Source of the DNA: a virus
Reading direction: 5' to 3' (one strand)
Length of the DNA: 45,876 nucleotides
IMG/VR virus record: IMGVR_UViG_3300045612_000232
The position numbers and the translations under genes are program-made. Under the pieces are notes generated by a model. It was not told where the DNA came from, searched no databases, and saw nothing but the letters and a program-made list of their open reading frames with translations. Of the stretch, positions 1 through 45,876 are shown piece after piece (positions within the stretch are counted from its first letter, which is position 1; every line of letters begins with the position of its first letter).

Positions 1-127
1 AACTGGAAACAAAGTTGCAATGAAGCTGAACACGCGGGTGATCTAAACCAGCTAACTGAGTCATTAGTTAAAGACCATATGTATTACCAGAACATGCGAC
101 AAGCTATGTTGCAACGCGCCAAAGCTC
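1..127. repeat. Terminal overlap, identical to 45750-45876 (circular-assembly closure)
   Basis: Direct reading: both copies run aactggaaacaaagttgcaatgaagctgaac...gcaacgcgccaaagctc. The repeat lies inside an ORF that stays in frame across the junction. Confidence 0.95.
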
Positions 128-360
128 TTAATTGCACTTTTGATAAAGAACAAAATAAATGGATTAGTCCTCCTGAATTTTTAGGCATCAGTGACGCTCA
201 AAGAGATGAACTCCAAGATTTTATTGCTGAGCGCGGCTTGGATATCAAAAGCGTATGTGAATACCTTGGCTTAGATGCATTAACTCAAATCGAAGTTTCA
301 AAACTTGAAGCTGTAAAACAGGAAATCGACAACCTAGCTAAACAGGAATTACATGCATGA
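1..360 (+). CDS. 3' part of the junction-spanning Sak4-like ATPase (the track ORF 79-360 is only its C-terminal fragment)
   Basis: Frame 1 is open from base 1 (NWKQSCNEAEHAGDL...) to the TGA at 358-360, and is in frame with 44988-45876. Confidence 0.8.
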   Translation, partial: NWKQSCNEAEHAGDLNQLTESLVKDHMYYQNMRQAMLQRAKALNCTFDKEQNKWISPPEFLGISDAQRDELQDFIAERGLDIKSVCEYLGLDALTQIEVSKLEAVKQEIDNLAKQELHA

Positions 361-1031
361 GCGCAATAATTTTAGACACTGAAACTCATGACATTAACGG
401 CTATCCAATCGAGATAGCCCATGTTCCTGTCTACTTTGAAAACGGTGAATTGGTCGTTAATAAAGATGCTTGTTTTGATGAGTACTTTTCATGTCCTGAA
501 CCGATTAGCTACGGTGCTATGGCTGTGCATCACATTCTTGAATCTGACATAGCTGGAAAGCCAAGTTATGAGACATTCAGATTGCCTGTAGGTGTGCAAT
601 ACATTATTGGCCACAATGTTGATTACGATATTGAGGCAATCAAACTGGCTGATAAGACTATTAATGTTAAGGCAATTTGTACTTTAGCTTTGGCGCGTAT
701 GGTTTGGCCAGATGATGCACATAATTTATCAGCACTAATCTACAAATTTACTAATGGATCTGAAAAAGCACGTCAAAGCATTCGAAATGCACATAACGCT
801 AAACAGGATGTTTTGCTTACAGCAGCTCTATTAAAGAATATTTGCAAAGTGCTTGGTGTTAAAGACATGCAATCCCTTTTCTTGTTTTCTGAACAAGCCC
901 GCATCCCTACGCATCTGACCTTTGGCAAACACAAAGGCACGGCTATTAAAGACATTCCTGCCGATTATGTTACTTGGTTACTTAAACAAGATGACTTAGA
1001 TCCATATTTACGCAAAGCATTAAAAGGATAA
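357..1031 (+). CDS. DEDDh 3'-5' exonuclease (ExoX/DnaQ-like) with a C-terminal KxKG/DUF3820-type tail
   Basis: Exo I 'IILDTETHD', Exo II 'IGHNVDYD', Exo III 'AHNAKQDV'. C-terminal 'FGKHKGTAIKDIPADYVTWLL'. ATGA overlap with the upstream stop. Confidence 0.8.
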   Translation: MSAIILDTETHDINGYPIEIAHVPVYFENGELVVNKDACFDEYFSCPEPISYGAMAVHHILESDIAGKPSYETFRLPVGVQYIIGHNVDYDIEAIKLADKTINVKAICTLALARMVWPDDAHNLSALIYKFTNGSEKARQSIRNAHNAKQDVLLTAALLKNICKVLGVKDMQSLFLFSEQARIPTHLTFGKHKGTAIKDIPADYVTWLLKQDDLDPYLRKALKG

Positions 1032-1035
1032 TAAG

Positions 1036-2148
1036 ATGACTAATATTTTAAATGCACAAGAAGCTTTCACCGCTCTACAAAAAGGTAAAACTGTTCTATG
1101 TCGCTATGCTGGTGATGGCACTCTTCATGCTGATAAAGATTTCAGTACCTTGGATCAGATGCCAGCGACAGTTTTTGCTTTGCCTAATTATGAATTTTGC
1201 ATTCAAGTTGAAATGCTTGAGTTAGCTGGTATTACATTTACCAAACCAATGATTGTTGATGATTTAGAAGTTGGGACTGAGGTATTTGTTGTTAATCCGG
1301 CAGGTTTTATTCTGCAATGCACTTACCAGGGAATTGGTGATGCTATTATTACTATGGTTGATAGTGGTTTTGCTCAACGCGATCTAGACAATGCGCGATT
1401 GCAGTATGAAGCTCTTTGTAAACTGCTTGGCGGAAATGCAATTAAGTTGGCACCTGTTAAAACTATAGAGGAATTGGAAGCAGAAATTAAGACGCCTAAA
1501 AAACGCTCATCAAAAAAACAGAATAATGATGTTCTCGAAGTTAAACTGCAATCTAATATCGCTGCTAACGACGATAATTCCTTAGATGACATCATCGGTC
1601 CAGTTGGTGATCAAAAACCTACCTCAAATGATGTTGAAAAAAAGACATTGGATGAGATAGCAACACAATCTGAAATTCAGAATAATCCAACTTCATTTGA
1701 TGCTGTTGCCGCAGCTGTTGTTAATAAAGCTAAAGAAATCGATGAAGTTACTTTAGAAAATAACTCTAAGAAATTAGCTAATGATGAATCTGAATACCAG
1801 GAGAAACTTGCAACTTTAAAACAACGTGTTGATGAGTCAAAAACAGTTACAGAGGTAAATGCTGTTGTTAAATATACGACTGGCTGGACCACTGAACAAC
1901 TTGCGCCACTTTTAAAATACATGCACAAACGCTTAGAAGTACTTCAACAAAATAAGGCAGCTGAGCAACCATCACTAATGGTTCGTATTCAGAATGCACC
2001 TGACCTTACTGCTCTTGATGCACTTGAAATAGATGTCTCAAGTTTGGATCCAGTTATTCAACCTGAAATGATGCGTCATGTAAGAACACGTCGATTAGAA
2101 CTAGAAAAAGCTTTGTCAGTTGCAATAAATGACGAGGATCTGCCATGA
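1036..2148 (+). CDS. Hypothetical 370-aa protein of the recombination module, with a low-complexity centre and an acidic C-terminus 'INDEDLP'
   Basis: Long ORF starting 4 nt after the exonuclease stop. Its stop overlaps the next ATG. No motif firmly recognised. Confidence 0.7.
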   Translation: MTNILNAQEAFTALQKGKTVLCRYAGDGTLHADKDFSTLDQMPATVFALPNYEFCIQVEMLELAGITFTKPMIVDDLEVGTEVFVVNPAGFILQCTYQGIGDAIITMVDSGFAQRDLDNARLQYEALCKLLGGNAIKLAPVKTIEELEAEIKTPKKRSSKKQNNDVLEVKLQSNIAANDDNSLDDIIGPVGDQKPTSNDVEKKTLDEIATQSEIQNNPTSFDAVAAAVVNKAKEIDEVTLENNSKKLANDESEYQEKLATLKQRVDESKTVTEVNAVVKYTTGWTTEQLAPLLKYMHKRLEVLQQNKAAEQPSLMVRIQNAPDLTALDALEIDVSSLDPVIQPEMMRHVRTRRLELEKALSVAINDEDLP

Positions 2149-2297
2149 AATTCAAATACTCAACCCTCACCCGAACACTTGAAGTGTTCGGAAGCAAGAT
2201 GACTCACATTTATGAAAATGTCAGCGCTGGTGAAATAGAAGATCTTATTGTAAATGCAAAATTTAAAGAGGCTAACTTTAAGAAGAAGGTAGTGTGA
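2145..2297 (+). CDS. Small hypothetical protein (50 aa, MKFKYSTLTRTLEVFGSK...)
   Basis: ATG at 2145 overlaps the upstream TGA (ATGA), and its own stop overlaps the xis start region. Below the ORF-track length cutoff. Confidence 0.45.
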   Translation: MKFKYSTLTRTLEVFGSKMTHIYENVSAGEIEDLIVNAKFKEANFKKKVV

Positions 2298-2299
2298 AG

Positions 2300-2479
2300 A
2301 TGACAGAAGTATTATTGACCGCAAGTGATGTGCAGCGTATCTTATGTATATCGCGCACCACTCTATATAGATATATAAATGATGGGTTACTGACTCGAAT
2401 AAAGTTAGGTAAAGGGCGAAATAGCAGCATTAGATTCTCCCCTTCAGAGATAGAAAATTTGAAAGAACAAGGCGCTTAA
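2300..2479 (+). CDS. xis: Excisionase / AlpA-family HTH_17 DNA-binding protein
   Basis: 'LLTASDVQRILCISRTTLYRYINDGLL' is the MerR-like Xis/AlpA helix-turn-helix. Sits just upstream of attP and int. Start is ambiguous (GTG 2294 or ATG 2300). Confidence 0.8.
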   Translation: MTEVLLTASDVQRILCISRTTLYRYINDGLLTRIKLGKGRNSSIRFSPSEIENLKEQGA

Positions 2480-2490
2480 AGCGCCTTTAC
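2469..2490 (+). terminator. Hairpin terminator after xis
   Basis: aaggcgc-ttaaa-gcgcctt, a 7-bp stem that includes the xis stop codon. The T-tract after it is weak. Confidence 0.5.
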
Positions 2491-2513
2491 AATTCAGGGT
2501 AGTTTTAATCTTT

Positions 2514-2771
2514 GCGGTATATTTTACGGTATATTCAAAATACAAAAATTAAATATTTATTATTATCAATAACTTGATTAAAAAGTATTGTTTCCGCTGA
2601 GCGCACCAAAAATAAGTTTCATGTAGTATCAAATAGCTCCAAAAACCTTACAAAATAAGACTTTTAAGCATTTCCCTTGTATCACGTTGTATCATTAAAT
2701 ATCTTCTTGTACCGTAAAAATAGCGGTATATTTAACGGTACATTGAAATCATAAAATCTAATATACCGTTA
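2514..2771. promoter_or_regulatory. attP region with integrase arm-type repeats (CGGTAYATT)
   Basis: Direct copies at 2515-2523, 2527-2535, 2724-2732 and 2736-2744, each pair 12 bp apart. Inverted copies near 2707-2715 and at 2760-2768. They flank an AT-rich ~180-bp centre. Confidence 0.65.
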
Positions 2772-2773
2772 TT

Positions 2774-4027
2774 ATGGCTAAAATCGTTACCCCACTTACT
2801 GATAGTAAGATAAGAACTGTTATTTCTAATCAAAAAAAAGAAGATCAAAAGAGAGCTTTTAAGTTAGCTGACGGTAAAGGCTTGTATCTATTGATAGATA
2901 AGCATGGTGGTACTTATTGGCGATTCGACTATACACGCCCTATCGTTAAGACTCGTAATACTATTGCTATTGGTGTCTACCCAGAAATTACATTAGCTCA
3001 AGCACGGCAGTATCGAGAAAAATTCAGATCAGAGCTAGCTAACAACCAAGATCCAGCAACTGAGAAGAAACATGAAGAACATCGTCAGGTATTTGCTTTA
3101 AAAAATACTTTTGAAGCGATAGCTAAAGACTTCATGGAAACCGAAGTACTTGCGGAATCTACATCCCAAAGAAATCAGTTTGTTTATAAATACCTTTTTC
3201 AAGCTATTGGTCATCGCCCTATCAACGAGATCACAGCAATTGAGTTATTAGACATTTGCAAGATTTATGAAAAACAAGGAAAAGTAGAAACTGCAAGAAG
3301 AATGCGGTCAAAAGCTTCTCAAGTGTTTAAATATGCTATTGCGTTAGGCATTTGTGATCGAAATGTTGCTCATGATATTCAAGGAATCATTAAACCAAGA
3401 AAATCTGAACACAATGCTGCAATAACAGATCCAAAGTTACTTGGTAAATTAGTATATTTAGTTGAGCAATATAATGGTCGTGGATCTATATCCGTCGCAT
3501 ATGCAATAAAGATACTGCCTCATGTTTTTACGAGACCAGGAGACTTACGACAAGCAAAATGGGCCGACATAGATTTTGATAATAAACAGTGGAAATTCAC
3601 ACCCAAGAAAACAGCAAACTCACTTTCTATAGATCTTATTGTTCCCTTGTCTGATCAGGTTTTTCAGTATTTTAAAGAACTATATACAATAAATGGAAAT
3701 CAGGAGTTTTGCTTTGCTAGTAACTCCACTGCTGGTGTTATAAGTGAATCAAGCATCAATAAAGCACTTAAGAATTTAGGTTTTATTAATGGTGAGACAA
3801 CTGGACATGGCTTTCGTGCAACTGCAAGAACTCTCTTGGATGAAGTTTTGAGATTTCCAATTGAACGAATTGAACAGCAACTTGGCCATCAGGTTAGAGA
3901 TGTGAATGGTCGTGCATACAATAGAACTAAGTATCTTGAAGAGCGTGTTGTGATGATGCAAGCTTGGTCAGACTACCTTGATTCATTAAAGAGCGAGTAT
4001 GAGAAATCTAAACTACTGCATGAATAA
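2774..4027 (+). CDS. int: Tyrosine integrase, P4-type (DUF4102 arm-binding N-terminus)
   Basis: 'LTDSKIRTV...FKLADGKGLYLLIDKHGGTYWRFDY' at the N-terminus. Catalytic region 'HGFRATARTLL', 'LGHQV', 'RAYNRTKY'. Confidence 0.95.
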   Translation: MAKIVTPLTDSKIRTVISNQKKEDQKRAFKLADGKGLYLLIDKHGGTYWRFDYTRPIVKTRNTIAIGVYPEITLAQARQYREKFRSELANNQDPATEKKHEEHRQVFALKNTFEAIAKDFMETEVLAESTSQRNQFVYKYLFQAIGHRPINEITAIELLDICKIYEKQGKVETARRMRSKASQVFKYAIALGICDRNVAHDIQGIIKPRKSEHNAAITDPKLLGKLVYLVEQYNGRGSISVAYAIKILPHVFTRPGDLRQAKWADIDFDNKQWKFTPKKTANSLSIDLIVPLSDQVFQYFKELYTINGNQEFCFASNSTAGVISESSINKALKNLGFINGETTGHGFRATARTLLDEVLRFPIERIEQQLGHQVRDVNGRAYNRTKYLEERVVMMQAWSDYLDSLKSEYEKSKLLHE

Positions 4028-4039
4028 TTGAGAATAAAA

Positions 4040-4165
4040 ATGAAAGACTGGATCTACTTCTACATTGAACACACTATCAAGTATGGCGAGCCTTTTTATA
4101 AAGAGGCTGGGTGGTCAATTGGTTTAAAGAATAGTTACGACATTATGACTAAATTACCAAGCTAG
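4040..4165 (+). CDS. Possible small ORF (41 aa, MKDWIYFYIEHTIKYGEPFYKEAGW...)
   Basis: ATG lies 12 nt after the int stop. No clear RBS and no motif. Confidence 0.25.
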   Translation: MKDWIYFYIEHTIKYGEPFYKEAGWSIGLKNSYDIMTKLPS

Positions 4166-4199
4166 TCGCATAGGAATTTTTTTAAATTGAGATCTTGAA

Positions 4200-4637
4200 A
4201 TGGAAAGTAATAAGAACATATTAATTAGAAACTTAGCTGAAAGTGTTCTTAGATGCCTCGAGAATGAATTAAGCGGATTTATTAATAGTTGCTACGAACG
4301 ATTCCCTCATGGCTGTTGCGATATTGCCTCTGGTCTATTATATAGAGCATTATGTAATGAAGGTTATGAGGATATTTTTATAATTAGAGGTGCAAATAAA
4401 GATAATTTATATCATGTTTGGGTTGAAGTTGATGAGTTAGTTATCGATTTAACTTCACATCAATTCGAACTCTTCGAAAAACCAATGATATTAATTAGAA
4501 AAAATGAATTTCCTTTAAATAAAATACCATTTTATTCTGATACTGAATTAACTGATATAAATGATTGGGACTATTTTAATTGCCTAGCTATTGAGTTTTT
4601 TGAGATTTTTTACAGTCAATATTATACTCGGCAATAA
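4200..4637 (+). CDS. Minimal transglutaminase-like / papain-fold protein (putative Cys-His-Asp triad)
   Basis: 'PHGCCDIASGLLYRALCNEGYEDIFIIRG' ... 'YHVWVEVDELVIDLT' follows the transglutaminase-core pattern G-x-C-x-x-(F/I)-A ... H-x-W-x-E-V ... D. The gene is visibly AT-rich and lies 27 nt upstream of the SRAP gene. Confidence 0.5.
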   Translation: MESNKNILIRNLAESVLRCLENELSGFINSCYERFPHGCCDIASGLLYRALCNEGYEDIFIIRGANKDNLYHVWVEVDELVIDLTSHQFELFEKPMILIRKNEFPLNKIPFYSDTELTDINDWDYFNCLAIEFFEIFYSQYYTRQ

Positions 4638-4664
4638 TTTAAAAATGTAAAACTGAGGTACTAC

Positions 4665-5309
4665 ATGTGTGCCAACTATCAACCGATTTCAAAAAGTCGC
4701 GCTCAATTTCTAAATTTGTTTGAGCCTACATTTGACTATAAAACCGACGTATACCCTAACTATGAAGGTCCAATCTTGTTCTCAAAACGCGGGAATATTG
4801 AATGGCGTTTAGCTCGATTTGGTCTAGTTGCACCATGGTTAGATGATATTAAGAAAGCAAAGAATACATATAACGCTAGAACAGAGACTGTGGCGACAAA
4901 ACCAAGTTTCCGTAATGCATGGAAGAAAAACCAATTTTGTCTTATTCCTGTTGAAACTATTTTTGAACCAAAATATATCGATGGCAAGTCTCATTGGTAT
5001 GGGATTTATCGCAGAGATGAAATGCCTTTTACTGTTGCTGGCATCTACGAATATGCGGTTATAGATGGCACTGAATACAGATCCATGTCTATGTTAACGA
5101 TCAACTCTGATTCACATCCCTTCATGAATCAATTCCATGCTCCTGAAGATGAAAAACGTTCAATAATTGTTATTCCTCAAGAGCGCAGAAATGATTGGTT
5201 GAATTGCTCACATGATCAAGCTCAAGATTTCTTCTTCGAGATGCCTGTAGATGAGTTCACAGCAGCACCAAAATCAGAAATGCATAAATTCCGACCAAAC
5301 GCTCATTAG
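4665..5309 (+). CDS. SOS-response-associated peptidase (SRAP; YedK/HMCES family abasic-site sensor)
   Basis: Met-Cys2 N-terminus 'MCANY'. 'YNARTETVATKPSFRNAWKKNQFCLIPVETIFE' matches the NAR-x-ET...F(R/K)...RCLIP...EW core. A downstream His lies in 'QFHAPEDEKRSIIVIP'. Confidence 0.85.
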   Translation: MCANYQPISKSRAQFLNLFEPTFDYKTDVYPNYEGPILFSKRGNIEWRLARFGLVAPWLDDIKKAKNTYNARTETVATKPSFRNAWKKNQFCLIPVETIFEPKYIDGKSHWYGIYRRDEMPFTVAGIYEYAVIDGTEYRSMSMLTINSDSHPFMNQFHAPEDEKRSIIVIPQERRNDWLNCSHDQAQDFFFEMPVDEFTAAPKSEMHKFRPNAH

Positions 5310-5436
5310 TCCACGACAAGCTGTGACTTCTTATTGTTTATCCACAGATAAATAAATTTGAATTTTAAAACTAAAAATCTTTAACATATATAGACAGATT
5401 CACTTCAAACACGCCTCGTAGCGTAGGAGTATCAAA

Positions 5437-6063
5437 ATGTCTAAGAAGTTGCCTATCTACTTCTCGGATGGTGCATGGTCGAGTTTACAAACTCTCATGG
5501 GACCTGAAGGGAAACCTAGTACTACCATCAATTCCTTGCTTGAACAGATCTCGATTCAAACAGATCTGATCGATAAGCTTGGTCTCACACCTATCCTTCC
5601 AAAGTCTAAATCCTCTATACCTATGGCTTTAGAGCGCATTCCAGCTGGTCCTGCTTTTGCGACCAAAGATGATCTAGAAACTACGGTGGATCTGAATGAA
5701 TATCTCATTCACAATCCTATATCATCGTTTATAGCACGTGTAGACAGTGAGTCGATGTTGGGTGCTGGCCTTGAAATTAATGATCCCATCATCATCGATC
5801 GAAGCATAGAAGCTGCTCATCAAGATATTGTAGTTGCACTGATCGACAATAAAGACTCTACGATCAAGCGACTTATGATTACAGCCAAAATGTCTAAGTC
5901 GGAAATCAAAGAGATCTTTGGGGATGAAGATTATCCTTTACCTAAGGTTTGGCTAAAAGCTGAGAATCCTGCTTTTCAACACATCATTCCTGACGATAGC
6001 CAAACTGTTGTTATATGGGGTGTGGTGACGTTCAACTTAAAGCGTATGTGTTACCGCTCATAA
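5437..6063 (+). CDS. umuD: UmuD-family S24 self-cleaving protein with an extended N-terminus (UmuDAb-like)
   Basis: '[29 protein letters not shown]' aligns with E. coli UmuD '[24 protein letters not shown]'. Putative Ala70-Gly71 cleavage site ('RIPAGPAF'). Lys in 'STIKRL'. AGGAG RBS. Confidence 0.9.
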
Positions 6064-6077
6064 TAAGAAGAATAGTC

Positions 6078-7373
6078 ATGAAAAGTAATACAAGGATATT
6101 CGCGCTAGTGGATGTCAATAACATGTACGCATCTTGTGAACGTGTTTTTAATCCATCCCTTAATGATCGCCCAGTAATTGTGCTTAGCAATAATGATGGC
6201 TGTGCCGTGGCTAGAAGTCAGGAAGCAAAAGATCTCGGAATAAAAATGGGTGTTCCACTATTCCAGATTGAAGACATTGTTAAGAAGTACGATGTTCAGG
6301 TTCTCTCAAGTAACTACGCTCTATATGCTGAAATGTCACGCAGATTCATGAATCTGCTTAGCCAATATGTTGCGCCAGGAGAGCAAGAGATTTATAGCAT
6401 TGATGAGTGCTTTCTTGAATTAACAGCATTCGAGAAAAACTATGATCTAACTGAATACGCTCAGGAAATGAGATTGAAGGCTCAACAATGGCTAGGATTG
6501 CCCTGTTGCATTGGAATTGGCCGCAGTAAGACTGAGGCTAAAATTTCGAACCATATAGCGAAGAAAAATAAGTATTTCAATGGGGTTTGTAATTTAGTAG
6601 AGATGGACCCGTGTTCATCTGAGCAATTACTCGCGCAGATAGATATTGGCGAGGTTTGGGGCGTTGGTCGCCAAAACTGTAAGAAACTAAACTTAATGAA
6701 TATTAAGTCCGTATTGGATCTGATTGAGTCAAATCCGAAAGAGATTAAGAAAAGCTTTTCGATTGTAATGGAAAAAACTGTCCGCGAGTTGCAAGGCGTT
6801 TCATGCATCGATATTGAAAATGAAAACCCATCAAAGCAGCAAATCATAAGTAGCCGTTCGTATGGCCAACCCGTCTTAGAGAAAGATGATATTAAATCAT
6901 CAGTGCGATTATTCGTAACGAGAGCGGTAGAACGTATGCGTCATGATGGATCTATTTGTAAAATGATAGGTGTATTTATTCAGACTGGCCGTTTTAACCA
7001 GAGTGAAAAATACTCCCCCTACATCATTGTACAAATGCATGAACATACAGATGATTTATTAGAAATTACCAGGGCAGCAATGAAAGGGATCGATCAGATC
7101 TACAAGAAGGGATTCAAATATAAAAAGGCTGGCATCGTATTGCTCGAGTTAATTCCGAAGTCGAAATTTGTACCTGATTTATTCACTGACTACACGCACC
7201 GAAATCAGCGCGAAAAGCTTTCTAAAACGTTGGAAGCTATCAAACAAAAATACGGCAAAGATCATGTTTCATTAGGACTTTGCAATGACACTAAGGCTAT
7301 CTGGCAGATGAATCAAAACCGCCGATCGCCCTCTTATTTAACGAATTGGAATGAACTTTTTAGAATAGGATAA
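6078..7373 (+). CDS. umuC: UmuC, Y-family DNA polymerase V catalytic subunit
   Basis: '[52 protein letters not shown]' is near-colinear with the E. coli UmuC N-terminus. I prefer the ATG at 6078 over the track start at 6015, which overlaps umuD. Confidence 0.95.
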
Positions 7374-7597
7374 TGACTATGCATTTATTTAAATTAACTG
7401 ATGAACAACTTACTCAAATGCTTATACCTGAACGTTTTGTTCCACCTACTCCACCAGAGTATGAAGGCAAGAATATGGTTTATGTATTTGATAGCGAGGA
7501 TTCGTTTAATCTTACTTACGATGAACTTGTAGAAATTATAAGAAAAGCAAGACAAGCAGGCCCAAGGATGGTGCCTGTGATTGGAACAGTAAGCTAA
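7373..7597 (+). CDS. Hypothetical 74-aa protein translationally coupled to umuC
   Basis: Its ATG overlaps the umuC TAA (TAATG). A bidirectional hairpin follows. Confidence 0.55.
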   Translation: MTMHLFKLTDEQLTQMLIPERFVPPTPPEYEGKNMVYVFDSEDSFNLTYDELVEIIRKARQAGPRMVPVIGTVS

Positions 7598-7615
7598 TTA
7601 GTTAAGATCAATATT

Positions 7616-7643
7616 CAAATAGCTCTTACATCAGAGCTATTTG
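7616..7643. terminator. Bidirectional hairpin between convergent genes
   Basis: caaatagctct-tacatc-agagctatttg, an 11-bp perfect stem. Confidence 0.6.
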
Positions 7644-7891
7644 ATACTCGAATTAATAATCTCATCAAAATTTGGATAAAATTTCTCTAAATTATTTATA
7701 AGCTGTATTTTAGAACTCTCATCATAGAGTTTGAATTTTAATGATTTTATATATTCTTCTACAAAAATTAATCGACTAAAGTCTGAGTCTTTAAGTGATT
7801 TCTCATTTAAAAACATATGATAAGTCAAAAGAAATCTATTCAGCCTATGATTAGTTCTGTTCCTTTCTCGAACATTCAATGTTTTATCCAT
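7637..7891 (-). CDS. Hypothetical 84-aa protein (AT-rich moron)
   Basis: GGAGGA-type RBS (plus strand 'ttcctcct' at 7897-7904). Convergent with the umuC operon and divergent from 8097-8330. Confidence 0.55.
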   Translation of the reverse strand: MDKTLNVRERNRTNHRLNRFLLTYHMFLNEKSLKDSDFSRLIFVEEYIKSLKFKLYDESSKIQLINNLEKFYPNFDEIINSSIK

Positions 7892-8096
7892 AATTTTTTC
7901 CTCCTAATCTAGGATTGGAAAATAAATATTTTGAGAATAAAGTAAATAAATTGTCATATTTCATACTATAAAGTAATTCACATTTGTTACATTTTTATGA
8001 CAGCAAATTTGTGATTTTTTTTCTAATTTTCATATAGATAACACAGTTTAATTATATTATTCTTTCATAAATTCTTAAAAGTGATGCATCAAAACC

Positions 8097-8330
8097 ATGA
8101 GCGATACAAGTCTTTTAAATGAATTGAACCTAATGATCGATCAATATGTTTCTAGAAATGGGCGACAACCTGATCGAATTATTTTAGGTTACAAAGCCTA
8201 TGGGGATCTAATGAATGATTCTGTATTTTCAAAAGAAGTGACTAATTCAGCACTGAATCCTAATAAAAGAAAATACAAAAAATTAAAAATTAAGGTGACT
8301 AAAGATGATCATCAAATAGAACTGGAATAG
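8097..8330 (+). CDS. Hypothetical 77-aa protein (AT-rich moron)
   Basis: A strong intrinsic terminator follows. No motif recognised. Confidence 0.55.
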   Translation: MSDTSLLNELNLMIDQYVSRNGRQPDRIILGYKAYGDLMNDSVFSKEVTNSALNPNKRKYKKLKIKVTKDDHQIELE

Positions 8331-8340
8331 ATGAAAAGAA

Positions 8341-8370
8341 AAAGCCCTCGATTGAGGGCTTTTTCTTTTC
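8341..8370 (+). terminator. Intrinsic terminator
   Basis: aaagccctc-gatt-gagggcttt followed by ttttcttttc. Confidence 0.8.
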
Positions 8371-8592
8371 ATCTTAATAGTGAGCATAATTTTGCGCCAA
8401 CTTATAACTATATATAGAATCTTGTGCATAAATTTTCTCAAAACTTACAACACTTCTTAAAGTGCTCTAACATGAATACCAACATTAACGTGAGTATTGA
8501 TTGTTTTAGCTGTGCAGCTTGGCAATATACACATAATAAAAACGCTCAAAATCAATGAAGATAGTGAGCGTTTGCAATGATGAACTACTTTG

Positions 8593-9135
8593 TTATGCGA
8601 TCCGATTGTTGATCCAGCCATAAAAGAACTGCTCCTGTGTTGGATTGCGTTCACAGATTTCGATATAGCGCTGCCCTTGCATGATGTTCAGAACTCGGAT
8701 TAAGACCTTTTCACCTTCTTTCCCACGTTTGGCCACAAAGGTTTTCAGAGCATTCAAAGTGGCTGGTCCATAGATTCCATCAATTACTAAATCTGACCAG
8801 CCGCCTTTACCTTGATTGTTCAATAGATTTAAAGCACGTTGAAGTAATGGCTTGGCAAAGCCAGTACCGCAATTAACTCCTGTATCGAGTAGCTCTTCAG
8901 CCACAGCGGCACTAATCGTATTTACTTGTTCAAATCGCGGCGAGATCCAATACTGTTTTCGATAAATCTCTTTGGCCACATCTAAAGGTAGATCTCGCAT
9001 ATGACCTTTAAAGCCACTCGCACGTGCTACAGCTTCAGTAATACCGTACTTTGTAGCACCGCCTCGATCTGCGGGATTGTTTACATAACCGCCTTCACGT
9101 TTAATCAATTCATCTAGGTATTGTTCGATGTTCAT
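8593..9135 (-). CDS. Endolysin, GH108 lysozyme domain + PG_binding_3 domain
   Basis: 'REGGYVNNPADRGGATKYGIT' is the GH108 signature. 'IDGIYGPATLNALKTF' fits PG_binding_3. I prefer the ATG at 9135 (MNIEQYL, RBS aaggaaag) over the track start at 9246. Confidence 0.9.
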   Translation of the reverse strand: MNIEQYLDELIKREGGYVNNPADRGGATKYGITEAVARASGFKGHMRDLPLDVAKEIYRKQYWISPRFEQVNTISAAVAEELLDTGVNCGTGFAKPLLQRALNLLNNQGKGGWSDLVIDGIYGPATLNALKTFVAKRGKEGEKVLIRVLNIMQGQRYIEICERNPTQEQFFYGWINNRIA

Positions 9136-9193
9136 TTCACTTTCCTTTAGACGTAAAAAACCGCCTTTAAGCGGTATAGGAATCAAATCAGCT

Positions 9194-9568
9194 TTATTTA
9201 AAAATTGAGCCAAATGTTTCTTTGACTTCCACAATGATCTCAGCAAGTGACTTGCCTTTCATCAGCTGCACAGCTTGGTACAAGATACCAATACACAGCA
9301 TTCCAAACACAGCAAACATCAGCATGACAAAGCCTTGAGCCATGTGTGAGTAATGTTTTGATAATTCATAGTATTCAATAAAAGCTGAGCCACCGTATAA
9401 GCTAATTGCAACACTGAAGACAAATTTCATAATCACGCTAACGTTGATTTTAATTCGCCCTTCTTTGTCTATATCTCCACTTAAGGTTAGTGCGAATATC
9501 GCCCCCACAACTGCTGCTAAAATCTTGATGAACCACGGCAAAGCTTTAATTGAAAGTTGTTCATGCAT
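9194..9568 (-). CDS. Putative class I holin (three TM helices, charged C-terminus)
   Basis: Hydrophobic spans 'FIKILAAVVGAIFALTL', 'FVFSVAISLYGGSAFI' and 'FVMLMFAVFGMLCIGILY'. Lies immediately upstream of the endolysin. Start MHEQL has a GGAG RBS. Confidence 0.6.
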   Translation of the reverse strand: MHEQLSIKALPWFIKILAAVVGAIFALTLSGDIDKEGRIKINVSVIMKFVFSVAISLYGGSAFIEYYELSKHYSHMAQGFVMLMFAVFGMLCIGILYQAVQLMKGKSLAEIIVEVKETFGSIFK

Positions 9569-9629
9569 TTTTACCACTCCAGAAAATGAAAAACCGCCCA
9601 TAATTGGCGGTCATATTTATGTTTTAAAG

Positions 9630-9860
9630 TTAAACTTCGATTTGATATACAACACCCTCGGGTGCACTTCTCTTTATTTCATTTCCACTTATATAAACTT
9701 TATCTCCGGCAAAAAATTTTGTTGAACTAGTACAAAGCACAAGCCCTGTACCATCAGCCACTAATACTTTGTAATTTGGATGATCTGCAATTTGAACTGT
9801 GCCAATAAATTCAGGGGTTTTGGGAAGCATCTCGAAAAAGCGATTGTAGATATTACTCAC
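9630..9860 (-). CDS. Hypothetical 76-aa protein, last gene of the tail cluster
   Basis: Overlaps the stop of the upstream 631-aa gene by 8 nt. Confidence 0.55.
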   Translation of the reverse strand: MSNIYNRFFEMLPKTPEFIGTVQIADHPNYKVLVADGTGLVLCTSSTKFFAGDKVYISGNEIKRSAPEGVVYQIEV

Positions 9861-11748
9861 GATTCACCCTCTCAATTGATACGGTTTGATTCACAAGCTT
9901 ATGAGTAAATGATCCTCTAACACCATCTACAATTCCCCACCAATCACCATTAAATGCAACCAACTCACCTGGTAAACATAAGCCTATTTCTTGGGTGATT
10001 GGCATTAACAAACTATGATTTTCAACTAATCCAGCTTTGGCCAGAACTTCACGACCTTTGCTATGCATCACAGTTGTAGATGTCAGTAAGGGATTATTGA
10101 TCGACTCTTGAAGCACACCGCCCGCAGTTCCAATTCGCTTAACTTTCCCAGTGTCACCTGTACGATCGTTCGTTAGAAATACACCGTTGTAATCGGGATA
10201 AGGCTGATAATCAGTCGATTGATCGGTGACAATACTTTCAGGAATTACCCGGTCATAATCATCGATCGCAATTGAATCCCACCAGGTCTTTTTGTAGCGG
10301 GGCTTAATCGTTAAAGTGTTACTTGCAGGCTCACTGTAGATAAAGCCACCTGCAGCCTCAACAATAAGTTTTATCGCGGCTACTGGTGTTAGATTTGAAT
10401 AGCTCAAACTCTCTGCAGGTAATATCCATCCAAGCGCATCAATCAGATCCCAATTCAACACAACATCACTGTTCACTCTATCAAGCTCAGCTTGAACCAG
10501 TTGCACGGACGATCGCTCATTTTCTTGAGTGAAAGATCGTGTCGGTGAATATGGCGCATCAAGTAATGCGGTAGGACTACGACCTGAGAGCTTATAAACA
10601 TCTTTGCCGAACCGTCTTGAGCGTGAAATGTTTTCAAGCAACATGCGATGCTCATTGCCATTGATCATGATTTTTAGAATTACAGGCTGGCCATTAATCG
10701 GCTCAGTTTTAGACTTCTCATAAAACGGGATCGATAGATTATATGACCAGCTCCAACTGCTTCGGTCAGTGCTGTAATCGCCACTGTAAATTTGGATCTC
10801 TTGCCCGTTGTCTAACCGGGTTACTTTGATTTCATTCACGATATACCACCAATCAACAGGTACTGAGCTAGGTAAGCATTCATCAGCACCAAAATTTAAA
10901 ATAACGTTGTGCGAATCAATGTCATGACACAGACAAATGAAATTAAGGTCTGTAGAGCCTACATACTCAGGAAGTGGTTGAGGTTCAATTGGATCAACTT
11001 TTGATTTTCGGTAATAAACTGACTTTGACACATCCCACGGAATAGAATCAGATGTAAATAACTCCAACCCCTTGTCATATTTAAATATGTAACGCTTTTC
11101 AAAGACCTCAGCCACTTCATGACTAAACGTAATTTTCTTACGCTTTTTGACCATTTCCTCCCAATTAGCTTGGCTGTTAATCACTAACTTTTCAGATTCT
11201 GCAAATACCAAATTTCGAGATATAAATCTCTTGTCGTTCACCTGCCATACAAGATTTAGATCAGCAGCTAAACCTGTAGTTTCTTCAAAAACTGAATGTA
11301 TTGATTGCTTAAGAAAATTTGATTGAGCAAAGCCACAATTAATGGCGCTTGAAATCGTCAAACTACGCTCAAAAATAAAGGCGCTGTTATGCGCCTTGAA
11401 TATTGCTTTGCCATATCGGACGGTTTGATCAATTAATGCAGGTATTGTTCTCTCAAACTTAAAATCACTTAGATTGTTTAATCCTAAAACAAACGAGATA
11501 TCAAAACTTGCCTGAACTTTAGCAGTTAAAGTGAGATCAATGATGGCATCAACACGGGTTTCACGTTCTGCAGATGGTGTATAAGTCGCATGAATTTCTG
11601 CGATGAATGTTAAATTTACGCTTGCATCAACAATGGTAACTTCAAACTCTTCACCGAAATTTAAGATGACGTTATGAGGATCTGAAACAAGTGGCTTATC
11701 AAAATTAAGATCTATCTGATGCGGATCAAGTGGTGTGTAAGTTGGCAT
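9853..11748 (-). CDS. Distal tail / putative fibre-associated protein (631 aa) with a duplicated 'DLNF..D.HNVILNFG' module
   Basis: GAGGTGG RBS. The module occurs at aa 12-32 and again at aa 266-287. Assigned by its position in the tail cluster. Confidence 0.55.
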   Translation of the reverse strand: MPTYTPLDPHQIDLNFDKPLVSDPHNVILNFGEEFEVTIVDASVNLTFIAEIHATYTPSAERETRVDAIIDLTLTAKVQASFDISFVLGLNNLSDFKFERTIPALIDQTVRYGKAIFKAHNSAFIFERSLTISSAINCGFAQSNFLKQSIHSVFEETTGLAADLNLVWQVNDKRFISRNLVFAESEKLVINSQANWEEMVKKRKKITFSHEVAEVFEKRYIFKYDKGLELFTSDSIPWDVSKSVYYRKSKVDPIEPQPLPEYVGSTDLNFICLCHDIDSHNVILNFGADECLPSSVPVDWWYIVNEIKVTRLDNGQEIQIYSGDYSTDRSSWSWSYNLSIPFYEKSKTEPINGQPVILKIMINGNEHRMLLENISRSRRFGKDVYKLSGRSPTALLDAPYSPTRSFTQENERSSVQLVQAELDRVNSDVVLNWDLIDALGWILPAESLSYSNLTPVAAIKLIVEAAGGFIYSEPASNTLTIKPRYKKTWWDSIAIDDYDRVIPESIVTDQSTDYQPYPDYNGVFLTNDRTGDTGKVKRIGTAGGVLQESINNPLLTSTTVMHSKGREVLAKAGLVENHSLLMPITQEIGLCLPGELVAFNGDWWGIVDGVRGSFTHKLVNQTVSIERVNRE

Positions 11749-11760
11749 TTACCACCTCAT

Positions 11761-12156
11761 TTAAGGTACTCGCAGAATAAATGAGTCTAACTTTTCTGTA
11801 CCACCAAGTACTAAATTTGGATTTGTCATTGTGATATCTGTACCAACTGAAAAATCAGCAACGACTAACCCATTTCCATTGTACAGCCGCGCCCAAATCG
11901 CAGTTCCAGTTTTTATAACTGTAAAACCAACTGTTTCTTTCAGTTCTATACCATCTGCAAGTAACTGCTTAAAACAAGGTTTAGGTAACTCAATTGAAAC
12001 TAATTTTGCTGACTCTGTTGCTGCTAAAGAAGTACTTGTAGGTTTAGTATTATCATAAAAAACAAAGGTAGCATTATTGCTACCCGTATCTATGAAATTT
12101 GCCAGTGATTGCAGTTGTGCCAAGCCGGCAGCTAAAGATGGAATCACACTCATCAT
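11761..12156 (-). CDS. Hypothetical tail-cluster protein (131 aa)
   Basis: ATGA overlap with the upstream gene. Position only. Confidence 0.55.
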   Translation of the reverse strand: MMSVIPSLAAGLAQLQSLANFIDTGSNNATFVFYDNTKPTSTSLAATESAKLVSIELPKPCFKQLLADGIELKETVGFTVIKTGTAIWARLYNGNGLVVADFSVGTDITMTNPNLVLGGTEKLDSFILRVP

Positions 12157-12521
12157 CCAACTCTCCCATCAAACGGTAAGATATTGTCTTGAATTACCGC
12201 GTTATATTGGTTATTGGGATCAAATGCGAGAATGAAGCAGCTAAGACCAACCGCAACATTCCTAAAAATGTATGATCCATCCTCATTCGATGTAGTCTCC
12301 CATAGCAGTTGCCTAGTGTCACGACGAAATAAGCAAACTGGAACTGGTGAATAAGTTGCCCCAAGCTTTTTTGTTGAACCGTTAACTTTTCCAAAACCTT
12401 GATTATTATTCTTTGGTAAAAATAATGAAAAAGGAGTTGGTATACGGAAATGTTTTTTTTGCATTTGAACTGCTTTAGATGCCGCATATGAGCCGTAAAA
12501 AGCTCTGTAGACTTTAACCAA
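12153..12521 (-). CDS. Hypothetical tail-cluster protein (122 aa)
   Basis: Overlaps the stop of the 400-aa gene by 8 nt. Position only. Confidence 0.5.
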   Translation of the reverse strand: MVKVYRAFYGSYAASKAVQMQKKHFRIPTPFSLFLPKNNNQGFGKVNGSTKKLGATYSPVPVCLFRRDTRQLLWETTSNEDGSYIFRNVAVGLSCFILAFDPNNQYNAVIQDNILPFDGRVG

Positions 12522-13716
12522 TTTTGATCTCCTCTACAGGGATAACACACCAAAAACCAGTTGAAAACCCGTTGTAACTTGCACTGTGAATATACAGTGG
12601 GTTAGAAAAGTCTATGTCAGATGTTTTTTTAGGCATTTCGGCACTAGCGGGTAGATTTGACAACGTATGCGACCATCTATACATACCGCCAGCTATAAAT
12701 CCAAGGAACTGAAGAGTTGTAGCTTCGAATATTTCAATAGGATACGCAACACTGGTTTCAAAGTTATCTATTGTCGCGGGGAGATATGAACTTGCAGCTG
12801 TCGGATATGTGTGGGTGGGAGCTGCACCCGAACTGACATAAGGTCTTGCTACTACTTTAACACCGTTAATATTCCAAAAATCATTAACTAGATACCAGCC
12901 TGAATCTTCACTACTCATTGCTGGAGTGTATGCAAAGCTCAAAGGATATTTAAGTTTCTCATAGTCGAGGCAATGAGAAGGAACAAACCCAAAAAAACCT
13001 TTATTATCAGCATAGTAAGTAATCATACCTAAAAAGTGATACAAACTACCGACAACCACAGTATTTAAAAATAATGTCGGGTTTTGAGTCGCAGTGTACG
13101 AGTTGTAAGTTGAATTTGCGTATTTTGCAAGTTTCCAAGATGGTTGACTAGTATTTATAGTTGCACTTCCAACCCCAAAACCGTTTGACAATGTATCAGT
13201 GATTACCCCTGTTTGTTCATCTGCGCTAAGACCAAAAAAAGGCTGCATACAGCTCAAAAATGATGTTGAATTAGCAATACTATAAGTCAGTCTGCAATAT
13301 AAATCTGTTTCATCCAAATTCTTTAGTTTATATAACTGAACATAAGAATTAGCTGACTCATAGCATAAAACCCAGCCTAAGGGAGCTACATGTGTTGTAA
13401 AACTGGATTCAATGGATGACGGAGGCTGATCAACAATTATAGTAAGAGATAAACTTTCAACACTCTCAATTACAAATTCACTATTTAGAGATGGGGTATT
13501 AAGTTTTAAAACTCGACCCTTAGTATAACCGTGTGGTGCACCATAATTTAGTGTAATCACATTGCCACTTATAGCTACACTAGTTACAGTTTGAGTGTTA
13601 TAACCTGTGCTTAATATTTTTTTTAAAGCACTTGGCAATAAACTTTTGCTTGCGGGTGTTAAGTTTAAGCCCACATCTGAAAAACTATATTCTTTAGTTT
13701 GTGTTTGTCTGATCAT
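12514..13716 (-). CDS. Putative receptor-binding / tail-fibre protein (400 aa)
   Basis: Ser/Thr/Asn/Tyr-rich. Preceded by a terminator-like hairpin and its own intergenic region. Position only. Confidence 0.5.
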   Translation of the reverse strand: MIRQTQTKEYSFSDVGLNLTPASKSLLPSALKKILSTGYNTQTVTSVAISGNVITLNYGAPHGYTKGRVLKLNTPSLNSEFVIESVESLSLTIIVDQPPSSIESSFTTHVAPLGWVLCYESANSYVQLYKLKNLDETDLYCRLTYSIANSTSFLSCMQPFFGLSADEQTGVITDTLSNGFGVGSATINTSQPSWKLAKYANSTYNSYTATQNPTLFLNTVVVGSLYHFLGMITYYADNKGFFGFVPSHCLDYEKLKYPLSFAYTPAMSSEDSGWYLVNDFWNINGVKVVARPYVSSGAAPTHTYPTAASSYLPATIDNFETSVAYPIEIFEATTLQFLGFIAGGMYRWSHTLSNLPASAEMPKKTSDIDFSNPLYIHSASYNGFSTGFWCVIPVEEIKIG

Positions 13717-13731
13717 TGTTATTTACTCTCA

Positions 13732-13755
13732 ATAAAAAAGGCTGCATAAGCAGCC
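13732..13755 (-). terminator. Terminator-like hairpin inside the tail cluster
   Basis: Minus strand reads ggctgc-ttat-gcagcc followed by ttttttat. Confidence 0.5.
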
Positions 13756-13770
13756 CATTTGATTATTTCT

Positions 13771-15384
13771 TTAGATATCACGATCGATATCACCGCGATA
13801 CATGATTTGGAAGTTATCACTCAATACTGTTGGTTCAGATTGCTTCACTGTACGAATACACCAGAGTGGGTACATAGAAGCGATTGTATTGAAACGTAGA
13901 ACATTACCCGAAGCCCAACCCGCCCCCCATCCCAATGCTTTAACTTTGAAATATGGTGCATTGGTAATCGGATTAATCGGCATACAATCATCGTTAATGT
14001 TGCCATTCCCGATTTGTCCTGACACTTCACCAATGATTATGAAATTAGTATTATTAGTAAATACTAGTGCCCAACGCTCCTGAATTGCACCTTTGTTTGT
14101 GACTTCAATCTGATACAAAGCATCGTTGTAGTTTGCTGAAATAGATCCACCACTTGCTGTATTAGCCCAAGAGTTATTCCAAGTTCCTTGCACAAACTTC
14201 GATGTATATCGACTGAACATATCACCTATCACCAATGCAGACCCGACAATTGTATTTGATGCTTGATAATTATGGGTTAACGCCTTAGTGAAAGTGATTT
14301 GTCCATTGATTTGCACATCATTGATTAATCCAAGATCTTGATAACGATATGAAGCCGTCAACGGCGCAACCAAAGTGTTTAAAGCAAAATCACCGCTTAA
14401 AGTTACTTTTCCGTAATCATAATCAACTACGTACATATCATATGGAACTTTAGTACCTTCATTATCTTCAAGTTCACACCAGGATATGCGCTGATCATTA
14501 AGATCATAAGTTTGCCCCGCTACATGAGACGGTAGAACCTGAGTCTTTGAAGCAGCCACAACTCCAATATCACCAACGCGGAATATTGGAACACGACCAT
14601 CAATTGGTAAACGAGTAGCACTTAGCCCCAAAATATCCTTATCCAAAGGAATATAAGTATATGCAACAGCGTTATAGCGAATCGAATCAGCCGCAATCCA
14701 CTGTGGAACATCAATATAAACTTTATTTGCTTCAGTATATTCAAGCACTGGCAAATACCAAGGTTCAGCCTCAATTTCAGCTCGATTTGCAGATGTGATT
14801 TCAGTTTTTGTATAGAAATACACGTCTACAAAGCCTGTGTCATAGTTGACCTTGCCGCGCGCCTGACTTGTTTCAATTTGCCCTTGCTCATTAGCTGTCA
14901 AAGTTAATTGACCACCATTCAAAAATGATGCAACGACAGTCAAAGAACCTGGTCGAATCGGGATGACTGGCGTTCTAAAGCTAATATGATTCACTGGCTG
15001 CAAATCAGTCGTCGTTGTTAAAGACTGCAAAGTGATTTGATTATCAACATTCGGTGTCCAGCTGCTTAACTCAACTATACCAGTTCCGTATTGAATAGAT
15101 CCTGATGCGGTACCGCTACCATTTGCTGGATCAATATTTCTATATAGCGTACTAGTACGGTCAATGTATGTATCATTACCAAGCTTAAAACGAACTGATC
15201 CAGTTAATATCTGTTCATTAAAACCATTGGTGATATCTAATTTAAGTGAATCTGCTGTGATTTGTTTCACACCTGAATTTACGCCACTTGTGTCTCGATA
15301 CTTGACTTCAATATCTGTATTTGTGAATGCCTTAAGCTGTTTTGTTGATCGAGAAACATTAGAAATTTGCGGATAAAAGCTCAT
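13771..15384 (-). CDS. Tail/baseplate structural protein (537 aa)
   Basis: ATG at 15384 follows GGGGTGA. Position in the tail cluster. Confidence 0.6.
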   Translation of the reverse strand: MSFYPQISNVSRSTKQLKAFTNTDIEVKYRDTSGVNSGVKQITADSLKLDITNGFNEQILTGSVRFKLGNDTYIDRTSTLYRNIDPANGSGTASGSIQYGTGIVELSSWTPNVDNQITLQSLTTTTDLQPVNHISFRTPVIPIRPGSLTVVASFLNGGQLTLTANEQGQIETSQARGKVNYDTGFVDVYFYTKTEITSANRAEIEAEPWYLPVLEYTEANKVYIDVPQWIAADSIRYNAVAYTYIPLDKDILGLSATRLPIDGRVPIFRVGDIGVVAASKTQVLPSHVAGQTYDLNDQRISWCELEDNEGTKVPYDMYVVDYDYGKVTLSGDFALNTLVAPLTASYRYQDLGLINDVQINGQITFTKALTHNYQASNTIVGSALVIGDMFSRYTSKFVQGTWNNSWANTASGGSISANYNDALYQIEVTNKGAIQERWALVFTNNTNFIIIGEVSGQIGNGNINDDCMPINPITNAPYFKVKALGWGAGWASGNVLRFNTIASMYPLWCIRTVKQSEPTVLSDNFQIMYRGDIDRDI

Positions 15385-15386
15385 AA

Positions 15387-17360
15387 TCACCCCGAAACAT
15401 AGACAACAGATTGATAAGACTGGCTGTAAACAATTTGCTCAAGCACAGGTGTCACTACACAGGCACCACTTGCATAAGTGATTGTCCCCTGCACATTTCC
15501 TAAGCGATCAATCAAATTCCCAGTAGCTGCATTTATTGGGACATCAAATAATGTCACTAATTGAAAGTTATCAGGTGAAGAAGTTGGGTACTCATACACA
15601 GGTATTTTCAATTCAACACTATTTGGTTCAATTGCAGCACCTGTTCCAATATTAAAACTTAACTGTTGAGAGCCATTTGGTGTTACATCAGAAACAGTCT
15701 GTGATTTTGGATCACCGAAGCTGTAGTTGATCGTGAAAACTGTTGCTTTCTGAGGCAATTTATTCGGAATTATTCGCCCAACACCTGTTGCATAATTAAC
15801 GGTACCTGTAGCATCACCAGTGAATTGCCCTTGTGAATTAGATGTTGCAGATTTTGCAATACCTTCTAACATCCAATTCACTGCTACTGAACTTGCAGCA
15901 ATCCCTAATTGATTGAGATCAAACTCGATTGCAGCAGGCAAAACTGCTAGATCAGCTCTCTCAAAAGTTGATATTGGCGTTCCCCATAACAACAGAATTG
16001 GAGTATCAACATCAGGTAATGCACCTAATGTAACAAGCCAAGATCCTGTCACATAGTTAATTGTGCCTGCTCCATAAGAATCACTTGATCCTTTTAATTG
16101 CCCACTTCCGTTATCTTTAAGCGTATAAAACTTACCTTGAGACATATAAGATACTGACAAAGAACCTGGTGCAGGAATTGGTATCAAAACACCTGTCCAA
16201 TTCAAAGACTGATTATTCTGAGTGACAGGAACTGCATAGGTATGCATTGGTTGCGTTGGTGCAGCTGCAGGTCTAAATGTAATACTTAAACTTGTAGAAC
16301 CTGATCCTGCAGATGAAGTCCATTGAATCAATCCACGCTGATAGTCAATTGTTCCGACTTGAGTACCATCCGACTTTTTAAGCAGTCCACCCTGATCTGC
16401 AATCGCATTACCAAACAATGTAAAAGAAACACTAGAAGGAATAACACTAGAACCGATATACAAGTTTTGTGATGTACCAATCGTAGTTGAATAAGCAATT
16501 GTAATCTTATTTGCGTTGCCTGATACCAATGCAATACTTTCACTTGAAGCATTCAAGTCAACTAAAGGAGTTTCAATTTGAGCTGCCGGAACCAGTTGAC
16601 TAAACATACTTGCTGCTTGGACAGTGAACTGCCCTACGTTCGCATCTTCAACTAAATCAGTGCTTGCGTAGTACTTACCTGTATCCGCAACCAACGTATC
16701 TCGAATAATCGTTGTAGATTTAGTTCCTGAATACCATTGGCTTGCTGATAACCCAACAAAATCAATCTCAAGCGGATCATTCAAATCGTAAGTTGCAACT
16801 TTGTATTCAACTTCTTTACCGTTAACGATCATGATTGCAATACGTGTCTCAACTTTAGTGATTCTTACGTATTGCTCATATTCGTTGCTTTTGCCTTCAT
16901 TCGAAATTAATACAATTGTATCGCCGACATTTGCCTCAATTTCATTTTTAAACATCGCAACTTGAATGATCTTCATGCCTTGCCACAAAGTATCTAAGGG
17001 CGTTCCTGCAATCTGTCCACCTTTTGCTAGGTAATTTTCAACACGGTTTTGAGCAGAATCACGTGTATCTACATGTGACTCTGTACTGAATAAAAGTGCT
17101 GAGACGTTCGGATCATCTGGATTCTTAGAAACGAAAACGGTTGAACCCATTAACGCATCAGTATCTACACTATTTACACCCGCATAGATCTTACGCATCG
17201 ATACACGACCCATTGTTCGATCTAACTCAGATACATCAGGAAAAAGGTTATTACTCTCCCCATCAACAACCACTTGGCCAGAATATTTACCACCACCATC
17301 AGTGGTATCAGTAAGGCGCTCAGACTTATATAAAACTAAATTATTGGTCTCAATTGGCAT
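15387..17360 (-). CDS. Tail/baseplate structural protein at the hub position (657 aa)
   Basis: ATG at 17360 (MPIETNN) has a GAGGTG RBS. The track start at 17372 is a TTG. Second gene after the tape measure. Confidence 0.6.
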   Translation of the reverse strand: MPIETNNLVLYKSERLTDTTDGGGKYSGQVVVDGESNNLFPDVSELDRTMGRVSMRKIYAGVNSVDTDALMGSTVFVSKNPDDPNVSALLFSTESHVDTRDSAQNRVENYLAKGGQIAGTPLDTLWQGMKIIQVAMFKNEIEANVGDTIVLISNEGKSNEYEQYVRITKVETRIAIMIVNGKEVEYKVATYDLNDPLEIDFVGLSASQWYSGTKSTTIIRDTLVADTGKYYASTDLVEDANVGQFTVQAASMFSQLVPAAQIETPLVDLNASSESIALVSGNANKITIAYSTTIGTSQNLYIGSSVIPSSVSFTLFGNAIADQGGLLKKSDGTQVGTIDYQRGLIQWTSSAGSGSTSLSITFRPAAAPTQPMHTYAVPVTQNNQSLNWTGVLIPIPAPGSLSVSYMSQGKFYTLKDNGSGQLKGSSDSYGAGTINYVTGSWLVTLGALPDVDTPILLLWGTPISTFERADLAVLPAAIEFDLNQLGIAASSVAVNWMLEGIAKSATSNSQGQFTGDATGTVNYATGVGRIIPNKLPQKATVFTINYSFGDPKSQTVSDVTPNGSQQLSFNIGTGAAIEPNSVELKIPVYEYPTSSPDNFQLVTLFDVPINAATGNLIDRLGNVQGTITYASGACVVTPVLEQIVYSQSYQSVVYVSG

Positions 17361-17769
17361 TTGGCACCTCAATAAATCTTAATGTTGCTCGGTAATAGTC
17401 ACCATCTGACACCGTTGGAAAACCTTTTACTGTATCCGCCTCAATAGCACCTTCAGCATGATTAAAAATCACGTTGAATTGGCGTGTGTCATGCGGATAT
17501 TCAAAAACCAATGTGAATTGTTCATCTTGCAAAGCTGACCAGTCTAGGATCACTGATAAAACTGAGCGCTTAATCCATCCCTGATTGTCAGTTTTAGATA
17601 ACAGTGTGATTGGTCTACCTGACTTCTTCTTTCCTTCTTGAATGATCAAGGTTCCATCCACGGCGTACTCTTGATTTTGGTCAATTGGCTTCCAAGCAAA
17701 TTCGTCAGACCATAAAAAACCGTCCTCAAGTGGGACGGATTCATTTGTTGCATTTCGTTTGAGTCTCAT
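17350..17769 (-). CDS. Small tail protein at the distal-tail position (139 aa)
   Basis: TAATG overlap with the tape-measure stop. Confidence 0.55.
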   Translation of the reverse strand: MRLKRNATNESVPLEDGFLWSDEFAWKPIDQNQEYAVDGTLIIQEGKKKSGRPITLLSKTDNQGWIKRSVLSVILDWSALQDEQFTLVFEYPHDTRQFNVIFNHAEGAIEADTVKGFPTVSDGDYYRATLRFIEVPNAN

Positions 17770-20700
17770 TACATTCTCTTCTTAGCTTGTTCAAGTTGAT
17801 TAAAGAAGCTATTCACCATGTCTTGTTGAGATGGATCGCCTTGGAACTCAATATCTTGTCCACCAAATTCAAACCGATAAGTAACAGTCTTAGATGATCC
17901 TGTCTCGATATTCGGCATCTTAATTTGCTGGATAGACGGAGCTTCGATATTTGGTGCAGAAATTTTCGGTGTTGGACCCCCGATAGAGCCTTTACTATCT
18001 AAACCGTCCAAAATTTCTTGCATCCACGCTTGAGATTCATTGCGACCAATCTTCGCATCAAATGCACCACTTGCAGATCCTCCATTTAATGCAGTTCGCA
18101 ATTGATTGTTCATTCGTGTGATTGCTTCATTCTTGAGTTCTTCAGCACGACCTTTTTCCATTCCGCCGGCGATCAACTGATCATAGAAGTTCTGAGCCAT
18201 TTGATTTTGACCGTCAGCCAATTGACCTAGACCTTTAGCCGTTTCAGCTGCTTGTGCCTTTCGCTCTTTATCCACCCGCGCCATAGCCTGTTCCCAAGTC
18301 TCAGCAACCTCCTCTGCCTCCTGTTTGGCAACACGACCAAGTTCACGGAAGCCATCGGCAGCTGATCCGCGAGCAGTCCGACCAATACGATCAACCGATT
18401 CATTCAGTTCATCCATTGATTTAACAGAGGCTTTACCCATGCTATCAACTGATGATTCAAGGTCATTTGCTGCCAATTGAGATTCATACCACGCTATCTT
18501 TGCAACATCACCAGAAGCATAGATTTTATCGGCCATATTGATTAATGCTTGCCTAACTTGCTGTGCTGATGCAGTGCCACTTTGCTGCATGATATTAAAT
18601 GCTTTAACCTGGGAATCAGCCATTTTGTTAGCTTCTTCTCTTGAGGTGATACCGAGTAACTTATATGCCTTTTCAACCTCAGAAATATTAGCAGGCAGTT
18701 TTCCGTTTACTTCATCTAGGTAACGCATACCCATTTCTACTTGTTTAGCTGATAAAACACCCTGCTTTTCAAATTCAATCAGTTTGGCTTTCGCAGCATC
18801 AATTTCAGCTGGGCTTTTTGCTTGATCCGCCCACTTTTGCCAAGCCTCATAAGTTAGCTCTGCTGCTTGTTTACCAGTTGCACCCATTAATTCAAGGTTT
18901 TTGGTAAAGGTTTCTAAAGCTGTGGCTTTGGTGGTAAAGCCCTCAGAGACTCGATTTAAAGAAACATCAAGATCAACACCTAAAGCAGCAGCCGCTTTTC
19001 GTCCTTGAGCTAGTCGTGAATCTAAACTTACTACAGCAGCGCCTGCCTCTTGCTCAATCGCTTTGACAATCGCTTTGCCAGTTTTATCAAACTCAACTGC
19101 TAAACCTTGAGCTGCAATTTGCGCTTCAATGGTTTTTTTGGTTTGACTTGATAGAGCTACACCACCTTTGGTCGCTGCTTCGATTTGTGCCGAAGCCCAA
19201 TCCTGTGCTGCCTTGATTTTTTCATCACTGATTTTTTTACTTTCAGCCTGATAAGCTTTCTCTTTCTTATCAAGTTCAGCAAGTCCTGCAACTGCTGCAT
19301 CAATCGCTGATTGATCACCTGATTTTCTTGCATCAACTAATTGCTGTTGCAGCTTGATACGCTCATCACTAATCGCTTTATAGTCAGAGACATGTTGAGC
19401 TTCTTGCGCTTTTAGATCAGTGAGTGTTTTTTGGTTGTTGGCAACACGTTCAGCATTCTTTTCATCTTGGGTTAAACCAATCTGACGTATTGCTTCAACA
19501 CCAGCCGATTTAAACTCCATCGCTGCATCGGATGATTTCTTGTAATACTCCTGTGCTTTCGCACTCATTACTTCAAAATCTTTCAAAGCCTGTGCAGAAG
19601 TATCACCAAAAGTTATTTTTGATTTCCAGTAGCTAAATGCACCTGCAGCATCATAAGCAGCACCAATAATTAAATTGATACCTATATTAATTGCTTTAAA
19701 ACCATCACTAAGAAAACCAAATACAACATTTACAGCCTGAAGTGCTTTAGTAAAGCCATTGGTTTTGTCTGATGCTGAATCAATTCCACTAGAAAAATTG
19801 AATATTTGCCCAAGAGTCGTGTTAATTACGTCAACTGTAGTTTCAAATACTGTGCCGACCGTAGCACCAAGAGATTTAATCGCATCGTATGCAGATAACA
19901 ACGCAGTTTTAAGTGCTTCAATAGTCTGAGGATCAATCTTTTTAAGTTGATCACCAAACCATACAAATCCGTCACCAATATCGCTTAAAAGAACTTCAAC
20001 AATATTTAAATTATCGGCAATAGTTGATAGCCATTGAGCCACTGTTGCACTTGCACCATTGGCCTGATCCATCTCACCAATGAGAATCTGCCAAGACGTT
20101 GCGATTTTTTGGAGTGCATTACTAATGGTAGTTGGCATTTCAGCATATTGAGCGTCAACACCCGCTTTCTGTTTTTCCAGTGCTGCAAGTACACGTTCCG
20201 CACTGAGTTCTCCATTCTCAGCCATAGCACGGAGTTCGCCAGTGGTTTTACCCAAGCCTTTTGCAAGTGCTTCTGCTAAACCGTAACCACCCTCCATGAT
20301 GCTGTTAAATTCTTCACCACGAAGCACACCACCTTGCATTGCTTGAATAAACTGAGTGACTGCTGCTTCTGCTTCTTGCGTACTGCTACCGCCTAACTGA
20401 ATCGCTTTAGTGACGGTGCTGGTCATATCAAGTGCAAATTGCTGGGATTTCCCCATATCCTTTGCAACTGTATTTAAACGAGTGAACAGTGCCCCAGTGT
20501 TATCAAGCGTTGAGTTTGTTTGCAGTGCGATTTGATGTACGCCTGAAATGGCTTGTTCAAAGTTCCCACTATCTTTAGTTGACTGTTGGATCTTCGCTGA
20601 AAGCATTGCATAGCTATCTGCTGCTTCTGCAAGTTCCTTTACGCCCAAACCAACACCTAGCGCAGCCATAGCACCTACAAGCGCATTTACCGCAAACTTT

Positions 20701-20777
20701 GCACCATTGATTCCTTGATCAAAGCCTGAAGTATTGGCTTGTAAGTTCAATAAGAAATCTAAACTGTTTGAAGCCAT
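17769..20777 (-). CDS. Tail tape measure protein (1002 aa)
   Basis: Very long Ala/Gln/Lys/Glu-rich protein of helical character, downstream of the tail tube and chaperone genes. Confidence 0.9.
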   Translation of the reverse strand: MASNSLDFLLNLQANTSGFDQGINGAKFAVNALVGAMAALGVGLGVKELAEAADSYAMLSAKIQQSTKDSGNFEQAISGVHQIALQTNSTLDNTGALFTRLNTVAKDMGKSQQFALDMTSTVTKAIQLGGSSTQEAEAAVTQFIQAMQGGVLRGEEFNSIMEGGYGLAEALAKGLGKTTGELRAMAENGELSAERVLAALEKQKAGVDAQYAEMPTTISNALQKIATSWQILIGEMDQANGASATVAQWLSTIADNLNIVEVLLSDIGDGFVWFGDQLKKIDPQTIEALKTALLSAYDAIKSLGATVGTVFETTVDVINTTLGQIFNFSSGIDSASDKTNGFTKALQAVNVVFGFLSDGFKAINIGINLIIGAAYDAAGAFSYWKSKITFGDTSAQALKDFEVMSAKAQEYYKKSSDAAMEFKSAGVEAIRQIGLTQDEKNAERVANNQKTLTDLKAQEAQHVSDYKAISDERIKLQQQLVDARKSGDQSAIDAAVAGLAELDKKEKAYQAESKKISDEKIKAAQDWASAQIEAATKGGVALSSQTKKTIEAQIAAQGLAVEFDKTGKAIVKAIEQEAGAAVVSLDSRLAQGRKAAAALGVDLDVSLNRVSEGFTTKATALETFTKNLELMGATGKQAAELTYEAWQKWADQAKSPAEIDAAKAKLIEFEKQGVLSAKQVEMGMRYLDEVNGKLPANISEVEKAYKLLGITSREEANKMADSQVKAFNIMQQSGTASAQQVRQALINMADKIYASGDVAKIAWYESQLAANDLESSVDSMGKASVKSMDELNESVDRIGRTARGSAADGFRELGRVAKQEAEEVAETWEQAMARVDKERKAQAAETAKGLGQLADGQNQMAQNFYDQLIAGGMEKGRAEELKNEAITRMNNQLRTALNGGSASGAFDAKIGRNESQAWMQEILDGLDSKGSIGGPTPKISAPNIEAPSIQQIKMPNIETGSSKTVTYRFEFGGQDIEFQGDPSQQDMVNSFFNQLEQAKKRM

Positions 20778-20797
20778 CTTATTTTCCTACAGATATG

Positions 20798-20820
20798 AAA
20801 AAGCCACCCGTAGGTGGCGC
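20798..20820 (-). terminator. Intrinsic terminator between the antirepressor gene and the tape-measure start
   Basis: Minus strand reads gccacc-tacg-ggtggc followed by tttttcat. Confidence 0.6.
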
Positions 20821-20829
20821 TGGATTTGC

Positions 20830-21357
20830 CTAGTCTTGGTTGTCGTCAAAGTCTAATTTATGCTGTGTCTGTTGGATCAATTCATCTAGCTCACGAATCA
20901 TCGCAGGCTTTGTTTGCTTGCCATTAACACTTAAAAAGCGACCACATGCCGATAAGGCATTTGTCATTTGTTCTATCTCAAGCCAAAGCTTGGCAATTTG
21001 TACTTGCAAGCCGCTTTGCATCTGACGAGCCAATTCCTCTTGCTCGATATAGTATTTTCGTATCTCATGACCTCTTCCATTGCGCTCCATCATTCCTAGA
21101 TGCTTAGTCATATCCACCGAGATAATGTATTCAATTAGGGTAGCGTTATTGGCTTCCATTTTTTGGTGGAGGCGAACGTAATCAAACCCCTCTTCAAATC
21201 CACACTGGGAGATTCTGCGCTTAATCCATGTTGAAAAGTCCTGCTTGCTCTCTAGCATTTTGTGCAGGTCACGGGCATTTACACCCAACTGGACTTTTCC
21301 ATTTAATTCAACTTCGACAAATGGAGTTTGGTTTTCAATTTTTACAATTGCATTCAT
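20830..21357 (-). CDS. AntA/AntB-type antirepressor-domain protein (175 aa)
   Basis: 'VNARDLHKMLESKQDFSTWIKRRISQCGFEEGFDY' and 'ISVDMTKHLGMMERNGRGHEIRKYYIEQE' fit the AntA pattern. ATG at 21357 has a GGAG RBS. Confidence 0.7.
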   Translation of the reverse strand: MNAIVKIENQTPFVEVELNGKVQLGVNARDLHKMLESKQDFSTWIKRRISQCGFEEGFDYVRLHQKMEANNATLIEYIISVDMTKHLGMMERNGRGHEIRKYYIEQEELARQMQSGLQVQIAKLWLEIEQMTNALSACGRFLSVNGKQTKPAMIRELDELIQQTQHKLDFDDNQD

Positions 21358-21478
21358 TGATCTGCTCCGACTACTCATTAAAAAAAGAAACACTGGCAAG
21401 AAGATGCAATGAATAGTCGAAACGACCATCTTCCTTTCGGGGATCAGCCTAGCCAGTGGTGCGCCTGAATTTCAGGCA

Positions 21479-21504
21479 TAAAAAAACCTGCCACTAGGAC
21501 AGGT
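21479..21504 (-). terminator. Weak terminator-like hairpin
   Basis: Minus strand reads acctg-(9 nt)-caggt followed by ttttttt. Confidence 0.4.
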
Positions 21505-21546
21505 TCGGTTAAAACGTATTACGGCTTGTTGGGTGAATTAGGTATT

Positions 21547-21574
21547 AAAAAACCCGCACTTGGCGGGTTTATTT
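21547..21574. terminator. Bidirectional intrinsic terminator after the DUF4124-like gene
   Basis: aaaaaacccgc-acttg-gcgggtttattt. Confidence 0.7.
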
Positions 21575-21581
21575 AAGTTGG

Positions 21582-21980
21582 CTAGAAATCTTGAATTGTT
21601 GTTAATATGTCATTTTTAAAATACAGGTATTTTGTCAATCCTGGTCTTACGCGATATACCCATTGTTCACTTGTTCCATTAACACTTGTTGTCACATTTT
21701 CCTTATCAGGATAACCCCAACTTGATTTATATGCTTCTGTTTTTGTCATTCCTATTTTAGGTTCTTTTCTAGCTGCCCATTCTGCCTCGCGCTGCTCTCT
21801 TGCAGCCTGTGCGCTTTTATACTCATTTTGTTTCTTTCTTATAGCGTCCGCCTGCTCCTTGCTTCCAGTACACGGTTTGTCTTGAAACAATAAACTACCA
21901 CCAACTTTGCACTGATAAACCTGAGCAATGGCAAATTGCGAGATTAACGAAACCCCAACTGCAAATAAAATCTTTTTCAT
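21582..21980 (-). CDS. Secreted DUF4124-like protein (signal peptide)
   Basis: 'MKKILFAVGVSLISQFAIAQV' looks like a signal peptide. 'YQCKVGGSLLFQDKPC' resembles the DUF4124 N-terminal motif. Confidence 0.6.
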   Translation of the reverse strand: MKKILFAVGVSLISQFAIAQVYQCKVGGSLLFQDKPCTGSKEQADAIRKKQNEYKSAQAAREQREAEWAARKEPKIGMTKTEAYKSSWGYPDKENVTTSVNGTSEQWVYRVRPGLTKYLYFKNDILTTIQDF

Positions 21981-22048
21981 GATGTTATCCAATTGTTATT
22001 AATACACTCAATTTAACAAATGGTCGAAATGAAGTCATTAAAAAATTC

Positions 22049-22246
22049 TCATCTTCTTTTTACTTCCCAGTCCACAGCATGATTTCCATTATCGCAATCA
22101 TGGCTCACACATTCACCTTTATGATTGACTTGAATTGGACCACATCCCTCACAAATAACAGTTGCTAGATAGTTCGGTTTACATTCGTTAATGAAGCCGT
22201 TTTTCATGTTGTAAGTTTTGGCGCATTGAGCGCAATATTCAGCCAT
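22049..22246 (-). CDS. Cys-rich small protein (65 aa), putative zinc ribbon
   Basis: CxxC at 'CAQC' and 'CEGC', plus three further Cys and several His. Confidence 0.5.
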   Translation of the reverse strand: MAEYCAQCAKTYNMKNGFINECKPNYLATVICEGCGPIQVNHKGECVSHDCDNGNHAVDWEVKRR

Positions 22247-22281
22247 ATCAGCATCTTGTTGTTTTTAGTGGTGTATTTATA

Positions 22282-22845
22282 TCACCCATCCAAACCTCTT
22301 ACAAACTTATCAAAATCATTATTTTTGGCACTGGCAGCACGAGTTGCTATAGCAATCGTTTTTAATCTTTGCGACTCACATCTTTGAGCTGCTTTTAAAT
22401 ACCCAGTAAAAGCACCATACGACATATTTAAAATATCATCTTGCCTGTGGCCGTTTGAAATAAGGCGCTGAAACAAATCAAACCAAGAATATTTTTTTTG
22501 ATTTTCTCTTTGCTGTTTTTTCGGTTTTTCTTCCTTAAAATACGCTTCATTCACCTGAATGATTTTTAAAATCAGATCAGCAATAGCATCCTGATTCCCG
22601 ATATGTTTTGAGAAAGTCTCTGGATCAAGTGAAGTGACCAAAGAACAAAGGCCCATGATCTGAATAATGCTTGTAAGAATAATTGGCTTGATTGTTTCTA
22701 TTGAATAACTTTCCAGTTTCTTTATTGGATCAGCAAAGTAAGCAAACTGGTTTAGATTCTTAACCTGTATCTGCTTAATCTCAATATTCTGATCAATGAA
22801 TACGTGTGGCAATGATTCATTGTTTAAAAGAAAAAAGTCATTCAT
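22282..22845 (-). CDS. Putative tail assembly chaperone (187 aa)
   Basis: Directly downstream of the tail tube gene. ATG at 22845 has an AGGAA RBS. No canonical G/GT frameshift product found. Confidence 0.5.
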   Translation of the reverse strand: MNDFFLLNNESLPHVFIDQNIEIKQIQVKNLNQFAYFADPIKKLESYSIETIKPIILTSIIQIMGLCSLVTSLDPETFSKHIGNQDAIADLILKIIQVNEAYFKEEKPKKQQRENQKKYSWFDLFQRLISNGHRQDDILNMSYGAFTGYLKAAQRCESQRLKTIAIATRAASAKNNDFDKFVRGLDG

Positions 22846-22911
22846 AGAAAAATTCCTAATGCACAGGCACAAAAAAAGACGCTGATGCGCCCCTGTGCCT
22901 GCAAGTGTTGC

Positions 22912-23664
22912 TTAAACTGGTGCTGCAATCTGCACGACACGACCAAACAAGCCAAGACTTGAGTCGCTGCCTTTCTCTGCATCAGATAACGCCATGCCGC
23001 TGATTTCATAAGAACCAAGTTCTTCATGAATCAATGGGAATGTAGCTGAAGCATCTTTTTTAGTACGCCACAACTTCACTTCGACTTTGCTATTGTCTAC
23101 TGTGTTAATACCACGGAAAGTAAGTTCGTACTCTTTACTGTCTTGGTCATTGATTGTGGTAACTGAAGCTGCACCTGCGGTAAAGTCAGCAGTCAACGGC
23201 ATGGTTAGACCAGTTACATCACTTAGAGTTACTGTGCCGAAAGCTGCATCAACTTTATATTTTGATTCATTAACAACAACTGGCGTTCCTGTTGAATCTT
23301 TGATAACCACATTCGACACATTGTAGCCACCCAAAGCAACTTCTTGGCCTACAGCAACCGTGCCGAGGTTCTTGGCTGTCACCGTTCCGCCTGCAATGGA
23401 AGTTGCCTGACCATTAAGAATATAAGCAATATTTTCTTTGCTTGCTTCTTCCAAAGTGCCGCTGAATTTTACACTACGAGTTCTTGTCATCATAAAATCA
23501 GTGGTGCGCTGACCCGTTGTAGACTCTTGGTGTTCGATCACATCGCCATCCAATTCAATCTCGAAATCTGGCGCATTTCCCACATGACGAGCTGCCCCAG
23601 CAACACCTGCAACAATCGGCGATAAATACAATTTACCCTGCAACGAAATATACTGTTTAGCCAT
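22912..23664 (-). CDS. Major tail tube protein (250 aa)
   Basis: Assigned by position between the connector genes and the chaperone/tape measure, and by Gly/Thr/Val-rich, beta-like composition. Confidence 0.6.
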   Translation of the reverse strand: MAKQYISLQGKLYLSPIVAGVAGAARHVGNAPDFEIELDGDVIEHQESTTGQRTTDFMMTRTRSVKFSGTLEEASKENIAYILNGQATSIAGGTVTAKNLGTVAVGQEVALGGYNVSNVVIKDSTGTPVVVNESKYKVDAAFGTVTLSDVTGLTMPLTADFTAGAASVTTINDQDSKEYELTFRGINTVDNSKVEVKLWRTKKDASATFPLIHEELGSYEISGMALSDAEKGSDSSLGLFGRVVQIAAPV

Positions 23665-23821
23665 TGGCTTTTACCTCTTTAGTTGATTTTGGCTCTGTTT
23701 TGACTTCAATAATCAAACCATCGCTTAATAGTTTTTCGATCTGCACTTGTGGCAAATCCCCGATTGTGTCGCCCTTTGACCACGGGCCGACTGGTTTTAA
23801 TGCTTTATATCGCTTGGTCAT
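23657..23821 (-). CDS. Small hypothetical protein (54 aa, MTKRYKALKPVGPW...)
   Basis: ATG at 23821 has a GAGG RBS. The upstream part of the track ORF overlaps the preceding gene. Confidence 0.5.
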   Translation of the reverse strand: MTKRYKALKPVGPWSKGDTIGDLPQVQIEKLLSDGLIIEVKTEPKSTKEVKANG

Positions 23822-23828
23822 AAATACC

Positions 23829-24272
23829 TCATGTAAAAACTTGTATTTCAAACATAAATGGAAAATATGCAAAGCCTGGTGAGCTTCCGATTCGCACTGG
23901 AGAATTTGCTCGCTTAAACATTCGATAACCTGCGACTTGAGGATTGAATCCCTGCAGTGTGTCCAGTAGATTTCGAATGAATGGATCTGCTTCTTTACGC
24001 AGTGAGTTTGTATTTTGCAATTGAGCGCCCGCATCTCGAATACATAGCACGACTAACCATTGCTGAAATACTGTTGCAGAACTTCCATTGCCCACACTTT
24101 CACTAACACGATCATCAAAATAAATCACACTGACTGAGGGTGCATTATTTGAACCTTCAAGCATTGCCTCTATCGTAAATGGCGTATTAACTTCTACAAG
24201 TTCAGGCATATCTGTTTGAATTCGATCGACCAAAACAGGCTCAACTGCGAAGTAATCTTGAATTATCGTCAT
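23829..24272 (-). CDS. Neck / tail-completion protein (147 aa)
   Basis: Position within the head-tail connector block. Confidence 0.5.
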   Translation of the reverse strand: MTIIQDYFAVEPVLVDRIQTDMPELVEVNTPFTIEAMLEGSNNAPSVSVIYFDDRVSESVGNGSSATVFQQWLVVLCIRDAGAQLQNTNSLRKEADPFIRNLLDTLQGFNPQVAGYRMFKRANSPVRIGSSPGFAYFPFMFEIQVFT

Positions 24273-24274
24273 AG

Positions 24275-24661
24275 TTACACCACAAAAATTCCAGTACCAA
24301 ATAGGTGTGTTGGTTGGTCATCCTGCACAGGAAAATTCAAAACAGCTTTGCCAGTTGCAATGTTCTTAAGCCAACTCATCACATCTTCGTAATCAAGCCG
24401 AACAATTTCCGTAGGCTTGTCCTTATACAAGTAATACCGTGCAACAACAGCGACTGCGCGCTTAACTGGTTCAGTAGTAACAGGTAAAGGTAAGGGATAT
24501 TGAACAGCAATATAGCCATTCACCATTTCTACAGCATCCGAAATGGCTTGTTCGGATGTTGTTGGGTTAGCTCCATCTGTTTTGGCAATATTGCGTTCAA
24601 GTCTGACAATTTCAGTTTCACCAAAACGACCAATAAGCTCATCCCGTGTTAAGTAAGACAT
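24275..24661 (-). CDS. Head-tail adaptor, DUF1320 / Mu gp36-like
   Basis: N-terminal 'SYLTRDELIGRFGETEIVRL' is the typical DUF1320 opening. Confidence 0.6.
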   Translation of the reverse strand: MSYLTRDELIGRFGETEIVRLERNIAKTDGANPTTSEQAISDAVEMVNGYIAVQYPLPLPVTTEPVKRAVAVVARYYLYKDKPTEIVRLDYEDVMSWLKNIATGKAVLNFPVQDDQPTHLFGTGIFVV

Positions 24662-25132
24662 TTAATCCACCACTCTATATGTTATTGATTGTCTCAATTG
24701 GCCAGTGTCTATTAATGGCTTGCTGCTTCCTTTACGCTTAATTGTTTGAGCTTTCAACGGCGTAAATTTGCCATTCACCATGTACATCTGCACATCTGCC
24801 GCAGCTTGCATACCTAAAACCTGCTTAATCTTTGTAGGGGTTGTTCTAAGTAGAAGTAAGTCCTTTACCTCTCCCAACAAATATTTGCCATATTTACCTT
24901 GGTTCAGTGTGATTGATGCACGTAGAAACGATCGCTCTGGAATTTTGCGGCTAGGTGCACCATATTCATGAATTGCCGCGAGATCAGGCATCGTGATTGA
25001 ACGTTTACCGCTATGCATCCCAAAAGCTCCAATCTCAACCTTTCCCAGAAACTTATTCGCCTGTTTTTGGAATTGTTTTAGAATCCAACTTGGATTTTCT
25101 GACATTTCAACTTTGACTTTGAACATAGCCAC
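24662..25132 (-). CDS. HK97 gp10-family head-tail connector protein
   Basis: 'IHEYGAPSRKIPERSFL' resembles the gp10-family (E/F)G...IPARPF motif. Confidence 0.6.
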   Translation of the reverse strand: MAMFKVKVEMSENPSWILKQFQKQANKFLGKVEIGAFGMHSGKRSITMPDLAAIHEYGAPSRKIPERSFLRASITLNQGKYGKYLLGEVKDLLLLRTTPTKIKQVLGMQAAADVQMYMVNGKFTPLKAQTIKRKGSSKPLIDTGQLRQSITYRVVD

Positions 25133-25142
25133 CTAGCCTTTA

Positions 25143-25487
25143 TTACTTAGCAGCTGCTAACTTTGCTTGCAGATCTTCAAGTGATTCATCATCACTAAAT
25201 TCGACATTAAGCTCGGTCAATTTGGCTTTTACTTCCAGCAATTCAGCTTCACGTTTTGCCTTAGCTGCTGTATCAGCTTTACCACTTGGCTTAGTTTTCT
25301 TAACCTCAGATATGAACAATTCACCTGATTTTTCTAAAGCGTTAAAAACAGGATGATCGACTAAAGCTTCATGTTGCTCATTAGTGATTTCAACTTCTTC
25401 GCCTTTCGGCAATACAACTGCACCGAATTTGGTACGTGCTGATAGGCGACCCATTTCACCCTGATATGTATATTTCGGCATTTTCAT
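25143..25487 (-). CDS. Hypothetical head-module protein (114 aa) with a Lys/Ala/Glu-rich C-terminus
   Basis: Position only. Confidence 0.55.
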   Translation of the reverse strand: MKMPKYTYQGEMGRLSARTKFGAVVLPKGEEVEITNEQHEALVDHPVFNALEKSGELFISEVKKTKPSGKADTAAKAKREAELLEVKAKLTELNVEFSDDESLEDLQAKLAAAK

Positions 25488-25499
25488 TGCTCCAAAAAT

Positions 25500-25531
25500 G
25501 ACTAAAGCCGCGTAATTGCGGCTATTTAGTC
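25500..25531 (-). terminator. Hairpin / partial terminator after the major capsid gene
   Basis: Minus strand reads gactaaatagccgc-aattac-gcggctttagtc followed by atttt. Confidence 0.6.
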
Positions 25532-25551
25532 ATGATTTATAAATTGCTTAA

Positions 25552-26547
25552 TTAAGTTTTAGGAACGTCCATATAGCGCAAGCTATCAACACGTTTGAGC
25601 CATACACCTTGATATAAGTAATAACCCGGTGTGAATAGATCAAGCCCATCAGCTTGAGGTGCTAAGAATTCCAACTCTTTTGGAATGCGCATTTCGATAC
25701 AAGCTGGATCACGACGATAAACAGTAATACGGCGAATACCACCCACCCCCATCGACTCTGTACGACTTGTTGCACGAATTGTGAGTTTTTTACCTTCAAG
25801 TGCAAGTAAATTATTTTTTGAAACCCATTCAAAAATAGTGGTCTCTAAATTATCAGCGATACGTCGTTGAGTCAGAATACGCATTAAGCTCGTTGGAAGA
25901 ATCATCGTATCTGGAGTGATTGCGGGATTGAATTCACTTGCTTCAATCGCATCAGACAAGATGTCATTAATGTCTGCAAGGATTTCATCCGGTGTTGCAG
26001 TTTCCCATGCCTTTAATGCAGTCTGAACATTAACCCCAGTTTGGTTAAACAAACCACGCAAACCTAGATTAAGATCACCCACCCAAGCAATACGCGACAT
26101 ATGCTTTTCAAAACCCAAACGAGCAGCTTGGATCTTGTCAGCTTCAAGAGTGATACCGGCTTGAGATGCTGTGGCCAATTCAAGAATTGAATATTGATAA
26201 CCAATTGAGCCAGAACGAACGCCTAGATCCACGTTGTCGTAGAATACTTCAGCTAATGGAATGTCATTACCCGTACCGCTATGGTCCTGACCTTCACCTA
26301 CGCCGTTTTTACGTTGTAATGTGTGTTTGGTCCCCACCACTGCAGGGAAATTTGATTTCACTGGAATATACGAAGCGTATTCAGTTGCTTCAGTCATTTG
26401 TGGTGTCATTTCATTACTTGTTTCTAATTGAACAAGTAAAGTCACCAAATTTTTAAGATTAAATGCATCACCCGCCTGAGCTTGCATAATTGGTGCAACA
26501 CCACCAAACAGGGCGAGCTTTCGATTAATTAGTTGTTCACGATTCAT
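25552..26547 (-). CDS. Major capsid protein (DUF2184-type, 331 aa)
   Basis: Size and position after the scaffold and decoration genes. Belongs to the portal(DUF1073)-DUF2213-DUF2184 head-module arrangement. Confidence 0.7.
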   Translation of the reverse strand: MNREQLINRKLALFGGVAPIMQAQAGDAFNLKNLVTLLVQLETSNEMTPQMTEATEYASYIPVKSNFPAVVGTKHTLQRKNGVGEGQDHSGTGNDIPLAEVFYDNVDLGVRSGSIGYQYSILELATASQAGITLEADKIQAARLGFEKHMSRIAWVGDLNLGLRGLFNQTGVNVQTALKAWETATPDEILADINDILSDAIEASEFNPAITPDTMILPTSLMRILTQRRIADNLETTIFEWVSKNNLLALEGKKLTIRATSRTESMGVGGIRRITVYRRDPACIEMRIPKELEFLAPQADGLDLFTPGYYLYQGVWLKRVDSLRYMDVPKT

Positions 26548-26550
26548 GTA

Positions 26551-27018
26551 TTAAGCCCCGCGTAATTGAACAATAGCCATGCCATCAGCATTGGAAATGC
26601 AATCCCAAGTAGCACCGACTAATTCAGTGCCATCTGTTGCACTTGTTTGATATGAACCCAATGGGTTGTTAGTGGTTGCATTCGCTGTGCGAACGTAAAC
26701 CTTGCCACCTGTGGCTGTAATTGGAACCGCGGGTTTTACCCAGATTCGACCGACTCGCATGATCGGCGGCACATCGTATTGTTGATATGCTTCTTTGCCA
26801 CTTGAATCAGTACCGTTCTTGCCGATGTGTTGATGCACAACGATACCGATAGGACGCAAGCCACCCCCAACGACAGAACAACGAACGCCGTCACCTGCAT
26901 CACAAGCGACTTGGCCATCATTTAAAGTGCCTGCCCCTGCCATTGGCATAGAACGCACATCTTCAGGCGTACTTTTAAGGCGTTGCCCGACTACCGCCAC
27001 TTTTGAATTAAGCTGCAT
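26551..27018 (-). CDS. Putative head decoration / cement protein (155 aa)
   Basis: Gly-rich protein between the scaffold and capsid genes. Confidence 0.4.
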   Translation of the reverse strand: MQLNSKVAVVGQRLKSTPEDVRSMPMAGAGTLNDGQVACDAGDGVRCSVVGGGLRPIGIVVHQHIGKNGTDSSGKEAYQQYDVPPIMRVGRIWVKPAVPITATGGKVYVRTANATTNNPLGSYQTSATDGTELVGATWDCISNADGMAIVQLRGA

Positions 27019-27029
27019 TTATTAGCTCC

Positions 27030-28247
27030 TTAAATATCTTTTTTCCAAGCTGTTGTTTTGTCATAGCCCTGTTCTTGTGCAGGTGTCGAACCATTCCCTC
27101 CTGCTGGTGGGGTATTTTGGCTATCACCCGTAAAGAAACTATTAATTGGGTTTGACGGGGTTTGAGTGCCACTGGTTGCAACAAGCGCACGAAACACCAT
27201 GTCGACTTGCTCAGGTTTAGCATCACCAATTGCAACTTGTCCCAAGATAGCGCCAACGATTGCATCGCCAGCTTTGGCATTAATAGCCTCACGCTTAATT
27301 TGCTCACAAGAACACCCATCCGTTTTCACATTTGCATTGAGTTTTTTTGCATCTGAAATTACAGCTGCACGCTCATTTGCCAATGCTTCTAACTTTTCTG
27401 GTGTGACTTGATTAGCTTCAAGAGTTGTGACTTTTTCAGCATTGGTTTTTGCATCTGCTACGACTTTATCGATTACAGCTTGAACGGCAGTTAATTCAGA
27501 AATAGAAAACTCTTGATCTCCAATTTTCAGTTTTGAATTAACTGTCTGTTGTAACGAAGCCAAAAGATCCTGATCCTTTTTAAGTGCTGCGGCTAATGCA
27601 GAATTATCAGCCACGTCAAAAGGGATTCCATTTACAATGATTTGCATTGTTTTCTCCGTATTTGTTGGATTTGGTTTTTGATCGCCAATGCGGCAATCGC
27701 CACCACATCGACCATATTTGACTAAGGCAACATGATCGCCATAGAAGTTTTTGAATTCAGCTTGATACGGCGTACCGTCCGCAGCTGTTCCGCTGATAAG
27801 ATGAAGTTCTGCGCCATAGCCTAATGAGAGCTCTAAGCGTTCTTGGCTTTGGATCTGCTGAATCACATCACTATCTTTAATCAGCAAATCACCAATTAGA
27901 TAATCCCCATCACGGCGAACATTGAATAATGTCCCGATTGAATGGGTTTTCCATGTCGCTGCATTGATAGAATTACCCGGTGGATGATTGTCTGTGACAT
28001 CTACACCCTGATAGCTTTGGATTGTTTCAGGTCGAAATAGCTCATCAGCTGAACTAAAGACATTAATGACCTGATCAGGCGTATAGCCCTCTATCCCATT
28101 AAATTCGGCTGCGTAGTATTGGCGTACCTGTGGGGCCTTGCCTAATCTGGCATCTTTGCACAATAAAAAACCCTCTTGAGTGAGGGTTCTTGTTGATTGA
28201 GCAGGTGCAAAGTCACCTAACTTTAAGTGAAGTAAATAACGTTTCAT
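27030..28247 (-). CDS. DUF2213-type prohead scaffold/protease protein
   Basis: The N-terminal domain is followed by an Ala/Lys/Asp-rich helical C-terminal half, as expected for a scaffold. ATG at 28247 (MKRYLLHL) forms an ATGA overlap with the upstream small ORF. Confidence 0.6.
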   Translation of the reverse strand: MKRYLLHLKLGDFAPAQSTRTLTQEGFLLCKDARLGKAPQVRQYYAAEFNGIEGYTPDQVINVFSSADELFRPETIQSYQGVDVTDNHPPGNSINAATWKTHSIGTLFNVRRDGDYLIGDLLIKDSDVIQQIQSQERLELSLGYGAELHLISGTAADGTPYQAEFKNFYGDHVALVKYGRCGGDCRIGDQKPNPTNTEKTMQIIVNGIPFDVADNSALAAALKKDQDLLASLQQTVNSKLKIGDQEFSISELTAVQAVIDKVVADAKTNAEKVTTLEANQVTPEKLEALANERAAVISDAKKLNANVKTDGCSCEQIKREAINAKAGDAIVGAILGQVAIGDAKPEQVDMVFRALVATSGTQTPSNPINSFFTGDSQNTPPAGGNGSTPAQEQGYDKTTAWKKDI

Positions 28248-28459
28248 AAAGTAATACCAACTCCCATAATTAGAAATAGAGCTAACAGGCACATGAAAAT
28301 AATAAAAAATCCACCCTCTAAATTAGGTTCTTGGGTTTCTATTATCGATGGTGGTTTTGTCACAGCTATTGGCCTGTGTACATTGTTATTGATGCAAGGC
28401 ATATATCCCCCACACTTTCTGGTATAGCAACAATTTTTACAGTTACATAAATTACTCAT
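28244..28459 (-). CDS. Small Cys-rich membrane protein (71 aa)
   Basis: 'MSNLCNCKNCCYTRKCGGYMPC' at the N-terminus and a C-terminal TM segment 'GGFFIIFMCLLALFLIMGVGI'. Coupled at both ends: 8-nt overlap with the Mu-F gene and ATGA overlap with the scaffold gene. Confidence 0.5.
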   Translation of the reverse strand: MSNLCNCKNCCYTRKCGGYMPCINNNVHRPIAVTKPPSIIETQEPNLEGGFFIIFMCLLALFLIMGVGITL

Positions 28460-29351
28460 GTTTCTTATCCGTTCTATTTTGTTCTGCCATTGCCTGTTCG
28501 GGCGACTTTGCATTCTTATCAAATAAATGTGCAGTATAAGGTATTGGTACACAACGGCATCGGATTGGAATACCAGGATGCCCATCTGATGGAGGATCAT
28601 TCCAAGCGAATATCAAACCATCACGCAAACGGTGCGAATGTCTTACTCTCTCATCACGACTTGTTGACCATGTATAGTGTGTAATACCTAGCTTTTGTTG
28701 ACGAATCTGAGCAAGTCGTCCGTTGATTTTTCCAAGTTGATCAATAGCAATTAACTTAGCGCGTGAATCAGTTGAAAATCCAATCTCTAAAATAGATTTT
28801 TTAATCTCTTCTGATCGCTTGCCCGTTTGAATTCCATCTAATACGGCGGCTTCGACTTTATCTAAGTATTGCTTTGGAATTGACTGGATTAGAGACACGT
28901 TTGCAGCTATTGCACTATCAACCGCATCTTGCAGATCCTCATCACGCATCAAGCCAGTAAAATCCAACCCTGTAGACTTGTAAAGCATCTCTCCAATTTG
29001 CTTATCACTTGCTTTCTTCTGCTTCAAAACGATTTGTGTCGCAAGTTGAGCTGCTATCAGATCAATACTATTCGTGATTTTCTGTTTTAGATTTCCCAGT
29101 GCATTTTTAACACTTGAAAATATACCATCACCAATATTAATCCCAATCGAATCCCCCATGTTAAATGCCAACATAGGTTCAATATCATCTTTGACACCCT
29201 TTTGACATAGATGGCTTATCGACAAAAGTGCTTTGTAATATTCAACTTCAGTTTTTTTGGATATAAAAATTGGTTGTGGTTTAGCTTTTCTTCCTTTCTT
29301 GGCTTTATGAGCTTGCTGAATTAGCGGTTTAAGGTTGTTGAGTATCGTCAT
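28452..29351 (-). CDS. Head morphogenesis protein, Mu F / SPP1 gp7 family
   Basis: 'YTWSTSRDERVRHSHRLRDGLIFAWNDPP...HPGIPIRCRC' is the Phage_Mu_F signature. Confidence 0.85.
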   Translation of the reverse strand: MTILNNLKPLIQQAHKAKKGRKAKPQPIFISKKTEVEYYKALLSISHLCQKGVKDDIEPMLAFNMGDSIGINIGDGIFSSVKNALGNLKQKITNSIDLIAAQLATQIVLKQKKASDKQIGEMLYKSTGLDFTGLMRDEDLQDAVDSAIAANVSLIQSIPKQYLDKVEAAVLDGIQTGKRSEEIKKSILEIGFSTDSRAKLIAIDQLGKINGRLAQIRQQKLGITHYTWSTSRDERVRHSHRLRDGLIFAWNDPPSDGHPGIPIRCRCVPIPYTAHLFDKNAKSPEQAMAEQNRTDKKHE

Positions 29352-30630
29352 CTATTTGCCCCGCCAAATCTTCGAGCGCTTGGATATGAGCATCATCTAA
29401 AAAGTCGTAAGTACCATCTTGCTGAAGCTGCTTTGCAATCATTGCCTCAGTGATGATTCCTTTTTCTAAATATTTGATGTCACGTTCAGTATTGTTTTTT
29501 TCTACTTCTGACCTAGTTTTAATATCTAGCTGCCATAGTGGGTAGAACACAAAATTAAAGCCTGTTGGTATTGCTCCAAACAGGCTTTTAAATATCACGG
29601 GGAAAATCCGTTCTAGTATGGGTCGTAATGTCCAGTTCTGCTCTGTGTTGATTCGATCATAGTAACTTCGCAAATCGAACTCACCACTATTGTTTAAGCC
29701 AGATGTGGTTTGACCAAATAGCAACGTATAAGGCATATCAGCAGCACCTGCAGTTTGTTGGCCAAACTCTCGCATAAGCTCAGGCAAACCGCCAAATGTG
29801 TAAGACTTGGACTCATACTCTTCATCTTTATCAATGACAAGCATCCCATTGATACTTTTAAGCAGAGCTGCTGCCCCAAATCGCTCCATCATGTCTTTAG
29901 TACGATCAATGATTTTCATCATTAGATCTGGTGTACGAATCACATCTATCTTTGCTTCGTGTACTAGACTTGCTGCACCCGCATTAGTTGCGATGTAATT
30001 GCGCAATGTGTAATAGATGGCCAACAACAGTGACTCGCCCTCATCGCCGTGTTTCACACACATGATTCGAGAATGATGAATTTTGCTTTGAGTACCATTG
30101 CCATTACTAATTTGGTAATACATTGGTTGTTCTGGTTCACCAGCACTCAGTTCTAAAGGTACATATTCCTGATTTAAAGCCTGTACTTTGGATTTCTTTA
30201 GAACTGTGAAAAATTGAAGCCCACCTTGTCGTAACTTTTCAATCTCAAAAGGCTGATCCAATGGCAGACCATCTGCCAATCCAAATACCAAATACGCTCG
30301 ACCATATAAACGAGACCAAATCAGAAGCTTCGCCAATCGCTCGACTAAACGCAGGCGCTTAATTTCATCACTGATCTTGAGTATTTGCCCATCCTCCAAA
30401 CCATTGAAGTACCAACCAGCCCGAAGCATATCCAACACGGGACGATTAACGATTTTCTTGGCAAGCCAGTCTTGATAAACCGCTTCGAAATCATAATCAG
30501 TAAGATTGGTTTCTTTCGCAAAATGGCCATGTGATGACTTATCGCGGCTTGTATTGAGATTCGATACAAAGTTGACATAAGCACCATCATTCACAATGAC
30601 TGGCGCTTGTGTTTGATTGCGCTCTTCCAA
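29329..30630 (-). CDS. Portal protein (DUF1073-type)
   Basis: 433 aa, immediately downstream of terL. N-terminal 'FVSNLNTSRDKSSHGHF' fits this family. Confidence 0.8.
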   Translation of the reverse strand: MEERNQTQAPVIVNDGAYVNFVSNLNTSRDKSSHGHFAKETNLTDYDFEAVYQDWLAKKIVNRPVLDMLRAGWYFNGLEDGQILKISDEIKRLRLVERLAKLLIWSRLYGRAYLVFGLADGLPLDQPFEIEKLRQGGLQFFTVLKKSKVQALNQEYVPLELSAGEPEQPMYYQISNGNGTQSKIHHSRIMCVKHGDEGESLLLAIYYTLRNYIATNAGAASLVHEAKIDVIRTPDLMMKIIDRTKDMMERFGAAALLKSINGMLVIDKDEEYESKSYTFGGLPELMREFGQQTAGAADMPYTLLFGQTTSGLNNSGEFDLRSYYDRINTEQNWTLRPILERIFPVIFKSLFGAIPTGFNFVFYPLWQLDIKTRSEVEKNNTERDIKYLEKGIITEAMIAKQLQQDGTYDFLDDAHIQALEDLAGQIDDDTQQP

Positions 30631-30640
30631 GATATTCTCC

Positions 30641-32167
30641 TTAATCTAAAAGGTCGTAAGGATTCACAACCATATTTTCGATCGCATCAATTGTTGGGTC
30701 CCATTGGTCATCGTGGTCATGTGTCATGTCCGCTGTTAGACCTTCTATTTCTTCGATGTAATTTAATAACCACGGCGCTTTAGCGGGTAACATCACCAAT
30801 CCATCTTCCACATAGAAAACAACGTCCATAGTCCTAACGAGTTTGTCTGTATCTCGTTGGATTGCTCTAATCGGGATAGTTGTTTCTCTTGAAATGGTTT
30901 GAATTAAAGTTGTACCACTGGCTTTATCCTCAACTGCCATATAGCGTAGATTCCCGATTTTGGTATCACCCGCTTTATGTTTATTGATGAACTTCTTACC
31001 TTCTTTTATAAGCTCTGGTGCTTCCCACTTCCCGCGATGCACATCGATGATATAAAGCTTATTGTCGTAACCTAGACCAGCACATAAGAAAACTGAGAAA
31101 TCGTTATGCTCTTTAATTTTCTGTGCTGTATCTGCAAATATCGCTCGCCATTTAAGGAGTGGTAATTCCAAGTAACGTCCGAACCATTCAGACTTAACTA
31201 GATCACCGCCAAGCTTTTTAGGGTTCTGCATGTACTGGCTTGCAAATGTATATCGAGATACTGTTGCACCATCTTTATCTTCACCGCCTTTCTCAAGCTG
31301 CAGTAATGATTCTAGTGATTCTTTAAGCGGCCAATAACTTTGGCGTCCGTGTTGATCTCGTTCTACATCACGAGGAACTTTACAACGGATATGCTCAGGC
31401 AATTGATCAATATAATCATCGTCAATCAAAGCAGGAATGCTGATCTGTTCCCATTCCCCAGGTACATTGCCTGTCATCACAAAATTAGTTGGATCCTCAA
31501 CGTGTAAGCGCTGCATGATCAAAATAATTGGTGTGTCTGACTTCGCCTTACGAGAGTTGACCGTGTTCAGGATCTTACGATTGGCCTTCTTACGAGCCGA
31601 TTTACTAAAAGCATCTTCAGGCTTTAATGGGTCATCAAGAATGATGGCACCTGTAAACCCGTCATTTGCCAACGTGCCTGCACGGCGGCCAGTGACCTGC
31701 CCACCCATCGAAGCTGAATAAACATGCCCAGCATCGTAACCATCAACGGTAGTTTTCCAACTCGACTTAGCATCTGTACTGGTTGATATTTTGACTGGCC
31801 ATAAACTTTGGAAATCTACAGATTTGACAATGTTTCGCGCCGTGGCAGATACGTCCTCAACCAATGACTGTGAAAACGACAAATATAAAAACCGTGATCG
31901 AGCATTTCTAGCTAAACCACGGGCAATTAGATTAGTCAGTAATTCAGTTTTACCTGATCCAGGTGGAACGTTAATGACAAGGTTTTTAACTTTTCCTGAT
32001 ATGACCTGATCAATCTTGTCTGCAATATATTCATGATGCCAATTGACTGAAAATTTAAAGCCCATTCGCGGCAAGAAAAAACGCCGTGTAAAGAATAAAT
32101 GTTCTTTCTCACAGCGTTCTCGTTCTAATTGCATTTCAAGCAGACTAGTATTTACTTTCGAGTTCAT
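30641..32167 (-). CDS. terL: Terminase large subunit
   Basis: Walker A 'VPPGSGKTE', Walker B 'AIILDDPLK', and a C-terminal nuclease region with acidic motifs. Confidence 0.9.
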   Translation of the reverse strand: MNSKVNTSLLEMQLERERCEKEHLFFTRRFFLPRMGFKFSVNWHHEYIADKIDQVISGKVKNLVINVPPGSGKTELLTNLIARGLARNARSRFLYLSFSQSLVEDVSATARNIVKSVDFQSLWPVKISTSTDAKSSWKTTVDGYDAGHVYSASMGGQVTGRRAGTLANDGFTGAIILDDPLKPEDAFSKSARKKANRKILNTVNSRKAKSDTPIILIMQRLHVEDPTNFVMTGNVPGEWEQISIPALIDDDYIDQLPEHIRCKVPRDVERDQHGRQSYWPLKESLESLLQLEKGGEDKDGATVSRYTFASQYMQNPKKLGGDLVKSEWFGRYLELPLLKWRAIFADTAQKIKEHNDFSVFLCAGLGYDNKLYIIDVHRGKWEAPELIKEGKKFINKHKAGDTKIGNLRYMAVEDKASGTTLIQTISRETTIPIRAIQRDTDKLVRTMDVVFYVEDGLVMLPAKAPWLLNYIEEIEGLTADMTHDHDDQWDPTIDAIENMVVNPYDLLD

Positions 32168-32621
32168 CCATTGCCTGCCTTATCTGTTCAGGCGTAGCTA
32201 CAACATGAGTAACTTGCTCAGGGTTTAAAGGCTGGCCATCTGCACCAGTAAACTCAGTCTTATTGGTATATTTTCCGCCCATATCCTCTGCAGCTTGTTT
32301 GAGAATACTTAGCGCTGCCACACGATTTTTACTATGCTTTTGATATTGGCTTTCATATCGCTGTAGACGCACTGCTAAATTCGCAATTGGAATTGCCTCA
32401 GGCTTACCCAAAAACATTTCACGAGTTTTTTCAAAATCAATTCTCAACTCTTCACTAAGGTTCTCGCCTGATCGCTTTGTTGGGTCGTATTTTTCACACT
32501 GCTGCTTAGTAACTTTCACCCCATATTCTTGGTGGACAAGTTCCACTGTTTCTGATGGTGTGTTAAAGATAGCAAGCGACCGAACTATATAGAGTTTTAT
32601 CTCTTTTTTTAGAGCTGCCAT
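32145..32621 (-). CDS. terS: Putative terminase small subunit (DUF2280-type)
   Basis: 'IVRSLAIFNTPSETVELVHQEYGVKVTKQQCEKYDPTKRSG' matches the DUF2280 pattern as I recall it. Overlaps the terL start. Confidence 0.6.
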   Translation of the reverse strand: MAALKKEIKLYIVRSLAIFNTPSETVELVHQEYGVKVTKQQCEKYDPTKRSGENLSEELRIDFEKTREMFLGKPEAIPIANLAVRLQRYESQYQKHSKNRVAALSILKQAAEDMGGKYTNKTEFTGADGQPLNPEQVTHVVATPEQIRQAMDELESKY

Positions 32622-32632
32622 AAACTACCATC

Positions 32633-32652
32633 CGTCCACCTACGTCCACCTA
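32633..32652. repeat. Perfect tandem 10-bp repeat CGTCCACCTA x2, just upstream of terS
   Basis: Direct reading. On the minus strand it reads TAGGTGGACG TAGGTGGACG, between the T8 terminator and the terS ATG. Confidence 0.9.
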
Positions 32653-32659
32653 AATAGGC

Positions 32660-32683
32660 AAAAAAAATGAGCCCATCGGCTCA
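32660..32683 (-). terminator. Strong intrinsic terminator upstream of terS
   Basis: Minus strand reads tgagcc-gatg-ggctca followed by tttttttt. The hairpin includes the stop codon of the upstream gene. Confidence 0.75.
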
Positions 32684-33322
32684 ACTTATAACGCATGTCC
32701 CGCAACATCGGGTGATGCTTAGATCAGATACAAACGGCGCTTGCTTCGCCACTTCTACGAGTCGCTTAACGTTTTCACTTGCTCCATGTCGTTTGACTAC
32801 GCCTATGAATTCTTCTACATCGTGACCAGCTAAGAAATGCTTAGGCAGTCCAGTATTATCACTATAGATAATCTCACCATCAGCATCACGCTCCACACCG
32901 ATGTGATAAAGCTCATGCTCGATCAAAGCGCAAAACTCACGATCTGAAGTTTGTTCGCAAAAACTTGCATCGATGGTAATCAAGTAAACAGGTACAAAAC
33001 CAAACCAGTCTCGCATTTGTTGTTCTTGTCGAGCTTTACGCCATCCACCAACGTTAAACATGACTTTTTCACACTGCCCAAGCACCATTTGCTTTTTGAC
33101 CGTACAAGCTTGTGATGCCCAAGCAAATGCTAAAAACTCATCATTGTCGTGCAGCAGCTCAGCGATATGGTCATGATCAGGATTGTATAACTCAGCATCT
33201 ACAGTGAGATAATTAGCAACCACCCACTCTTTTAAATCAGGTGCAGGCGCTATTCGAATCGCTTCCTCTTCCTCTGCTAGATCTATAAGTTCAGTTGGTG
33301 GAAATGGTCTTATTTGGCTCAT
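32681..33322 (-). CDS. Putative phage metallopeptidase (HExxH)
   Basis: 'ALIEHELYHIG' is an HExxH motif in a 213-aa protein located before the terminase genes. Confidence 0.55.
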   Translation of the reverse strand: MSQIRPFPPTELIDLAEEEEAIRIAPAPDLKEWVVANYLTVDAELYNPDHDHIAELLHDNDEFLAFAWASQACTVKKQMVLGQCEKVMFNVGGWRKARQEQQMRDWFGFVPVYLITIDASFCEQTSDREFCALIEHELYHIGVERDADGEIIYSDNTGLPKHFLAGHDVEEFIGVVKRHGASENVKRLVEVAKQAPFVSDLSITRCCGTCVIS

Positions 33323-33752
33323 TAAATATATGCCTCTTTAAATTTTTAAGCCATTGATGCGCAAAGCCTGCTTGTATCTGTAATGGACCAGAATCATTAA
33401 TTTTAAATCTAGCTGATGATTCCAAACGAACAATGGTAAATCCCATCTTATATGCCGTGTCCTCACGATCAGCATCATGAGAAATTCGTTTTCTTTTTCT
33501 GCCTGCCGACCAAGGTCCACCAGAAATTTCAACTAGAATTCGATATTCAATTAAATGAAAGTCAAAGCGCCAATGCTTAGTTGATTCAAACTGAAATAGT
33601 TTTTCGTACTTAATATCCAAAATCTGTAAGGCACGTTCAATATCCTCAAAAGCTTCTAAGTATTTTTCATTCGCTTTCGGCAATGGTTTATTTCGTGGCT
33701 TTGCTTTGGGTTGACGTTTTCTCGTGAGTTGTAGATATTTATCGGCTTCCAT
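33291..33752 (-). CDS. Putative restriction-endonuclease-fold (Vsr/DUF559-like) nuclease
   Basis: 'WRFDFHLIEYRILVEISGGPW...DREDTAYKMGFTIVRL' resembles the D...(V/I)E(I/V)DG...D..K...G..V(L/I)R pattern. GAGGGT RBS. Confidence 0.4.
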   Translation of the reverse strand: MEADKYLQLTRKRQPKAKPRNKPLPKANEKYLEAFEDIERALQILDIKYEKLFQFESTKHWRFDFHLIEYRILVEISGGPWSAGRKRKRISHDADREDTAYKMGFTIVRLESSARFKINDSGPLQIQAGFAHQWLKNLKRHIFNEPNKTISTN

Positions 33753-33928
33753 TCAAATACCCTCACATCACGGCGACCTTTAAGCCACTTTAATTTTTCT
33801 ATGGCCAAAAAAAATCGCTCATCTTGTTGAGCGATCTGTTCATCCGTTAAACCTTTCGTTGTGCAGCTTCCCAAATGCTTTAATTCTTGTTCAGTATCAC
33901 GTATCTCATTATCAATGTTTTGATGCAT
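33656..33928 (-). CDS. Hypothetical 90-aa protein
   Basis: GGAGG RBS before the ATG at 33928. Its 3' end overlaps the next gene by 97 nt, so its extent is uncertain. Confidence 0.4.
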   Translation of the reverse strand: MHQNIDNEIRDTEQELKHLGSCTTKGLTDEQIAQQDERFFLAIEKLKWLKGRRDVRVFEWKPINIYNSRENVNPKQSHEINHCRKRMKNT

Positions 33929-33940
33929 AAGGCCTCCAAA

Positions 33941-33966
33941 CAAGAAAAGCCACCGCTAAGGTGGCT
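33941..33966 (-). terminator. Intrinsic terminator after the 255-aa moron
   Basis: Minus strand reads agccacc-ttagc-ggtggct followed by tttcttgttt. Confidence 0.65.
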
Positions 33967-33992
33967 TGTTTTAACTATTAAAGTGTAAATTT

Positions 33993-34760
33993 CTAATGCT
34001 TAATATTTTTAATCATTTGGTTAAGAATAAAATCCTGTTTAATATCATTTTTGATGCCAATCTCTTGTCTCAATAAATACATAACTGAAAGGGCTTTATC
34101 GGTTATCTGTTCATTGATCTCATTTTGTTCATCATGAAGTTCTTTCATTTTTAATTTGTATTCATTTTCAACTTTGGATAACTGTTCAACAATTTTTTTA
34201 GTTTCAGAAATCTTTTCGTTAAGTAAATTTAAAATATTTTGAATCCTTTGATCTTGTGGATTATCAATTTTAATATCCGTAATTTTTAATCTAATATCTG
34301 TAAACTCTTTAAGTACATTTTGGTGCTTTTCATTTTCTAACATTAATTCTTCAAATTTTTGTAAAAAATTGAATAGCTTATCAGAGAAAATAGACATTGC
34401 TGGTAGGAAAAAACTTAGAAACTGAACTATTTCTTTTTTAGTACTTGTTTCACATACAAACATTGCCTTATCTAAGGATGTTGAAAAAGCTGTTATAGCA
34501 TCTGTATATTTTTGCTGAGCTTCATTTGGGTGAAGAATTAAAATCGATAAAACAGCAGTTAAAGTACTATATGTTTCTATAAGTTGAGAGTAAACCTCCC
34601 TTCGTGTTTCTGCAATCTTATCTTTCTTTTGTAAATGAAGCCCCGTAAACCATGATGCAACAACACCTAAACCCAATCCAATTGCAGCGATAATTGCAGC
34701 CATAAAAGTGGAATTAGCTTGAATCTTAGCAGCCTCAATTACAGCCTCAATTTCAGTCAC
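33993..34760 (-). CDS. Membrane-anchored coiled-coil protein (255 aa), AT-rich moron
   Basis: N-terminal TM segment 'FMAAIIAAIGLGLGVVASWF', followed by long Lys/Glu/Asn/Ile-rich heptad-like sequence. GTG start at 34760, with an alternative ATG at codon 20. Confidence 0.65.
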   Translation of the reverse strand: MTEIEAVIEAAKIQANSTFMAAIIAAIGLGLGVVASWFTGLHLQKKDKIAETRREVYSQLIETYSTLTAVLSILILHPNEAQQKYTDAITAFSTSLDKAMFVCETSTKKEIVQFLSFFLPAMSIFSDKLFNFLQKFEELMLENEKHQNVLKEFTDIRLKITDIKIDNPQDQRIQNILNLLNEKISETKKIVEQLSKVENEYKLKMKELHDEQNEINEQITDKALSVMYLLRQEIGIKNDIKQDFILNQMIKNIKH

Positions 34761-34878
34761 TTTTTATTATCCATTTAAAGTTAAAGCCCGCATTTAGCGA
34801 GCTTTCAAATTCTTTCAGGGCGACCAATTCATAAAGCGCCCATTTTAGAAATACTTATACTGAACCGTTCTGTTTATG

Positions 34879-35613
34879 TCAAGCTAGTAAAATTGCTTCT
34901 GGTTCAAAATGAAAAGATCGTGCTAAACAATTTCTAATGCTATTTTCCCAATTCTCAATACAGCCTTCTGCCACTAACTCATATGATTCATACCGTTCAG
35001 AGTAACCAGACTTAGAAACCTTTAAATTCGCGATAGTGATCTTTTCATGCAATGTATAAGGGCGTTTTCCAGTTCCTTTACACTTTTCACAAAATTTAGA
35101 ATTATTTGGATGACCCTTTTCGTTATAAAGCTCAAGCTTACCTATACCTTGGCAATGACTACACATCGCTTTAGTGAATAAACGTCCACGTAAAACCACC
35201 TCTGCAATTCCTTTGGCAATATTGGTTATATCACCTTGAGAATTGTTAGGCTTGAAATTCTTTTTGATCATTTCTTTATGGATCTTACCTGCTAAAACAT
35301 TTCGAACTCGGAAAAAATCTGCAGAATTAATTTCACCTTTTTTAAATTCAACTTTCCCAGGTATATCTTCAATTCGTTTTTTTAATTCCTTCCCGTTAAT
35401 AATATTTGTTTCATAGATTTTCTTTGCATCAGTGACAACTGCGATCCTTTCGAAGTCCACACGCTCCAAAAGCAGCTCAGCCCATTTCTTAGCATGAACT
35501 GGCATCAAAGCTATTTCACCCAACACCACATCTTTTGTCATTTTCCCTTTACCGTTACTCTGAGCTATAGCGAGTCGCAACAATTCTAAAAAATCAAACT
35601 TTTCAATTAACAT
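34879..35613 (-). CDS. Putative late-gene antiterminator (Q-like) with two CxxCxGxG zinc knuckles
   Basis: 'CSHCQGIGK...(17)...CEKCKGTGK'. Last gene of the early-right operon, directly upstream of the late region, which contains several terminators. ATG at 35613 has an AGGAAG RBS. Confidence 0.45.
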   Translation of the reverse strand: MLIEKFDFLELLRLAIAQSNGKGKMTKDVVLGEIALMPVHAKKWAELLLERVDFERIAVVTDAKKIYETNIINGKELKKRIEDIPGKVEFKKGEINSADFFRVRNVLAGKIHKEMIKKNFKPNNSQGDITNIAKGIAEVVLRGRLFTKAMCSHCQGIGKLELYNEKGHPNNSKFCEKCKGTGKRPYTLHEKITIANLKVSKSGYSERYESYELVAEGCIENWENSIRNCLARSFHFEPEAILLA

Positions 35614-35623
35614 TTCTATCTTC

Positions 35624-36037
35624 CTATACTTCTGTGATGCTGATCCCAAGAACTGTGCTCATGAGATGTTTCTTGGTGCGATAGCTCGCTAACTTTCTCG
35701 TTGCAGCTGACTTCACATCTTCTACGATGTACTCACCTCGGGTGTTGTAGTAAGTGAAATCTGCAAAATAACGTAATGCAGGTTTTGCCCTTTTCTCTCC
35801 CTCAAGTTTGGTTTTGGGTGCGAGTTCAAATTTAGTGTGATGTTCCAAACCGAAGATCTCTCCCCTTTGCTGCATTGCTTTAAGCTCGATATACCGCTTG
35901 TGTTCTTTCTTACTGTCAAATGTCATTCCATCTAGTCCAATCTTCTGCGCATTGAACTTATTGCGTTTAGCTGTCTTAGTCTTATCTGACTGCTTTAAGA
36001 TTTCACGGCGATATTTTTCGACGCTCATTGATGTCAT
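35624..36037 (-). CDS. DUF1064 protein (putative Holliday-junction-resolvase-like nuclease)
   Basis: 'KFNAQKIGLDGMTFDSKKEHKRYIELKAMQQRGEI' and 'YFADFTYYNTRGEYIVEDVK' fit the DUF1064 pattern. Confidence 0.75.
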   Translation of the reverse strand: MTSMSVEKYRREILKQSDKTKTAKRNKFNAQKIGLDGMTFDSKKEHKRYIELKAMQQRGEIFGLEHHTKFELAPKTKLEGEKRAKPALRYFADFTYYNTRGEYIVEDVKSAATRKLASYRTKKHLMSTVLGISITEV

Positions 36038-36261
36038 TAAAATTCACCAACCCTTTCAATCACAGTCTTGATTGCTTTCAATGTCATGTCTTTATCAACT
36101 GGATTCATCAAAAGAGTTTGTATGTGCCAGCATTTCGTTTGATATTTATTAGCCTCTGCCTTGTGAGCCTTGCACTTACGATCCAACTCATCATTAAATA
36201 GAAGCAACTCAGCGTGTTCTTGCTGAAGCTGCTCAAGTGTCATGTTCATGTAGTCACTCAT
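36037..36261 (-). CDS. Hypothetical 74-aa protein
   Basis: Coupled to both neighbours (TAATG downstream). Confidence 0.55.
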   Translation of the reverse strand: MSDYMNMTLEQLQQEHAELLLFNDELDRKCKAHKAEANKYQTKCWHIQTLLMNPVDKDMTLKAIKTVIERVGEF

Positions 36262-36622
36262 CTAAACCACCCTTAAGCGCTTGCTCTAACTCGTAAGCGA
36301 CAATTGAAAGTGCATGACAAAATGTCTTATCTTCTGTTGGAGGGTCTCTATATTCCTGAATCAATTGCTTGACCGCATCCACCCTCTTTTGCAGCTCATC
36401 AATTTTGGATTGTTGGTGTTGGTAAACACACAAACCAAAATCTAAATCAAACGAACCGTATCCTCCTTTTTTGCTTGTGTAAGGGGTGCATCTGAGTTGT
36501 AGCTTGTTTCTATCTGAGCCGTGAGATTGAATAAATTCTTCAAATCCCATGCGCGTATTTTCATTAAATTCTTTCATTGATTCTTGATATTGTTCTAACG
36601 TATCAAATTCACTTCTCATCAC
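36254..36622 (-). CDS. Hypothetical 122-aa protein
   Basis: Overlaps both neighbouring genes in an operon context. Confidence 0.55.
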   Translation of the reverse strand: MMRSEFDTLEQYQESMKEFNENTRMGFEEFIQSHGSDRNKLQLRCTPYTSKKGGYGSFDLDFGLCVYQHQQSKIDELQKRVDAVKQLIQEYRDPPTEDKTFCHALSIVAYELEQALKGGLDE

Positions 36623-36978
36623 TTCACCCTCTCAAAATAAAAGACCACTGGTTTTTGAATGAACTCAACCAATCCAAAACGCATTAAATGGCGGATTTGA
36701 GAACAATCGCGAATTACTTGCACATCACGATAATGAGCCAATAGATCGCGCCATGACTCCAAAGACATTGAGCGCTTGTTGTGATTGCAAGCTGTGCATG
36801 CTGGCATTAGATTCTCAATCACATCGTGCTCAGGATTTAAGCACGTGCCATCACCATTTCTTCTAATTGCTTCAAAATGATCTGCATGCCACTTGTCCCC
36901 CAAAACAGAACCACAATAAGCACAATGACCATCGTATTTTTGCTTTAGTTCTTCACGTTGAGCCTTATTTAGTTTCAT
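36619..36978 (-). CDS. HNH endonuclease
   Basis: 'CAYCG...WHADH...NLMPACTACNHNK' gives the HNH and zinc ligands. Confidence 0.85.
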   Translation of the reverse strand: MKLNKAQREELKQKYDGHCAYCGSVLGDKWHADHFEAIRRNGDGTCLNPEHDVIENLMPACTACNHNKRSMSLESWRDLLAHYRDVQVIRDCSQIRHLMRFGLVEFIQKPVVFYFERVK

Positions 36979-37528
36979 TGCTATTCACCCCCTCATCAAA
37001 CTTCTTGCAATTAGGACTGGTGTCACAGTCGCGTAGGGTTTCTAATTCCAACGTTTCAGTATTTCCGAATAGTTGCTCGTAGTCTGCGATGGCTTGTTCA
37101 AATAAATCGAATTTAATGGCTTCTTTGGGTTTGCACTGATTTCTCCCAAAAAGCTGTATTAATTTTTTATTTTCAGGATGTTGTATGAAATGAGTTGCTT
37201 TTTCATTTCTCAGTCTTTTTTGAAATGTGATTTTATTTGCGATAGCCAAACCACCGCAATTGTTAACCAAATCCATGCTCTCAACTAGGCGCTTGAGGTC
37301 GGAAAGACTTAAAACAAAATCTGATCCATAGCTATTAATTAAATCTTCCTCAGTATGACAATCACTATCCCACCATTCGCCATCGTGATACCAAGACTGA
37401 AACTCAACCGAGTAGTACCTAGGTATTTTGCGAAAAACATAGTGTGTTGCTGTTTTATCAGGCGCACCCTCAACAACCTCCCTCGCCTTCTCAACCCCAT
37501 GGTCTTTTATGAATTGAATTGCGTTCAT
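36965..37528 (-). CDS. Hypothetical 187-aa protein
   Basis: ATG at 37528 forms an ATGA overlap with the dam stop. Confidence 0.55.
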   Translation of the reverse strand: MNAIQFIKDHGVEKAREVVEGAPDKTATHYVFRKIPRYYSVEFQSWYHDGEWWDSDCHTEEDLINSYGSDFVLSLSDLKRLVESMDLVNNCGGLAIANKITFQKRLRNEKATHFIQHPENKKLIQLFGRNQCKPKEAIKFDLFEQAIADYEQLFGNTETLELETLRDCDTSPNCKKFDEGVNSNETK

Positions 37529-37992
37529 TGGCTTTGCTCCCACTTCACATCATTAAGACTTGGACGAAATACAACTACACAACATCCGAATGGTGCATTT
37601 GATGAAGACCCGCCAAACTTCAATCGACCGCGAATAAAATGAATCTCACGGCCTAAACAGTAATCTTGAAACCAGCGAGCATCCGTACGCACTGGAACGA
37701 GTGCAACAACTGTGTGACCTTGTTGAGCCGTGTGAGCTGCCTTTGCAACCCAGTCAATGATTTCTCTTCCGTAAGGTGGGTTCATCCAACATGTGCCAGT
37801 CCACTCTTGCTTTAAACCATTTTGTTCAGGACTAAAGAATCGTTCACACTTTGCATTCTCTGGCAAAGCACAAACATCAAGATCAAAGTTAAATACAGCA
37901 TTTAGTTTGTCGAAGAAGTCTTGAGGCGTAGCCCATACATCTGTTCTGTTATCTGCCATTCCAAACAACTTATTTTGAGTCATTGCATTCAT
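37525..37992 (-). CDS. dam: Phage Dam-type DNA N6-adenine methyltransferase
   Basis: 'VWATPQDFFDKLNAVFNFDLDVCA...NAKCERFF...CWMNPPYG' matches the phage N6-MTase (Dam) family, including NPPY. Confidence 0.9.
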   Translation of the reverse strand: MNAMTQNKLFGMADNRTDVWATPQDFFDKLNAVFNFDLDVCALPENAKCERFFSPEQNGLKQEWTGTCWMNPPYGREIIDWVAKAAHTAQQGHTVVALVPVRTDARWFQDYCLGREIHFIRGRLKFGGSSSNAPFGCCVVVFRPSLNDVKWEQSQ

Positions 37993-38195
37993 CGCCCTTC
38001 TCCGTCACGCTCTAAAACTTCAACGTCATTGGTAAAACACATAAACGTCTGCCCATCATCCAATCTTCCAAACACTCGCCCACCTTCAACTCGATCTAAA
38101 ACACCGTAACCAGTGAAGCGAATACCAACGTGAATCGTTTCTGGATTGTTTATGAAATCAACTTTCACTCGATCGCCTTTTTTAAGATTAGCCAT
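37989..38195 (-). CDS. Hypothetical 68-aa protein
   Basis: ATG at 38195 lies 4 nt after the loader stop. ATGA overlap with the dam start. Confidence 0.5.
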   Translation of the reverse strand: MANLKKGDRVKVDFINNPETIHVGIRFTGYGVLDRVEGGRVFGRLDDGQTFMCFTNDVEVLERDGEGR

Positions 38196-38958
38196 GATTG
38201 CCACCAATACGTGAATCCGCCCAGTTACACTCAACCAAAGTTAATCCGTCATGTTGGAAACGAGACCATAATCGGTCGCCCAAGTTGTCTTTCAAACCTT
38301 GTGAATTTTCAGTTGAATGAAGTGATAAATTTGAAATTAAGACCGTTGTTTTTTTTGCGTCATAACGCGAATAAAGAACTTTGTGCACAAGTTGCAATCG
38401 GCTTTCGTGTTGATCATGCAAGCCATATTCATCAATGATTAAAAGATCATAATCAGTGAAACGGAACACAGCGCTTGCTTCGCTGTCATCGGTTTTAGTC
38501 CAAGCATTGGCTATCTCGTTTGCCATGTCTTCAGATGTCACATAGCGAACATAACTGCGCTGATCCAGAACATTGCGAGCTATCGCACATGACAAATGGG
38601 TTTTACCTGTACCAGTTCGCCCAACCATGATTAGATTGCGCTTAACACCAGCGTTGAAGTCTTTAGCAAATGACTGACACTGTGCTTTAGCATTTTTCTG
38701 ACCTTGGTTTTGAACAATGTAATTCTTAAAGCCACTCTCAAGATGGCGATCTGGAAGCATTGCGCCTGCAAATTGTTTTTCACGAACCATCTGATTCACA
38801 GCTTGATGGTGATCAATTTGCGCCTGCTCAACTGATTTCAAAGCACATGTTTTGCAGAAATCTCGACCACCAACACTGATCATCCGCTCTTTGTGTTTTT
38901 CACAAAACCGATTGGTTTCTGTGATTTTTTTAGTGAGTTCTTTTGCTAGTGCATTCAC
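38188..38958 (-). CDS. DnaC/IstB-like AAA+ helicase loader
   Basis: Walker A 'GRTGTGKTHL', Walker B 'LLIIDEYG'. ATGA overlap with the initiator gene. Confidence 0.85.
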   Translation of the reverse strand: MNALAKELTKKITETNRFCEKHKERMISVGGRDFCKTCALKSVEQAQIDHHQAVNQMVREKQFAGAMLPDRHLESGFKNYIVQNQGQKNAKAQCQSFAKDFNAGVKRNLIMVGRTGTGKTHLSCAIARNVLDQRSYVRYVTSEDMANEIANAWTKTDDSEASAVFRFTDYDLLIIDEYGLHDQHESRLQLVHKVLYSRYDAKKTTVLISNLSLHSTENSQGLKDNLGDRLWSRFQHDGLTLVECNWADSRIGGNHG

Positions 38959-39803
38959 AGCATACCCTCCAAATCAATATCATCGACTGCAGGTGCGTAA
39001 TCCTGTGGTTTGCCCCATGCATCATTCACATTTCTGCTCACAGCGGTATTTGTTTTGCTTGATGGTTTCTGTTGTCCAGATGGTTTGATTTTTTTGAACT
39101 CAAGAATCAACCACTGAGCAAACTTTCTCGTTCGCTGGTTTTCAGTGAGATCTGTTTTGTTTTCCCAGTGGGCATTGAAGTTACCCAAGTGAAATTCGTA
39201 ATCGGGCATTGTGATTACTTGTTCAGCCTGAGTGCCCATGCTTTGTCGAATCACGTTTAGCAAAATTTCAGGATTTGGAGTCCAAGAACTTTCCTGAGCT
39301 GAGTTTTCAGTCTCGCCCAGTGTGTGTGTATTTATTCTTGGTTCACGGTTATCGGTTATCGGTTTACGGTTAAGGTTTTTTTGGGTTTCGTTTTCACAAC
39401 CTAAAATATCCGACTGGGTTTCTTGTGGGTTTTCCAAATTATCTAATTCGGTTTCACTTTGGTTTTCGCTAGGTTTGTTTTTACGTGGACGACCACCCTT
39501 TTTACCGTTTTCCCGATTTTTGTTCGCATTTTGGTGGTATTCAGCAATTTCAGCATCACATCGCTTATTGTGAAAACCATCATCTTGCTCAACAAAGAAA
39601 TCATTAAGCACATTTATTACAGCATCTCTTTCTTCTTGGGTTATTGCACGTAACCGACGAAAAACCGACTGGGTTTCTTTGGGTAATGGCTTTTCATTTA
39701 AATAATAAAAGTCGATTGCACGGCGATAGAAACACTCCTCCAATGGAGTTAAGTGTGCAGTATCGACCATGAAATCACTTATGTGATGAAGGTATTTATA
39801 CAT
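38955..39803 (-). CDS. Replication initiator, DUF1376 (YdaU-like) N-terminal domain
   Basis: 'LTPLEECFYRRAIDFYYLNEKPLP' is the DUF1376 opening. Basic 'NGKKGGRPRKNK' linker. Directly upstream of the loader. Confidence 0.7.
   Translation of the reverse strand: MYKYLHHISDFMVDTAHLTPLEECFYRRAIDFYYLNEKPLPKETQSVFRRLRAITQEERDAVINVLNDFFVEQDDGFHNKRCDAEIAEYHQNANKNRENGKKGGRPRKNKPSENQSETELDNLENPQETQSDILGCENETQKNLNRKPITDNREPRINTHTLGETENSAQESSWTPNPEILLNVIRQSMGTQAEQVITMPDYEFHLGNFNAHWENKTDLTENQRTRKFAQWLILEFKKIKPSGQQKPSSKTNTAVSRNVNDAWGKPQDYAPAVDDIDLEGML
39346..39373. repeat. Four tandem heptamers CGGTTAT CGGTTAT CGGTTTA CGGTTAA (iteron-like) inside the initiator gene
   Basis: Direct reading. A 15-bp exact direct repeat CCGACTGGGTTTCTT also occurs at 39410-39424 and 39665-39679. 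Confidence 0.85.
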
Positions 39804-40161
39804 TTACTTCACCACCTTTAATTTCACTAACCCACGCTTTTCCAACTGACGAATAATCCTTGGTGGAATAAACTCGTTGTTGATCTTGTATCGCGTACGT
39901 GACTTTTCTTTCACTTGAATTAACAAGTGTCCATCCTCCATAAGACGGCGAACGGCTATGGCTTGCCCCCCCCATATGAGTAGTTTCTTCAAGCACGTAA
40001 AATTTCTCTTGAGCCTCTATCGCTGCATTCATTTGAGACAGAGGCATAGCAGCTAACTCTTTAGCTGTGTAAATTTTTACTGGTTTCTCGAGCGGTATGA
40101 TGTTTTCAATAGGCGCTTTTGAAACAGTTATGTCTTGTTTTCTTTTAGCTGCATATCTCAC
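39796..40161 (-). CDS. Hypothetical 121-aa protein containing a G8 tract where a second frame opens
   Basis: ORF as given in the track. See the finding on 39804-39992 for the frame ambiguity. Confidence 0.45.
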   Translation of the reverse strand: MRYAAKRKQDITVSKAPIENIIPLEKPVKIYTAKELAAMPLSQMNAAIEAQEKFYVLEETTHMGGASHSRSPSYGGWTLVNSSERKVTYAIQDQQRVYSTKDYSSVGKAWVSEIKGGEVNV

Positions 40162-40454
40162 ACATCACCACCCTTAGGCTTAACATAGCCACCAAATGAT
40201 TGAACTTGATCGGCCTTTACAAGACTTGTTAAAACTTGCTGTGCTAACCATTGAGTAATTCGAAATTGACGTGCCATTAATTCTGAAAACTCAACCTTGG
40301 TAACTGCAGCATTGTTCTCGTCATACCCTTTCGAACGTAGATTGCGTTTCTTGTTTTCATACAACTGATCAAGCAATCGCAATGCAGGCTCATAAAAAGA
40401 TTGAACTTGTTGATCTTGTTTAAACTCAGGTTGCTTTTGAAATTTAGAGTTCAT
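40158..40454 (-). CDS. Hypothetical 98-aa protein
   Basis: ATGA-type overlaps with both neighbours. Confidence 0.55.
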   Translation of the reverse strand: MNSKFQKQPEFKQDQQVQSFYEPALRLLDQLYENKKRNLRSKGYDENNAAVTKVEFSELMARQFRITQWLAQQVLTSLVKADQVQSFGGYVKPKGGDV

Positions 40455-40648
40455 GAGATCTCCTTTTGTGCAGCCAAAGCATTGCTCAAATGGATATGCT
40501 CATCATTTGAGATATTTCTACAATTGGGTGATATGTGATTCTCAATGTATTGATCATCAGCAATGATTAGGCATGTTTTGCATTGCTCTTCTTTAAATTC
40601 ACTGCACTTGTTAGCGCATGGGTGTTTTGGTATATTCATCTTGTTCAA
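40451..40648 (-). CDS. Hypothetical Cys-rich 65-aa protein
   Basis: 'CANKCSEFKEEQCKTC' is a possible zinc site. Confidence 0.5.
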   Translation of the reverse strand: MNKMNIPKHPCANKCSEFKEEQCKTCLIIADDQYIENHISPNCRNISNDEHIHLSNALAAQKEIS

Positions 40649-40688
40649 TCTCGCTATAGATTCGAATGCCTAAGCCTGATCTAATCCA

Positions 40689-41189
40689 TCAGGCTTTTTC
40701 TTTTTGAGCATGTGCTGTGTATTTCTGCATTTGCTTAAGTGCTGCTTGGTCCACGGCGGTAATCAACTCAATCAAGCCCTGGGTAATTTGGTGGATCTCT
40801 TCATATTCAGAAGGTGTAATCACCCCATCCTCATAAGCCTCATACACAACTCGGTTCGCCTTTCCGCTCTTAATGTTGTGTTTCATCATTGCTTCAAAGA
40901 TCGAAAGCTCATGATGTTTGCTAGCATCACAATTCACTGGTACTAGTGCATAACCCATTTGATGTGCCCACACTTTTAAAATTTCAGGGTTCTGCGTGTA
41001 CATCATGATGGTTTCAAGCTTCTTTAGGCTTGGTAAGTGATTTGGCATCCCTACGTTGCCGTAGTTGCAAATAGTGTTATGTGAATCACCAGTGACTTGA
41101 GCAATTTCCTTTGGTGAAATCCCCTGCGTCTGGTTAATCATTTTGAAAATTGCCGTTTGAGCTTCACGACTTAGTGTTATTTCTTGCAT
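40689..41189 (-). CDS. CII-like regulatory protein (putative)
   Basis: Second gene after cro. HTH-like 'ISPKEIAQVTGDSHNTICNYG'. Confidence 0.4.
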   Translation of the reverse strand: MQEITLSREAQTAIFKMINQTQGISPKEIAQVTGDSHNTICNYGNVGMPNHLPSLKKLETIMMYTQNPEILKVWAHQMGYALVPVNCDASKHHELSIFEAMMKHNIKSGKANRVVYEAYEDGVITPSEYEEIHQITQGLIELITAVDQAALKQMQKYTAHAQKEKA

Positions 41190-41259
41190 TTGTGAAATCC
41201 TTGATTTGTTTCACGTTTACTGAAAGTAAAAACTCCCCATAATTCAATTAAATGAATAA

Positions 41260-41454
41260 TCAGGATGCATGTAATGCATTTAAATCAGCTTTTAGTTTTC
41301 CTTCAGTTAAGATTTGAATACGTGCCTGTGTATCGATGGGAATTCCGCGATGTCTCCACTTGCTAATTGTTCCTCTTGTGACTCTTAAGATGGTTCTAGT
41401 TAGCTGGATATCGTTTTTCACACCGAAATGGTCTTTAAGATCATCAACGGTCAT
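41260..41454 (-). CDS. cro: Cro/YdaS-like HTH repressor
   Basis: 64 aa, 'RVTRGTISKWRHRGIPIDTQARIQILTEGKL'. Divergent from cI. Confidence 0.75.
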   Translation of the reverse strand: MTVDDLKDHFGVKNDIQLTRTILRVTRGTISKWRHRGIPIDTQARIQILTEGKLKADLNALHAS

Positions 41455-41455
41455 C

Positions 41456-41537
41456 GTTTACCTCAATAAACTATAAGTTTCCGTTAGTAAACCATAAGTT
41501 TATTTTAGTTTCAACATGTTTGTTTACTATAGGAAAC
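41456..41537. promoter_or_regulatory. cI-cro divergent control region with three 16-bp operators, GTTT(A/C)C-N4-(G/A)(G/T)AAAC
   Basis: GTTTACctcaATAAAC at 41456-71, GTTTCCgttaGTAAAC at 41477-92, GTTTACtataGGAAAC at 41522-37. Candidate leftward promoter TTGAAA (41514-41509), 17-nt spacer, TTTACT (41491-41486) overlaps the middle operator. Confidence 0.55.
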
Positions 41538-41555
41538 AATTATGAGGGATTTTTT

Positions 41556-42299
41556 ATGAGCTCTATTAGTGATCGTATAATTCAAAGAATGACTGAGTTA
41601 AAAGTTCGTCAAGTTGATTTGATAGAAGCAACTGGAGCTACTAAAGGTGCTGTTTCAAAATGGGTGGCAGGAACAAATGTACCTAAAGCTGAATATTTAC
41701 CAGGACTAGCAGCAGTGTTAAAAACTACTCAAGAATGGTTATTAACTGGAAAAGAGCCTGAAAAATTAAATACATTTAAAATGCAAGAATTCATGGATAA
41801 ACATGGGCTTAAAAAGATTGACGATTCATCTTTTGATGTAAATGACATTCATGAACCAACTGTAGTTGATTATGAAATTGAAAACGGTTTTATTTGGATC
41901 GATGTGGTAGAAGCAAATTTTTCATGTGGCACAGGTGAATCAATTGAATTTCATTTTGATGTAATAAACGGTAAGTTCCCTTTTCCTCCTTCATTTTTCC
42001 AAAAGAAGTATGTAGATCCTAGATGTATGAGAATCATTAAAGCTAAGGGTGACAGTATGTCCGATTTTATCCATGATCAGGATTTAGTTGGCATCGACAT
42101 TTCTCAAACGGAAATCATAGATGGTGAAATTTACGCGGTCTATTTTGAAGGTGAAGGCATGATTAAGCAGATATTTAAAGAAGAAGGTGGAAAGCTAATC
42201 TTACATAGCCTGAATCCCAAATATCGTGATAGAGAAGTAACAGAACAGAATGGTTTAAATTTTAAAGTTATGGGTCGTCAATTTTGGCGTGCAGGATAA
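41556..42299 (+). CDS. cI: CI-type repressor (XRE HTH + S24 LexA-like autopeptidase)
   Basis: 'VRQVDLIEATGATKGAVSKWVAG' (HTH). 'KGDSMSDF' (Ser) and 'GMIKQIF' (Lys). GAGGGA RBS before the ATG at 41556. Confidence 0.9.
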   Translation: MSSISDRIIQRMTELKVRQVDLIEATGATKGAVSKWVAGTNVPKAEYLPGLAAVLKTTQEWLLTGKEPEKLNTFKMQEFMDKHGLKKIDDSSFDVNDIHEPTVVDYEIENGFIWIDVVEANFSCGTGESIEFHFDVINGKFPFPPSFFQKKYVDPRCMRIIKAKGDSMSDFIHDQDLVGIDISQTEIIDGEIYAVYFEGEGMIKQIFKEEGGKLILHSLNPKYRDREVTEQNGLNFKVMGRQFWRAG

Positions 42300-42304
42300 T
42301 ATAG

Positions 42305-42325
42305 CTGTGAACCCGACACAGTTTT
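42305..42325 (+). terminator. Weak hairpin + T4 after cI (likely partial terminator)
   Basis: ctgtg-aacccga-cacag followed by tttt. Confidence 0.3.
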
Positions 42326-42353
42326 AAAACAATGAATAAAATATTTAATTTAA

Positions 42354-42387
42354 TTGCAATTGAAAATAGTTAACTTATAAGGTAACT
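42354..42387 (+). promoter_or_regulatory. Candidate promoter TTGCAA-16-TATAAG overlapped by the 20-bp palindrome AGTTAACTTATAAGGTAACT
   Basis: -35 at 42354-59, -10 at 42376-81. The palindrome at 42368-87 has one mismatched pair and ends 8 nt before the ORF1 ATG. Confidence 0.45.
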
Positions 42388-42394
42388 TGCACAA

Positions 42395-42898
42395 ATGATA
42401 GACCCTTACTTTTTCCTTTGGGATGAATTAGGATTTCCTGACAATCTTCATCCAATTGTCATACCTGATAGCATGAGGGTCTATATGCTGTCATCATCAC
42501 AGGATAAACGAGATGTATTTCTGTACCGTGATAGAACAGAGTTTTCATTAACCAGTAAACGGGATAACGAGGATGTTGTTAGGCTGTTTTCTCAACTAGC
42601 TTCTCGATGTGAGATGTGTGAACATCCCAACGAATTGTTTGATTTTTATAATTCGTCAGAGTTGCATAAAGCGCACACTACAAAGTTGGATGGTAAAGAT
42701 ATAGCAATATATAGAATCAGGAAAGCAAACCTTAGGCTTTATTTGGTTTTTGTTGATGCTTATATCATATTGTTTAGGTTATCCCCTAAGCGCAAGGACA
42801 AAATTGATAATTCTGAAAAGATAATCCTTGATAATCGTGTTAAGGCAATTTTCAAGTATCAAGCTAACACGGAAGCATTCTTAGTGAGATTGTTATGA
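42395..42898 (+). CDS. Gp49/HigB (RelE-fold)-like putative toxin with a ~90-aa N-terminal extension (167 aa)
   Basis: C-terminal 'IAIYRIRKANLRLYLVFVDAYIILFRLSPKRKDKIDNSEKIILDNRVKAI' follows the Gp49-like pattern. ATGA overlap with the downstream HTH gene. Confidence 0.5.
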   Translation: MIDPYFFLWDELGFPDNLHPIVIPDSMRVYMLSSSQDKRDVFLYRDRTEFSLTSKRDNEDVVRLFSQLASRCEMCEHPNELFDFYNSSELHKAHTTKLDGKDIAIYRIRKANLRLYLVFVDAYIILFRLSPKRKDKIDNSEKIILDNRVKAIFKYQANTEAFLVRLL

Positions 42899-43446
42899 AT
42901 AAAGCATATTTGCTTTCATGTAAAAGTGTAGATATGTCCATTGTAAAAATGGAACAAATCGCTTCACATTTGGTTGGCTTATTGCGCCATAGTAATATGA
43001 GTCGTGCAGAACTAGCTGCCCAGCTTGGGTGGAAAAAAAGTCGAGTTACCAAAGTTTTATCAGGCGATGAAAATCTAACTATTAAAACTATTACCGCGAT
43101 CACCCAACAGTTGGGCTATGATTTTGATGTTGTTTTTCACAATAAAAATTACGAGAAGCCGAAGCAACCCTGGCAAGTTGATCGAGAAAAATTGTTATCT
43201 AAAAGCATTTTTGTTAATGCTAATCGTGAGCTTAAGCTCGCTTTAGAATTTCAAACTGGTGCGCAAGTTGTTGATGCTGTGTTGAGTGGTAATGAAAGTG
43301 ATTTTTACATAAGTATAAATCCATCACACCCAACAGAATACAAAGAAGTAATTTCTGTAACGCCCCAGATTGAAACTGAATCTAAATCCATCAGCGTCAT
43401 CTATCAACATCAAGAAACATTCAAAGAGGCAGTTTGTTATGAGTGA
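42895..43446 (+). CDS. XRE-family HTH protein (HigA-like putative antitoxin) with a ~100-aa C-terminal extension
   Basis: 'MSRAELAAQLGWKKSRVTKVLSGDENLTIKTITAITQQLG'. Confidence 0.7.
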   Translation: MNKAYLLSCKSVDMSIVKMEQIASHLVGLLRHSNMSRAELAAQLGWKKSRVTKVLSGDENLTIKTITAITQQLGYDFDVVFHNKNYEKPKQPWQVDREKLLSKSIFVNANRELKLALEFQTGAQVVDAVLSGNESDFYISINPSHPTEYKEVISVTPQIETESKSISVIYQHQETFKEAVCYE

Positions 43447-43756
43447 TAATCAGGGAAATTCCACTGCTCAAGAGAAAACTGAGTTAAAAACTATCTTGAA
43501 CCCAAGCATACAACCCATCTATGCAGATCATATAATGCAAGTTGCGATGGAACCTAGTACCTTAAAATTGGTATTGGGTTGTAGAGTTAATAATCAGGTC
43601 GTGAATAACGCTACGATTGTATTACCTCTAAATGTTGTATTGGGGTTACAAGACGCATTAAAAGACATGTTTTCTAACCCAGATATTCAACAACTCATCC
43701 TTACTGATTTTGAAAAAAATTGCAACCAACTGAAAGAAAGATTCGGTAAGAAGTAA
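43439..43756 (+). CDS. Small third component (105 aa), possible SecB/DUF3467-like protein
   Basis: ATG at 43439 overlaps the ORF2 stop by 8 nt, with an AGAGG RBS. 'IQPIYADHIMQVAMEP...TLKLVLGC...ATIVLPLNVVLGLQDALKDMF'. Confidence 0.55.
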   Translation: MSDNQGNSTAQEKTELKTILNPSIQPIYADHIMQVAMEPSTLKLVLGCRVNNQVVNNATIVLPLNVVLGLQDALKDMFSNPDIQQLILTDFEKNCNQLKERFGKK

Positions 43757-43810
43757 TTTATCAACAGTAGCACCTGAGAACCAAGAATTTTAGCTTAGAG
43801 ATCTAATGTT

Positions 43811-43836
43811 AACCCGCCTAGTGCGGGTTTAATTTT
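43811..43836 (+). terminator. Intrinsic terminator closing the cI-distal operon
   Basis: aacccgc-ctagt-gcgggtt followed by taatttt. Confidence 0.75.
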
Positions 43837-43853
43837 GACTTTTGGAAAGTTAA

Positions 43854-43926
43854 GTTTCCAATCATAAAAATAAAAGTTTCTTTTAATAAACTTTTTGTTG
43901 ACTTGTTAGTTTCCTTTGGTAAACTT
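43854..43926 (+). promoter_or_regulatory. PL-like early promoter with operators of the same family as the cI-cro region
   Basis: GTTTCCaatcATAAAA at 43854-69, GTTTCTtttaATAAAC at 43876-91, GTTTCCtttgGTAAAC at 43909-24. TTGACT (43898-903), 16-nt spacer, TAAACT (43920-25). Confidence 0.5.
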
Positions 43927-43999
43927 AATCTCATGAACAGCAAAAAGCCCTGCCGACTCTCACATCAAACAGGGCTTCTCACTTCACATGAGGTAGATT

Positions 44000-44458
44000 A
44001 TGGAACAAAACACAATTCAAAGCAATTCAGCTTTGCCTTTCGGTAAGGTTGTATTAGGGACATGGGCAGCTTCAAGCTTATTGATATTCGGAATAGCATG
44101 GGCAGTTTCATCTTGTGATTACCAAACAGCTCACTCAAGCCAACCATCAATTGCAAACGTAACTCCAAGCTACTACGGCGTTATGACACTCAAACTTACA
44201 TCTGACACTACTGGTGAAGCGATCGTTAATCTTGATGGTTACCACGTTTTTACCAGCTTCGATTTTGAGTTGGTTCCTGATTACAACGGCGCGTTAGGTA
44301 GCGACACAAAGGCCGTATTCATTACAAATCTGGCTGTAGACCGTGTTTTATTGGCTAACGGCGGCTTTTATAACGATTTCACTAATGCTGATGACATCCG
44401 CAACATGATCTCAGTCATCACTGCCCACATCGAACGCAACAATATGGTAAGGGGGTGA
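44000..44458 (+). CDS. Early-expressed putative lipoprotein (152 aa)
   Basis: 'LLIFGIAWAVSSC' is a signal peptide with a lipobox-like VSSC. First gene after the PL-like promoter. GAGG RBS. Confidence 0.6.
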   Translation: MEQNTIQSNSALPFGKVVLGTWAASSLLIFGIAWAVSSCDYQTAHSSQPSIANVTPSYYGVMTLKLTSDTTGEAIVNLDGYHVFTSFDFELVPDYNGALGSDTKAVFITNLAVDRVLLANGGFYNDFTNADDIRNMISVITAHIERNNMVRG

Positions 44459-44462
44459 TCTG

Positions 44463-44645
44463 ATGAAACTGGAACTAGAAAACCTTTCAGAAGCACAAGC
44501 TATGGCTTTGGCTCAATTCGTTAAGCGTGTTGGCTGGAACGAAATCCGTATAAATGCTGTAAACCATGATGAGGCACATCTCATGCGTGATGCCATTTCA
44601 AAACTTCAAGACGCACTGGCTCGCCAGGGCTATGCGCCACGTTAA
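44463..44645 (+). CDS. Hypothetical 60-aa protein
   Basis: AAGGGGG RBS context, repeated at the next two genes. Confidence 0.55.
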   Translation: MKLELENLSEAQAMALAQFVKRVGWNEIRINAVNHDEAHLMRDAISKLQDALARQGYAPR

Positions 44646-44655
44646 GGGGTTGATC

Positions 44656-44985
44656 ATGGAAAAGAAACGCTTCACCACCCCATACCGCGAGTTTATTACC
44701 CGCGATGAAAAAGGACGCTATCACGTCCGACTCGGACCACAGACATTTTCTACAAATTATCGCCTTACAGATATTCGTCTTGAGACCGAAAACGGCGGTA
44801 CACCTGTAGATCCTGAATTGTTGAAAGCTAAGCCTTGGATACTTCGCAACTTACAACAAGAAGTAGAGTTTCGACGCAAAAAAGAACGTGCGGAAATGTT
44901 TTCAAAAGAATGCTTTCAACGTACTCCGTACAGTGCAAATCAACGCATGTCTTATAACAACGCTAAATCTAATAAGGGGTTGTAA
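44656..44985 (+). CDS. Hypothetical 109-aa protein (MEKKRFTTPYREF...)
   Basis: ATG at 44656 follows AAGGGG. The longer track ORF starting at 44566 overlaps the preceding gene. Confidence 0.55.
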   Translation: MEKKRFTTPYREFITRDEKGRYHVRLGPQTFSTNYRLTDIRLETENGGTPVDPELLKAKPWILRNLQQEVEFRRKKERAEMFSKECFQRTPYSANQRMSYNNAKSNKGL

Positions 44986-44987
44986 TC

Positions 44988-45876
44988 ATGGCTCTTAATA
45001 TTATTACTTCTGATCAGCCCCTACAGGTTAATGCAATCATTACCTATATATATGCTGATCCTGGTCTAGGTAAAACCTCAATGGGATTTACTGCGGATAA
45101 AGCAGTTTCATTCGACTTTGACAAAGGTGCTCATCGTACTGGTGAGTTACGTCGTGGAGCAGTTATTCCAGTTCAAAAATGGACTGATATTGCAAATCTA
45201 ACTCCACAGGATCTAGCACCTTTTAATACTGTAGTAATTGATACAGTGGGTGCAATGCTTGAGTGTATTAAGACTCACCTTCTCGGTATATCTGAAAATC
45301 GCCAAAAAGATGGAACATTAAAGCTTAAAGCCCAAGGTTCAGCCAATAATATCTTTAAGAGTTATGTTCATATGCTTATTGCAATGGGTAAAGATGTTGT
45401 TTTCATAGCCCATGCAGTTGAAAGTGAAAATGGTGATCAGACTATACATCGCCCAGATCTAGGTGGGAAAAACCGAAATGAGCTTTATCGAATAGCTGAT
45501 GTCATGGGCTATTTAACCACTGTTAGAACTCAAGAAGGTAAATCAGCTCGCGTAATAAGCTTCAATCCTACCGATACTCATCATGCAAAAAATGCTGGTG
45601 CATTAGGTGGTGAAACTGGTGAAGTTTGGGTTCCAGATTTAAAAACCAGTCCAACTTTCTTGGCTGAACTCATCTCACAAGCAAAAGCCCACATCAATAC
45701 ACTTACACCATCTCAATTAGCAGCTGCTAAAGCTTTTGAGGAATTTGAGAACTGGAAACAAAGTTGCAATGAAGCTGAACACGCGGGTGATCTAAACCAG
45801 CTAACTGAGTCATTAGTTAAAGACCATATGTATTACCAGAACATGCGACAAGCTATGTTGCAACGCGCCAAAGCTC
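44988..45876 (+). CDS. Sak4-like AAA_24 (RecA-fold) ssDNA-annealing ATPase, 5' part. It has no stop before the window end and continues at 128-360 once the duplicated 127 bp is collapsed (373 aa in total).
   Basis: ATG at 44988 lies after 'aaggggttgtaatc'. Walker A-like 'IYADPGLGKTSMG'. 'VVIDTVGAMLE' and 'VVFIAHAVE' fit AAA_24. (45750-44988) is divisible by 3, so base 1 is codon position 1. Absent from the ORF track because no stop is reached. Confidence 0.8.
   Translation, partial: MALNIITSDQPLQVNAIITYIYADPGLGKTSMGFTADKAVSFDFDKGAHRTGELRRGAVIPVQKWTDIANLTPQDLAPFNTVVIDTVGAMLECIKTHLLGISENRQKDGTLKLKAQGSANNIFKSYVHMLIAMGKDVVFIAHAVESENGDQTIHRPDLGGKNRNELYRIADVMGYLTTVRTQEGKSARVISFNPTDTHHAKNAGALGGETGEVWVPDLKTSPTFLAELISQAKAHINTLTPSQLAAAKAFEEFENWKQSCNEAEHAGDLNQLTESLVKDHMYYQNMRQAMLQRAKA
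45750..45876. repeat. Second copy of the 127-bp terminal overlap
   Basis: Identical to bases 1-127. Confidence 0.95.

Follow-up and report, generated by a model that had tools for sequence, protein, structure and literature searches.

A putative three-gene HigBA-type toxin-antitoxin cassette with an orphan third component in an Acinetobacter prophage

Several types of toxin-antitoxin (TA) modules resemble the locus described here. The closest are pairs of a Gp49-like HigB toxin and an HTH antitoxin, such as gp49/gp48 of phage N15, Tad-Ata, HigBA of S. pneumoniae (6AF4) and HigBA2 of V. cholerae, in which the toxin gene comes first and overlaps an XRE-HTH gene, the toxin has a RelE fold with a long C-terminal helix and basic residues at the catalytic positions, and a palindromic operator lies at the promoter; they are carried by phages and plasmids. 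[quoted passage not shown] Other three-component systems, including pasABC (plasmid pTF-FC2), paaR2-paaA2-parE2 and omega-epsilon-zeta, combine a RelE/ParE-superfamily toxin and its antitoxin with a further small protein that affects neutralisation or regulation; in the latter two, the regulator is a separate component. In phage lambda, the niche immediately 3' of cI, on the repressor transcript, is the site of exclusion genes expressed in the lysogen, namely rexAB, which encode a sensor and ion-channel system of two proteins.

The window that we analysed is a stretch of 45,876 nucleotides of viral DNA (IMG/VR record IMGVR_UViG_3300045612_000232) corresponding to an Acinetobacter prophage. It contains a cassette of three coupled ORFs lying directly 3' of a cI-like repressor gene, from which cro- and cII-like genes diverge (Table 1). 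The arrangement anticipated by the original prediction, with three ORFs on one strand right after cI in the position of rexAB, was reproduced down to the coordinates, including the overlaps of 4 nt between ORF1 and ORF2 (ATGA, 42895-42898) and of 8 nt between ORF2 and ORF3 (43439-43446), and every peptide string that it cited was found in the ORF translations. The likeness to rexAB concerns this niche, whereas the cassette has no similarity to it in sequence or architecture; expression of the cassette in the lysogen is assumed from its position. A Shine-Dalgarno sequence (AAGAGG) occurs 8 nt 5' of ORF3 and none was seen ahead of the ORF1 start. Rfam and tRNA scans of the window gave no matches and, thus, no evidence for an RNA component.

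Table 1 Features of the cassette and of the neighbouring phage genes in the window.
Feature	Position	Strand	Characteristics and basis
CII/CP76-like gene	40689-41189	-	Divergent from cI
P22_Cro-like gene	41260-41454	-	Divergent from cI
cI-like repressor (HTH + Peptidase_S24)	41556-42299	+	Pfam Peptidase_S24 2.6e-21; phrog_4 1e-43
Weak hairpin after cI	42305-42325		5-bp stem CTGTG/CACAG, 7-nt loop, then TTTT; terminator scan and sequence
Conserved block, candidate promoter/operator	42354-42388	+	Travels with the cassette; upstream conservation in 8 loci
Operator-like palindrome AGTTAACTTATAAGGTAACT	42368-42387		20 bp, 9/10 pairs; 12-nt overlapping arms at 92 %
ORF1, putative toxin	42395-42898	+	167 aa
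ORF2, putative antitoxin/autorepressor	42895-43446	+	183 aa
ORF3, third component	43439-43756	+	105 aa from the ATG at 43439
Intrinsic terminator, closes the operon	43811-43836	+	AACCCGC-CTAGT-GCGGGTT, then TAATTTTGAC; terminator scan

Compared with the Gp49-like HigB/HTH pairs, whose gene order, fold, operator and carriage it shares, the cassette differs in three respects: its third gene is obligatory; the toxin-like ORF1 carries ~50 additional N-terminal residues and does not reach the Pfam threshold for Gp49; and ORF2, at roughly double the size of a typical HigA, contains a QPW motif and has no recognised fold in its C-terminal half. It has in common with the TACs the succession of toxin, C-terminally extended antitoxin and small third gene, as well as its location in a prophage. 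In contrast with pasABC, paaR2-paaA2-parE2 and omega-epsilon-zeta, it has a regulator-like HTH protein in the middle and an orphan protein last, and no homology was seen between the third components. The trio had been proposed to be uncharacterised, and it has indeed no name as a system in PADLOC-DB v2, Pfam or NCBIfam. PADLOC assigned no system: the HTH part of ORF2 alone matched the candidate models PDC-M64B/C (9e-11), ORF1 matched one model, that of a Type I specificity subunit, at chance level (E = 0.0076), and ORF3 matched none. ORF1 belongs to phrog_36882, a PHROGs family of unknown function, and the families of ORF1 and ORF3 are labelled 'hypothetical protein' in the source records, with no function given in the records and libraries checked.

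The AlphaFold2 (AF2) model of ORF1 (pLDDT 90.1, pTM 0.88) comprises an N-terminal extension, two helices (residues 55-73 and 78-83), four antiparallel strands (90-98, 101-110, 113-120 and 123-131) and a long C-terminal helix (139-152) of the kind typical of Gp49-like HigB toxins (PMC9098466). When this model was compared with the PDB using Foldseek, ranks 1-12 were occupied entirely by RelE-superfamily toxins (HigB, HigB2 and RelE), the leading ones being 6af4 HigB, 5ixl HigB, 1wmi RelE, 5mje HigB2 and 7awk HigB1. The best match, S. pneumoniae HigB (6af4_G), had a probability of 1.0 and a TM of 0.65 on the target with a marginal E-value (1.2e-3, the E-values being in the 1e-3 range), and the M. 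tuberculosis TAC toxin (7awk) gave a TM of 0.56. Model and matches both point to a RelE-type fold, which covers more of the protein than the C-terminal part in which the original prediction had located it.

Conservation within the family is consistent with this fold. The invariant residues of ORF1 are G13, P15, D46, H91, R107, R109, R114, K132 and E141, and among them R109, R114 and K132 are invariant in 13 sequences, down to 26 % identity. A profile of the diverse family retrieved a single PDB sequence, that of S. pneumoniae HigB (6af3/6af4), while a narrower profile gave only a chance match to MJ0951. In the alignment of the broad profile with 6af3 (E = 0.47), R109/R114/K132 of ORF1 correspond to R68/R73/K92 of S. 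pneumoniae HigB, which are the catalytic equivalents of K54/R61/R81 in RelE and of R68/R77/K95 in M. tuberculosis HigB1 (PMC9098466); at this alignment E-value, conserved basic residues thus occupy the HigB/RelE catalytic positions. Family models gave weaker signals. ORF1 of the window had no Pfam RelE, HigB or ParE match at E<=1, and the best score of its family against Gp49 (PF05973; E = 0.038, 14.5 bits) was under the 23.9-bit cutoff. Gp49 was the sole Pfam family to recur: matches below threshold, all of them confined to one and the same segment, occurred in 3 of the 24 ORF1 members and in 2 distant homologues. In an hhalign comparison with phage N15 gp49 as a single sequence, the right segment was aligned with a probability of 1.6 %, a value that makes the comparison uninformative. 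Together, model, structural matches and invariant residues support ORF1 as a divergent, N-terminally extended Gp49/HigB-like protein with a predicted RelE fold, as had been proposed, with an extra N-terminus of ~50 residues instead of the ~90 originally suggested. The string 'CEMCEH' in this region was also considered as a metal-binding motif and rejected because it is not conserved, only one Cys being semi-conserved.

ORF2 has the composition that had been foreseen for it, namely an XRE HTH followed by an extension of ~100 residues. The HTH (about residues 17-80; Pfam HTH_3, 1e-6, 29.1 bits versus a 23-bit cutoff) follows a short N-terminal stretch that bears a hydrophobic-F-x-D motif, and the C-terminal extension of ~90-100 residues contains, in the family alignments, an invariant Q91-P92-W93 (QPW) and a second conserved block (Q120..G132..Y138), its last ~45 residues being variable and rich in aromatic amino acids. 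The nearest HTH sequences in the PDB were those of VapI/HigA-type and HipB antitoxins, all of them weak matches, and the score against the HigA equivalog TIGR02607 was 15.3 bits (cutoff 47.7). ORF2 is a Cro/C1-type HTH gene that adjoins the toxin-like gene and is coupled to it by the 4-nt overlap.

The 20-bp palindrome noticed upstream of ORF1 proved to be real and to be a conserved operator-like element across loci. Its core, TTAACTTATAAGGTAA (42370-42385), deviates by one mismatch from the perfect 16-mer TTAACTTATAAGTTAA, and none of 100 shuffles of the window contained an equally good match to the latter. In every locus with readable upstream DNA, TTAACTTATAAGTTAA occurs with 0-3 mismatches as a single copy 0-12 nt (usually 6-10) 5' of the first gene, even in loci where ORF1 is just 26-28 % identical; perfect copies are found in the Rep3 and Klebsiella plasmids described below and in loci L025/L026. 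Approximately 36 bp 5' of the ORF1 start are conserved in 8 loci, and the DNA farther upstream is unalignable. The promoter originally proposed beside ORF1 was not recovered by a simple promoter scan, which called no site there, since the candidate has a G at the last -10 position and fails the rule of the scan. Two sigma-70 readings of the block are possible from its sequence, TTGAAA(42360)-17-TAACTT(42383) and TTGCAA(42354)-16-TATAAG(42376). The weak hairpin expected after cI is present (42305-42321, 5-bp stem); the scan called it as terminator-like on the minus strand, and its plus-strand reading was taken from the sequence. This hairpin could be leaky and permit read-through from the cI promoter. 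The terminator predicted to close the operon was also recovered by the scan, with a stem-loop at 43811-43829 that has a 7-bp stem with 5 G-C pairs and a T-run.

The three genes always occur together, in 13 distinct full trios in which the homology of each gene was established by HMM; further copies of the trio and 16 viral contigs were checked in part. Acinetobacter prophages carry the trio at two sites, after cI and between the tail genes and the tape measure gene, and it was found as well at further Acinetobacter sites, in Psychrobacter and in metagenome contigs reached from the ORF3 side. In a Burkholderiales MAG it adjoins PIN/FitA and TacA/TacT pairs, and it is also present on a small Rep3 plasmid and on a Klebsiella ColE1 plasmid of 3.6 kb that has no other cargo. 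Homologues of ORF1 occur in 17 IMG/VR viral contigs, and the families of ORF1 and ORF3 are common in Acinetobacter baumannii prophages, one variant being indexed in 198 blocks of an assembly collection. A tblastn search of the INPHARED phage collection revealed no ORF1 homologue, and the DNA-level match to phage records was confined to the cI region (76 %, two Acinetobacter phage records). Gene contexts were collected by exact-protein look-ups; a scan of genome contigs yielded 2 loci because the back-translated patterns that it used were narrow. In 11 of the 13 loci, ORF1 and ORF2 overlap by 4 nt, whereas the junction of ORF2 and ORF3 varies between an overlap of 14 nt and a gap of 37 nt. The fastest-evolving parts are the C-terminal half of ORF2 and ORF3 (25 % and 31 % mean pairwise identity, respectively), compared with 43 % for ORF1 and 54 % for the HTH half of ORF2, and identity correlates with that of ORF1 at r = 0.92 for the HTH half of ORF2 and r = 0.75 for ORF3. 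These rates would fit a specificity or sensor pair joined to a conserved core of toxin plus operator.

ORF3 belongs to an orphan family, with only 13 clusters among 1.84 billion representatives and no match in Pfam, PHROG, PADLOC or NCBIfam. Its AF2 model (pLDDT 83.5), for which three alignment rows taken from the loci were left out, has a beta3-alpha2 topology: residues 1-20 are disordered, and a conserved 'N..QPIYAD' motif, three antiparallel strands (31-63) and two helices (64-102) make up the rest of the layout. Foldseek searches against the PDB and BFVD gave nothing credible, the best matches being the AMPK-beta C-terminus, the SAS-6 N-terminus and Pur-alpha (E>0.1).

The resemblance of ORF3 to SecB or DUF3467 had been part of the original prediction of a miniaturised TAC, in which ORF3 would be a remote SecB/DUF3467 chaperone binding a ChAD element in the ORF2 C-terminus. 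The gene order, which is that of HigBAC in M. tuberculosis and E. coli and is conserved in all 13 full trios, agrees with such a module, as do the presence of the TAC toxin HigB1 among the structural neighbours of ORF1, the variable and aromatic-rich ORF2 tail and the order of strands followed by two helices in ORF3, which loosely recalls a SecB monomer. However, none of 24 ORF3 sequences (21 members and 3 distant ones) matched Pfam SecB (PF02556) or DUF3467 (PF11950) at E<=10, and the protein of the window had no DUF3467 match at E<=1. The hhalign probability against E. coli SecB, whose sequence was verified to be identical to 5jtl, was 1.2 % and covered only a 15-residue 'IQxIYxxDI' string; SecB was absent among the 50 Foldseek PDB matches listed, all with E>0.1 and TM<0.45; and SecB is twice as large as the ORF3 core, which has ~65-80 residues and three strands. 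We accordingly rejected ORF3 as a SecB homologue and as a DUF3467 protein, and consider a true TAC very improbable. Since ORF3 is not SecB/DUF3467-like, the locus has the toxin, antitoxin and third-gene layout of a TAC minus the component that defines it; it is TAC-like in layout and not a TAC member, and 'miniaturised TAC' is at best an analogy. Alternatively, ORF3 might neutralise ORF1 directly and leave ORF2 as a regulator only, as in PaaR-PaaA-ParE or omega-epsilon-zeta, where a separate regulator is established. ORF3 is strictly co-inherited with ORF1 and shares with many antitoxins its small size, a disordered N-terminus and a short conserved motif (N..QPIYAD). We nonetheless regard this distribution of roles as unlikely. 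In Gp49/HigB-type modules, the HTH protein next to the toxin is the antitoxin (Gerdes 2025, PMC11980606), the tight junction of the cassette is that between ORF1 and ORF2 and not the variable one between ORF2 and ORF3, ORF1 identity tracks the ORF2 HTH half above ORF3, and the non-HTH motifs of ORF2 (the N-terminal F-x-D and the invariant QPW) would be superfluous in a pure regulator.

Another possibility is that there is no toxin: ORF1 would then have the RelE fold but no catalytic activity, and the cassette would be a moron operon with a regulatory or other non-toxic accessory function. ORF1 stays under all family thresholds, its ~50 additional N-terminal residues might confer another function, and M. 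tuberculosis HigB2 and HigB3, members of the same family, are non-toxic (PMC9098466). Against this stand the basic residues at the three catalytic-equivalent positions and H91, invariant at identities as low as 26 %, and a distribution typical of TA and defence modules: two different prophage moron sites, a ColE1 plasmid with no other cargo, a small Rep3 plasmid and the vicinity of TA pairs in a MAG. An inert ORF1 appears to us, hence, quite improbable.

We favour, as the probable explanation, a cassette of toxin-antitoxin type whose three genes form an autonomous unit with horizontal mobility and have the roles proposed below. The gene structure, the ORF1 fold, the ORF2 HTH, the strict three-gene synteny over taxa and replicons and the conserved operator make it a real, mobile and tripartite module of HigBA type, the third component of which is novel; for this module we infer autoregulation, toxicity and defence. 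ORF1 would most likely be a ribosome-dependent mRNA endonuclease. ORF2, translationally coupled to it, most likely neutralises the toxin and would repress the operon via the 16-bp palindrome overlapping the cassette's own candidate promoter, a role proposed because of the HigBA/Tad-Ata architecture and of the co-conservation of operator and HTH. ORF3 is most likely an accessory protein that stabilises or modulates the antitoxin through the fast-evolving C-terminal half of ORF2; it would be a functional analogue, and not a SecB homologue, of the TAC SecB-like chaperone or of PasC, and it is possibly a sensor of infecting phage. As ORF3 has no recognisable fold relatives, this role rests on analogy and on the co-variation of evolutionary rates only. 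In the present prophage, where the cassette sits at the lysogen-expressed moron site after cI, its function would be either abortive infection/exclusion or addiction, and on small plasmids it would serve plasmid maintenance.

A further-reaching and rather doubtful idea is that ORF3 founds a new, SecB-unrelated class of antitoxin guardian and phage sensor, which would hold the ORF2 tail until a phage protein displaces it and the HigB-like RNase is released, so that the logic of TACs would have arisen independently, by convergence, and spread among Gammaproteobacteria and Betaproteobacteria with their prophages and small plasmids. TAC modules with a SecB-like chaperone have recently been shown to sense phage structural proteins via the chaperone. 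Were the third gene a dispensable passenger of an ordinary HigBA pair, the cassette would be no more than a divergent representative of a very large family. Since the libraries and records checked give no functional annotation for the families of ORF1 and ORF3, TA and defence catalogues built on the models of these libraries would miss them. If a second, unrelated small protein does fill the same position in a HigBA module, a guardian would have been added to a TA pair more than once, and the three genes, which span ~1.4 kb and have a defined 16-bp operator, would form a compact system in which to study how guardians sense infection.

Downstream of the cI-like repressor gene, the window, which is an Acinetobacter prophage, carries three coupled genes (ORF1, ORF2 and ORF3; together, the trio or cassette). 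Among phage records, the cI region alone found a DNA match, Acinetobacter phage MD-2021a at 76% identity; an Acinetobacter junii protein matches ORF2 at 100% identity. The layout described in the original prediction, with three overlapping ORFs after cI, a closing terminator and a palindrome, was confirmed in the sequence; ORF1 and ORF2 overlap by ATGA, and ORF2 and ORF3 by 8 nt. The trio has no name in Pfam, NCBIfam or PADLOC; the source records label ORF1 and ORF3 'hypothetical protein', and our literature searches turned up no account of the trio.

Features of the prophage window and genomic contexts of the trio at other loci
Feature or locus	Position	Strand	Remarks
Tyrosine integrase	2774-4027		Arm-binding, central and catalytic domains
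UmuC-like Y-family polymerase gene	6015-7373		A 208-aa ORF (5437-6063) lies before it
P22_Cro-like and CII/CP76-like genes			Divergent from the cI-like repressor
cI-like repressor	41556-42299	+	HTH and Peptidase_S24 domains
Weak hairpin			5-bp stem; immediately after cI
Palindrome	42368-42387		9/10 pairs
ORF1	42395-42898	+	167 aa; directly downstream of cI
ORF2	42895-43446	+	183 aa
ORF3	43439-43756	+	105 aa; AAGAGG Shine-Dalgarno 8 nt before ATG
Intrinsic terminator (good)	43811-43829 + T-run		After ORF3
Trio, several Acinetobacter prophages			After cI; other morons (accessory prophage genes) sometimes between, e.g. Ltp-like lipoprotein
Trio, Acinetobacter higginsii prophage (L007, L008)	5001-6378 (L007)		Between tail-tube/terminator-region genes and tape measure gene
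Trio, elsewhere in Acinetobacter			Beside nuclease gene or YdcA
Trio, Psychrobacter			
Trio, Burkholderiales MAG (L017)	6895-8557		PIN/FitA-like pair and TacA/GNAT (TacT-like) pair within 2-3 kb; small TA island
Trio, small Rep3 plasmid			
Trio, Klebsiella oxytoca plasmid CP056503.1 (L023)			3597 bp, ColE1-type
Trio, metagenome contigs			Reached via the most distant ORF3 relatives

ORF1 had no credible match among Pfam, NCBIfam and PADLOC models, its sole solid library match being phrog_36882 (function unknown). Its AlphaFold2 model, computed from a 24-sequence alignment, is a confident single domain (pLDDT 90.1, pTM 0.88). Two strands (5-8, 28-33) and a helix (42-49) form an N-terminal extension; in the core, helices 55-73 and 78-83 lead into an antiparallel set of four strands (90-131) and then a long helix (139-152). 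Such a long helix at the C-terminus is described as typical of Gp49-like HigB proteins (PMC9098466). Foldseek comparison of the model with the PDB placed RelE-superfamily toxins (HigB, HigB2, RelE) at all of ranks 1-12, led by S. pneumoniae HigB 6af4 (E 1.2e-3, probability 1.0, target TM 0.65, 134 columns) and including P. vulgaris HigB, archaeal and mycobacterial RelE and V. cholerae HigB2; HigB1, the toxin of the M. tuberculosis toxin-antitoxin-chaperone (TAC) module, appeared at ranks 15 and 31. Evidence from sequence comparison is weak and agrees in direction with the fold. Gp49 (PF05973), the sole Pfam family matched by more than one ORF1 family member (3 of 24), was also matched by two distant homologues (one MAG, one plasmid), with E values of 0.038-0.21 and always on the segment originally singled out. 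With a profile of the broader ORF1 family, the single match among PDB sequences at E<=10 was S. pneumoniae HigB (E 0.47), whose R68, R73 and K92 align to the family-invariant R109, R114 and K132. These HigB residues have been equated with RelE K54/R61/R81 and with R68/R77/K95 of M. tuberculosis HigB1, mutation of which abolishes toxicity (PMC9098466). Six further residues (H91, D46, G13, P15, R107 and E141) likewise do not vary, even in sequences at 26% identity; the string 'CEMCEH' varies across the family and was rejected as a conserved motif. From the model and alignments, we concluded that ORF1 has the HigB-type mRNA interferase fold, as predicted, together with its likely active-site residues, and that it is too divergent for Pfam Gp49 membership and carries ~50 extra N-terminal residues.

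The anticipated HTH with an extension was found in ORF2, which has a Cro/C1-type HTH (HTH_3 1e-6, residues 32-78). In a 27-sequence alignment, a short N-terminal segment with a hydrophobic-F-x-D motif precedes the strongly conserved HTH, followed by Q91-P92-W93, which is invariant, by another conserved block (Q120..G132..Y138) and by a variable C-terminal tail of ~45 residues in which aromatic/hydrophobic positions alternate. The closest solved sequences are VapI/HigA-type and HipB antitoxins, every match being weak; ORF2 scores below the HigA equivalog threshold, and the PADLOC PDC-M64B/C models match it in the HTH alone.

Upstream of the first gene, ~36 bp are conserved and the DNA beyond is unalignable. 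The core of this segment is the palindrome TTAACTTATAAGTTAA, perfect in both plasmids and two metagenome contigs and with 1-3 mismatches in the remaining loci. A copy lies 0-12 nt (usually 6-10) upstream of the start codon in all loci with readable upstream DNA, three of the loci having an additional weak 3-mismatch match elsewhere. In the window (42370-42385) the copy differs at one position, and shuffling the window 100 times produced no match this good. Conservation of the palindrome between Acinetobacter and Klebsiella, combined with a near-invariant recognition region in the ORF2 HTH, gives strong indirect evidence for autoregulation of the operon through predicted ORF2 binding, the role first proposed for this element. 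The palindrome overlaps a sigma-70-like promoter, for which the readings TTGAAA-17-TAACTT and TTGCAA-16-TATAAG are indistinguishable here. As ORF1 lacks a Shine-Dalgarno sequence (42383-42397 in the window, and likewise at all the other loci) and starts a few nt past a -10-like hexamer in every locus, its mRNA may be leaderless or near-leaderless.

The ORF3 family is tiny, with 6 relatives found by word-based search and 13 clusters when 1.84 billion cluster representatives were searched exhaustively with a profile. In the AF2 model of ORF3 (pLDDT 83.5), the N-terminus is disordered and leads into three antiparallel strands (31-63), which two helices (64-102) follow. The SecB/DUF3467 likeness once proposed for it did not survive. 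With the cutoff relaxed to E<=10, neither the SecB nor the DUF3467 model of Pfam matched any family member; hhalign of the family against E. coli SecB (query sequence identical to PDB 5jtl) gave 1.2% probability, the aligned part being the 15-residue 'IQxIYxxDI' alone. Foldseek with the ORF3 model listed no SecB chain among its best 50 PDB matches, all with E>0.1 and TM<0.45, and in BFVD retrieved uncharacterised phage proteins only (E>0.01). On these four comparisons, ORF3 is not SecB- or DUF3467-like; the perceived resemblance is a short chance motif, and ORF3 is an orphan.

The cassette can be likened to HigBA/Tad-Ata (Gp49-HTH) modules, its proteins lying under the sequence thresholds of both the Gp49 and HigA families. 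It shares the layout of TAC modules, and this part of the original TAC-like reading stands, but it lacks their defining feature because its third gene encodes no SecB-like protein; that it is a true SecB-type TAC in miniature appears highly improbable. That ORF1 is inert and the operon not a toxin system is very unlikely beside the invariant basic residues, weak as its Gp49 matches are.

Across 13 loci, mean pairwise identity was 43% for ORF1, 54% for the N-terminal and 25% for the C-terminal half of ORF2, and 31% for ORF3; ORF1 and the HTH half of ORF2 are evolving far more slowly than ORF3 and the C-terminal half of ORF2. ORF1 divergence tracks that of the ORF2 HTH half (r = 0.92) better than that of ORF3 (r = 0.75). 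ORF1 and ORF2 overlap by 4 nt at 11 of the 13 loci; between ORF2 and ORF3 the spacing varies, from 14 nt of overlap to a gap of 37 nt. These identities, correlations and junctions favour ORF1-ORF2 as the core toxin-antitoxin pair, with the ORF2 tail and ORF3 as an accessory pair that would be diversifying rapidly. Alongside them, an arrangement in which ORF3, strictly conserved as it is, would be the true antitoxin and ORF2 merely a regulator seems unlikely.

Look-ups by exact protein with diverse ORF1, ORF2 and ORF3 relatives returned the same three-gene order every time, with products of 159-169, 153-206 and 87-118 aa, all recognised as homologous by family HMMs; ORF1 homologues occur on 17 IMG/VR viral contigs. 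The trio also occupies a second phage moron site (L007 and L008), and therefore the cassette moves between insertion sites as a unit. Rop and a single HTH protein are encoded on the K. oxytoca plasmid along with the trio (163/198/98 aa), whose operator palindrome is perfect there; the plasmid has no other evident cargo. The trio is thus a conserved mobile unit with its own putative operator. In Acinetobacter sp. CFCC 10889 (L002, 3420-3674), the ORF3 homologue diverges and ends early after ~residue 75 (84 aa), which looks like a frameshift or sequencing error.

Other accessory genes were observed in these prophages. Just past the cassette terminator, a promoter-like TTGACT-16-TAAACT with an upstream TG (43898-43925) precedes a 152-aa ORF (44000-44458) with a lipoprotein-signal-like N-terminus (…WAVSSC) and no Pfam match, which may be another lysogen-expressed moron, e.g. 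for superinfection exclusion. A 60-aa ORF (44463-44645) is a clear member of DUF7706 (1.9e-27; function unknown), and the segment 5437-7373 looks like prophage-borne umuDC-like cargo. In A. pseudolwoffii-type prophages (L013-L015, ~4100-4931), cI and the trio are separated by the genes for a KTSC-domain protein and for an Ltp-like lipoprotein, a member of a superinfection-exclusion family; exclusion or defence morons are stacked after cI.

Beyond the directly supported gene structure, ORF1 fold, ORF2 HTH, synteny and operator, ORF1 would act as a ribosome-dependent mRNase, and ORF2 would neutralise it and also repress the promoter via the palindrome. ORF3 would guard or modulate ORF2 via the C-terminal half of the latter, and a phage trigger, proteolysis or plasmid loss would free the toxin through loss or displacement of ORF3 or ORF2. 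In the prophage, the post-cI site and the weak cI terminator would allow expression in the lysogen, by analogy with lambda rexAB, which has the same position. There is nothing unusual in a prophage carrying a HigB-like TA pair; we rate this cassette as a tripartite HigBA-type system whose novelty is its obligate third component. What makes it worth experiment is the third gene, an orphan that is strictly conserved, together with the operator common to Acinetobacter and Klebsiella and a possible convergence on the TAC design.
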